A DNA stretch of 63,919 nt, filler included, from Octopus bimaculoides (lineage: Eukaryota), in the NCBI RefSeq assembly GCF_001194135.2. It is 7 parts of 7 records of this genome, joined end to end, with 100 filler letters (N's around TTAATTAATTAA, not from the genome) between each part and the next. Parts side by side here need not be neighbours in the genome. Positions count along the whole stretch, not along the records: positions 29,067 to 52,721 come from NC_069010.1; 6 more parts are not named here. The stretch is one strand, 5' to 3'. Shown piece after piece: positions 1 to 63,919 of the stretch. Each line of letters starts with the position of its first letter. The stretch's first letter is position 1. The translations under genes were made by a program, and so were the position numbers. The notes beneath the pieces were generated by a model. That model was given only the letters and a program-made list of their open reading frames with translations. It was not told where the DNA came from and ran no database searches.

Positions 1-429
1 TGGTGTGAGGCCACTTGATGGGTTGAGGGAGACAGCCAAGGATGACAGAGGAATGAACTTCCGGTGGAGGGGTTGGGAGGGCGGGTGTACGACCAGCCAT
101 GAGAGAGACTTCTTAATCGTAGATTCTAAATATTTGAGAGACAACAATGCTTAAATCATAATTTTAAAGGGGCAATGAAACCTAAGTAAATAGAATAAAT
201 AAATAGCATGAATTTAGGAAGCCTTTGTGCTTAGATCGTAATTTTAAAGTTGGTCTAAACGGCTAGGTATGCTGGGTAAGTGCAGTAACGAATTACCAGG
301 GCTCCAAGCTTATAGCCAAGATGGGAGTTATGGAACCATTGTAGATTTCTGATATAGCGGATATATATTTATTAAAGAGAACAACAAACATCTCAAGTCA
401 TATACATTATTATTATTAAAAAATTTAAA

Positions 430-485
430 GTCTTACAGCTGTTTCTGGGATATTTCAGAATATGGGATATTCCGTCATCAGAGAC
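430..485 (-). ncRNA. Minimal type I hammerhead ribozyme motif in the Penelope terminal repeat
   Basis: Reverse complement reads GTCT-CTGATGA-cggaatat..atatccca-GAAA-CAGCTG-TA-AGAC: stem I GTCT/AGAC, intact CUGAUGA and GAAA core, palindromic stem III, GUA cleavage triplet. Confidence 0.75.
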
Positions 486-1342
486 AAATGGGGAAAATGT
501 GAAGGAAATGAAATAAAGGACTGAAAATATAAAGAAATTAAGAAAAAGGAAACATAAAAGTTCATGTTTCAACTTTCCGATAGTGTAGATGCTAGTCCAT
601 AAGTCTTTAGGTACAATCTTATGTAAATCCAGATATGATTAGAGACTTCATAGTGTAAATATCCAGAGAGAAATGCCAGACCATATCAATGGTTCATAAG
701 AGAATAATAGCAGAAGTGGCTATTGAGAGATAAAGAGAAGAAAAATAAATAGGAGAGAGAGGAATTTGTAGGGAAGCTGGAGATACAGAGGAAGTGGCAA
801 GGATTGGTAGGAAGAATAAAATAATATAAAAGTATAGTGTACAAAAATAAACAAGAAGATAAAGAAGTATACATGGGTAAATAATGAGAGAGGAGGAAGG
901 TAAAGGAAGATACAAAATACAAAAAGTAAAATAAAATGAAAGGGATTCAAAGAGAAGAGGATATAAAGAGGATAGTAGATGCCAGTGCTGTTCTTCAAGT
1001 TTTTAGGGTTGGAGCAGGAAGTCAAGTAGTAAGTGTTTGTGTCCCTTTTATGGCTAAGGTCAGTAGCTATAGAAATATTTCTATCTATGGGGGTATGAGT
1101 CTCATAAAGGGTGAATGTGAAGTAGGTGTGAATGGAGAAACCACTTAAATGTTAAATTAGTATTATTATTATTGTAAATTATTTAGGAATTATTTAGGTT
1201 ACAACTAAGGATTAAGGGAAGTATGAGTTTAAGGTTTAAAGATAAATTAAAGAATTAACAGTTATCTTCTAAGGTACTTAAGGTTGATAGAAAAGATATA
1301 CAAGAGTATATAATAACAACCATGGAAGTATGTATGTAAGTG

Positions 1343-1876
1343 TTATGTGTGGGGGGTAAGTTTACACTTGGATTTATGGAAGAAGTTGTGTTTACATGTT
1401 GTAAAGGCTGTATTGTGTTTGTTGAGTAATTGTGGTGAGTTATGGGTTAAAATTTTCAGGGATTCTTTTAGGTAGAGTCTACAAGTGGAGTGCTGGCCCT
1501 GATATAGGATGCCAGAATCTATTGTAACCCAGGATAACCTATATTGTATTTTTCTATTAATTAGATGGTGTACGTACCTGGCTAAGTATGTGGAATTGCT
1601 ATGCTCTTTATATTTGAATGAGTTTAAATGTGCAGAATATTTTTGTATAAAATTCATGGTTGATCCAATATAGTAGCTATTGAAGTTATTTGATATGTTG
1701 TGGATGATGCATTGGTATATCACATTGAATCTTCTGCATTGGGATTGCAGTAGGCAGTCAGTCCCAGAACTGCAGTTGCAATTATCTGTTCTAAGATGGT
1801 TAGTTGTAGAGAGGGATGAAGTAGTGCTACTTGCAGACAAGTTAAAGGCTAGGGTTGTATTAGGTGATTGGTTCAT
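1343..1876 (-). pseudogene. GIY-YIG endonuclease domain of the Penelope-like element
   Basis: Translation CNCSSGTDC..C..NVIYQC..YYIGST..AHLNSF..STYLARYVHHL..SWVTI..CRLYLKE..LLNKH..CKH matches the Penelope-type GIY-YIG layout. Confidence 0.9.
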
Positions 1877-1879
1877 GTT

Positions 1880-2200
1880 ATTATCATTGCCATTATTGTT
1901 ATTATCATTATCACCGCCACCATTACCATTATTATTGTTATCGCTATTATAATTATTATTACTATTAGTAGTAGAAGAAGTGTTAGTATTAGCAGTGGTA
2001 TTGGTATTAGTATTATTATTATTGTAACTATTAGTAGTAGCAATTGTGGTAATAGTGTTAGTAATAGTATTATTTTCAGTAATGGTAATATCTTCATTGG
2101 TGGTAATTGCTAATACTATTAGTAATTGTAGTAGAAGTATTAGTGGTTGTAGTGGTTATAGTAGAGTTAGTATTGTTTGTATCAGTGTTCTTATTAGTAC
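1880..2200. repeat. Degenerate (ATT/AGT)n microsatellite in the RT-endonuclease linker
   Basis: Long imperfect trinucleotide run; it explains the Ile/Leu/Val-rich spurious ORFs here. Confidence 0.85.
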
Positions 2201-2399
2201 TACCATTGGTTTCAACTGTGCGCCCAGCTCTCTCAGAGGCAGGGATTATATTACCTAGATTTAAGTTATTTAAATTGTTAGGGTCAGGGGTGTTGCTTAT
2301 GCTATTGCAAGCGGTGTTAGTGTTTACGTTGTATAGATCTATGGTAGGGTTGTATGCATTTAGATAGTAAGAGCTAAGTTTACATTTGTTAGATGAGGT

Positions 2400-3845
2400 G
2401 ATAATAGATTCTATATTTGGTGTAGAGGAATAGGATAATTTTAAAGTGGATCTGTTAAAGACAGAATGGTATTTATGGTTACATGGGAAATTAGAGTCTA
2501 CTATTTTAAAGAATGCTTTAGCAAGGGCCTTAATGTTTAAAGTGAATGGAGGTGTGTACCAGAGAATTGATCTCTCACCACTTTTATTAGGTAAATTTGG
2601 GGAAGTGCATTTCCTGGTGTATGTTAGAGAGTTGCAGGGTTTGGTGTTAGTATTCTTAGATCAAGTATTATGCATGTGGGTGCTAGACAGGCAAGATTTA
2701 CTTACTATAGTGGGAGGGTGTGGGTATCCAATATGTGGGCATGCTCATCTAGGGTTAAATTTAGAGAGGTGTTCTTTAAGTTTAGAGTTGGTTATAAATC
2801 TAATCTTCTGAGAGGAACCACTAGTAGCTAGAGCTTGATTGTAGTAGGTGGCATAGTTATTGAAGATTTCCTGGGTGCTGGATAGATCGGATATCTTGAT
2901 GGATATGCCTTTGATTATACTCTCAAATGTAGATTTATGGTGGCTAGATTCTGTGTTGATGTACTTAAGGTATTGATTGGGTTTATGTTATGGGAAGTAA
3001 AGAGTTTAAATCCAAGGTAACATCTAGGAAGTTTGCTGTTTTGTAAGAGTTTTCAAAAGAGATAGATAGGTTAAAGATGGCAAAGAATTTATGTAAGAGT
3101 TTTCTAGTTTCTTCTTATGCAGATTTTGTTAGGCCTGTTGCAATTAACAATGCATCATCTCTATATAAACTTCTTTTGATGTTAGGGAAGTGTGTGTGGA
3201 GCTGTTGAAGGAGGTACAGTCTGGCTAGATCCGTGACCTGAGCAGAGTTGGGTGGGTCCATGGTTATATCAAAGAAATTTCTATTAGTATTGTGGCTAGC
3301 ATGGAACCAAAGCTTATTGTCGAAGGATATGAGTCTGCCTGGCAGATAGAATTACATCTATTTCTAAGGTTAGGTTGGTTAGATTTTTAGCTAGAGTCAA
3401 GGTGTCTTTAAGGAGGATTGGTGATATGGAGTTACTGATGTTGAATTGTAGGAATGAGGTGGTGTTCTTGTTTTGAAGCAAGTGGAACCATGTGATGACC
3501 TCACCTGTGCAGGACCATAAGCTTACATTTAGTTTCTTTCTAATAGTAGGTATAATTCTATCTAGTATATTTTTACTGATTCATCCTAAATGAGTCTTAT
3601 AGAGGGTTTTGGTTAAGAAGCCTGGTCCTTACGGTTAAAGTGTAGGGCTCTTGAGTTGTAGTGCTCCATGTGGTCGTCAATCTCGAGCGTGTTTACAAGC
3701 TTGCATTGATTAGTGTTGATGGTATCCAGGGCTGACTGCGGGGCTATCCTATAGGATTTGTGTAGCTCCTTAATAAATCCAGTGCATTCTTTGATGGTAA
3801 GAGAGTATAGATTTCCAGTTTTGTCAGAGAAGACATGCATTTTGA
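2400..3845 (-). pseudogene. Penelope-type reverse transcriptase, broken by stops and frameshifts
   Basis: Minus-strand fragments VFSDKTGNLY..KDQ (3613-3840), SLYRDDAL (YRDD at 3154-3165), FLDVTLD..HKPNQYLKYINTES, LWYTPPF, FPCNHKYHSVFNRSTLKLSYS. Confidence 0.88.
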
Positions 3846-4220
3846 GTGAATTTTTATGTTTCTTTTTTCTTTACTTCTTTATTTCTCTAGTCCTTTATTT
3901 TATTGTTTCCTTAACCCATTACCTCCCATAATTCTATTAACTGGAATTTTTTTATGAAACTTTGATTTCTAGCATAAAACAGCCTTAGAAACACGCTGGA
4001 ATGATCAAAATAACATTTCAAAATAACATTTTAAATAGAGATAAGCGAGATATTGGGTGAAATATTAGCAAACCTCATTTGAATATCAGAGAAATATACC
4101 TAGTAGATATAGCAAAAAGGTTAGATATGTGTAAATATTCACAGATAATTACGAAATTTGTAATTTTTAAGTGATCTCATATGAGATCACTGGTAGGTAA
4201 TGGGTTAATCTATACCCTTT

Positions 4221-4354
4221 ACATTTTCCCTATTTGTCTGTGATGGCAGGATTTCCCATATTTTGAGATATCCTAGCTGTAAGACTTTAAATTTTTTAAT
4301 AATAATAATGTATATGGCTTGAGATGTTTGTCTTGCCTTAGTGATTGTTGTCCT
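4221..4354 (+). repeat. Inverted, degenerate copy of the Penelope terminal repeat with a dead hammerhead core
   Basis: Aligns to the reverse complement of 372-500; the core reads GTGATGG and the GAAAC segment is deleted (4236-4285). Confidence 0.85.
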
Positions 4355-4934
4355 TTTTAACAAATATCTTAATTCCTTTCTCTAATTCTTTTTTCTCCCC
4401 TTCTGCCCCTTCCATTTTTTCTCTCTCATCCTTTCTCTAATTCTTTTTTCTCCCCTTCACAGTTTTCTATTTGTCTCTCTCTCTCTCCCCCCTTTTCTTC
4501 CTTTACTCTCTCGTTGCTCACACGTGACCATCGTCCATCTATCTTTTCTTCACGTGATCATCTTTCTCTTCCTTCAGTCTGTTGCACAGACCAGACGCAT
4601 TCTTATCTGTCTCCTACCTTTTCTTTTGTCAAAGAATATTCCTCCAGCGTTTGCTACCTTACCTCGTCTGGCCTAACGGCCCTCCATGTTTCTTTTCATT
4701 TGGTTTGTTGTATGTCTCCACTGTCCTGTTTTTGTTACCAACTTTGACCCTCTTCAAATGCTAAATTTTACTTTGGTTCATGGAAGCAACTGTTTTTTGA
4801 AGCCTCATGTTGTTAATTGCTCGAAATGTGGAGTAGATGAACTGATAAAGGGTCGTTCTTTATGTTACTTGTCTTGTTTTCCATTTGTTTCTCTCATTCG
4901 CATACCCAAAGTAATGATAGATATATACAATTAG

Positions 4935-5875
4935 ATGAACTGAGGTGGGAGTAAAAGTAATAAAAGTCATTATTCTGAATTGTTAAAGAGAAAGTAGAGC
5001 ATGCGCTAGGGTGGGTGGTGAAGTAAGTGAATGGTTTGATGTGAAGGTAGAGTAAAGACAGGGTTGTGTGATGTCTCCATAGCTGTTTAATCTCTATATG
5101 GATGGTCTGGTGAGAGAGGTGAATGATAGAACCTTTGGTAGGGGAGGTCAAATGGTGGGAGAAAATGGAGAGAAATGGCAGGTGAGTCAGTTGTTGTTTG
5201 CTTATGATACAGCACTGGTGGTGGATTTGGAAGAGCAACTTAGGAAACTGGTGGTAGAGTTTGGAAGAGTGTGTGAGTGGAGGAAACTGAAAGTGAATGT
5301 AACTAAGATTAAGGTGATGAGATGTTCAAGAGATGGAATGGCTGGTAGGATGGATGTGAGTATAAATGAGATGTTAGAGGAGGTGTGTGTTTTTAAATAT
5401 CTGGGATCATGTGATAGCGGATGGGAGGTTAGCTGAGGAAGTGGGAGGGGAGTAAAATACTTGGAGTCGTGAAAGATATGCTGAGAGATAAAAGGTTGAG
5501 TATGACAGTGAAAAGAGGTGTGTATAAGGGCATGATTGTACCAACAATGTTATATGGTGCAGAGACGTGGAGTCTGAGAGAGGCGGATAGGAGGCAACTA
5601 GATGCATTTGAAATGAGATGTTTGAGAGCCATGGTTGGTGTGACACGGATGGACAGGATGAGGAATGAAGAGATGTGAAAGCGAGCAGGAATGAAAAAAA
5701 ATTTATGTACCAGAATGGATAGATGACTGTTGAGGTGGTTTGGCCACATGGAGAGGATGGATGAGGAGCAGATAGTAAAGAGGGTGATGAAGGCAGAAAT
5801 GATAGGCAGCAGAACCAGAGGCAGACCTCAATTTGTGTGGATGGATGGAGTGAAGAAAGCTTTGGTTTTGCATTA
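4935..5875 (+). mobile_element. RTE-clade LINE fragment (RT C-terminal half)
   Basis: Remnants RQGCVMSP.LFNLYMDG, QLLFAYDTALV (FADD-like), FKYLGS, PTMLYGAETW, LRWFGH, GRPQFVWMDGVK. Confidence 0.88.
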
Positions 5876-6042
5876 GTTTTGGAATGCCAACATGATTTTA
5901 GAAACTGTATCTCTCAAGACATTAATTCAGTAGTTGTAATAACTGAAACTCTAGCCATCTGCACCCCAACAATTTTTTGCCTTTGCAAATGTATATGGCT
6001 TGAGATGTTTGTCTTGCCTTAGTGATTGTTGTCCTCTTTAAA

Positions 6043-6350
6043 TCATCATGCTGGCATGGGTTGGACAGTTCGACTGGGGTCTGGGAAGCCAGGAGGCTGC
6101 ACTAGGCCCCAATCTGATCAGGCAGTGTTTCTACAGCTGGATGCCCTTCCTAATGCCAACCACTCCGAGAGTGTAGTGGGTGCTTTTTATGTGCCACCGG
6201 CACAGGGGCCAGAGGAGCTGGCATCGACCACAATCGGATGGTACCTTTTACGTGCCACTGGCACAGAAGCCAGTAAACGCGGCACTGGCATCGGCCACAT
6301 TCGGATGGTGCTTTTTACATGCTACCGGCACAGGGCTCACAACTACAATT
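6043..6350 (-). mobile_element. RTE-tail non-autonomous element (SINE-like); other copies ~19755-19968(+), 21610-21800, 29655-30040, 32650-32742(+), 33240-33358(+), 42905-43010, 43915-44160
   Basis: Shared block catgctggcatgggttggac..ctggatgcccttcctaa(c/t)gccaaccac, usually next to a (CAT)n/(GAT)n tail; same sequence as the LINE 3' end at 6808-7000. Confidence 0.8.
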
Positions 6351-6807
6351 TCCATTTGATTTGATTTTGATATTGCTGATGTTGATGTGCTTGACTCAAT
6401 ATGTCTCCTCAAGCATGGCATGTTGCCCTACGATCCAAGGTACTTTTGAGTGGGCTGGTTATGTGACACTGGTGTAGATTACAGCTGTGGATTCACTTTA
6501 AATATAGATGTCTATTACAATAGAAAATAGAGGGTTATATAATGAAGTACAATGCATATGAATTCATATATATATACCAACTAGAACAGTTTTGAATTTG
6601 TCATATTGCCAATTGAAAAAAGTAGGTAAATATAAAGTGGTATTTCTAATGTTTTATCTAGCTGCTTCACACAGATGTGTGTGTATATGTGTGTGTATCT
6701 GTGTAACATATATCTCAGCATTATAGTCAACCGTTACAAAGGTAATAGAGATGCCTTTGATAGAATTACAGAAATATCAAACTGCTAGACCAGGTCATGA
6801 AAGTTAC

Positions 6808-9800
6808 ATCATCATCATCATTTAACATCTGTTGTCCATGCTGGCATGGGTTGGACAGTTTGACCAGGGTTGGCAACCTGGAAGGCTGTACCAGACTCTA
6901 GTCTATTTTGGCATAGTTTCTATGGCTGGATACCCTTCCTAATGCCAACCATTCCAAGAGTGTGATGGGTGCATTTATGTGCCACCGGCATGAGTGCCGT
7001 TTGCATGACACTGGTATCTGCCACGTCTGCAGTTTTACTTGGGTCTACTTCTCAAGCACAGCATAATGCCACATGAACTTGGTCATTGCCTCCATGAGGC
7101 CCAATGTTTGAAACCTAGCATAATGCCAAATAGTCTCAGTCCTTGCTTCCATGAGGCCCAACACTCAGAAGGTGCTTTTAATGCCACCAGCATAGGTGCC
7201 GTTTGCATGACACCGGTATCTCCCACAACTGCAGTTTTACTTGGCTTGATGGGTCTTCTTCTCAAACACAACATAATGCCAAAAGTCTTGGTCATTGCCT
7301 CTGTGAGGCCCAACGTTTGAAAGGAGCTCAACCACTTTACCTCCATAAAGTTCAATGCTTAAAAGGTGCCTTTTATGTGTCACCTGCACAGGTGTCAGTT
7401 ACAGGACACCAGCATCAGCCATGACTGCAATTTCACTTGGCTTGGTGGGTCTTCTGAAGCACAGCATATTGCCAAATGTCTCAGTCACTAGTCATTACCT
7501 CTGTGAGGCCCAAAGTTCAGAGTTCATGCTTCATCACCTCATCCTATGTCTTCCTGGGTTTACCTCTACCACAGGTTTCCCCCACAGTTAGGGATCGGCA
7601 CTTCTTTACACAGCTGTCCTCATCCATACACATCACATGACCACACAAGCGCATTCGTCTCTCTTGTACACCACATCTGATGCCTCTTATGCTTAACTTT
7701 TCTTTCAAGATGCTTACACTGTCAAACATGCACACTGACATTGCACATCCAGCAAAGCATACTGGCTTCATTTTGTTCAAGCCTACACATGTCCTCGGTT
7801 GTCACCACCTATGTTTCACTGCCATGTAGCATAGCTGTTCGCACACAAACATCATATAATCTGCCTTTCACTCTGAGAGAGGCCCTTTGTTGCCAGCAGA
7901 AGCAGGAGCTCTCTAAACTTTGCCCAGCCTAACCTTATTCTGACAGCTATGCTCTTGGAGCATCCACCTCTGCTACTAACTTGATCACCTAGGTAACTGA
8001 AGCTATCTACTACCTCTAGCTTACCCCCCATGGCAACTGATGGAATCTATTTTCTGTACATTTTCGGTTTTGTACCTGTGCATCTACCACACACAAAAGC
8101 TATTTTCTCTGTTAACCTTCTTCTGACATTGCTACACTTTCTATGTGTCCAAAGCTTACACTGGGTGCATCTTACAGAGTTACTACCTACACTTTTCTAC
8201 AGATCGAATAAGGCCATCTACCTGAAGGGACTTGTGATTTGTCTGCCATCCTACTTACTAAGACTTTGGTTTTTGCTAGGTTGATTCTAAGGCCCTTAGA
8301 TTCTAGACCTTGCTTCCATATCTGGAACTTCTCTAGTTCTGGGAGTGATTCAGCTTTAAGAACAAGGGAATCAGCATAGAGGATTTCCCAGGGGCAGCCT
8401 GTCTTAAACACCTCTGTTATTGCTTGGAGGACTACAATGAGCAAGGGGGATCTTAGGACCAATCCTTGGTGAACCTCTACTTGTACTCTGAATTCTTTGC
8501 TGTACTTGTTGTCAATCCTCACCTTACTGGTAGAATCTCAGCTTGTACAGCTCTCATCAGCCACTCGTCTATCCCTAGTTTCTACATTGACAACCAGATA
8601 AGGGATTGGGGGATCCTGTCAAAAGCTTTCTCCAAGTCAACAAAAGCTATGTACAGAGGTTTATCTTTGGCTATGTATTTCTCCTGCAGCTGCCTTACCA
8701 GAAATATAGCATCAGTGGTGCTTCTCCTTGGCATAAAATCAAACTGAACTCATCTAGACTAATTCTCCGCCTAATTAGTTAGGCTATGACTCTCTCTGTG
8801 ACTTTCATCACCTGATCTGACAATTTGATACCTCTGTAATTATTTCTATCCAAGGCATCACCTTTACCTTTGTAGCATTTGACTATGGTGCTGGTACACC
8901 AGTCGTTGGGTATGACTCCATTATGAATCACCTGATTTGCAATAAAGGTGACTAGACTATATACTACACAACCAGATATTTTAAGCATCTCAGCAGTGAT
9001 TCCTGAAGGGCCAGGTCTTTCCCTGTCTTCATATCATTAATTGCTTTATCTACCAAGGTACTGTGAATTTGAGTAGCTGGTCCCTCAATTGTGTTAACAT
9101 TTGACAGACTCTCCTCCTCCCATTCATTCTCTACATTCAGCAGTCTTTCATAATGGCATTTCCAAGCCACTTTCTTTGCAGAATCACTAAATGCAAGTGC
9201 ACCATCATCCATGCAGACACATTTCTCTCCTATGACATCACAGTTTTCTCTCACACACTGTCTTGCAATCTGGAACACTTCAATTCTATGGTGCTCACGT
9301 CACTGTACATAGGCAAACTTTCTCTTTTTCGCTTCTCCCTTGGCTAGATATACTTGTCTCCTAGCTTCCTTTCTGGCTATCTGATACAGCTCCCTGCTGC
9401 CCCCACTCTTTCAGGTCTTCCTGACCTGTTTCTTTGCTCTTTCTGGCTTGGAGTCTAAAATCACTAATGACTAGTCTATACTGGAGGATAATTCTTCACC
9501 AGAAAGAGTCTTCATATTTAAGAGCAACCATGCATCCTGCTGTCTTGTGAGAATGAAATTGACTTGGCTAGCGTAGCCACTTGATTTGTAGGTTATCAGG
9601 TGGATGGTTGGCTTCCTGAAGTTGGTGTTGCAGATCAAAAGGGTATTTACATCACAGAACTCCAGTAGCCTTGTTCCCTCTTCATTTAAGGAACCAATTC
9701 CATGGCCCCCATGTACACCATGGAAAATACTAGCTCCCCATCCGACATGCCCATTGAAATCCCCAGCCATGTATATGAGATCCTTATCATTTGTCTTAGA

Positions 9801-10250
9801 GGTAGCCTGTGGAAGAATATCATAAATGTGGTTCTTCTGTTCATTCGGTAGGCCCACTTGAAGGGCATAGGCAGAGATAATTGACGCTATGCTATTCTGC
9901 AAAACTAGCCTGAACTTAAGCACTGTATCACTCACTCTGACTATCTCTATGACCTTATCCACCCATTTCTCTGCAAGAAGTATGCCCACTCCACCTACCC
10001 TATCACTGTTACTTTCCCAGATTTTATACCTATGTGTTTGCCTGTGAGGACCCTGGCTGAAAGCTCCTCTCCACCTTACCTCTTTGATACATCAACACAC
10101 CTCCGTTCAAGCTCTCAACGATCTCACTAGACCTACTTTTCAACGTGCCTACATTTACAGTGCCAACCCTGAGAACTGGGAAAGGGGCGTGGAAAAGAAC
10201 ATGGGTAGGAGAGATGGTGTTGGACACCTAACAAGAAGGTTTCAGTGATT
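6808..10250 (-). mobile_element. Near full-length (~3.4 kb) decayed RTE-clade LINE (AP endonuclease plus RT)
   Basis: Minus-strand ORF pieces LRVGTVNVGTL (10030-10227), SAYA..GDFNGHVG (9471-9989), YKGKGDALDRNNYRGIKL (8779-8988), HQG..LYADSL (8187-8522), GRGKPRKT (7544-7780); 3' (GAT)n tail at 6808-6822. Confidence 0.92.
6960..7515. repeat. About three diverged ~200-bp tandem units in the RTE 3' UTR
   Basis: Motifs gcacagcataatgcca and gtcattgcctc(c/t)(a/g)tgaggcccaa recur three to four times; related pieces at ~30700-30860 and ~45130-45490. Confidence 0.75.
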
Positions 10251-11019
10251 GCTTCGTAACAGGCATGTCATGTCACAGTTGGTCTCACTTTACCATCATT
10301 CAAACATCTTGAAATTGCTGCAAATATAAATAGGTCAGTGTATAAATTAATTGTTTAAACGATCTGCTATTGGTTAGTTCATTATATATAGAGAAAGAGG
10401 TAGGTAGTTTGTTAATTTGCTAATAATTTACTAATAATTTACTAAGTAACATATCACCTTTTGGTGCATGCAGTAGTAGTGTGGGCAATTGTTGGTGGTG
10501 GAGAAGGAGGAAGGGATGAAGGTATGCAAGTCTTCTGGTAGAGAAGCAAGGCAGAACTATGTAGGGGTTTACAGTGTTGAGAATAGATTTCTGGTATAGG
10601 TGGTGGGGGCAGGGATGTGTGAGCACATTGTGGACAAGCAATGGCCTGTTTAAAATGAGTGCCTATGAGTGAGAGAAACATGGCAACAGTGAGAGACATA
10701 AGTAAAACAAGAGTGCTTGTGAATTTGAGAGAACAGTGATGCAAACATGAAATGGGGAAAGAAAATTAAGATTTTAGGGAATTACAATTTGAAAGTTATT
10801 TGAAGAGTTAATTTAAATAATTACAGGTTACAAAAGTACATGTTAGTAATACAGGTTACATGAATGGATGAATGAATGAAGCAGTTAAAAATGAGAGAGA
10901 TTCTTAGCTTAGCTGAGCATATCGCGAGTGTCAACCAACAGCTGGGAAGCAAGTGGTGTGAAAGTCTAGAGAGAGTTAAAAGAGTTATTGCCCAATTAAT
11001 TAAAAAAGTATTAGAATAG

Positions 11020-11222
11020 ATGTGATGCAGTTTGTTTTTGTCCTGGGTAGAAGTACTACTGATGCGATCTTCATCAGACAACTTTCAGAAGTATTTAGCT
11101 AAGAAAAACACCCATTGTACATGGCATTTGTCAATCTGGAGAAAGCTTTCACTGTGATATGATGATCTCAAAGGAAGCTAGGAATAGATGAATAGCTCAT
11201 GAAAGCTGTGAAAGCCATGTAC
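11020..11222 (+). mobile_element. RTE RT fragment
   Basis: Decayed reading GRSTTDAIFIRQL..KYLAK..LYMAFVNLEKAF..RKLGIDE..KAVKAMY. Confidence 0.8.
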
Positions 11223-11500
11223 AAAACAAGGGTCTATATTGGTGGCACTGTAGATTTCAAACACTGCTACCAAGCACACATGAACTCTTTCCAATCCAAA
11301 TTCTAAATCATCTACTTCCTAGGAACTTACATACATAACCTCAAATCCCAAAACATTTCCTATACTCTATCCTGGTGCATCATAAGTGAAGCTCCCCTGT
11401 ACAACACTAATCTTGGCATTTATAAATTGTGTTTAAGGGAATGGCTCACCATCCTTCGCAACCACAACCCCTCATTATTTAATAGATTCTCAGATGTAAT
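11223..11500 (+). mobile_element. Second Penelope-like remnant: GIY-YIG fragment
   Basis: One frame from 11223 reads KTRVYIGGTVDFKHCYQAHMNSFQSKF*..LGTYIHNLKSQNISYTLSWCII..YKLCLREWLTIL..LFNR, colinear with the 1343-1876 domain. Confidence 0.85.
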
Positions 11501-12384
11501 CCTCTCTTATAAACAGAGGCTCTACTCATCATTTGTCCATTTTGTTAAATCAATGTAATCCTCTAATCACAACCTTAAGATACAACTAGGTCGCACAAGC
11601 AACATATCCTCTCCACTAATACCACCCTTTCTACTAAATTACTCCTTCTTGTGATTACCTTTGCACATTCCTCCTACTCAGCACATCCCCCCTTACAGCT
11701 ACCCCATCTTCACACAATCTATTCTTTCCCCATCTTCTATCTCCTCTTCAATCAAAACCACTTACAACTATCCACTATTGCCATCACCACCAACCTATCC
11801 ACTGCCCTCTATTAACTCTCATATACTTCCACATACCTCAGTACTACCAGTTTTTATACTCCTCTCCAACCATTTAGCACTACAGCTACCGTGACTACCA
11901 ACCTATTCCTTCCGCTCTCCCTCTCTGGCCACTGCCTTCTATCTTCTCATACTTTTCTACATACCTTAGTAATCTCCTTCCTCTGCCAATCTAACTTCTT
12001 TCTTCAAACTCCCTCTCCTTGGAGAGGCTCCATTGGCTGCTACAATCTGGCTTCTGACTTTTCAGAAGTCATATAACCACTCTCAGTATGTTAGTGGCAC
12101 TGTTGCAGCATGTGACATCCCTGTGATCAACTTAATCAAAGGCCTCTGCAAAATTAATGTATGTCACATTTACAATTGAGTGATTCATAAGTTGTTTCAA
12201 CACCCAATCATAATGCTGCAGAAGCTATATTAGGCAGCTTTCTTCTTGAGTGAAAACCATGTTGGATGTCAGAAAACAAGTCATTATCTTCTAGGAATGT
12301 AATCAGCTTTTTCCATATGATTCATTCCATGACTTTGCTGACATGTGAGATGAGGGAGACATCTTCTCTGCTTCTTCCTTTATA

Positions 12385-12605
12385 GATTGGAGTATGGATA
12401 TCTTTTACTTACGTCAGTCATTAGACTGCAGCCAAGCTGGAGCATCGCCTTGAGGAATTTTAGTCAAACTAATCAACCTCATTACTGATTTTCGTTTTAA
12501 GCCTAGTACTTATTCCATCGGTCTGTTTTACCAAACTGCTAAGTTACAGAGATGTAAACATACTTATGTTGGTTGTCAAGTGGTGCTGGGAGACAAACAT
12601 GGAGA
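12385..12605 (-). mobile_element. SINE family A, 3' half
   Basis: Matches the reverse complement of the 54275-54695 tail (cagtcattagactgcagcc..aagcctagtacttattc). Confidence 0.8.
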
Positions 12606-12678
12606 AACATACACACACATACATATATATGTAAGTAAGGTGTCCCGAAATTAAGGCAGCTGAAGTTTCAAGCTTTAA

Positions 12679-12704
12679 TCTATATATATAAAAATGAGAA
12701 TGTG

Positions 12705-12735
<31 letters not shown>

Positions 12736-12997
12736 GTGAATCCCTAAAACTCGAGAACTACAAATTTTACACATGCCTTACTTAGGGTCCAGGTTGCATA
12801 GTTCGAGCCCATAGCAACATCATATATCCTCCACTATTTAAGTATTACATGTCAAAACTGAAACTAAAAACACTGATGTCAAATACTTTCACTTTAAAAA
12901 TGAAACTATTCCACTAACTGAAACAATCACATTTCGATACTGTAATGACAGATACTTTCACTTTAATGGTTTCAGAGAGATAGATATATATGTATAC
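12679..12997 (+). mobile_element. Non-autonomous Helitron-like 5' end
   Basis: Starts TCTATATATATAAAAATGAG directly after an A, followed by (TGTC)n; runs into an N-gap so the 3' end cannot be seen. Confidence 0.6.
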
Positions 12998-13041
12998 NNN
13001 NNNNNNNNNNNNNNNNNNNNNNNNNNNNNNNNNNNNNNNNN

Positions 13042-13053
13042 TTAATTAATTAA
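13042..13053. other. Artificial six-frame-stop linker TTAATTAATTAA inside a 100-bp N spacer; also 29011-29022, 52766-52777, 56621-56632, 58577-58588, 61054-61065
   Basis: Identical palindromic 12-mer with TAA in all frames, each embedded between N-runs (44 N on each side at the copy counted). Confidence 0.95.
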
Positions 13054-13205
13054 NNNNNNNNNNNNNNNNNNNNNNNNNNNNNNNNNNNNNNNNNNNNACA
13101 TACATACATACATACATATGAAAATATAGTCGAGTGGATGTGAGGCACCAGTAGCTATACCCGGGTTTATGCATGTGTATACAATAAATATATATATGTA
13201 CACGC

Positions 13206-13240
<35 letters not shown>

Positions 13241-14186
13241 AATATACACACACACATATATATATAATATACACTATATATATATATATATATATATATA
13301 AATATGTTTGTATAGGTGCAAGTTTTAAATTCCTGTCTGTTGATGCGTTTTCTGAGTATGTACTACATACGCACTCATATACTTACATGCACAGATACAC
13401 CTCAGATACATACATGCATACACACACACAACCAAACATAGATGCATACACATACATGTATTTATACATAAATGCACATTAATGCAGATACATACGTAAG
13501 ATCATGTATACACACGTACATATATATATATATATATATACACACATCTACCCATACATAGACCAGTTCATAAACACATACATAAACTCTTACGCATACA
13601 CATATATACACCCTGACATACGCGCTCACGTGTGGGTGTATATATAATTCGGTGCATCATTCAAGCCGATTATTCATCCTCCCTACTTGGTAATCTTTCT
13701 TTTATTTTCATACAATTTTTTTTTAAATACTGTAAAATATATTGCAATTGTAGCCCCAGATCAGCTTCTATCAACGCTCTAGCCGTGACCATCCCGTCTT
13801 CTAAAAAATATCAGATACAAAATTATTATCTAATCTCACCTTTTTCTTTTCCACAGAAACTTTCTTTTGCTTGGCGATTTGGTTGTTATTTCTATCTGCT
13901 CGAACGACTTCCTAGAGACAGCTTGGCCTGTTCACAACAGGATTGACTATTGACTGATATTGTTTAGTACAGAATATTATCAACCGAGATGACCCCGTTA
14001 TAATTTGAACCTCGGGACCTATTGTCTATTATCACAGAAGCTCTATATGAACTTTGTTTACAGTTAGGTACGGTCATACGTGTTGCTGTGTTTCTTCACA
14101 ATCTCTTAGGACGGCCACGTCGAGGTTTCTTGGTNNNNNNNNNNTGGGAAACCCCGCTAAAATATTAGCTATATATATATATATGT

Positions 14187-14346
14187 GCTTTATTTAAAAG
14201 CAGCAGAAATGTAACAAAAGCTGTTACTCAGAGTTTCACGTTCCCGTTCGTCGGACAGTTTTGTTTTAACAAAACTGTCCGAAGAATGGGAATGTGAGAC
14301 TCAGAGTAACAGCTTTTGTTATATTTCTGCTGCTTTTAAATAAAGC
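14187..14346. mobile_element. Palindromic mini-element with two head-to-head hammerhead-like arms (putative non-autonomous Penelope derivative); truncated third copy ~14455-14517
   Basis: ~79-bp inverted arms with a 2-nt spacer. Left arm (minus, 14221-14258) reads CTGT-CCGACGA-ACG GGAA CGT-GAAA-CTCTGAG-TA-ACAG. Confidence 0.7.
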
Positions 14347-14417
14347 ATATTACTCTACCTCTGGTATTTGAGTACTCTTTTTTCCACCTTGTTGCACATT
14401 TCATGTGCTTACTCCGG

Positions 14418-14455
<38 letters not shown>

Positions 14456-14516
14456 CTTTATTTAAAAGCAGCAGAAATATAACAAAAAAACCGTTACTCT
14501 GAGTTTCACGTTCCCG

Positions 14517-14557
<41 letters not shown>

Positions 14558-15574
14558 CACAATTATCATGATAGATCGATTTAGGGCGGGTTGACCTGGA
14601 AGTAAGCAACGTATCTATCTGTCTGTCTCCGTCTACCTGCATGTCTGTCTATTTAGATACGAGTATGTAATCTATGTATCACATACATTACGTACTCGTG
14701 TCTCGATAGGTAGATATGTAATATATATACTTTACATACGTACGTGTATGAAGATAGGCAATGCACGCTAACACAAACACGCAAGCAAGCATGAAAATAT
14801 TAAATTATTCTATTTCCCAACATATTTACACCTGTCTACCTAACGTTTATACCTTGAAAAGGGAAAACCTGTTATGAACAAAAAGAAAACTTGCAGCGTA
14901 CCACACACACTAGATAGTTAGAAAGATAGATAGATAGATAGCTATCAAATATAAACGTGTCCCTTGTATTACAAAAAGTTTTAAACTTACACAATGGGTT
15001 TTTTTTTTGTCACCTTCTTACGGTAGACAAACAAACCAAAGAGAGCAATTGTATATGGTTACTAGATATGCTAGGGATAGAAGCTAAATCTCCGTCAAAT
15101 TCCTACATAACTGTTTTGAAGGAGATTAGGCTGGTATTTCTAGCAGGACAAATGACTGTATAGAAGGTTCTTTGTTCGGCTTTTAACGTTTTGAACTTGA
15201 GACCGATCTGCATTCTACTTCGCTTAATACTCTTAGTGCCGCGCGCGCGTTTCTGAGTACATAGTGTGTGTGTGTGTGTGACATAACCTTTCTCTACAGA
15301 ATACTGTCTCTCTTTCTTTATTTTATTGAATCTAAGGTGTGTCTCTTGTAATGTTTGTGGATTATAGCTGTTCAATATATTTCATACTATTTTTTCATAT
15401 TAAATTAAAAAGGACTAGAGCAAGCTGTTGTTGATCGATCTATGCATGAAGAGACGACTCGATTGAATAATGCTCTAGAGTGTTCTTATTAAGCAATGCT
15501 ATGAGTTGCTTTGCTAACCACAGCGATATAAATCTTACGTATTTGATGGCATTGGCCAGGGAATAGGGGGGTGC

Positions 15575-15765
15575 ACGGGGGAGGAGGTCACTCGATTACA
15601 TCGACCCCCACCCACTGCTCAACTGGTACTTATTTCATTGACCCCGAAGGGATGAAAAGCTAAGTCGACCTCAGCGGAATTTGAACTCAGAACGTAAAGA
15701 CGGACGGAATGCCGTTAAGCATTTTGTCCGGCATGATAACGATTCTGCCATCTCGTCACCTCAGC
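15575..15765 (-). mobile_element. SINE family B (tRNA-like head); other copies ~18575-18760(-), 24030-24190, 25775-25980, 26040-26250, 28020-28230, 28640-28820, 51090-51260
   Basis: Head ggcagaatcgttag (A-box-like) and gagttcaaattcc (B-box-like), body ctttgcctttcatcctttcggggtcgataaattaagtaccag. Confidence 0.85.
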
Positions 15766-17030
15766 TACAAGCATTATTTTGCCCGTGATTGATCTGATGT
15801 TAAAGATTGAAAAAATCGTCCTTGTTTGTAATAAAAGATTTGAACCTTTGTTTGTACTCTCTAAACAAATTTCGTACCGACATTTCTGTTTGATAGCGTA
15901 TAAAATTCACTTAATAGAAATATTACATTTCTACATCTCTCAGAGTTACACAGTCTCTTCTCTGGGACTGCCACATTAAGTTGGCAACAAGCCATCAATA
16001 AAAAAAAAAAAGGTCTCAAAACATCACCCCGGGTCCTGTATGCAAAGTTCATCCTTCCATAAGTTAATTTCATCCATGACGTTCACTACAATAGTCTAAT
16101 TTTAATCTAGACAGTTTCTGACCTAGCTTAACTCTATAATAATATTTATTTAAACATTATTATTAAACAGTAGTGCTTTCTGCTAAAGGCAAAGGTACTT
16201 TTGCAACGTTTTATAATGTGCTGCTAGATTTCTTCAAATATCACATGCTTTTAATGCAGTAAAAACTTGTTTTGCGAAATGTGCTGCTGAAATTGGGGTA
16301 CGCCCGTCTTATAGGCACGTGCGTTTTTCTTTTTATGTCATTGAAACCCGGTAATTATTAAAATAAACCCAGCCAGAATAAATAACCCTTATATTTTAAA
16401 ACCAGTGGAATTACTTGTGCAGGGGCGGTGAGAAGAACTCTGATGGACTCACTGTGCTCTTACGCAAGAAATAGCGACTCATTTGCTCCGCCAAACGTCC
16501 TTAATGCTGTGGTTTGTGATGGTGGAGACAGTGGTTACTGTATCTCTAGGCAAGGGCCGTTTTAAGGCATAGATACACTGGGGCAATTGCCTGGGGGTCT
16601 CATAGGTCTCATTTCCAATCTATGTAGGCTGTGGTTTGCTGTCGATAGGGCTGAATGCATTGATTTGCTCGGGAGCCTGTAATTCTACTAAGATACTTTG
16701 TCTCTAGGGAACGCAATAAGATAATGGAATACCGGAAGCTGTAGGTAAATTACGTAATCAAATCTGTATTATTTGAGTGAGTTGAGTCGCTGGCAAGGAA
16801 GGTTGTTGACTTCGTTAGGGTTTCGCCATAGCGATTTATCAGGTGATATTCGGGTGTGGTGGTGGTGGTGCTTGGCTGTACTATAACGGTTCAGTCTCGC
16901 CATCACACGCGATTATTCCGTGAGTGCTTCAGGTTGTCTCAGAAATTCTTTAAATGGCAACGCCAGTATTTTCCCTGAAGCAATGTAAAATTTAGAGGTG
17001 TGTGCGCGCGCGCGATTGTGTGTATGTATG

Positions 17031-17065
<35 letters not shown>

Positions 17066-17648
17066 AACATTATCCTATATTAAATATATATGATATATAT
17101 ATTATATATGTGTATATATAATATCTATATAATGTCTATATATTATATTAATACATATATACATATTATATATAATGCATTTAATTATTCAGATTTCAAC
17201 GATGATAATTATAATAGTTTCAGATTCTGACACAGGGCTAGCAGTTTTTGAGGGGATGGGTGTTACATCGACCCGAAACGGCAAGTTTGTCTCTTGCAGG
17301 ATTTGAACTCAGAAACTGGTTTCTGATTTAGGCACAAACAAGGCCAGCAATTTTGAGAGGAAAGAGTTAAGTCGATACTCTTGACTCCTCTATTTGACTG
17401 GTAATGACACTGAAAAAAAAAAAAAAATGAAAGGCATAGTTGACCGCGTCAGGATTTGAACTCGGAATGTTTAGAGTCGGGATAAAAATACCTGAAAGCA
17501 TTATTATATGCCGATGCATGTATATTTCTATACACAGCTGTATTTACATCTTGTTGGAAAAGGTTAGAAGAGAGGACAGAACGTAGACATATTAGTCAAT
17601 CAAACTTTTGGCAACGAAAGCCTAAAGTACAAGAACGTTACGCAGAAT

Positions 17649-18176
17649 AGGCGCAGGCGTGACTCTGTGGTTCCGGGCTCTGTTCCACTGCGTGACACCT
17701 TGGGCCGACTAAAGCTTTGTGAGTGGATTTGGTAGACGGAAACTGAAAGAAACCCGTCGTATGTATATATGTGTATGTGTGTCTGTCTGTTTGTCCCCTA
17801 CCACCGCTTGACAACCAGTGTTGGTGTGTTTACGTCCCCGTAACNNNNNNNNNNNNNNNNNNNNNNNNNNNNNNNNNNNNNNNNNNNNNNNNNNNNNNNN
17901 NNNNNNNNNNNNNNNNNNNNNNNNNNNNNNNNNNNNNNNNNNNNNNNNNNNNNNNNNNNNNNNNNNNNNNNNNNNNNNNNNNNNNNNNNNNNNNNNNNNN
18001 NNNNNNNNNNNNNNNNNNNNNNNNNNNNNNNNNNNNNNNNNNNNNNNNNNNNNNNNNNNNNNNNNNNNNNNNNNNNNNNNNNNNNNNACTTATTCTTTGT
18101 AAGCCTAGTACTTATTCTATCGGTCTCTTTTGCCGAGCCGCTAAGCGATTTTGGGGGGACAAACACAGACACACGA

Positions 18177-18211
<35 letters not shown>

Positions 18212-18384
18212 CATATATACGACGGGCTTCTTTCAGTTTCCGTCTACCAAATCCACTCACAAGGCTTTGGTCGGCCCGAGGCTATAGTAGAAGACACTTG
18301 CCCAAGGTGCCACGCAGTGGGACTGAACCCGGAACTATGTGGTTGGTAAGCAAGCTACTTACCACACAGCCACTCCTACGCCTG
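17649..18384. mobile_element. Two SINE family A copies in inverted orientation flanking a gap (+ 17649-17844, - 18089-18384)
   Basis: Head ggcgcaggcgtg..ccttgggc..gtggatttggtagacggaaactgaaagaa on +, and its reverse complement after the gap. Confidence 0.85.
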
Positions 18385-20024
18385 TTTATAAATAATGCAT
18401 AAATAAAACCTGGTAAAATATGAAATATTTATAACGGGATTTAAGTACATCTGGTGCGGTGGGGGTATTTGATAAGACAGCTCTCGGCTAGAGTTTCCTG
18501 TTTAATCCATTACATATTAGGAGCTCATACATACGTATATGTGTACATAATACGTTATATCATATATTTATTACCCACAGCGGGGCTAAACATAGAGGGG
18601 GACAAACAAGGACAGACAAAGGGATTAAGTCGATTACATCGATTCCCGGTGCGTAACTGGTACTTATTTAATCGATCCCCAAAGGAATTTGAACTTAGAA
18701 TGTAACGGCAGATGAAATACCGCTAAGCATTTCGCCCGGTGTGCTAACGATTCTGGCTGCATATAGATATACGTTACATATCCGCACGCAGCACACACGT
18801 TAACGGTATGTTTGTTCTTGGTTAGATAGGATGTCAATTTGCTCAGTCAAATTACATATCGTTGCTATTATGCAAAAGTGTCGTAAGTCCAAAACGTTGC
18901 TTTTTTTTTTCTTTCCTTTTTTTTTGTTTTTCTAGAAAACGGGAAAATAGTTTCCCCATTCCATAGCAAAACCGTTGTACTACACTTTGACAATTTTTGA
19001 TATCTTGACATCGGAAGAAGCTGGATATACGATAGTTTGACCAAAAGAACCCGTTATCGCAAGCAAAAATAAATATCGAAAAACAAAAACAAAACACATT
19101 TGGACATACAACAGTTTAACATAACAGCAACGAATTATGTAGTAATAATAATGATGATGATGGATGCAATAGTAATCACATCAGTTTTTTCTTTCTCTTC
19201 TTCTTCCACATCAGTTTTTTCTTTCTCTTCTTCTTCCCTCCCTCCCCTTCTGCTTCTATTTGTTCTTCCTTCTTCCCTCCTCCTCTTCTCCTTCTCATCC
19301 TCCTCTTCCTCTTTTCTTCATCTTCTTGCCTCTTCACTTTGGGAATTCATTTGTAATTAATATTTGAGGAGGATGAGAGCTCTAAGACAGACAGATGTGT
19401 GTCTGGTGGTGGTGGTGGTGGTCGAGGAGGTATAGATGTACGTCTAGTATGTTGTATGTGTGTGTATGTGTGCACATTTACCTTCCTACTCACTTGTGCT
19501 TATTTATTAAATAAGATTCAGGTAAAAAAAAACTTGCAGAATGCTACATTATATACATACATATATGCATATATATTTACATATATATATATACATATGT
19601 ATGCATACATAAATATATAAACACGACATACATACACATATATATCCGTGTGTGTGTATATAAATCTTTTATCTTTTACTTCTTTCAGTAATTAGACTGT
19701 GGCCATGTTGGAGCACTGCTTCGAAGAATCTGAGTAAAAAACAACTTTTTGAGCATGGCTGTTGCCAGTACCATGTGACTGGCCCTCGTGACGGTGGCAC
19801 GTAAAAACACCCACTACACTCTCGGAGTGGTTGGCGTTAGGAAGGGTATCCAGCTGTAGAAAATCCGCCTGATCAGATTGGAGCCTTCTGACTTGCCAGT
19901 CCTCAGTCAAATCGTCCAACCCATGCTAGCATGGAAAGCGGACATTAGACGATGATGATGATGATGATATACATATATATATGGGTATGTATATCTATGT
20001 ATATATATATGTATACATGTGAGG

Positions 20025-20290
20025 GCCCATGGCCTAGTGGTTAGGGGGTTGAACTCACAATCTTAAGATTGTGGTTTCAATTCCTAGACCAGATGCTGTG
20101 TTGTGCTCTTGAGCAAAGCACTTCATCTCACGTTGCTCTGTAATCACTTCACACCTGATGTATGATACTGTGCACCTGTTCAGACAAGTGCGTTGATGTG
20201 TGGCACATACATTTGATCACAATAAACAAATCATTTGTGCAGGTCATTCAGCAAAAAGCAGAATGCTCTTACATTGTCTTTGATGGGAGA
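20025..20290 (+). mobile_element. SINE family C-related copy
   Basis: tRNA-like head ggcccatggcctagtggttag..ggtttcaattcc followed by gttgtgctcttgagcaaagcacttcatctcacgttgctc. Confidence 0.7.
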
Positions 20291-20484
20291 GCCCATCATA
20301 TATATATATATATATATATATAATATTTGTAAATTTATGGGTGAGTGTCTGGCTCAGACGGATGCACAAGGAGCCATGTTAGCATTGATATGTTAGCCTG
20401 AGTTGGCTCATCACTTTTTGATCAATTGTTTAGATAATGTTGCTTTAACCAGAGTATATATATTATTATTATGATATATTATTA

Positions 20485-20890
20485 TCGGAGACCCCCTTCG
20501 GTTACGAATGACCATGGGATTGCACCTAGAAAGTAACCCTCCTAGGTACAAGTCCGGACAAGGTTGTTTATGGAAGACCAGCAGTCGCCCATGCATACCA
20601 GTCACCCATGCATGCCAGCCTCCCCTCTCCACGCCACTGATGTTATCCAAGGGGAAGGCAAAGGGGCTGATACAGCTTGGCACCAGTGATGTTATCCAAG
20701 GGGAAGGCAAAGGGGCTGATACAGCTTGGCACCAGTGATGTTGCAACTCATTTCTACAGCTGAGTGAACTGGAGCAACGTGAAATAAAGTGTCTTGCTCA
20801 AGAACACAACACACAGTCTGGTCCGGGATTCGATCTCACAACCTCACAGTCGTAAGTCGATGCTGTAACCACTGAGCCATGTGCCTTCAC
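20485..20890 (-). mobile_element. SINE family C-related copy with an internal 49-bp tandem duplication (20641-20738)
   Basis: Minus-strand head ggcacatggctcagtggttac..gatcgaatccc; unit tgttatccaaggggaaggcaaaggggctgatacagcttggcaccagtga repeats at period 49. Confidence 0.75.
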
Positions 20891-22196
20891 AATATATTAT
20901 TATATAGTTATTATTAGACACAAGGGCTCTGCCTGAAACGTCATACTCTCTCTCTTTCCTTTCCCGAGCGTCTAATAACACTATCCGTATCACGTCCTCA
21001 CTTTGTTGTTTTTTTGTTATTGTTTTTTGCCTTTTTTTGAACTTATATATATATATATATATATATAATGTATATGCATATGTATACATATATATGTGTC
21101 TATATATATGTGTGTACATATACATGCACATATATGCTAACATTAGTAATATGTGAGGTAATTCTGAATTATCAAACATAATACAGCAACAACAACATCA
21201 TATCACAGAATTACTTACAAGGGGAAAAGGGAAGAAAATAAATACCATATTATAAAACCATGCAAGAATATTACTGTATTCATTGCATCCATCTATTTTT
21301 AGCCAGGCTTTAACTATTTCGCACTGATGAGATTCAGTTACATTGAAACTTATCCTTTCACTCAACAAGATTAAGTTTTTCACCTAAGTGTCTTACCTAT
21401 TAGTCGTTTCATTCATTGTAGCAATAGCACCAGTACTTTCAATGTGACACCTGTACTAGTGATTTTTATGTAGCATCAGTAAAGGGTAAAGACACCCTGT
21501 GGTCATGAATGACCATCAGATTGCACCGAGAAACTTACTCTCCAAGGCACAAGTTTGGGCAAGATTGTTTTTTTATGGAAGACCATATATATATATATAT
21601 GTTTGTGTCATCATCATCAATCGTCATTTTCATTTTACGTCTGTTTTCCATGCTGGCATGGGTTGGATGGTTTGACAGGAGCTGGCCAGCTGAAGAGCTG
21701 CTCCTGGTTCCATTTGTCTGTTTTAGCAAGATTTGCATGGCTGGATGCCCTTCCTAGTGCCAACCACCCCACAGAGTGTACTGGGTGCTTTTTACATGAC
21801 ATCAGCACAGGTGCTTTACACACAACACCAAAACAAGTTCTTTTTTTACCCCCTCCCACCTATATATATGTGTATGTGTGTTTGTGTGTGTTACCCCCAC
21901 CGTTTGTGTCAGTTACCCCCACTGTTGGTTTGTTTACATCCTGTAACCTAACAGTTCAGCAAAAAGAGACCGATAGAATATGTACCAAGCTTAAACAATT
22001 AAATACCAAGGTAGATTTGTCCAACTAAACACTTCAAAGGTAGTGCTCCAACATGGCCACAGTCCAATGATGGAAACAAGTAAAAAATGAAGGAGAAATA
22101 GTATTTGAATATTTTTGTTTATTTTAATTAACAACAACATGACTTGCAGAATAAAACCGCCCAATGGTGTCACTGAAATGACTTTGCATATCATGT

Positions 22197-22565
22197 TTTA
22201 TTAAAAATCTCTCATAAAACAATGAGACAAGCTAACCATTATTAACACATAAAGCGTGACTGACCATGATGGTGGCCGTCAGGCACAGGTCAACAGGTCA
22301 TGATCGTGGTCCAGATAGATACATTTAATTTATGGGCGTTTGTTGGGGGTCTAATGTCACTCAAACGCTCTGAAACCCCCCAGAATGCAAAAGGACTTTA
22401 TTAAAAATCTCTAATAAAACAATGAGACAAGCCAACCATTTTAAAACACATAAAGCGTGATGGGCCACGATCATGGCTGTCAGGCACAGGTTGACAGGCC
22501 AGATAGATACATTTAATTTATGGGCGTTTGTTGGAGGTCTAATGTCACTCAAACCCCCCAGAAAG
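22197..22565. repeat. Local tandem duplication of a ~200-bp unit
   Basis: tttattaaaaatctct..gacaag..acacataaagcgtga..ccagatagatacatttaatttatgggcgtttgttgg..gtctaatgtcactcaaac occurs twice. Confidence 0.85.
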
Positions 22566-22626
22566 CTAGTGGACTAATAGTTCAATTAATGACTTTTCAG
22601 ATGATGTAAAACTTGCCACCATTATA

Positions 22627-22745
22627 CAGGGTGTCCACAAAGTTTGGGTACATCGGGATTAACACATAATTTAAGAAATTATTATTTCTTATATTTAATT
22701 ATTTATGTTATGATTTTATTTACTCCAGACCTTGTGGAGACCCTG
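22627..22745. mobile_element. Tc1/mariner-type MITE (119 bp)
   Basis: TIRs cagggtgtccacaaag / ccttgtggagaccctg, flanked by TA on both sides. Confidence 0.8.
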
Positions 22746-23569
22746 TATACAAAGAAGATATTTTAACTATTCTTTTTGTTTTTTTATGTGTGCATGGTAG
22801 TCCCCTTTTCATAAAATGTACTCAGCAGTCCATGCTATGTAAGTGCAAATCCCAGAGCTTTATGGGTTAAATGAAACTTTTATTGAAGTTTAACTGTGAC
22901 ATTTTGACATTTTTATTCCTGAATTCTTATCCAAATTATCCAAATCATCACCACCATCGTCATCATTGTTATCATCACCATCATTATCATCATCGTCATC
23001 ATCATTGTCATTGTTGTCTTCTCCACAATCTTCATCATCATCATTTTCATCTTCATCGTCATCATCATCATCATTGTCACCACCACCACCACCACCAAAT
23101 AAACACAGGCGCTCTATATTCGTTCTTCACTTGTTTATTATTGTTCTTCATTTATGGTTATTGTCTGGAAATCTTTCATCGGCACATCCTGCGACCTCTT
23201 CAACGACTCTCCATCCCATGTGTCTCCGGGTGTTCTGTTTAAAAATGACTGTCCCGAAACATAACAATATCTGTTTCAACACACAATTTCACATCAGGAA
23301 TCTTTCAAAACAAACACATATGTTTTTTTTTTGTTTGTTTCTACAAGTAGGTCTACGAGCCAACATTAACATTTAGTTGATCAGTAACTTTAGTAGTCAC
23401 TTAATAGTTCACATTTCAATACTAGTCGTCTATTTTAAGTAGTTAGCCCCACCTTGTTGGACTAACGACTTAATTTTCCTCTCTCAAATAAAATTAAAGA
23501 AACTTTTAAATGACATTATGGTATTTCATTCTGCAGCTTACACTGACCTCTATCTGCCATGACATACAT

Positions 23570-23875
23570 ACACACGCACACACACACACATTTACCTAAA
23601 TACATATATTAAATAGATATGTATATATATATATATATATATATTTATATAAACACATATGTATTTATATACAGACATATATGTACAAATCTATAAATAC
23701 ACACACACACACACATACATACATGCACACACACACACACACATACTGATTTACCTAAATACATATATTAAATAGATATGTATATATATATATATTTATA
23801 TACACGCATATGTATTTATATACAGACATATATGTACAAATATATAAATACACACACACACACACACACACGCTT
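23570..23875. repeat. Tandem duplication (~160-bp unit) of composite TA/CA microsatellite
   Basis: atttacctaaatacatatattaaatagatatg..gtatttatatacagacatatatgtacaaat occurs twice. Confidence 0.8.
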
Positions 23876-24214
23876 GCAGACATATACTTCTTCCATCAAA
23901 GCTTCTTGTTAATTTATGTTCCAAACACCAGGTTAGTGGCAAAATGGTATTTCACCAAATTCTTCATTATTTCCTAAATTATCTGAAACAAAAGCACTGT
24001 ATTTCAACAGAAATATGGTAACAAAAGCATTTGTCTGTCTTTACATTCTGAGTTCAAGTTCCGCTGAGGTCAACTTTGCCTTTCGTCCTTTCAGGCTCGA
24101 TAAATTAAGTACCAGTTGCATACTGGGGTCGATCTAATCAACTGATCCCCTCCCCCAAAATTTTGGGCCTTGTTCCTAGAGTAGAAAAGATTATGTATGT
24201 ATGTGCTTGATGGG

Positions 24215-24410
24215 ACTGGGGTCATCTCAGATTAGTGGCCCCAGAGACGTCATCATGTATAGCTGTGACCAGGTACACCAGTGCTCTCCATCACTGACAG
24301 TCCCGTGCCAGCCCCTCTATATCTTCCAAGGTGACATCGAGCTTCTGGAGATTTTCCTTAATCATGTGCAGCCATCTGGTGCAGGGCCTTCCACAAGGCC
24401 CCTTCCATTC
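24215..24410 (-). mobile_element. RTE-like LINE C-terminal fragment
   Basis: Minus strand reads GRPCTRWLHMIKENLQKLDVTLEDIEGLARDCQ*WRALV. Confidence 0.7.
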
Positions 24411-24872
24411 TGCAGCTGTTACATCAAATGTATGTATGTATATATATGTGCATATGTTTGTATGTATGTATGTTCTTTTATTCTTTTATTCCGTTACTTG
24501 TTTCTCTAACCACCTCTGTTGTGTGTTGCATGCAATGGCTTCATGTAACTGAAAAAAGCAAACCACTCAATTAAAAATGCCAAGATGGAATAAAGCCATC
24601 TGTTAGTGTGAGCAGTTAGCTCTCTGAACGCCTGCTGCTAGAGGCCTCTATCATTACCACATCTGTGCAAAATAGTGTAGGTCCTTAACAGGACTGAAAA
24701 GTCACATCCGTTTTGCTCATGTTTAAGAGCTCAATCAAGCATTGTTCAAAATGAAGTTCCAGTCATGCAGGTGTGTATGTATTGGGTACTTATATGTGTG
24801 TATGTACATATATGTGTGTGTGTGTGTGTGTTTATATATATAAGTATAGATGTGTGTATTTATGTTCATTAT

Positions 24873-24909
<37 letters not shown>

Positions 24910-24932
24910 GGATAAAATCTTTATAAGAATTT

Positions 24933-24966
<34 letters not shown>

Positions 24967-25508
24967 NNNNNNNNNNNNNNNNNNNNNNNNNNNNNNNNNN
25001 NNNNNNNNNNNNNNNNNNNNNNNNNNNNNNNNNNNNNNNNNNNNNNNNNNNNNNNNNNNNNNNNNNNNNNNNNNNNNNNNNNNNNNNNNNNNNNNNNNNN
25101 NNNNNNNNNNNNNNNNNNNNNNNNNNNNNNNNNNNNNNNNNNNNNNNNNNNNNNNNNNNNNNNNNNNNNNNNNNNNNNNNNNNNNNNNNNNNNNNNNNNN
25201 NNNNNNNNNNNNNNNNNNNNNNNNNNNNNNNNNNNNNNNNNNNNNNNNNNNNNNNNNNNNNNNNNNNNNNNNNNNNNNNNNNNNNNNNNNNNNNNNNNNN
25301 NNNNNNNNNNNNNNNNNNNNNNNNNNNNNNNNNNNNNNNNNNNNNNNNNNNNNNNNNNNNNNNNNNNNNNNNNNNNNNNNNNNNNNNNNNNNNNNNNNNN
25401 NNNNNNNNNNNNNNNNNNNNNNNNNNNNNNNNNNNNNNNNNNNNNNNNNNNNNNNNNNNNNNNNNNNNNNNNNNNNNNNNNNNNNNNNNNNNNNNNNNNN
25501 NNNNNNNN

Positions 25509-25564
25509 CTACCATAATAAACACATTGTACTTTGTGTTCGGTACAATGTGTTTATTATGGTAG
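25509..25564. repeat. Perfect 23-bp inverted repeat with a 10-nt loop
   Basis: ctaccataataaacacattgtac-tttgtgttcg-gtacaatgtgtttattatggtag, starting at the edge of an N-gap. Confidence 0.9.
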
Positions 25565-26271
25565 TTTTGACTTTAAGAGTCCCTCCTAGCATGAGGCATA
25601 TATGTATAGTAATGCCCTTAATATAAATATATATATATATATATATTTATATGTATATATGCTGGTGGTTAGGTATGTATGAATATGTATGTATAGTATG
25701 GTGCACCAGCATGACCGCAGCCACTTGGCTGAAACACATAAATAAATAAATAAATAAATAGTATCAGGATTAAAGCAGTGAAATGGCAGAATCGTTAGCA
25801 TGCTGGACAAAATGTCTTGTGGCATTTTGTCTGTCTTTATGTTCTGAGTTCAAATTCCCCTGAGGTCGACTTTGCCTTTCTTCCTTTCACAGTCGATAAA
25901 TCGAGTACTAGTCGGACACTGGGACCAATGTAATCAACGATCCCCCTCCCCCAAATTTCAGGCCTTGTGCCTATAGTAGAAAGCATTTTTGTTGTTGTTG
26001 TTGTTATTGTTGTTGTTGTTGGTGGTGGTGTTAATGCAGCAATCTGGCAGAGTTGTTGGCATGCTTGGCAAAATGCTTTGCAGCATTTTGTCCATCCTTA
26101 CATTCTGAGTTCAAATTCCATAAAGGTCGACTTTGCCTTTCGTCCTTTCATGGGGGGAGGGTTGATAAATTAAGTACCACTTGCATACTGGGGTCAATCA
26201 AATCGACTGGCCCTTTCCCCCAAAATTTCAGGCCTTGTGCCTAGAGTAGAAAAGATTATCATCATCATCAG

Positions 26272-26304
<33 letters not shown>

Positions 26305-26956
26305 CATCATCATTATTATATTTACAATCGACACTATTATAACTGACTTTAACAGCAACACAACCAATTATAAATGCAAAATAAACAGACATTTCTACAT
26401 TTCAATGCATTTCTATAGAAAACTAAACACCACGTGGAAAGACTTCCAAAATACCAGGACACTTGTAGTGAATGGCCTGATAACAAAAACAGGTTATCAC
26501 CTGATTACCAAATGTCTGTCTGTCTGTCTGAATATCTGTCTGTATATGTCTGTGTGTCTGTTCTCTGTCAGTCTATCTGTTTGTCTCTATGTATGCCATC
26601 ATTCAGTTTTCTTTCAAGATTTCTTTCCAATAGAGAAAGATCCGGCTTCTAACCTAGATCCAAGGTTCCTTCGTTGGAATTTCAACATCAACAACAGGGT
26701 ATTTTTACGTGTAGGTGTGTATATGTGCAGTATTTGGAATCGGTGCATGTGCAGATTTGTACGTCTTGTATGTATTCTCATGCATATGGTTGCATGTCTA
26801 CACATGCATATATAGACTTAAATGATGAACTTCTGGAAAATTTTACAAATTTTTAAGGTTCCACTGATGGTTTGGATCTGTAGTCTTCAAATTAGCTTTC
26901 TTCTTTCCGGGCATTGAGAAGCCTAATTTTTCATAATTGGTATTCACACACACACA

Positions 26957-26995
<39 letters not shown>

Positions 26996-27274
26996 TGGGC
27001 TTCTTTCAGTTTCCATCTACCAAATCCACTCACAAAGTTTTGGTCATCCTGAAGCTATACTAGAAAGACACTTGCCCAAGGTGCCACACTGGGATTGAAC
27101 TCAGAGCCATGTGGTTGGGAAGAAAATTCCTTACCACACAGCCACATGTATGTTTTTACTGTCTCTCTATTGCTTCCTTCTTACACAGGTTTCATAATTC
27201 CTGGATCTGTGTCATTTCTTGATGGGGCACTGGCAGAATCATAGGAGCATTGGAAAAAATGCTATGCAGGGTTT

Positions 27275-28020
27275 GTTCCTGCTATCACAGGGAAATACAA
27301 AATCAATGATCTTGAGGGCGTTGAGCTGGCGGAATCGTTAGCACACCGGGCGAAATACTTAGCGGTATTTCATCTGCCGTTACGTTCTGAGTTCAAATTC
27401 CGCTGAGGTCGACTTTGCCTTTCATCCTTTCAGGGTCGATAAATTAAGTACCAGTTACTCACTGGGGTCGATGTAATTGACTTAATCCCTTTGTCTGTCC
27501 TTGTTTGTCCCCTCTATGTTTAGCCCCCTCTAATGGGCAATAAAGAAATAACAAAATCAATGATCTTACACTCTTTGTTTATTTTGTCTTCTATGATCAG
27601 ATCTGGTTTTCTTGCTTCCGTGGTATGGTAAGTTTTATTATGAAAAATCCCACAAGATCTTATAATTATCATTTTCCATCACAGCTTCTGGTTCGTGTTC
27701 ATATCACTATTCTGTTGTTTTGAAGCCACACACTCATTTAACATCTCAATGTCACTCTTTTGCCTACACAGTCACATCGGCGCTAAAACTATTTTTGTGT
27801 TTGAATACTACTCTCACTCAAGTGATTAATACTTTCGTCTCTTTTCCTGCAGATTCTAAATTTTCTGTCAGACTGAGTTTTGTCAATCATCGTCTTTATC
27901 AAGTTTGTCCTAATAACTTGTTCCCGAAGAACTATAATTAGCATTTCTGCCTCTCATTTCCATTTCAAGTTCCTGTCCACTAACCAGAGTCAACGATCTT
28001 TACTTTCAACATTCTTGATT
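27275..28020 (-). mobile_element. R4/Dong-like non-LTR retrotransposon remnant (zinc knuckle plus restriction-like endonuclease), split by a SINE
   Basis: Minus-strand remnants IDKTQSDRKFRICRKRDESINHL, EHEPEAVMENDNYKILWDF, TEARKPDLIIEDKINKECKIIDF, resuming VFPCDSR beyond the SINE. Confidence 0.8.
27314..27550 (+). mobile_element. Full-length SINE family B with a 17-bp target-site duplication
   Basis: Perfect TSD acaaaatcaatgatctt at 27297-27313 and 27551-27567; tail aataaagaaata. Confidence 0.92.
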
Positions 28021-28247
28021 TTGGGGTTGTGAGCTGGCAGAATTGTTAGCATGGCAGACAAAATGCTTGGCTGCATCTTTATGTTCTGAGTTCAAATTCC
28101 ACTGAAGTTGACTTTGGTCTTCATCTTTTCAAGATCGATAAAATAAGTACCAGTTGATCACTGGGTTCAATGTAATTGACTAGCTCCACTCCCACCAAAT
28201 TTTTGGCCTTGTTCCTATAGTACAAAGGATTATTATTATTATTATTA

Positions 28248-28608
28248 TTACCTCTGCCTTAGCGAAGGCACAGGTATTGTTTTCAATTGTGTTTGTTTGT
28301 TTTTCCATGGACAAGATATCTCAAGAACCGTTGGATGGATTCAGATGAAACTTTCAGAGATGTTTGGCCTCATGACTGGCATGAACTGATTAGATTTTGG
28401 GATCGATTGGTTACTGGACAAGGCTTCTGGATTATTTTCCTGTTTTTTTACTTAATTTTTGAGTGCGGTTGGGTTCATTTTTAGCATTCTCATTTGTGAG
28501 AGCAGTTGAGATTATTTCAGATATTCTCATTTTAAAAATCATCTCTGGCTAATCGCTGAGAGGACGTTAATGTTGCCTTGGTGCAGGTTTGCGCTCTCTG
28601 AGTGCTCT
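28248..28608 (+). mobile_element. Helentron-associated (HINE/DINE-like) non-autonomous element
   Basis: 5' ttacctctgcc with a short hairpin, 3' gccttggtgcaggt followed by hairpin gcgctctctgagtgc; inserted in a (TAT)n run. Confidence 0.65.
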
Positions 28609-28837
28609 TATTATTATTATTATTATTATTATTGTTAACATGGTGAGCTGGCAGAAACATTAGCATTGCCAGATAAAATGCTTAGTGGTATTCCATCTAC
28701 CTCTACATTCTGAGTTCAAATTTTGCTGAGGTCAACTTTGCCTTTCATTCTTTTGGGGTTGATAAATAAGTACCACTGGGGTCAATGTAATCAACTTACT
28801 CCCTCCCTCAAAACTCCTGGCCTTGTGTCAAAATTTG

Positions 28838-28910
<73 letters not shown>

Positions 28911-29094
28911 GGCAGCGAGCCTGGCAGAATTGTTAGCACGCCAGGTGAAATGCTTAGCTGTATTTCNNNNNNNNNNNNNNNNNNNNNNNNNNNNNNNNNN
29001 NNNNNNNNNNTTAATTAATTAANNNNNNNNNNNNNNNNNNNNNNNNNNNNNNNNNNNNNNNNNNNNTATATATATATATATATATATATATCTG

Positions 29095-29458
29095 TTTTAC
29101 CTTTCACTTTTTTCAGTCATTAGGCTGTAGTCCTATTGGAGCACCTCCTTGAAGAATATTTTATCGAATGAATCCACCCCAATATTTATTTTTTTTAAAC
29201 CTGGTACTTATTCTATTGGTTTCTTTTTGCCGAGCAGCTTGGTTACGGGAACGTAAACAAATCAACACCGGTTGTCAAGTTGTGAAAGGGACACACATAT
29301 ACACGATAGGCTTATTTCAGTTTTCATCTACCAAATCCACTCATAAGGCTTTGGTCAGACCAAGACTACAGTGGAAGACAATTGCTCAAAGCGTCACGCA
29401 GTGGGACTGAACCTGGAATCATGTAGTTGGGAAGCAAGCTTACCATACAGCCACGCCT
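29095..29458 (-). mobile_element. SINE family A; other copies ~26990-27145, 46500-47190, 50360-50800, 51715-51830, 54700-54885, 56938-57085, 61095-61280, 63345-63530
   Basis: Reverse complement of the 54275-54695 type, ending cagccacgcct. Confidence 0.85.
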
Positions 29459-30211
29459 GAGTGGTCGATCGGCATGCTAGATATAGCAACCGAAATCTCT
29501 CGCACTCCAGTTTAGTTGGTGTTTAATTCCCGTTGAGCTCTGATCCAGCAGACTAACATTTCTGCTTACTATCATGGTTTCAATTCTCAAACCAGGCAGT
29601 GCTTTGTGTTCTTGAGCAAAATATTTCCATCCATTCAGCTGTAAACGTCCATTCATCGTTTAACGTCCGCTTTCCATGCTAGCATGGGTCGGACGATTTG
29701 ACTGAGGACTGGTGAAACTAGAAGGCTACACCAGGCTCCAATCTGATCTGGCAGAGTTTCTACAGCTGGATGCCCTTCCTAACGCCAACCACTCAGAGAG
29801 TGTAGTGGGTGCTTTTACGTGTCACCCGCACGAAGGCCAGTCAGGCGGTACTGGCAACGGCCACGCTCAAAATGGTGTTTTTTGCATGCCACCTGCACAG
29901 GAGCCAGTCCAGGGGCACTGGCAACGATCTCGCTCAAATGTTTTTTCACATGCCACCGGCACGAGTGCCAGTAAGGCAATGCTGGTAACGATCATGCTCA
30001 AATGGTGCTATTTATGTTCCACTGGCACAGAAGCCAGACAGCTAGTCACAAAATTTGTCTAGAGTTTTGTTCTTGCTTTTTGTAGGATTTTTGTTGCTTT
30101 TTTTGCATACCATTGATTTGTCATTATTTTTCTTGTTAGTGGTTTAGGCTTTTTCCTTTCTTTGAGCCATTTTGATACCAGCTTGCTTGAGGTCTTCCTT
30201 TCTTATTTTAA

Positions 30212-30414
30212 CCCTTTTGATACCAACCTACCCACGACCACCCTTTTTATTTTAAGCTGACCTAAATAAAAATTTCCAATCAAGCTTTCGTGTTAATTTA
30301 TGTCCATTTTAGCAGCTTAGTAATGACCAAGATATTTGAGTAAATTCTTTATTATTTCCAAATTTAATTGAAATAAAGACAGTGTATTTCTACAGAAATA
30401 TGGTAACAAAAGGG
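30212..30414. mobile_element. piggyBac-type MITE (203 bp); partial relative at ~23920-24030
   Basis: TTAA|cccttttgatacca .. tggtaacaaaaggg|TTAA. Confidence 0.8.
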
Positions 30415-30885
30415 TTAAAGTGATCTAAATTGAAATTTTATGCCAGTTTCTGTTCCAAACGCCATCTTAATGATCTTTTCTTAATGATCCTAATGATTTT
30501 TTCTGTTTTACTTGTTTCAGTTCTATGTTGAATCTAATCATTCTTCTATGGCAGCCTCAGATTGACCAATATCATGACTGAAATAATTAAAAGGTATGTA
30601 TCCTACCATAACTGACACACACCAGTGAGAGAGCTTTTAAGTGGTCAATTAACCTTCTAGAAATAACAGCTAAATTTCCCTCACATTTAATGTTTTTAAT
30701 CCCATGACATCATGATTTCACTTGGCTTGATGGGTCGGTCATTTGTCATTGTCTGTGTGAGGCCCAACACTTGAAGGTGCTTTGTTCTTGCTGCCGGCAT
30801 AGATGCTAGTTACACGACACCGGCATCGGCCACATTGCCTCTGTGAGGCCCAGTGGCTGTTTATCGGGCAAGTAGGCCATACCGT

Positions 30886-31272
30886 GGAGGTGCAATGGCC
30901 CAGTGGTTCGGGCAGTGCGGACTCGCGGTCTTAGGACCGCGGTTTCGATTCTCAGAACGGGCGTTGTGAGTGTTTATTGAGCGAAAACACCTGTAGCTCC
31001 ACAAGGCTCCGGCAGGGGATGGTGGCGAACCCTGCTATACTCTTCCACCACAACTTTCTCTCACTCTTTCTTCCTCTTTCTGTTGTACTTGTATTTCAAA
31101 GGGGTCAGCCTTGTCACTCTCTGTGTCACGCTGAATATCCCCGAGAACTACGTTAAGGGTACACGTGTCTGTGGAGTGCTCAGCCACTTGCACGTTAATT
31201 TCACGAGCAGGCTGTTCCGTCGATCGGATCAACTGGAACACTCGTCGTCGTCGTAACCGACGGAGTGCCAAC
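30886..31272 (+). mobile_element. Full-length SINE family C; minus-strand copy ~53265-53503, partial ~55950-56190
   Basis: tRNA-like head gcaatggcccagtggtt..ggtttcgattc, body gagtgctcagccacttgcacgttaatttcacgagcaggctgttccg, tail cggagtgccaac. Confidence 0.85.
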
Positions 31273-31933
31273 AAGGCCATACCAACATTAACTGTCTGTG
31301 ATGGACCAGAAGAATTAGCTGAATGTGTACAAATTTGATAGGAAGACACAGAGGAAACGTTGGTGTGACAGCAGTTTTTATACTCGACCTTGGCTGGATT
31401 TGAACTCAGAACGTTCAAACACACAAAATACCCAGCATTCTAATGATTTTGCGAGCGTGAAGCCTAAGATATTGTAGCAGAGGTAGAGAACTTGAATAAA
31501 AAAAAGATAAGGTCACAGCTGAACTGCTTTCTATCATAGATTAACTGGACCTATGCTAACTTACACATAAATAACTCGTTAAGATATAAATCATAATTTC
31601 AGTTTCTTCATAAAATATCTCCCCTTGACAGGTGAAAGTTTAAAAAATCATTACAAACACCGTTATTTATTCTGCAGTCATATATTTATTGCATGCTTCC
31701 TCTGTACCATTAATTGCAGATCTATGTGGATAATGGTTGGTTTTGGTTTTGCACTGTCTCCATGTAATGTGCATTATACTTTTGTATATAGTTTAGAAGC
31801 AGAGACAGGTGAGGGAACAACAAGCAAGGTGTATTAGTTTGATGCTCAGGAAAAGTGATTTGAGCCTACTCCTTTCTACAGAAAGGAATATATATATTAT
31901 ATATCTATATATATATCTATATCTATCTATCTA

Positions 31934-31980
<47 letters not shown>

Positions 31981-32737
31981 NNNNNNNNNNNNNNNNNNNN
32001 NNNNNNNNNNNNNNNNNNNNNNNNNNNNNNNNNNNNNNNNNNNNNNNNNNNNNNNNNNNNNNNNNNNNNNNNNNNNNNNNNNNNNNNNNNNNNNNNNNNN
32101 NNNNNNNNNNNNNNNNNNNNNNNNNNNNNNNNNNNNNNNNNNNNNNNNNNNNNNNNNNNNNNNNNNNNNNNNNNNNNNNNNNNNNNNNNNNNNNNNNNNN
32201 NNNNNNNNNNNNNNNNNNNNNNNNNNNNNNNNNNNNNNNNNNNNNNNNNNNNNNNNNNNNNNNNNNNNNNNNNNNNNNNNNNNNNNNNNNNNNNNNNNNN
32301 NNNNNNNNNNNNNNNNNNNNNNNNNNNNNNNNNNNNNNNNNNNNNATATATATATATATATATATAATAATACAGGGTAAAATCAATAATGATTTTACCA
32401 GGTAGCCAGTGCGGAAAATAAAAAAATAAAATCCTTTTAGGTAAATTTTACGGATTATTTTATAATTATATACATAATTATAACAAAGGGTCAGCTTAAA
32501 GCATCACCTTGTGCTGCTAGAAATAGATGTTAAAGTCTTTTTCTATTACCTTAAAATCTCCGAGAAAAACACACTTAATGTGGGCAAGTGAAAGAAGTAT
32601 GTATATATATATGTGTGTGTGTGTATGTATCTGTGTGTGTATGAGCCTGGTGTTGCCATCCGGTTTCACCAGTCCTCAGTCAAATCGTCCAACCCATGCT
32701 AGCATGGAAAGTGGACGTTAAACGATGATGATGATGA

Positions 32738-32778
<41 letters not shown>

Positions 32779-33413
32779 CACACACACATACACATTTCAC
32801 AGAATACAGTGTCAAAGTGGCTTATTATTTCTGACTGGAAAAACAGCCAATTATGTTAAGTGTTATGCATTCATTATGTCCTGATTGCAAAGAGAAGCAA
32901 CAGGTTGCTTGGCTCCCGTTTTAGGTGAAACCCCATCATGTAAGAATTCAAAGAGAGTGAAACAGCTTGAATTCATTTTTATGCAGCCAAAATGGCTGCC
33001 ACAACATTGTTCTGTGTTTGATAGATCTGAATGAAATGCAAAAGTCACTTAAATGTCACCTGTTTCAGAAGGGCCTAATCCACTAAGTTTGTGTTTATGC
33101 ATGTGTAATCATGGCACAATATACATGTTAGATGAGCGTCGACAGGACAAACGGTACAATAGCATATATGCTTCTACATTCAGAACATTTGATTCCCGAG
33201 ACTGTAGCTGCATATGTAAGTAAACTGATTGTTGTGTAATATTGTGCTGGACTGGCTCTTGTGCAGGTGGCACGTAAAAAAACACCATTTTGAGTGTGGC
33301 CGTTGCCAGTACCACCGGACTGGCCCTCGTGCCGGTGGCATGTAAAAGCACCCACTATAAGCAATTTTGAGAGAGGTATTAAGGCTAGACAAAAGAGGAG
33401 TGGTGATAGTAAG

Positions 33414-33448
<35 letters not shown>

Positions 33449-33625
33449 GTTGTTGTTTAATTTCTTCCCTAGGTATATTGCTGTGATGATGATGTGGTAG
33501 TAAGAAGCAAAGATGGCTTAACAATAACAACAGCCACGACAAATGAACAGAAACTTCACTCCGTCTCACCACCTGTGCTAACGAGCAAAAGCACAAAGTC
33601 CACACCTTTAATGAAATTGCATTAA

Positions 33626-33844
33626 CCCTTTAGCATTTAAACCATTCATATCTGGTTCACATATTCTACCTGCTTATGTTCAAACTGGCCTGATCCAGCC
33701 TCTCATGTCCATCCTACAATGTCATTCTAAAAACGAACGGTCCTATCATTGAAATGACGAAAGTACAAGAAAATTCATGATAAATTCAAACCAATATGGA
33801 TAGATTGGCTTTACGCTCGACAGATTAATCTGAAGGCTAAAGGG
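33626..33844. mobile_element. piggyBac-type MITE followed by a partial second copy
   Basis: TTAA|ccctttagc .. gctaaaggg|CTAA; the internal segment recurs at ~33850-33935. Confidence 0.6.
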
Positions 33845-34147
33845 CTAACTCTTTTGCATCTAAACCAGCCATATCTGGTCTCTTACACTTACCCTGTAAT
33901 GTCATTCTCAAAATATACAACCACATCATTGAAAATGGCGTGAATGATTAATTACATTTGACTAATTTGAATGCTAAAATGTTAATGAAATACTGAAAAA
34001 AAAATGTATGGTATTGTATGCTTTATAAAACATACATTTGAACACTCGTATATTCTGAATATTTAGCAAAACATTTAGTATTCCATCGGGCAGTGTACTC
34101 TTATACAAGTACATGTTATAATAATAATAATAATAACTACAGCAACA

Positions 34148-37100
34148 ATGAGAAGCACTCTTGTCGACCCACGCGCATTCAAGTGTCCGCACTGCAGCAA
34201 AAGCTTTCACTGCTCCAGTCACTTGACCACCCATGTGAGGACGCACACCGGTGAGAGACCTTACAAGTGCGGCCAGTGTCCGAAGTCGTTTGCGCTACTT
34301 GGCAACCTGACGGCGCACGTGCGCACCCACACGGGCGAAAAGCCGTACAGCTGTAAGTTCTGCACCAAGTCGTTCACGCAGTCGACCAACCTGAATGTCC
34401 ACATGCGGGTGCACACTGGAGAGCGGCCGTACAAGTGTGAGCGATGCCAAAAAGCCTTCAAGACAAGCGGTGCACTCAACGGCCATGTGAAGTCCTGCTA
34501 CAAGATTGTGCGACGGTTTGCAGCTCCTGTTTTACGACAGAATAACACCAGTGGTAGTGCACTTGGTGCATCTTATGCAGGGCGCTCAGCCACCACTTCC
34601 AGCATGGTTCGTAATACTGAGAAACTACTACCAGCTATGAGCATGCAACGTATTCTTCCTAGTGATTCATCATTGAAACCATCTGTGTCTGTTTCCAGTG
34701 AGACCAGTTCTAGTTCGTTATCATATAGCAACAGTAGCTTGTTTAATTACCGTAGGAGAAAGATCTCTGACATTATTGCCAAGAAGCGATTCGGTGGAGC
34801 ACCAACAGTGTCAATGTGTAAGCCTTTGAATGTTAGCTCTGTAACTCGAAATTGTGGTTCTACAAGCAATACTCAAGGTACTGCAGAAAACAAACCGTCT
34901 TGTGTGAACTTGAACACACTTAAGCAAGAAGCCACACCTAGTCTTACCCCTGTAAATGGTATTTTTGAAAGCCGCCAACATAGTAAGTCAGGATTCCCTA
35001 GAGAATCTCTCAAAGATGGCAGTAATATGGTGGCAGCAACAACAGCAGCTGTATCTTCTAAGTTATTGGAGAGGGAGATGATCTCTGAGGATCAAAACTT
35101 TAATATTTATGATGATATTCACAAGTCTACTTCTAATGAAACACAACAAACCCCTACAATCACTGCAGCCAACAGCTTTGAAGATAGCAAAGATTTCCTA
35201 GTTTCGCCAGCAGGTTTCTCGCAGCAACCTACCATCCATTCCAATGGGGACAGCCTTACAGTGGATTTCAATTCGCTGGTGTCTTTATCAGAGATTTCTC
35301 AAGACAAAATTGAGGATGTCTTTTATCAGCAGAGCCACAGACAAACGGGAGGCGCAGCAGCGCAGTTCAGCCAAAGTGGAATTGTCGATAGCCAGCCTCT
35401 TGAGTCGAAGTCAGCAGAAAGACATTTGCCAGAGAACGGTGGGGCATCTTGTCCTCAACAAGATAGGAGGAGCAGTGATGGGACTAACTATGGTACTGTT
35501 CCCAGAAATACACTATCCAGAAGCAATGCTCAGACTGGTCGTGAGAGGAACATCCCTTTGACCACACGATCACACCAGAAACTTCCAAGATCTACTCACA
35601 GTTCTGACAAACTTAACTTCTGTAGAATACAATCACCATTTCTTACAGATGCTATGGCACTGTCCAGTGACAGATCTGTTCCAAGTTTAGCTCATTCTTC
35701 ACCTGGCTCAGCTAATTCATGTCTGGCTTTTCTGGAAGTTTCTACTTACACCCAGATCTTTAAATGTAAACTTTGCAATTTGGTCTTTGAAACGAAAGAT
35801 GATTTTCTCCACCACACACCTCTCCACGAGGATGATGAGCTGCTTGTCTGCAAATTCTGTGAAATGGATTTTAAAACCCCCCTGGATCTTGTCCTTCATC
35901 AGAAAGACCACAATCTACCGGAACAGCTTTGTGAACTCTGCGACCAAATGGTTTTATCAACACGCTTCGCTGCTCACTTGAATCTACATGCAACTGCAAT
36001 GAAACGAACAGCACAAGAGACCAGAATTTTTTGGTGCCATTTCTGTGATAAATCTTTCATAGACCAATCATATCTTGATCTTCATTTGCGAGTGCACTCA
36101 ATACAGAAACCCTTGCATTTCAGCTCGTCTGAACAATTACAGTCGAAAACTCACCGTCAGCATAGGAAACCCCTTCATGAAAAACCCTTGAAATCTTTTA
36201 AGTGTCCGTATTGTCAGAAGAAATTCCATTATTCTAAAAACCTCATCGCACACATGCATTCCCATTCCGTTCAGCGTTTATACAAGTGTAAGAAATGTTC
36301 AAGAGTCCTTAGAACTGTCCAACGTTTTAATATTCATCAGAAAATCTGTCCAAAGAAATATCGGCACCATTCCAAGAAAACTGCACCATTTAGTCTCTCA
36401 AAAATAACATCATGGCAAAACAGTTGCAGCAATGATGGTACCAACAACCACCTTCCAGAACATTCCATCAGAAATAGTACTGCTGTAGTTTTTAAGCAAA
36501 ATATAACCGAAAACATGGAAGTGTCTCAAAGCCCTGATTCTGTGATAGGAGATAAACTAGAGAGTGTAGAATGCTTTCAGGAGAATACACAGGTTCCATG
36601 TGCTGATGATGGCACTGACAATGGTCTGCAAAACACTGACGATGTCCAGTCACCTTTGCAGGAGTTTGTTGAAGGTCAGGTGGTGAAAGAAAGAGATGTT
36701 GACCAAAGTGTCAATTCAGACAAAGTGTTGTTGAGGTGTTTATGTTGTCAGATGAATTTCTCATCTAAGTTGTTGCTCTTACAACACATCAGCAGCCAGC
36801 ACAGCTCAGAGGACCAATGTCAGTCCTGTGGAACCCCTTTGGATGTTGATAATGAGCTGGTTAGTCATATTAACTGCTACACCACTTCGACAAGCATTTA
36901 CAGAAACTGCAGATACTGTCCAGAAGTGTTTTCTGATAATGGTAGTTTCCAAAGTCATTTGGCTGCTGTACACAAAATGCACACTGATGCCCAAGAACAC
37001 GATGATGAAGTTGTAGATGTTGACCCCTCCAGTGAAGAAGTTACTAGTGTTGACCTCGAAAGTGCTCCCAGTTCAGGGATCGGTTTTGTAAACTGCATTG

Positions 37101-39584
37101 ACCAGGCAAAACAATCAAGAAAACAGCACCCTGTATTTCCACGTGCGCAAGTGCACTTCCAGCCGCGTAACAAGTGTCATAACTGCGGTCGCACTTTCTC
37201 TTCAACATCTCAGCTGTATGTTCATCTTGTTAAAGCCCACGATCGTTTACAACCACACCGATGCCATTACTGCAAAAGACTTTTCAAAAACTGCACAAAT
37301 TTTTACATGCACGTCTGCTCACATGCTCCTAAAGAGAGTTTGTATGAGTGCAAGTTGTGTTGCAAGGGTTTTACGCAGCCCGAGAATCTCAGAACACATC
37401 TTCAAACGCATAGCAGTGACAGACCGTTCCGGTGTAAATTCTGCGGCAAGTTTTTCAGTAAGCCTGATAACTTGAATGCACATCTGCGAGTGCACACCAA
37501 CGAGAGACCATTTCTGTGTCATCACTGCAACTCTGCATTTAAAACAACTGCTGCACGCAACGTGCACATTCAGAACTGCACCGTGAAAAGGTTGAAGAAA
37601 AAAGCTGTTTCTCATTCTATGGATTATAGTGTCCAAGAGATGAAAGCACTGACTTCACAGTTCACTGGTTCTCAGTCGGAGTTAACCAACGATACTATTG
37701 AGGTACCGGTTATTGCAGCTGTAAAAGACAATTCTCCTGAAACATTACCAATTATAGAAAATAAAAAAGAATCTTTGAGATCAGTTCCTGCAAATAAATG
37801 TACGGAAGAACAATTAGAAAGATCTCCCACAATGCAACACAATTTAATCTCCAACCACCAGCAAGAATTACATACAGTCGACATGAAACCAACGCCAACA
37901 GAGCTTTGCAATGATAGCTCTCTGCCGACCATACAAGGGTTTTACCAAAATAAATTCTGTACCGACAATTTATCGATGTCAAATTCTTCCAAATCTTTGA
38001 ATTATTCAACATCTTCACCCAACAACATTAATAGTTCTGAGTCGAAAGACATGATTCCTACAAGCGAGACTGGTAGTAGTAGTAGTAGTAGTAATTATTC
38101 CACTGTTGCATCTGAGAAGTCTGTGAGTCATTTGGAGGCAGAGCCTGAAAGTTCGGATGAACCTAAGAACATTTCACTTGGGTTTGATCCCACGACCAAG
38201 TTAGACGACAGATCTTATCTCACCTCAAATGAGAATAAACTTCCATTGCTGGAGAGCGATGGCAGTTTCTTTAACAAGAGGGTGGAGTCGGAAACTAAAG
38301 ACTCTAGACAAGATCCTTGTCATTATAAAATAATTAACGATTTACCAAAGTCTGAGGAGGTAGGAAGTTCACTGGGACTTTANNNNNNNNNNNNNNNNNN
38401 NNNNNNNNNNNNNNNNNNNNNNNNNNNNNNNNNNNNNNNNNNNNNNNNNNNNNNNNNNNNNNNNNNNNNNNNNNNNNNNNNNNNNNNNNNNNNNNNNNNN
38501 NNNNNNNNNNNNNNNNNNNNNNNNNNNNNNNNNNNNNNNNNNNNNNNNNNNNNNNNNNNNNNNNNNNNNNNNNNNNNNNNNNNNNNNNNNNNNNNNNNNN
38601 NNNNNNNNNNNNNNNNNNNNNNNNNNNNNNNNNNNNNNNNNNNNNNNNNNNNNNNNNNNNNNNNNNNNNNNNNNNNNNNNNNNNNNNNNNNNNNNNNNNN
38701 NNNNNNNNNNNNNNNNNNNNNNNNNNNNNNNNNNNNNNNNNNNNNNNNNNNNNNNNNNNNNNNNNNNNNNNNNNNNNNNNNNNNNNNNNNNNNNNNNNNN
38801 NNNNNNNNNNNNNNNNNNNNNNNNNNNNNNNNNNNNNNNNNNNNNNNNNNNNNNNNNNNNNNNNNNNNNNNNNNNNNNNNNNNNNNNNNNNNNNNNNNNN
38901 NNNNNNNNNNNNAGTAGTAGTAGTAGTAGTCTTCGTCCTGGCCTGTCAGGTCCTCAGTCCATGCTGTATTCACTACAGCAGCAGCAGCAGCCACCGCCGG
39001 TTCTTGAACAGAACTCCCAAACCCCTGATGATTCCAAGACACAACTCATCAAGTGCAAACAATGTCCAAAGAAATTCACAAAAATCTACAGCCTTGCCGT
39101 CCACATGAAATCTCATTATCAACAACAGCAACAACAACATCTAAAGCAACAACTACAACAACACCAACACGTCTGCAAAATCTGTCCCGGTACGGAAGTG
39201 TTCCCGACTGCTGAGGACCTCAGTGAACATTTAAAGCACCATTGCGAGTTTCGCTGCAAGTTCTGTCAGAAGGTGGTGCACAGTGCATCACAGCTGTACA
39301 CGCATATGAGGACGCACACCGGTGAAAAGCCGTTCCATTGTCCGCATTGCCCGAAGACATTCGCTGTGAACTGCAACCTCATTGCCCACGTGCGCATCCA
39401 CACGGGGGAGCGCCCGTTCCGGTGCCAGTATTGCGACAAGTCGTTTGCCCAGGCGACCAACCTCAACGTGCATACGCGCATACACACAGGCGAACGGCCG
39501 TACCTGTGCAGCAAATGCAAGAGGGCCTTCCGCACATCTAGTGCCCTCAAGGGTCACCTCAAGTGCTGCCCGGTCCCAATATAA
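34148..39584 (+). CDS. Large multi-cluster C2H2/C2HC zinc-finger protein (~24 fingers), apparently one exon, interrupted by N-gap 38383-38912
   Basis: Open from ATG 34148 to the gap with 18 finger motifs and TGE(K/R)P linkers. After the gap an open frame ([10 protein letters not shown]..) carries 6 more fingers to TAA at 39582-39584. Frames differ by 1-2 nt, within gap-size error; two separate genes cannot be excluded. Confidence 0.9.
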
Positions 39585-41001
39585 AGCTTGGTTGTCCCAG
39601 GGAACGGACAACAGACAAATAGACTCACTGAGGAAGATGGACAAGAAGATATGTGGGCAGACACAGAGACATATTCGGACAGGTAGATGGACGAATAGAG
39701 ATGAGAAGTAGCATGTGTTATAATGCTGGTAGTGTGTGTATGTTTGGGTTGAGAAGGTGGGTGGTCTGTTAGTTAAAAGGGTGGATAGTTTGGCTGATTG
39801 TTTTGAATGGGATGGCCGGGTGTGATTGTTTGGATTATGATGGTTTCCTATATTTGGCTGACTGGAAATTCAGCTTGTTCTGGTGCTGGAGGCGAACACA
39901 CATACATAGAGATATACACATGTAGACTGAGTATGTGAGAGAGAGAGAGACATTATTACACAGACATTCAAGCATAACTAGATGATTACACACTTAAAGT
40001 GAGATATATATATATATATATTGCATTACATCTACAAACATAACTAGATGGTCATGTATGTAGGGAGAGAGAGACAGAGAGAGACAGACATTACACATAC
40101 ATACAAGCATAACTAGATGTTCAGATGTATAAACAGAAAGACAAACAGACAGACAGGAGAGAGAAAAAGAGATATAACATACATAAGAACGTGACTAGAT
40201 TCTCACACACATAAACAGAGACCGACAGACGGACAGATGTATATAAAGACCTTCTCCTCGACTTACCAATAAGTTCCATTCTGACTAAATGGTTATATGT
40301 CAGATTTATATTTTCCAACACTATTTTCATTCAAAAACAACTGATGCTTGAAAGCGACCTAGTGAGACACAGTGACAGGCAGTGGAGGCCTGTGTCTGAC
40401 GGAGGCCTGCATCGCCAAATCCTGCTATAGTTATCGTATGCACTGCTGCCTAACGTCTGAAAAATCAGATTTTTTATTTATTTATTTTATTTCTTTATTT
40501 TTTGTAAGCAACATGCTGCCCCCTACTGCTGATATTCATGATGTTGATGATGATGAGGATGATGATCATATTCATCATGTTGCCACGGAGACACCACTAT
40601 GACAGAATTTCCAAAGCAAGGAGAAATTACAAAAATAAAAAAAAAAGGAAGAAAAAACCCCCAAAATATAACAAAACAATAAATAAATTCAAACTAAACC
40701 TAAAGAGACTATAAAGACGTACGGTACTTTGGAAACAGTATTTACGTTCTGTTTTCTAAATTTTGGATGGGATTCTAATTTTAAAGGGACTTATTTTATT
40801 TCAGCTCCCTAAAATTCAGTGGAATTATAAAATAAAGGGACATATTTTTTTCATAATTATTTATAGTGTTTTTTGTTTTCATATCTGTTTGATTTGTTTG
40901 ACTGTGGCCATGCTGGGGCATTGCCTTGAAGGGTTTTAAGTTGCACAAATAAGGCACTTGCACGTTAATTTCTCGATGTGCCGTTCAAAGGAAAAAGATC
41001 C

Positions 41002-41969
41002 ATTCTATTTGCTACCAGTGGTCTAGCGAGAAGAAAAAAACTAGTCAATAGACTATATATTATTCATATAAATACATACAGTGTACATTTAAACACATAA
41101 GAGAGATGTCCATAATAGGACATCTAACCTGCTAGAAGGAGCAGTCAAACTCCAAACCACAATTAGAGATAATTTCGAAAAGGAAATGAAAAATTTTTTG
41201 CTACCCTGAGATTTATTAATAATGATATAATGTTTTTTTGGCTAATTTCTGGAAGAAAATCGGCATTTTTTGTATTTGCTGCCTACAAGAAAAACCACGA
41301 AAAATTATAACATATGAACACGAGGCATGTTTCTATGCTGTGTCTCGTATTTATATGTTAATCTTGGCTTTCTTGCTGACGATAGTTGGCCTTGCAAAAT
41401 ATTTTATTTTGCGGTACTATTCAAGAAGAATGGTCCCGGTGCGCGCACTCGCGTACCTGTGCATCCGCGCTAGCTACTAATCGATCCTGAAACGACTATC
41501 TAGCGCGAATGCGCAAAACATGTATGTGGGTTTTTTCTAAACAAAGTAAATAATTTCTTTTAAACATAGTAAATAAAACAAAGTAAATAATACTTTGTGT
41601 AAAAAAATTATTTACTTTGTTTAGAAAAAAACCCCTCATAGGATCGACTAGTTGCGACTAGCTAGTGCGGATGCGCGAGTACGCGAGCGCGCGCACCAGG
41701 ACCACTCTTATTGAACAGTACCCACTCTGCTAAAAATAGCTTGAAACCATGGTTCAGGAAATAGATGGTAAATGTTTTTATTTTTCATTCCTTTTGAAAT
41801 CATCCCTAATTGTGGTTTGGAGTTTGACTGCTCCTTCTAGCGGGTTAGATGTCCTATTATGGACATCTCTCTTATGTGTTTAAATGTACACTATGTATTT
41901 ATATGAATAATATATAGTCTATTGACTAGTTTTTTTCCTTCTCGCTAGACCACGGGTAGCAAATAGAAT
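41002..41969. repeat. Long inverted repeat (arms 41002-41193 and 41781-41969) enclosing a MITE
   Basis: ~190-bp arms with few mismatches (attctatttgctacc..ggaaatgaaaaa and its reverse complement). Confidence 0.9.
41413..41722. mobile_element. CpG-rich foldback MITE; truncated copy at 42421-42525
   Basis: TIRs ggtactattcaagaagaatggtcc.. / ..ggaccactcttattgaacagtacc, plus an inner inverted repeat (41532-41562 vs 41601-41632). No clear TSD; superfamily unassigned. Confidence 0.8.
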
Positions 41970-44618
41970 TTCTAAATTTTTTGGCTACTCTGAGATTTAT
42001 TAATAATAATAATAATATATATATATATACACATACATAATACATACATACACATATAGACTTTACACACACACACACACATATATCTATACTATAATGG
42101 AGAAAGCTGCTTAAATATCATTTAACGATTACTAGAAGTACTTAAAGAAAGCAATATTAAAAGCTTGATCGTCTGGAAATATTTTCATGAATTCATGTTC
42201 CAAGAAATTGCCTATAATTTCGATTTCTGAAGTTTATTGAATTTTTTAAACTCCAAATATTTATTGCATTCACTGCAGAGTAGATTTTAATGTTTAATAA
42301 TAAACACTATTAATTCATTGCAGGCAACATTTTTTATATACGTTTTTATTTGCAGCAGTCTCTCATTCTCGCTCGCTTCTATTTTCATTCATGAGAATTT
42401 AATAAAAGCTATATAACTTTGGGTTCTATTCAAGAAGAGGGGTTCTATTCAAGAAGAGCGGTTCCTGATGCGCGCACTCGCGCATCCGCGCTAGCGAGTC
42501 GTGACTTAGTCGATCCTACGACTACCTACCTGTTTCAGTCATTTGACTGCGGCCATGCTGGAGCACCTCCTTTTAGTCGANNNNNNNNNNNNNNNNNNNN
42601 NNNNNNNNNNNNNNNNNNNNNNNNNNNNNNNNNNNNNNNNNNNNNNNNNNNNNNNNNNNNNNNNNNNNNNNNNNNNNNNNTGCATGCTTCTAATAGACCT
42701 ATTCATTCTTTGTTTTCTCTTTTCTTTTTAGTAATCTTTTCTCTTTCCTTTTTGTCATTCTCCTCTTTTTCCTCTTTATCTCATTTTCCCTTCCACCATC
42801 ATACCTCACAACAAGAATCCTATTTATTTAGATGTGCAAATTCTGTTATTTCTGCAGCCAGGCTGGGCCCACTGCCTTGAGTCTGTTGAGCCAAGTGTCT
42901 CCATGTCATCATCATCATCGTTTAACGTCCGCTTTCCATTGCTAACATGGGTTGGACGATTTGACTGAGGACTGGTGGAACTCGAAGGCTACACCAGGCT
43001 CCATCCTGATTTGGCATCATCTTCAAATATCAGTTAACCAACCCAATGCTTGTGATACCATTTCCACAATTGTTGCACATGTTAATCCAGTTATGAAAGC
43101 TATGAAGAAGAGAGGTAATGGTATATATTCCTGCTGAGTCTAACACCCATGTTGAAAGCCTTTGACTTAGCATCATCCCGGGATTTGTATTGNNNNNNNN
43201 NNNNNNNNNNNNNNNNNNNNNNNNNNNNNNNNNNNNNNNNNNNNNNNNNNNNNNNNNNNNNNNNNNNNNNNNNNNNNNNNNNNNNNNNNNNNNNNNNNNN
43301 NNNNNNNNNNNNNNNNNNNNNNNNNNNNNNNNNNNNNNNNNNNNNNNNNNNNNNNNNNNNNNNNNNNNNNNNNNNNNNNNNNNNNNNNNNNNNNNNNNNN
43401 NNNNNNNNNNNNNNNNNNNNNNNNNNNNNNNNNNNNNNNNNNNNNNNNNNNNNNNNNNNNNNNNNNNNNNNNNNNNNNNNNNNNNNNNNNNNNNNNNNNN
43501 NNNNNNNNNNNNNNNNNNNNNNNNNNNNNNNNNNNNNNNNNNNNNNNNNNNNNNNNNNNNNNNNNNNNNNNNNNNNNNNNNNNNNNNNNNNNNNNNNNNN
43601 NNNNNNNNNNNNNNNNNNNNNNNNNNNNNNNNNNNNNNNNNNNNNNNNNNNNNNNNNNNNNNNNNNNNNNNNNNNNNNNNNNNNNNNNNNNNNNNNNNNN
43701 NNNNNNNNNNNNNNNNNNNNNNNNNNNNNNNNNNNNNNNNNNNNNNNNNNNNNNNNNNNNNNNNCCCCCTCTCTCTCCCCTCTCCCTCTCTCTCCCCTCC
43801 CCCTCTCTCTTTTACTGTGTATAAGTTGCAACTTCAGAATTCATATAGCCTCAAATATTCAACTAATGTTCTTTAATCATCATCATCATCATCGTCATCA
43901 TCATCATCACCATCATCATTTAACGTCTGTTTTCCATGCTGACATGGGTTGGACGGTTTTGACAGGAGCTGGTAAGTCTGGGAGGCACAACAAGTGTCTT
44001 TGCTCGTTTCAGCATACGTCTACAGCCGGTGACTCTTCCTAGTTGCCAATCACTTTACAGAGTGTACTGGGTGCTTTACACATAGCACCGGCATCAGTGC
44101 TTTTTACGTTACACCAATACCAATCCCTTTTGCATGGCATCAGCGCTGACTGGGCCGCCAAGTACCTTGCAAGAACAAAATCCCCTCAAATGGAAATGGG
44201 GAGTTGTATGAAGTTGGTGTGGCTTTGTGCCAGCTGAGAGAGTTAAGGTATAGAGGGATAGCTGTAGAGTAGATACATGAATACTTCAGTTAGAAAAGAA
44301 AGGAGAGTGATTTGAAGTTGGTGGGGGTAGAGAAAGTTAATGATGCACATTGACAAAGATAGAGATCAGAGATATGTAAGGGTGGATACAATGAATGACA
44401 AAGGTATCGATGGCAGATATGAGATCAGGTAGAGGGCAAAGATACATCCAATGGAAAATTAAATTTGTCCATAGGCGTAGGAGTGGCTGTGTGGTAAGTA
44501 GCCAAGGCTATAGTAGAAGACATTTACCCAAGTTCCCATGTAGTAGGGCTGTGTATGTGTCTGTGCATAACTGTAATTATCTATGTATGTAACATTGTGA
44601 TATCTTCCTTTATTCCAG

Positions 44619-44779
44619 TATATACTATATGTTCTATGCACCAAGATACTTCACTCCAGAAGATGGACTCAACATCACTGTCATATTCTATGGGTTTAAT
44701 CCATATTCCACGAATATTACTGTTACACTCAAAGATGGGGACAAAAATCTTAAAACAATATCTCGTGAAATTCCTGTTA
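44619..44779 (+). CDS. TEP/CD109/A2M-family gene, first recognisable exon (MG1 start)
   Basis: ttccag acceptor, gtaagt donor; 161 nt (1+159+1) encoding IYYMFYAPRYFTPEDGLNITVIFYGFNPYSTNITVTLKDGDKNLKTISREIPV. Confidence 0.8.
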
Positions 44780-45500
44780 GTAAGTAATACTATTGTTGTT
44801 ATTGTTTATTTTCAGCCGAGCTAAGTTTACCCCTTTGGTTACCATATTTTTCTTGAAATACACTACTTCTGTTTCAATAACTTTCAAATAAAGACATTAG
44901 CATTTAGCATTCAGATTACTCTGCCAAATGTAATGCTTATTTATTGACATTGTTTTGAATTAATCATGCATTATCTCACAGCTTGTTTGGAATGATGTTA
45001 TAGGGTAGGTGGGAGAGTACAACACCAGGACAAGTGCCTTTTATCTGTCATCGGCACAAGTAAAAGAATAAAAGAATAAAAATACATACATACATATGTA
45101 CACAAATGACTGAGACTCTTGGTGATTTGTTGTGCTTGAAGACGAGTCAAGGCAAGTGAAATCATGGCCAGTTCTTGTGATGTGTGAAAGGCACCCATGC
45201 TGGAGACACGTGAAAGATACTTGTACTGGTGACATGTAGAAGGCACCTGGGTCAGTGACGTTTAAGGGAATCATGCTAACGACACATTAAAGGCACCTAC
45301 GTCAGTGACACATAAAAAGCACCTGTGCCAGAGATACTTAATTGGTACCCTTATCAGTGACAATAAAAGGCACCCGTACCTGTGACATGTTAAAAAAAAA
45401 CCATGCTAATGACGCATAAAGGGCACTTGTGCCGATGACAGTGCCGGTGTTGTATAAAACATATCTGTGCTAGTGACACATAAAAGACACCCAGTAATTC

Positions 45501-45743
45501 TTATTTCTTTATTGCCCACAAGGGGCTAAACATAGAGGGGACAAACAAGGACAGACAAAGGGACAAAGTCGATTACATCGACCCCAGTTACGCACTGGTA
45601 CTTAATTTATCGACCCCGAAAGGATGAAAAGCAAAGTCGACCTCGGTGGAATTTGAACTCAGAACGTAACGGCAGATGAAATACTGCTAAGCACTTAGCC
45701 CGGCGAGGTAACGTTTCTGCCAGCTCACCTCCTTTGCCAGCTC
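45501..45743 (-). mobile_element. SINE family B in a TEP intron with a 15-bp TSD
   Basis: gacacccagtaattc (45486-45500) and gacatccagtaattc (45744-45758). Confidence 0.85.
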
Positions 45744-45971
45744 GACATCCAGTAATTCTGTAAAGTAGTTGGCATTATGAAGGGCATCCAACCATAGAAA
45801 TTAAACCAAAACAAATGACTGGAACGAACCTAGTGTATGTATGTGTGTGTGTGTGTGTGTGTGTGTTGTATCCACACTCAAATGAAATGAATAGATAATT
45901 AATTAAAGGTAGCCAATTAACATGCAATGAAATAGAAATCTTATTTATCTCATGATTTCTTTCTCTTTCAG

Positions 45972-45997
45972 GTGAAAATATAGCATTCATAAAGATG
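45972..45997 (+). CDS. TEP gene 26-nt micro-exon with a GC donor
   Basis: ttctctttcag acceptor, encodes (S)ENIAFIKM, donor G|GCAAGT; converts phase 1 to phase 0 as the flanking exons require. Confidence 0.7.
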
Positions 45998-46992
45998 GCA
46001 AGTACAGTTTATCCTTTTTTTTATTATTATTTTGTTTCTTCTGTGTCTATGTGTTTGTATATATAAATGTGTGTGTGTGGGGGGGGGGGGGATATTTTTC
46101 CTCCTTCCTTTTTCTTCTGAACTTTCCTATGTCATTCCTGCTACAGTCATGACTTTCCTACCATAGTCATTATTTATCCTCCATACTAATGTGTATGTGA
46201 AGAATTCAATCAAACGTTATTTAGTCTTTTTAAAAAAAAAGACTAATTAACTTTTGACTGAATGTTGCACACACATGTACACACACACACACAAACATAG
46301 ATGTATGCACATATAAGGATACACATCATAGAAGCACAGAATGAAATATGTAGAGCAAGAGCACATGTGAAGACGGAAAGTGTTGCTGTGGAGGTCACAG
46401 ATGTGTGACGAAAGATTTTCAAACGATGGACATAAGTTAGAATAAGACCAGTAATAAACGAGTGAAGAATAAATATATAGTGTGTGTGTGTGTGTGTATT
46501 TCTACTCGTTTCAGTTACCAGAGTGCGACCATGCTAGGACACTGCCTTGCTGAATTTTAGTCAAACGAATCAATCTCAGTACTTCACTTTGTTTTTTTTT
46601 TTTGTTTTTTTTCTTTAAGCCTGGTACTTATTCTATTCATCTCTTTTGCTTAACTGCTAAGTTATGTGGACATAGACAAACCGACACTGGTTTTTAACCA
46701 ATGGTGAGTGTCNNNNNNNNNNNNNNNNNNNNNNNNNNNNNNNNNNNNNNNNNNNNNNNNNNNNNNNNNNNNNNNNNNNNNNNNNNNNNNNNNNNNNNNN
46801 NNNNNNNNNNNNNNNNNNNNNNNNNNNNNNNNNNNNNNNNNNNNNNNNNNNNNNNNNNNNNNNNNNNNNNNNNNNNNNNNNNNNNNNNNNNNNNNNNNNN
46901 NNNNNNNNNNNNNNNNNNNNNNNNNNNNNNNNNNNNNNNNNNNNNNNNNNNNNNNNNNNNNNNNNNNNNNNNNNNNNNNNNNNNNNNNNNNN

Positions 46993-47034
<42 letters not shown>

Positions 47035-47243
47035 GATGAGCTTCTTTCAGTTTTTGTCTACCGAATCCATTCACAAGGCTTTGGTCGGCCCGAGGTTATA
47101 ATAGAAGGACACTTGCCCGAGATGCCATGCAGTGGGACTGAACCCGGAACCATGTGGTTGGGAAACAAACTTTTGATCATACAGTCACGCCTGTTCTTAT
47201 TAAAAGTGAATATTTTGTGCAATAAACTCTCTTTCTGTTGTAG

Positions 47244-47376
47244 AACACTGAAGACCTTGCAAAGAAACAGTACACATTACAGCTGAACCTTGGTGCTGAA
47301 TTGCAAGTCTACTGTGGTTATAAATCTGCGAAATACATCCAGACTGATAAAAATATATACAAGCCAGGAGATACAG
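47244..47376 (+). CDS. TEP gene exon (MG1/MG2 boundary)
   Basis: ctgttgtag acceptor, gtaaca donor; NTEDLAKKQYTLQLNLGAELQVYCGYKSAKYIQTDKNIYKPGDT(V) contains the family signature IQTDKxIYKPGxTV. Confidence 0.92.
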
Positions 47377-47499
47377 GTAACACATCTTACATCACTACAT
47401 CCACCCGTCCAGCTGCACCCACTATTTCTGGGAGGTAGTTTAGAGGCAGAGTCCCCAAGCACTCCCATCATCACATCCTATCATAAGCAACCATCAAGT

Positions 47500-47695
47500 A
47501 TGCTTGAATGGAACCAAACGGTCAACGTGGAACTCTGTGTTCAACAGATGGAACCACTCAGCACGGCTATTCAAGGGAAAAGACCTAATCGGGAGCGTGG
47601 AGTTCTTCTGCCGCACAACAATGCCTGCCCTCATATCACCAATATGACCAAGGAAGCCATTCAAACGCATGTTTGAATTATGTTACACACCCTGT
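47500..47695 (+). mobile_element. Mariner transposase catalytic-domain fragment (intronic)
   Basis: Reads NQTVNVELCVQQMEPL..AIQGKRPNRERGVLLPHNNACPHITNMTKEAIQ, a decayed LLHDNARPH motif. Confidence 0.8.
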
Positions 47696-48965
47696 TGTGT
47701 AACATAATTCCAGAGTTCCTTCTAAAGAACTCCATTTCAGCCATTTGCATTTTGTGATTGTACTTTTCCGATTGTTACCCAACATCAGTATATTACGTCT
47801 GGAAATGAAGTAAGATGATTTGGTTGTGATGCTGATTATCTGGCACGGCTGACTGAACAGTCAGTTTGTTTGGGCTGCAATACATTTTGGCACTGGAAGG
47901 AAACACACTCATGCACATGCACACAGAAATACATGCATACAGATAAAGAGAGTGAGTGAGAGAGAGAGAGTAAGAGATTGAGAGAGAGAGAGTGAGACAT
48001 TATATGTACATACAAAGATAACTAGATGCTCACACCTAGACAGAGAGAGGTGGAAAGTGGGAGATAGAGAGAGAGAGGCTGAGAAAGAGAGAGAGAGTGA
48101 GAGAGACATTAAACGATCATCATCATCATCATCATCATCATCATCTGATGTCAAATAAGCCCGTGTTGAATCAGTAATGCCAAATAGGCTGTGACAAAAC
48201 AACTGCTGTCCCAAAACATACTCTTCTGTGAAAGATCTACACAGTGTGACCAACCATTGGGTTGGGTTGTATGTGTGAGTGTAGGGAGAGATGCAACTTC
48301 AGATTTGGTTTTAGTGGTATCTAATGCTAGTTATCAAGGTATTGTACAAAATGAGCTCCTCTGTTGGTAACCTTATGACTGAAATGGATCCTCAGAAAAA
48401 AAAAGACATATTTATAAATCCCACACTGGTTGTCTTCTTGTTGATGTTATTTTTGTTCTTTTTCCTCTTTTTCCTTTTCATCCTTTTCTTCTTTTTGTCC
48501 TTTCCCTCTCTTCTTTCTTCCATTTTCTCCTCCTCCTGCACCTCTTTCTCATTCTTGCTCCTCCTCCTCCTCCTGCACCTCTTTCTCATTCTTTCTCCTC
48601 CTCCCCCTCTTCTTCCTGCCCCCTCCTTTNNNNNNNNNNNNNNNNNNNNNNNNNNNNNNNNNNNNNNNNNNNNNNNNNNNNNNNNNNNNNNNNNNNNNNN
48701 NNNNNNNNNNNNNNNNNNNNNNNNNNNNNNNNNNNNNNNNNNNNNNNNNNNNNNNNNNNNNNNNNNNNNNNNNNNNNNNNNNNNNNNNNNNNNNNNNNNN
48801 NNNNNNNNNNNNNCTCTCTCCACCTGCTACCTTATCCATCTCCTTCACCTTATCTGCTTCTTCCACCTCATCACCCCTCCCCCCCATCCATCACCATCTA
48901 TTCTAACACCAATCACCATCATCATTAATGTCTTCATCTTTGTAAATTCTCTTCTCTTTTGCCAG

Positions 48966-49036
48966 TGAAGTTCCGTGTCTTAAACATTTACCGAAATTAC
49001 ACTGCAAGAAATGACCCCATGGAAGCTTATATAAGA
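48966..49036 (+). CDS. TEP gene exon (MG2)
   Basis: ctttttgccag acceptor, gtaagt donor; (V)KFRVLNIYRNYTARNDPMEAYIR, phase 1 to 0. Confidence 0.88.
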
Positions 49037-49129
49037 GTAAGTACTATTACGAACTTATTTCATGCGTCACCACCCTCACCATCACAACCACTACAACAGC
49101 CACCACCATAAGTAATACCACTGTCACTA

Positions 49130-49620
49130 CCACTACCACTACAATCACCACCGTCCCAACTATTACCACCCCCAACTACCGCTAACACCAATACCACTAC
49201 CACCATCACAACTACTAAAACCACCACCACTACCACCACAACCACCTTCGCTATTATCATCTCCACGACTACCACTACTACTACCACTACCACCATCACA
49301 ACTACTAAAACCACCACCACTACCACCACCACCACCTTCGCTATTATCATCTCCATGACTACCACTAACACCACTACTACTACCACTACCACCATCACAG
49401 CTACTAAAATCACCACCACTACCACCACAACCACCTTCGCTATTATCATCTCCACGACTACCACTAACACCACTACTACTACCACTACCACCATCACAGC
49501 TACTAAAACCACCACCACTACCACTACAACCACCTTCGCTATTATCATCTCCACGACTACCACTAACACAACTAGCAACACCACTACTACTACCACTGCC
49601 ACCACCACCACCACCACCAT
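49130..49620. repeat. Minisatellite built from ACC/ACT triplets (unit 90-99 bp, four anchors)
   Basis: Anchor cgctattatcatctcc at 49249, 49339, 49438, 49537. Confidence 0.88.
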
Positions 49621-49688
49621 TTCTATCATTATCACCTCAGTTCAAACACTAATTTCTGTGAGCACATATTTTTCTGTAAGACTCCCCC

Positions 49689-49726
<38 letters not shown>

Positions 49727-50926
49727 NNNNNNNNNNNNNNNNNNNNNNNNNNNNNNNNNNNNNNNNNNNNNNNNNNNNNNNNNNNNNNNNNNNNNNNNNN
49801 NNNNNNNNNNNNNNNNNNNNNNNNNNNNNNNNNNNNNNNNNNNNNNNNNNNNNNNNNNNNNNNNNNNNNNNNNNNNNNNNNNNNNNNNNNNNNNNNNNNN
49901 NNNNNNNNNNNNNNNNNNNNNNNNNNNNNNNNNNNNNNNNNNNNNNNNNNNNNNNNNNNNNNNNNNNNNNNNNNNNNNNNNNNNNNNNNNNNNNNNNNNN
50001 NNNNNNNNNNNNNNNNNNNNNNNNNNNNNNNNNNNNNNNNNNNNNNNNNNNNNNNNNNNNNNNNNNNNNNNNNNNNNNNNNNNNNNNNNNNNNNNNNNNN
50101 NNNNNNNNNNNNNNNNNNNNNNNNNNNNNNNNNNNNNNNNNNNNNNNNNNNNNNNNNNNNNNNNNNNNNNNNNNNNNNNNNNNNNNNNNNNNNNNNNNNN
50201 NNNNNNNNNNNNNNNNNNNNNNNNNNNNNNNNNNNNNNNNNNNNNNNNNNNNNNNNNNNNNNNNNNNNNNNNNNNNNNNNNNNNNNNNNNNNNNNNNNNN
50301 NNNNNNNNNNNNNNNNNNNNNNNNNNNNNNNNNNNNNNNNNNNNNNNNNNNNNNNNNGGGAGTGAACCAAGCTCCATGTTGTTGGGAAGCAAACTTCTTG
50401 CCACACAACCCATACCTTCTTTCTGTTTTTTTTTTCTGTTTTTTTTTCTTCTGTTTTTTTTTCTGTTTTTTTTTTTAATCTTTCACTTGTTTCAGTCACT
50501 GGAGTGGTCAGGCTGAGGGACTACCTCGAAGGATTTGATTAAACAAACTGACCACAAACAGTGGTGGGGTGGTGGGGGAGTAATACAGACACAAAGACAC
50601 ACACATGCACGCACACACATGCACGCACACACATACACAAATTCATATATGACAGGAGGCTTCTTTAAGTTTCTCAACTAAATCCACCTACAAGATTTTG
50701 GTTGGCCCAAGGTTATAGAAAAACACACTTGTCACAAGTGCCACGCAGTGGGACTGAACCCGGGACCCTGTGGCTTGTAAGCAAGCTACTTACCACACAG
50801 CCAACAAAATATAAAATGCTATGATGAAAATATTTTTTGTTTAAATCCCAATAACATTGGAAAGAAAGAATTGAATTTATCTGATAAGCCTATACATTAC
50901 AGGTATATAACTTCTGTTTTTTACAG

Positions 50927-51000
50927 GTGTTTCTGCAGGTGAATTTCAAATCTCTAGCCGCCCTGTATTGGGTACCTGGACCATAAAAGTGGAACAGGGT
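50927..51000 (+). CDS. TEP gene exon (MG2)
   Basis: ttttttacag acceptor, gtaagt donor; (G)VSAGEFQISSRPVLGTWTIKVEQG fits the GxxxxxFxLSxxPxLGxWxIxV family pattern. Confidence 0.92.
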
Positions 51001-51299
51001 GTAAGTTACTTCACCATCATTTATTCCTTATTTAGCTTTCTATAACACAAACACATACATTCATAGAATCACATGCACACACTAATACATATAACTGAGT
51101 TGGCAGAACCATTAGCACGTCAGGCAAAATGCATAACTGCATTTTTTCCAACTCCTTATGTTCTGAATTCAAATTCCATCAAGATCAACTTTGCTTTTTA
51201 TCCTTTCGGGATTGAAAAAAAAAGTAGTAATTGATCACTGAATTTGACATTATCGACTTGTTCTTTTAACAGAAAGGATTAATATTACTATTGTTATTA

Positions 51300-51564
51300 T
51301 TATTTTATGTTTGACTTTTGCTTTGCATTTGTACAAGTTGGATCCAAGTCTCACCCAGAGACCTCAGGAGACAACAAGATAGAAGTTCATGTAGGTGTTA
51401 TGCCTAGGGTGCCATATATTTGGATTTGTACGTAGTGTTGTTCTAGAGAATGTTTAAGAAACCATAAGAAAATTATGTGTTTGTTTTAAAATTTGAGATC
51501 ACATAGACAGTATTTTACGTAGAATATGGGCAGTTCCCATGAGCACTGTCTTTTGAACTTCAGC

Positions 51565-51570
<6 letters not shown>
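51300..51570 (-). mobile_element. R4/Dong-like element 3' end
   Basis: Minus strand reads MAEVQKTVLMGTAHILRKILSM* followed by a UTR-like tail. Confidence 0.65.
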
Positions 51571-51595
<25 letters not shown>

Positions 51596-52141
51596 GTTGT
51601 TGTTGTTGTTTCTTTACTTTCTGGAAGAGTTACATCAATCCTTTAAATATTACCAAAATAGATTGAGATGTTTATTTTGAACTTGTGGAAGACACATGAG
51701 ATGTCGAAATATTGTTCATACAGTTTCTATCTACTAAATTCAATCACAAGGCATTGGTCAGCCAAGGGCTATAGTAGAAGACATTTGCCCAAGGTACCAC
51801 ATGGCAAGACTGAACTTGGAACCATGTGGTCAAAAGGATGATTGATTATAATTGGTTAATGATGATGGATGATTTGATTATTATAATGATTGATATTGAT
51901 GACCGGATATGAAGTTGATGATGAACATTAAAGATAATTGTTTATGATGATTGATGATGACTGATGTGAATGATGATGATTATTATTGATGGATAATGAT
52001 GAGTGATGATGATGATGATGTTGATTACAAAGATTGATGATGATTTATGGTGTTGATGGTGTTGACGATCATGACTGATGTTTGATGATGATTAATTATG
52101 ATGATGATGATGATGATGACTCTCTCTGTTTCTATATACAG

Positions 52142-52181
52142 GAATTTTCTGAGGAAAAATCAATTAAGATCGAGGAATATG
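52142..52181 (+). CDS. TEP gene exon (end of MG2); the gene continues beyond the last exon found
   Basis: tatatacag acceptor, gtgagt donor; EFSEEKSIKIEEY+G, the expected lead-in to EY-VLPKF. Confidence 0.88.
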
Positions 52182-52304
52182 GTGAGTAAATTTTTGTTTT
52201 TTTATGGAGATCAACATATTTAAATTGGTTGTTTTTGTTGTAGTATTTTAAACAAATCATTCGTTAAGATAAGCTTTGCATTTATTTTCAATGATATTGG
52301 TTAA

Positions 52305-52721
52305 GTGTTTTTCTTTTATTTATTGGTGAAATAAATATTTTTATATAAATCCATTTAATATTTCTGTTAGTTTATATTCTAATAAACATAAAGTTAATAA
52401 TATCACGTTTATAATTTTAGTTTAACCTAAAACTTCGATAAGATAAGAATTACATTTATTTTTAATAATATTGTTAAACCTTTTTCTTTTATTTATTGGT
52501 AAAATAAGTATTTTTATAGAAATTCATTTGTTATATATTGTTAGCTGATATTCTAATAAACGATATGTTAATAGTATAACGTTTAATTGTAGTTTAAACT
52601 AAAGCTTCGATGAGTATAATACCGTTAAATATTTTTCTTTTATTTATTAGTAGTAAAATACGTCCTTTTGTTTTTTGATATAATAAGTATTTTTATATAA
52701 ATTCATTTGTTATTTATTCTT
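52305..52721. repeat. AT-rich tandem repeat (~150-175-bp unit, about 2.5 copies) running into a gap
   Basis: ttttcttttatttatt(g/a)gt recurs near 52309, 52481 and 52631 with conserved downstream blocks. Confidence 0.75.
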
Positions 52722-52821
52722 NNNNNNNNNNNNNNNNNNNNNNNNNNNNNNNNNNNNNNNNNNNNTTAATTAATTAANNNNNNNNNNNNNNNNNNNNNNN
52801 NNNNNNNNNNNNNNNNNNNNN

Positions 52822-52856
<35 letters not shown>

Positions 52857-53008
52857 TACAGAAGCGGATTTCTGGCGTTTCATGACGACGATTCTGTTGT
52901 TTGATCAACGGAATGACTTTCTTTTGAAGGAACATATAAGTGGCTGAGTACTCCACAGTCATATATAACTTATATATACATATATATATTTATATATATA
53001 TGTATGTA

Positions 53009-53234
53009 CGAGGATGTGCTGAGCTGTTTCTGGTTCTAAGGATACCGTGAAAGGATTATCTGGAGGCCTGACATTTCGTGTTCTTTTACATGGCTTAGAA
53101 GACCTAAAGGGACGCCGCAATATTTGTGTTAATTTTAGATGGGAATATCTTTAATAGAATTCAATAAAATCACGATTAAATGACACTGTTGTATTTTCTT
53201 TTACCCAAAGCCAGGAACTTTCAGCAACCCCTCG
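53009..53234. mobile_element. Mariner-type MITE
   Basis: Imperfect TIRs cgaggatgtgctgagctgtttctgg / ccaggaactttcagcaacccctcg in a TA context. Confidence 0.65.
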
Positions 53235-53514
53235 TGTATATATATATGTGTGTATGTATATCTTGGCACTCCGTCGCTTACGACGTCGAGGGTTCCAGTT
53301 GATCCAATCAACGGAACAGCCTGCTCGTGAAATTAACGTGCAAGTGGCTGAGCACTCCACAGACACGTGTACCCTTAACGTAATTCTCGGGGATATTCAG
53401 CGTAACACAGTGTGACAAGGCTGACCCTTTTGAATTACAGGCACAACAGAAACGGGAAGTAAGAGTGAGAGAAAGTTGTGGTGAAAGAGTACAGCAGGGT
53501 TCGCNNNNNNNNNN

Positions 53515-53935
53515 CATGCGACTCCATTTAATTAAGCAATTTGAACATTACATCAAATGTGGTGCACCTGATCAGAGGCTTACGCAAATTGCAAAAAGGA
53601 TATGGAGAGGAGTGCATGAGTCACACACAAGTGTACAAGTAGTTTAAACATTTCCAAGATGCTCGAAAAAATATCGATATCGACGAAAGTTCTAGGAGAC
53701 CCGCAACCATCAGAATTGAGAAAAAACATCGATGTGCGTGAAGCTGTGAGGAGAAATCGTCGAATCAACATTCGTTGAGTTATCAGAGGATGTGCAGATG
53801 AGTTACGGTTCAGTTCAGTCCATTATCACTGAAGATTTGGGTATGAGAAGCGTGTTTGCTAAGTTGGTGCCAAGACTGCTTTCAGCTGACCAAACCGACA
53901 CTCGGGTTTCAGTTGCACAAGATCTGATCTCCTTG
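53515..53935 (+). mobile_element. Mariner transposase N-terminal (HTH) pseudogene fragment
   Basis: Reads GYGEECMSHTQVYK*FKHFQ..SSRRP..RRNRRI..SYGSVQSIITEDLGMRSVFAKLVPRLLSADQ (WVPHEL-like motif). Confidence 0.85.
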
Positions 53936-53954
53936 ATTGTGTCGACAACAATGA

Positions 53955-54245
53955 AAGCATCTTGAAAACTTTGCATAAACATCTGCGCAGCTATCGCCAA
54001 GTTTTTGGCAAAATTTGATGCAAATTCTCTGCTCAACTTTCTTTATCATTGTCAATGCAACGATCACACGCTACACACCTTCCTTCCAAGCACTGCTATA
54101 AACAACTGAAGTGAGCTAGAAGGTTAAAAATTAGTGCGCTTGCACGGCAGAGTTCAAGGTCAATTTGTGCCGAACGGCTTTACTCTCCGTGCTTCATATT
54201 AGATACTGTAGCAACGGTCTAGATACTTATTGATCGGACCACTTA
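53955..54245 (-). mobile_element. 5' end of a second mariner copy
   Basis: Minus strand has a TIR-like start gtggtccgatcaataagtatctagac and QRICIKFCQKLGDSCADVY. Confidence 0.75.
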
Positions 54246-54274
54246 TGTATAATATATATATATGTATATACAAA

Positions 54275-54695
54275 CGTGGCTGTGTGTTAAGAAGCTTGCT
54301 TCCCAACCGCATGGTTCTGTGTTCAGTCCAGTTGCGTGGCACCTTGGGCAAGTATCTTCTTCTATAGCCTTATGCCGACTAAATCCTTGTGAATCGATTT
54401 GGTAGACGGAAACTGAAAGAAGCCCGTTATATGTATGTAAATGAATGTATATATTTATGTGTGCGTGTCTTTGTGTCTGTGTTTCCTCCCCACCCCCCGC
54501 CATCGCTTGACAACCGATGTTGGTGTGTTTACCTTGCCGTAAATTAGCGGTTCGGTGAAAGAGACCGACAGAAAAAGTACTAGACTTACAAAGAATAAGT
54601 CCTGAGGACGATTTCTTTGACTAAATCCCTTTAGTGCGGTGCTGCAGCATGGCCGCTGTCACGTGACTGAAACAAGCAAATGAATAAAAGAATAA
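54275..54695 (+). mobile_element. Full-length SINE family A (tRNA-like head, ccttgggcaag central block)
   Basis: cgtggctgtgtg..tgtgttcagtcc..gcaccttgggcaagt..cagcatggccgc..gactgaaacaag. Confidence 0.85.
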
Positions 54696-55845
54696 CAGAA
54701 TGTGTGTGTGTACGACGGGATTCTTTCAGTTTCCATTTATTCCATTCAGTCGGCGGGTGATGACACGCCAAAGGACGCTCCGAGGGACGCACCAAGACAA
54801 TTGCCCAAGATATTTCTCAGAGCAAATTAACCCCCAATGCCTCGTAGTTGGGAAACAAAGCTACTTCACCACGCAGCCTCGTCTGGACCAATAAACGTTA
54901 ATGTATCATTGATACTTAATCAATCGATATCAATTAATTTATTATATAAGTCTAGCTCAGCTTTCTTCACGACACAATTGATTCGCTGACGTAAATATAT
55001 TTTATGGTTTATTAGAAACAACTTCGTAAACCCGATGTCAAAAACGGTTTAGATTATGCGAACAATCTCTTAATTCCGGTTTATTTATTAACAATTGGTG
55101 AATTTCAGGTCTTGAAATTGTTATGACAGTTGATTTAAATAGCCATAAATCAGAACATTGTTTTTCTTTTAAAATATACATTTTTTTGTTGTTCTTTGTG
55201 CTTTGTATCTTATCTTTAATTATCTTTTTTCATTGTTTTAAGTCATTGGACTGCGGCCATAGTGGAGCACCACCGTCACGGATTTTTTTTCTTTTGTGTT
55301 CCGTTTTTGTTTTTAGTCGAGCACACCGATGCCAGTTGTTGTTTTTCGGTTNNNNNNNNNNNNNNNNNNNNNNNNNNNNNNNNNNNNNNNNNNNNNNNNN
55401 NNNNNNNNNNNNNNNNNNNNNNNNNNNNNNNNNNNNNNNNNNNNNNNNNNNNNNNNNNNNNNNNNNNNNNNNNNNNNNNNNNNNNNNNNNNNNNNNNNNN
55501 NNNNNNNNNNNNNNNNNNNNNNNNNNNNNNNNNNNNNNNNNNNNNNNNNNNNNNNNNNNNNNNNNNNNNNNNNNNNNNNNNNNNNNNNNNNNNNNNNNNN
55601 NNNNNNNNNNNNNNNNNNNNNNNNNNNNNNNNNNNNNNNNNNNNNNNNNNNNNNNNNNNNNNNNNNNNNNNNNNNNNNNNNNNNNNNNNNNNNNNNNNNN
55701 NNNNNNNNNNNNNNNNNNNNNNNNNNNNNNNNNNNNNNNNNNNNNNNNNNNNNNNNNNNNNNNNNNNNNNNNNNNNNNNNNNNNNNNNNNNNNNNNNNNN
55801 NNNNNNNNNNNNNNNNNNNNNNNNNNNNNNNNNNNNNNNNNNNNN

Positions 55846-55901
<56 letters not shown>

Positions 55902-57084
55902 AAGTAGACAGTAAAATACGATGGAACTATTGCTCTGCGTGTATCTGTATGCGCGGAATATTGGTTAGATTAATCGGCCGTCGATCGTAAGGTCGTGAGT
56001 TCGATTCCCGGTGACGCGTTGTGTCCTTGAGCAGAGCACTTTAATTCACGTTGCTCCAGTCCACTCAGCTGGCAAAAATGAGTAGCACCTGTATTTCAAA
56101 AGGGCCAGCATTGTCACACTCCTTGAGCAGGCTGTGTCGTCGATCGGATCAACTGGAACCCACGGCATTGCAACCGATGGCGTACCATACGCGTAACAAG
56201 ATAGCGCTGGGTTTGAAACCTATGCTGCATGCTTCAAGTTGCGGTACGTACAGTAAGATAAGCTTTGCTTTAAGGCGTACAAACAAGTCGAATTGTAACA
56301 CCACTTCATTCTGATGACGAAACTGGGAATGTTTGGAAGCATTAATGGACGTTGGTATATGATTGAGCTGATATAGTCTTAAAGGGTTAATGAGGTAATC
56401 TGAAAATATCACTAATTGAAAATTATTAAAAGTCGAACACACTTGAGCACTTTATCTCTCACCCACTTTCTTTCTCTTCTTCCCTTTCGTTTGTCAATCC
56501 CTCTATCTCTCACCATCCTACCTATCTATCTATCTATCTATGTCTCTGTCTGTCAATCTCTCTGTCTATGTATGTANNNNNNNNNNNNNNNNNNNNNNNN
56601 NNNNNNNNNNNNNNNNNNNNTTAATTAATTAANNNNNNNNNNNNNNNNNNNNNNNNNNNNNNNNNNNNNNNNNNNNTCATCTATTACTTGTTTCAGTCAT
56701 TAGACTACTGCCATGCTAGAACTCCGCTTGTGGAATATCTGATATAACAATACTTCTGAAATTTAGGAACTCAGCGCTGAATCTGTCTGAAATGTAATGG
56801 AAAATAGCTCAGTTTCAAAACATTGGTGTCCAGGTCACAAAAGCAATTTTCGAAGAGAATATTAGTCACTTTCTTTGATTTCTAGATAGAAGCAAATAGG
56901 AAATAACACTCACCAAAGACAAAAGAAAGAAAAAAAATAGGCGCAGGCGTGGCTGTGTGATAAGAAGCTTGCTTCCCAACCAGATGATTCTAGGTTCAGT
57001 CCCACAGCGTGGCACCTTGGGCAAGTGTCTTCTATTATAGACTCGAGCCGACCAAAGCCTTGTGAGTGGATTTAGTAGACGGAT

Positions 57085-57935
57085 TTAGTAGCATATAAAG
57101 GATGCGGTCGTTAAACTGGCTGGCTGCTAGTTCCTCGTTGTAATAAGGGACTGCTGCATCAAAAGCATTTTTATTTGGAAAAAGGCTTGAAATCCTCCAG
57201 ATGATACTCTTCACAGCTTTTTGAAAGACTATAAGTGATTGGCAGTATGCTGTGCTGAAGTACGACAGCCTCTCATTAGGTTTGCAATAGAGCATTCTAT
57301 GTATCTGGAGCGTTACATCTAAGAAATTTCGTATGGTAAATTTGGTATATATAGTAACCTTAAGTCTTAGGGAATTAAGAATGTGGATCACACTTTTCCT
57401 AAGCTTGTTTAGGGTGCGAGGGTTCACTTCTCCAGGGATGGCTGAAGCATCATCTCTACATAAAGCAAAGCTTGTTGACAAGTATTTCTTACCTAAGGTA
57501 TCTAGTCTAAAGAGGCCTGCAAAGACACAGACATCAGTGCTGTCGAATGCTCACATCATCACTATTTGTTCGATCCGGGCCGAACATTTGTCGAACAACA
57601 GGGTCTTTCTCAAATGTATTATTATCTCGATATCCCTATCGCTTAATCTCCGAAGTTCTCTTTCTAATAATATTTTTTGATATAGATGGATAAAAGTCCA
57701 TTATATCGTGGATTGCCTTAAACCATAAAATTACTTCATTAGTATTATGCCATACAGAGAGACGGGATGCCTTTCATATATGTTAACCTATCAGCCCAAT
57801 TTCCGATTTTGCTTGTGGTAGGGTTAACAAGGTGGCAATTGAGGTCGGAGGCAAAGTTCAACTTGTGATCCTTAACATTTATAAAGGAATTTCTTAAAGC
57901 AAAGTTCTACTCTGTCTGCTATATCCAATACGCTA
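57085..57935 (-). mobile_element. Third Penelope-like remnant: RT region
   Basis: Minus-strand remnants NSFINVKDHKLNF..LVNPT, DIMDFYPSIS, LCRDDAS (YRDD-like), NFLDVTL..KPN..FDAAVPYYNEELAASQF; joined to a SINE A head at 57085. Confidence 0.85.
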
Positions 57936-58901
57936 GCAAACTGGCTTCGATGTTTATGCTATCGTACGTATGTGGGGATCATCTCCCTCTCTCTTTTCTT
58001 TCTCTCTTCTCTCTCCCTTCTCTCCCTCTATGTATGTATGTATGTATGCATGTATACACACATATATATATATATATACGTATATACACACATATATTTG
58101 TGTGTACGTATTTACGTGTATACTTATGTGTTTGTGTAAGGTCTATATATATATGTGTGTATATATATTTATCTATATGTATATTTACACACACATATTT
58201 GCATGCATTTATGAGCGTGCGATTTACTTGTACTCTTTTCTGTATATATACGTATGTACACATATATATACGTGTGTCCTGTGTAAGAATATATATGTAG
58301 CCTTGTCTAAAATGTTTTGAGTTATAATCCCAAGAGAGAGAATATACGATTCCAACTTCCAAAGAAATATGATTTCGACCTCGAAATCCTTTGGTTTTTA
58401 GGGTATAATTCTCTGTGGAGGTTATTTTAGCCAACATTATGTTTCAGCGAAGCTGGGAATATATTTTTCTACAGTATTAACTATTTCATCATTTGTACTC
58501 TGTAATGTAATGAATACACGGTGTATATATATNNNNNNNNNNNNNNNNNNNNNNNNNNNNNNNNNNNNNNNNNNNNTTAATTAATTAANNNNNNNNNNNN
58601 NNNNNNNNNNNNNNNNNNNNNNNNNNNNNNNNATGTGTGTGTTTGTGTATGTGTGTGTGTTTGCACGTGGCTGTGTGTTTGTGTGTTGTGTGATCTGTTT
58701 GTATGCGTTGCATTTATATGTCAGAGGTTTGCTTTTAATATGAAAGGAGTAAAAGAAGGTGCCGATGTGTGTGTGTGTGTGTGTGTGTGGTGAATAATGG
58801 TTTGTTTGGTGTGAAAGCCTGCCGACTGGAAGCTATTGTTTATTTGAGCTAGAGGTGTTGTGTACGTGTGTATATATATATATGTGTGTCCTGTGTACAT
58901 A

Positions 58902-58937
<36 letters not shown>

Positions 58938-59034
58938 CAAAGAATATATATATGCATGTATATGCTCTTGCGTATTTATAAACACACACACAGACACGAA
59001 CGTATGTACACATATGTGTGTGTCCTATGTACAT

Positions 59035-59079
<45 letters not shown>

Positions 59080-59304
59080 GGTCTTGCGTATTTATAAACA
59101 CACACACAGACACGAACGTATATACATATACCGTATACATATACCGACTGATATATATATATATATTTATATAAATGTGTATATATGTGTGTGTATAATG
59201 CATAGGTGTTCATATATTTCACAATGATATATATATATATATATATACATACATAGTATACAGGCTTTGAAATGTCATTCTCTCTCTCTCTCTCACACAC
59301 TCTC

Positions 59305-59347
<43 letters not shown>

Positions 59348-60027
59348 CTCTCTCTCTCTCTCTCTCTCTCNNNNNNNNNNNNNNNNNNNNNNNNNNNNNN
59401 NNNNNNNNNNNNNNNNNNNNNNNNNNNNNNNNNNNNNNNNNNNNNNNNNNNNNNNNNNNNNNNNNNNNNNNNNNNNNNNNNNNNNNNNNNNNNNNNNNNN
59501 NNNNNNNNNNNNNNNNNNNNNNNNNNNNNNNNNNNNNNNNNNNNNNNNNNNNNNNNNNNNNNNNNNNNNNNNNNNNNNNNNNNNNNNNNNNNNNNNNNNN
59601 NNNNNNNNNNNNNNNNNNNNNNNNNNNNNNNNNNNNNNNNNNNNNNNNNNNNNNNNNNNNNNNNNNNNNNNNNNNNNNNNNNNNNNNNNNNNNNNNNNNN
59701 NNNNNNNNNNNNNNNNNNNNNNNNNNNNNNNNNNNNNNNNNNNNNNNNNNNNNNNNNNNNNNNNNNNNNNNNNNNNNNNNNNNNNNNNNNNNNNNNNNNN
59801 NNNNNNNNNNNNNNNNNNNNNNNNNNNNNNNNNNNNNNNNNNNNNNNNNNNNNNNNNNNNNNNNNNNNNNNNNNNNNNNNNNNNNNNNNNNNNNNNNNNN
59901 NNNNNNNNNNNNNNNNNNNNNNNNNNNNNNNNNNNNNNNNNNNNNNNNNNNNNNNNNNNNNNNNNNNNNNNNNNNNNNNNNNNNNNNNNNNNNNNNNNNN
60001 NNNNNNNNNNNNNNNNNNNNNNNNNNN

Positions 60028-60918
60028 GGTTGGATTTGAACTCAGAACGTAAAGATGGACGAAATGCTACTAAGCCTTTTTATCCAGCTCGCCGCTTTAA
60101 TATTCTTTTCTACTCTAGGCACAAGGCCTGAAATTTTTGGAGTGAGAGAGAGAGAGCCAGTCGATTAGATCGATCCCCAGTACGCAACTGGTACTTAATT
60201 TATCGACCCCGAAAGGATGAAAGGCAAAGTCGACCTCGGCGGAATTTGAACTCAGAAAAGACAGACGAAATACCGCTAAACATTTCGCCCGGCGCGCTAA
60301 CGTTTCTGCTAGCTCGTCGCCTTTAATAGTACTTGACTGTGCATGGTAATTTGTTTTATTGACCGCAAGAAGTTGAAAGGCAAAGTTGACTTCGGTGAGA
60401 TTTGAACTCAGAACGTAACGTAAAGAAGGTGGGAACAAGAGGTGTCCACTAACCATTTACTGTCATTATTAAAGGCGGTGAGTTGTTGAGTACCAGTTGA
60501 GTACTGGGGATCGATGTAATCGATTATTCCTTTCCCAAACATTTCACGCCTTGTGCCTATAGTAGAAAATATTATTAAAGGCGACGAGCTGGCAGAATCG
60601 TTGGAACGCCGGATAAAATGCTCAGCGGTATTCCATCTGTCTTTACGTTCTGAGTTCAAATTCCGCCGAGGCCGACTTTGCCTTTCATCCTTTCAGGGTC
60701 GATAAATTAAGTACCAGTGAAACACTGGGTCGATGTAATCGACTTAGTCCCTTTGTTTGTCCTTGTTTGTCTCCTCTATGTTTAGCCCCTTGTGGGCAAT
60801 AAAGAAATAAGAATCGTTAGCACGCCGGACAGAATGCTCAACGGCATTTCGTCCGTCTTCACGTTTTGATTTCAAATTCCGCCTTGGTCGAGATTGCCGT
60901 TCATCCTTTCGGGGTCGT
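60028..60918. mobile_element. Cluster of about six SINE family B copies or fragments in both orientations (full + copy 60578-60810)
   Basis: Repeated ggatttgaactcagaa and gagttcaaattccgccgagg motifs. Confidence 0.85.
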
Positions 60919-61288
60919 ATTACTACGACTACCAAGACTACCAACTTCTTGACCATTTTCCTGCTGTCCACTTCAATGACACCTTACATTTTCTTCTTCT
61001 TCTTCTTCTNNNNNNNNNNNNNNNNNNNNNNNNNNNNNNNNNNNNNNNNNNNNTTAATTAATTAANNNNNNNNNNNNNNNNNNNNNNNNNNNNNNNNNNN
61101 NNNNNNNNNATATACATACAGCGGTTGTGTGGTAAGTAGCTTGCTTCCCAACCGCATGGTTCTGGGTTCAGTCCTACTGCGTGTCACCTTGGGCAAGTGT
61201 CTTCTACTATAGCCTCGGGTCGACCAAAGCCTTGTGAGTGGATTTGGTAGACGGAAACTGAAGGATGCTCGTCGTACATATGCATGTT

Positions 61289-61328
<40 letters not shown>

Positions 61329-62092
61329 TTTGTGTGTGAGTATCTGTGTGTGTACGTATGTATGTATGTATGTATGTATGTATGTATGCACCCGAATTCC
61401 AATCAAGTATTAAACATAATTTGTCCACAATTTCAATTTGAATAATTTTTTAAAAAGTATAATCCCGTATGTATGTATGTATGTTGGTAGGTAGGTAGGT
61501 ATGTAGGTACGTACGTATAGCTACACTCATGTATGTATGTTCAGAGAGTGATCTTTCGTTTTATGGACATAAAATGGCGGACAGCAACGTAGAAGAAAGT
61601 GAAATGGAATGAATGAAAAGGAAATAAAAGCGATATAATCATTAGCAACTCAGCAATGAGTAAATGTTGTCAATAAAATGAAACAATATTTTTGTTTTCT
61701 GTGAAAATGATAGTTATTCTTGTTTAAATATTGAAGGCTTACGCTTCACCATTGAAGAAATGGCTAAACGTGGAAAACCTAACATACCAGTAAGAATTGT
61801 GTAGGATTTAATTGATCTTCAGGATCTCAGTGAAAGGGATTATCTGCTATGGAATATTTGCTGCATATCTAACGATATTCAATTAACTATTGAGCTCGTA
61901 TCGCTGGGATTATTGTCAATGCGCAGCAATAAGCCGATACATTTTGTTCACTTTCACACATAAAACGGGTTCTCTTTCCGTTTCATTTTATTTGACGATC
62001 ATTAACGATTATGTTGTTCTTTTACTTTCATTCTTTCTGTTTCTTTTCGTTCTGTTATTCGCCATTGTATCTCCATAAAACGAAACATCTTC

Positions 62093-62166
<74 letters not shown>

Positions 62167-62249
62167 ACAGAGAAGACAGACAGACAGGCAGACAGACAGA
62201 CAAACAGACAGGTAGGCAGACAGATAGACAGGCAGGCAGACAGACAAAC

Positions 62250-62286
<37 letters not shown>

Positions 62287-62298
62287 NNNNNNNNNNTC

Positions 62299-62344
<46 letters not shown>

Positions 62345-62420
62345 AAAGTGAGTGAGCCACTGAGGAAATAAATAAGAATGAGTGAGTGAGTGAGTGAGTG
62401 AGTGACTGACTGACTGACTG
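62093..62420. repeat. (GATA)n/(GACA)n/(GAGT)n composite microsatellite
   Basis: Direct inspection. Confidence 0.95.
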
Positions 62421-63919
62421 TTTGACTGATTGACTGAGAATGAAATATAGAAAGGGCAGAATCTAACGACACTGGTAGGGAATATTTAAAAGCTCGGCCG
62501 ATATCAGAAATGTCCCCGTATAATCCCGATGAATAGCTGTAGCGAAAGTTGCATTATGCTGACATTTTCTCCAATACTTCTTTCATAATAGCTAGTGTAT
62601 TTTTCTCTGCATGTCAGAATTTCTTCAAACAATATTTGTAGCCATACGGACTGAATCTAAATATAGACTCCATCTATGTTTGACTATCTTTAAAAATGTG
62701 TGTCACCCTAACTGTCAACATCTCGTGCTGACTGTTATATTCTGAGAAACCTCCAGCAGAATAGTTGACTTTGCACAAAGACAATTGAAAATACCGATTC
62801 TGTTCATTAGTTGAAGACAGCTGCATCTACGGATGTCACTTTCTCTGACCATAACCAGAGAGGTCGGTAATGACTTGTAGAGAATTCACTGTTTTATGAC
62901 AGAAATTTTTCGATCGAAAGAAACCTTATCGTAAAGCTTACTTCATAGATTAAAGAGAGAATCCTCGTTCGTATGACAAATATTACCGTCACACTCATTC
63001 GAAACTGTTTTCTCAAGTTCCAAATGTAAAGAATAAAATGTTTTGCATGGTACAACAATTCACTATTATACAAACAATGGGCTATATACCTGTTGTAATT
63101 TAACCATCCGTAGTCTGATGATATTTGGGAATAAAATTCCTTCTTCAGATATCCCTATGAATTGTACCATTCAAAACATTTTATTCTTTACAAACAATGC
63201 ACAATGCTTTAAGCGAACTACAATATTTTCCTTCCAAATGTAAATTTGTTTGTGTTAACTACATCCCAAAGTTGAAGCCTTGTATTTTTGTTGGAAACCG
63301 GCTCCCTCCTCAGTGGAAGAGCTATAATAATTAAAAAATAGAGTAGACATACATATACACACACGCACACATATATCGCGCTTGTATACAGTTTCTGTCT
63401 ACCAAATTCAACCACAATATTTTGGTAGTCTCGTGGCTATAATTGAAACTTACCCAAGATGCCGCGAAGTAGGATTGAACTTCAAACCACATAGCTACAA
63501 AGCAACATTCTGAAACACACAGCCATGCCTGAGGACAAAATAGAAAGAAACATCTCGCAAATAGATCATGTAAGAAACAAGAAGTAATTATTTGCCATTT
63601 GTCAATACTTTGAAACGCTGATGAGAAAGATAGGCAATTAAATAGATTTGGAAATACTTGAAGATCGATATCCAAACTTTGGTCAACAAGGAACAATGAA
63701 CAAGTGGAATGGAGAGTACTTCCAAGATACTCAAAGTTTCTTCTTCGCACACTTGTGCAAAGTCGCCATACATTCAAAGACGCCCAATTATTCCATTTCC
63801 GTTCAGAAAGCTAATAAAATTCACGAAAGTTTCTCTGAAGTGTTTGGAAAATATACGTATATACAAATGGAGACGGATCAGCGTATGTGTATATGGCGTA
63901 TTTTCACATGCTTATATAT

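Follow-up and report, generated by a model that had tools for sequence, protein, structure and literature searches.

The locus at positions 34148-39584 of the window (the whole stretch of 63,919 nucleotides of Octopus bimaculoides DNA that was analysed) carries two look-alike zinc-finger arrays on either side of an assembly gap. The question is whether both belong to one gene and, if so, how their likeness arose and how the arrays might act. The locus is one conserved cephalopod gene, and its product is a C2H2 zinc-finger protein some 1650-1900 residues long. All coding features of the gene lie on the plus strand. Translation starts at ATG 34148, with an in-frame stop and no earlier ATG upstream, and this start is aligned with the start codon of the orthologue, which also has in-frame stops upstream. 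From this first ATG, 1411 codons plus 2 bases (34148..38382) are open to the edge of a gap of 530 N (38383..38912), after which 223 codons (38913..39584) are open from the opposite edge to the stop at 39582-39584. The gap probably lies inside a fast-evolving Ser/Gln-rich linker. A single ORF spanning 34148-38917 was discarded as an artefact of N being translated as X, and a spurious gap with overlapping flanks was ruled out since the flanks do not overlap. The octopus protein is present in UniProt as a truncated model (A0A0L8H7Q6) without its first 502 residues, and the gene structure given here corrects this public model, whose missing residues include one of the two domains that are conserved best.

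The reading frames before and after the gap have to be reconciled. As written, they are one base apart, so that the fingers after the gap are in a different frame from those before it; a continuous ORF requires the gap to measure 1 mod 3, whereas the written 530 is 2 mod 3. This offset would fit two tandem genes, with a stop and a new start within the gap and the C-terminal six fingers forming a separate 207-aa protein from the ATG at 38961, a codon separated from the gap edge by 16 open codons. However, the written gap length is only an estimate, and both frames are open up to their respective gap edges. Indeed, the post-gap region begins at the very edge with (AGT)6, i.e., Ser6, and the pre-gap frame encodes poly-Ser by the same codon repeat. 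Moreover, the gene has a full-length orthologue in a deeply diverged species (P0009/L001, SRR29271462), which is colinear with it from finger 1 to the final finger and carries everything in a single ORF of 1892 codons on a contig of 6526 nt. Because this ORF is uninterrupted, lies on one contig and is colinear with the octopus locus, one gene and not two is concluded. The continuity across the gap assumed in the sequence-only reading is hence supported, indirectly, and the two-gene alternative is very improbable.

The likeness of the gene to other proteins was explored by several searches. Because the exhaustive HMMER search ranks proteins by summed finger score, the count of two true relatives holds among the 150 best matches listed. 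Word-indexed protein searches gave no match for the linker before the gap or for cluster 2, and only generic poly-zinc-finger proteins when the C-terminal fragment was used as query. PDB sequence searches with the N-terminal array, cluster 2 and the cap finger returned generic finger arrays only (ZNF568, PRDM9, CTCF and ZBTB proteins), and no match was obtained from a literature search on the helix motifs of the arrays.

Fingers were scanned with the strict pattern C-x2-C-x12-H-x3-4-[HC], which gave 21 fingers, 16 of them on the near side of the gap and 5 beyond it. Three degenerate fingers were added by a relaxed scan (35924-35989, 36812-36877 and 39168-39245), leading to 24 in total. The 21 strict and 3 degenerate fingers display the Krueppel-type C2H2 ligand spacing, C-x2-4-C-x12-H-x3-5-H, together with the conserved hydrophobic residues. 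In line with this, Pfam PF00096 (zf-C2H2) was matched with 141.8 and 89.8 bits against a gathering cut-off of 25.2, and all Pfam matches were to zinc-finger families.

The fingers are gathered in clusters, which are separated by long Ser/Thr/Asn/Gln-rich linkers evolving almost freely. The N-terminal four-finger cassette, N4 (fingers 1-4, 34178..34498, residues 11-117), starts at residue 11 and ends in a C2HC cap, HVKSC. Downstream come a conserved linker island, SLT[VI]DFNS (35252..35275), and cluster 2 (35759..36349), made of six atypical fingers, one of them degenerate and the last of C2HC type (HQKIC). Cluster 3a (36731..36973) consists of three divergent fingers, the middle one ending in H-x2-C in octopus vs HIDCC in the orthologue. 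In the middle block, finger 'a' (37088..37159) is a relic that has lost its zinc ligands in octopus and is intact in the orthologue (SCKVCSKQFTKLYSLAVHMRTHH), and finger 'b' (37169..37240) ends in H-x4-H. These are followed by M4 (37256..37579), a third cassette copy at the end of cluster 3, which is capped by HIQNC and is degenerate in octopus. A second conserved linker island, PTIQGFYxNxFCxD (37925..37966), precedes the C-terminal block, where fingers 'a' and 'b' (39048..39245; 'b' degenerate, with x14 spacing) are followed by the C-terminal four-finger cassette, C4 (fingers 21-24, 39249..39569), which is capped by HLKCC and ends 4 codons before the stop. The three linkers within N4, like the three within C4, are TGE[KR]P[YF], and those of octopus M4 are no longer TGEKP-like. 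As first described, each of the four clusters is closed by an H-x3-C finger, its last one. The cap cysteine is kept at 8/8 cluster ends of the two species compared, and a C2HC-only ligand set is found in 4/21 fingers here vs 22 of about 4906 in the background.

The sequence-only reading had aligned fingers 1-4 with fingers 21-24 finger for finger, and this alignment was recovered with 65/107 identical residues (61%), vs 49% when the arrays were shifted by one finger. The residues at helix positions -1/2/3/6 are also those reported, namely CSHT, LGNA, QTNV and TGAG in fingers 1-4 and SSQT, VCNA, QTNV and TSAG in fingers 21-24. Such likeness could in principle reflect a generic C2H2 consensus (the finger framework and the TGEKP linkers) or convergence, without any duplication. 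Indeed, generic arrays reach 53-60% identity to the cassettes: in a background of 282 other zinc-finger proteins, itself enriched for similarity and yielding 4366 in-register four-finger windows, identity peaked at 59.8% for the N-terminal array and at 53.3% for the C-terminal one. The N4-C4 identity exceeds this background by a real but narrow margin, finger 1 does not stand out, and the case for duplication is made by the orthologue and the tree, not by identity alone. Nevertheless, the match is best in register, fingers 2, 3 and 4 each pair with their counterparts as reciprocal best matches, and the helix-residue matches between N4 and C4 (17/28, vs a background maximum of 14-16/28) exceed those of all 4366 windows. 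The rare C2HC cap and the preceding 'a' and 'b' fingers are likewise common to the cassettes, the M and C blocks having the same six-finger layout, a-b-1-2-3-4cap. In the tree, N4, M4 and C4 were grouped in 81% of bootstraps when set against the most similar outside cassettes, and orthologous cassette pairs were recovered in 98-100%. An origin of the likeness in consensus or convergence is scarcely credible.

The proposed growth of the gene by duplication of a C2HC-capped cassette is therefore retained, with three copies (N4, M4 and C4) where two had been seen. The middle copy, rather than the C-terminal one, is probably the nearest paralogue of the N-terminal array, M4 taking this place in 60% of bootstraps and C4 in 28%. 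Identities amount to 61-65% between N4 and C4, 66-68% between N4 and the M4 of the other species, and 56% between M4 and C4, while octopus M4 is 42% identical to N4 and 50% identical to the orthologous M4. This third copy is well preserved in the other species and decayed in octopus. Intragenic duplication gave rise to the three cassettes before the two compared lineages separated. The saturation of synonymous sites (where the amino acid is the same, its codon is shared in only 0.3-0.5 of cases, and pS > 0.75 everywhere) places the triplication before this separation, and it also rules out recent gene conversion between cassettes. As an instance of a capped multi-finger cassette being duplicated within a gene, the locus is clean and datable.

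A comparison of evolutionary rates of the end arrays, which had been suggested as a check, was made between two species. With dN of 0.043 for N4 and 0.103 for C4, the end arrays are under far stronger constraint than any other part of the protein; dN is 0.35-0.38 in cluster 2 and in M4, and it reaches about 1.0 in the linkers. This is also illustrated by the identity between octopus and orthologue, which is 93% in N4 and 87% in C4, 57-67% in cluster 2 and 29% in cluster 3a. The specificity residues are identical in both species throughout the end arrays (16/16 in N4 and 16/16 in C4, i.e., 32/32). Members of a lineage-specific cephalopod C2H2 expansion would be recent paralogues, usually lying in tandem clusters and having no one-to-one orthologue in distant cephalopods. 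A link of the locus to the octopus C2H2 expansion is not supported by this two-species comparison: the gene is old and conserved, and it has a colinear orthologue and saturated synonymous sites. No other zinc-finger ORF was found in the 23.6-kb piece that carries it. In the same piece, an Rfam search gave no match, and a suspected mariner-like fragment (47290-47676) was rejected as having no Pfam support. That a single gene carries three ancient paralogous cassettes, of which the end arrays are its most constrained parts, is concluded with high confidence.

TGEKP-type linkers between adjacent fingers are a hallmark of DNA-reading arrays. Because N4 and C4 have kept such canonical linkers and invariant recognition residues, they would be working DNA-binding modules, and octopus M4 would be losing its DNA-binding features. 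According to the usual zinc-finger recognition rules, by rule of thumb, Asn(+3)/Gln(-1) selects an A-rich core; a site with such a core is predicted for the Asn(+3)/Gln(-1) residues common to fingers 2-3 of N4 and C4. The two arrays have 11/16 specificity residues in common. Because the other five are differences fixed in both species, the predicted specificities of the arrays are related and not identical. One of the five puts His vs Gln at +3 of finger 1, from which the two hands are expected to recognise related, non-identical sites. Given 5/16 residue differences, these sites may differ substantially. N4 and C4 would be joined by a flexible tether of about 1400-1700 residues and, by analogy with two-handed factors, the protein would most likely engage two such predicted sites together or choose between them. 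The C2HC finger would simply terminate each array and may also offer a surface for protein contact. Two-site binding is plausible, and the idea is not new, as ZEB and HIVEP/ZAS proteins provide precedents. The two-handed mechanism, as the conjectural part, is put forward tentatively, whereas the whole account of one gene, three ancient cassettes and this mechanism is regarded as rather probable.

Alternatively, the end arrays could be used independently, on different targets or in different isoforms, without bridging or looping, their paralogy then being history and not mechanism. The differences fixed at 5/16 specificity residues suggest that each array has been kept for its own site, and the number of hands would not be essential because octopus M4 is decaying. 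However, both arrays stand at the extreme ends of the polypeptide in both species and are its two most constrained segments, and the ZEB and ZAS precedents favour cooperative action; independent use appears unlikely, though it deserves consideration. That the arrays act chiefly on RNA or proteins instead of DNA could be suggested by weak Pfam matches to the zf-C2H2_jaz (dsRNA-binding) model and by the protein contacts that C2HC fingers mediate in FOG/U-shaped. Those matches fall in cluster 2, outside the end arrays, and both the canonical TGE[KR]P linkers and the polar residues at -1/3/6, typical of DNA-reading arrays, are present in N4 and C4, which makes such a role improbable.

The two-handed mechanism could be extended to that of a cephalopod-restricted, multi-handed architectural factor, with near-identical A/T-reading hands (two, or perhaps three in decapodiforms) bridging distant sites through a tether of 1400-1700 disordered residues. 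Insulator and architectural zinc-finger proteins of other animals act in looping or clustering, and a factor of this kind would contribute to chromatin looping or to the clustering of AT-rich elements. This extension is highly speculative and quite unlikely to be correct. In any case, an uncharacterised, strongly constrained candidate cephalopod transcription factor with two end arrays is nominated. It would represent no new class of mechanism, two-handed zinc-finger binding being already established for ZEB and ZAS.

Parts of this organization recall known systems. C2HC variant fingers occur at the ends of arrays in CTCF (finger 11) and Snail (last finger), and the CCHC fingers of FOG/U-shaped bind protein; the resemblance lies in a Cys in place of His as last zinc ligand of an otherwise classical finger. 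Repeated four-finger cassettes are found with long linkers in P0018 (Argonauta hians, 2394 aa) and P0299 (Sepia pharaonis), and many times along a huge protein in P0049 (2650 aa), while P0007 (thrips, named 'Xfin') has four cassettes, each ending in ...HVKIC. These are different genes, having no non-finger sequence in common with the octopus gene and cassettes falling outside the N4/M4/C4 group. ZAS/HIVEP/Schnurri proteins resemble the octopus protein in being very large and in having two far-apart paralogous finger modules. In PMC3048431 (citing Fan and Maniatis 1990), two widely separated finger pairs of ZAS proteins are described as binding the same consensus, and the ZAS domain as a finger pair with an acidic region plus one rich in Ser/Thr. 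In contrast, the octopus arrays have four fingers and a C2HC cap, and what follows N4 is basic or neutral with no acidic tract, unlike in a ZAS domain. In ZEB/deltaEF1/zfh-1 proteins, both clusters bind CACCT-type half-sites simultaneously. Descriptions of ZEB1/ZEB2/zfh-1 (the deltaEF1 family) likewise report related finger clusters near both ends, with similar half-sites and two sites engaged together. Unlike ZEB, which has a central homeodomain, the octopus protein and its full-length orthologue gave no homeobox family in Pfam, and the clusters have four fingers each instead of 4+3, with a third copy present as well as two more clusters of atypical fingers. The likeness described here is one of architecture: with related clusters, 61% identical, near both of its termini, the octopus protein comes nearest to ZEB in the way it is proposed to act.

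The locus encoding the octopus zinc-finger protein is split by an assembly gap (38383-38912, 530 N). On the plus strand, the pre-gap coding region is open throughout for 1411 codons, from an ATG at 34148, upstream of which an in-frame stop and no earlier ATG were found, to the gap at 38383. The post-gap region, in another frame, is open from its first base (38913) for 223 codons, up to the stop at 39582-39584. A single ORF covering 34148-38917 was rejected as an artefact of translating N as X, the post-gap DNA reading TAG TAG TAG in the pre-gap frame. Pfam matches in both parts were restricted to C2H2-type zinc-finger families. As two bases remain before the gap, the ORF could be continuous only if the gap were 1 mod 3 long, and 530 is 2 mod 3; because this length is only an estimate, it speaks neither for nor against continuity. 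Comparison of the gap flanks revealed no overlap. The post-gap sequence opens with (AGT)6 (38913-38930), encoding Ser6 in the finger frame, and an identical in-frame run occurs before the gap (38075-38092). A duplicated flank was ruled out, the sequences following the two runs being different. Because Ser6 is present on both sides, the gap probably lies within a low-complexity Ser/Gln-rich linker, and such repeats are the probable cause of the break in the assembly.

Independent evidence on continuity came from an exhaustive HMMER search for relatives, with octopus residues 1-1200 as query. It retrieved P0009, a full-length orthologue of 1892 residues whose ORF, at 675-6353 of a 6526-nt contig from run SRR29271462, is unbroken, its ATG being preceded by in-frame stops. 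P0009 shares 42% overall identity with the octopus protein and is colinear with it through the whole series of fingers; this colinearity takes in clusters 2 and 3, the C-terminal block and two short islands in the linkers. In that species, therefore, the arrays at the two ends are parts of a single protein, which makes it very unlikely that the octopus locus contains two genes. One gene across the gap, as proposed by the sequence-only reading, is thus strongly, if indirectly, indicated through the orthologue. The Octopus bimaculoides model A0A0L8H7Q6 (UniRef, 1103 aa) derives from the same locus, hence provides no independent evidence on this point. It begins at Met503 (nt 35654), leaving out the 502 N-terminal residues and with them the N-terminal array, the most conserved domain, and it crosses the gap via a predicted intron (...PKSEE|QQQQPPPV...; 38359-38980) that is probably a gap artefact.

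The octopus protein has 24 fingers (16 + 5 in a strict scan and three degenerate ones added by a relaxed scan) and P0009 has 25. The recognition residues of fingers 1-4 and 21-24 were exactly those listed earlier, and the reported finger-for-finger match between the N-terminal (N4, 34178-34498) and C-terminal (C4, 39249-39569) cassettes was recovered, with 65 of 107 positions identical in register vs 49% when shifted by one finger. In a background of 282 other zinc-finger proteins, which supplied 4366 four-finger windows compared in register, identity peaked at 59.8% to N4 and 53.3% to C4, and the best window shared 14-16 of 28 helix residues vs 17 of 28 between N4 and C4. This is a genuine but slight excess over generic similarity, and finger 1 alone is not distinctive. 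As also described, each of the four clusters is capped by an H-x3-C finger (HVKSC, HQKIC, HIQNC, HLKCC; HAKSC, HKRSC, HLRGC and HVKCC in P0009). Since no alternative histidine was found near the cap cysteine at the eight cluster ends of both species, this cysteine is conserved in 8/8. Such fingers are unusual: of about 4906 in the comparison set, 22 are C2HC-only.

Constraint is unevenly distributed. Between octopus and P0009, dN (Nei-Gojobori) was 0.043 for N4, 0.103 for C4, 0.18 for the two fingers preceding C4, 0.35 for cluster 2, 0.38 for M4, a third cassette copy, and about 1.0 for the linkers. Synonymous sites were saturated (pS > 0.75 in every region), indicating a deep split; the source lineage of P0009 is plausibly decapodiform. 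Specificity residues are identical between species in N4 (16/16) and C4 (16/16), while N4 and C4 differ at 5 of 16 positions, which implies that each end array was retained for a related specificity of its own. Ser/Thr/Asn/Gln/Pro/Gly make up 47% of the linkers, with N4 and C4 about 1400 residues apart in octopus (gap excluded) and 1671 in P0009. Two conserved islands in these otherwise unconstrained linkers, SLT[VI]DFNS (35252-35275) and PTIQGFYxNxFCxD (37925-37966), may be short linear interaction motifs.

M4 closes cluster 3 (37256-37579). Six fingers in the same arrangement make up both the M and the C block: an FTKxYSLAVHM finger, an odd finger and the four of the cassette. The P0009 M4 shows 66-68% identity to N4 and 56% to C4, and in this protein the first M-block finger and the M4 TGEKP-type linkers are intact. 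In octopus, M4 is only 42% identical to N4 and 50% to its orthologue, the TGEKP-type linkers are gone and the first finger is a relic (37088-37159) deprived of all zinc ligands; judging from its sequence, the middle block is decaying. In a neighbour-joining tree (200 bootstraps) including the most similar outside cassettes, N4, M4 and C4 grouped in 81% of replicates and orthologous pairs in 98-100%, N4 pairing with M4 (60%) more often than with C4 (28%). Hence, the results support the proposed duplication of a capped cassette and raise the number of copies to three. Codons for the same amino acid matched at only 0.3-0.5 in every comparison, so the copies are old and recent gene conversion is ruled out; from cephalopod relatives, the age of the triplication is a lower bound.

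The large octopus C2H2 expansion invoked earlier is documented (PMC12513265). At this locus, nothing ties the gene to it, given the old, colinear, strongly constrained orthologue pair and the lack of a second, neighbouring zinc-finger ORF within 29067-52721. This piece has seven internal gaps, most bordered by dinucleotide or trinucleotide microsatellites. Downstream of the gene, a 99-bp ACC-rich minisatellite has about 4.6 copies (49192-49619) and an AT-rich tandem repeat with a 174-bp unit has 2.7 (52243-52714). A mariner-type transposase remnant (47290-47676, ORF with ...PHNNACPH...) was unsupported, with no Pfam match.

N4 and C4 have canonical linkers and the polar -1/3/6 residues typical of DNA-reading arrays. 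Under the common recognition rules, adenine is preferred by both Asn (+3) and Gln (-1), and guanine by His (+3). By these rules, fingers 2-3 of all cassette copies would read an A-rich core, and finger 1 is predicted to differ in specificity (His in N4 vs Gln in C4). Joined by a long, flexible tether, the two related hands could engage two sites; such binding by the end arrays is a reasonable, precedented hypothesis, and the hands might act jointly, alternately or on non-DNA partners.

Related end hands fit the two-handed mode of ZEB/deltaEF1, as named in reference titles, and the two far-apart finger modules of ZAS/HIVEP that bind the same consensus (PMC3048431). Because neither the octopus protein nor P0009 had a homeodomain match in Pfam, and the octopus protein lacks a ZAS-type finger pair with acidic region, it is not a member of these families. 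Outside the window, giant zinc-finger proteins (P0018, P0299, P0116, P0049, P0007) repeat a multi-finger cassette between long linkers; among them are a second cephalopod family (Argonauta hians and Sepia pharaonis) and a thrips giant with four cassettes, each closing with a ...HVKIC C2HC finger. It is an architecture that recurs independently. The octopus gene is a further case of a known design.
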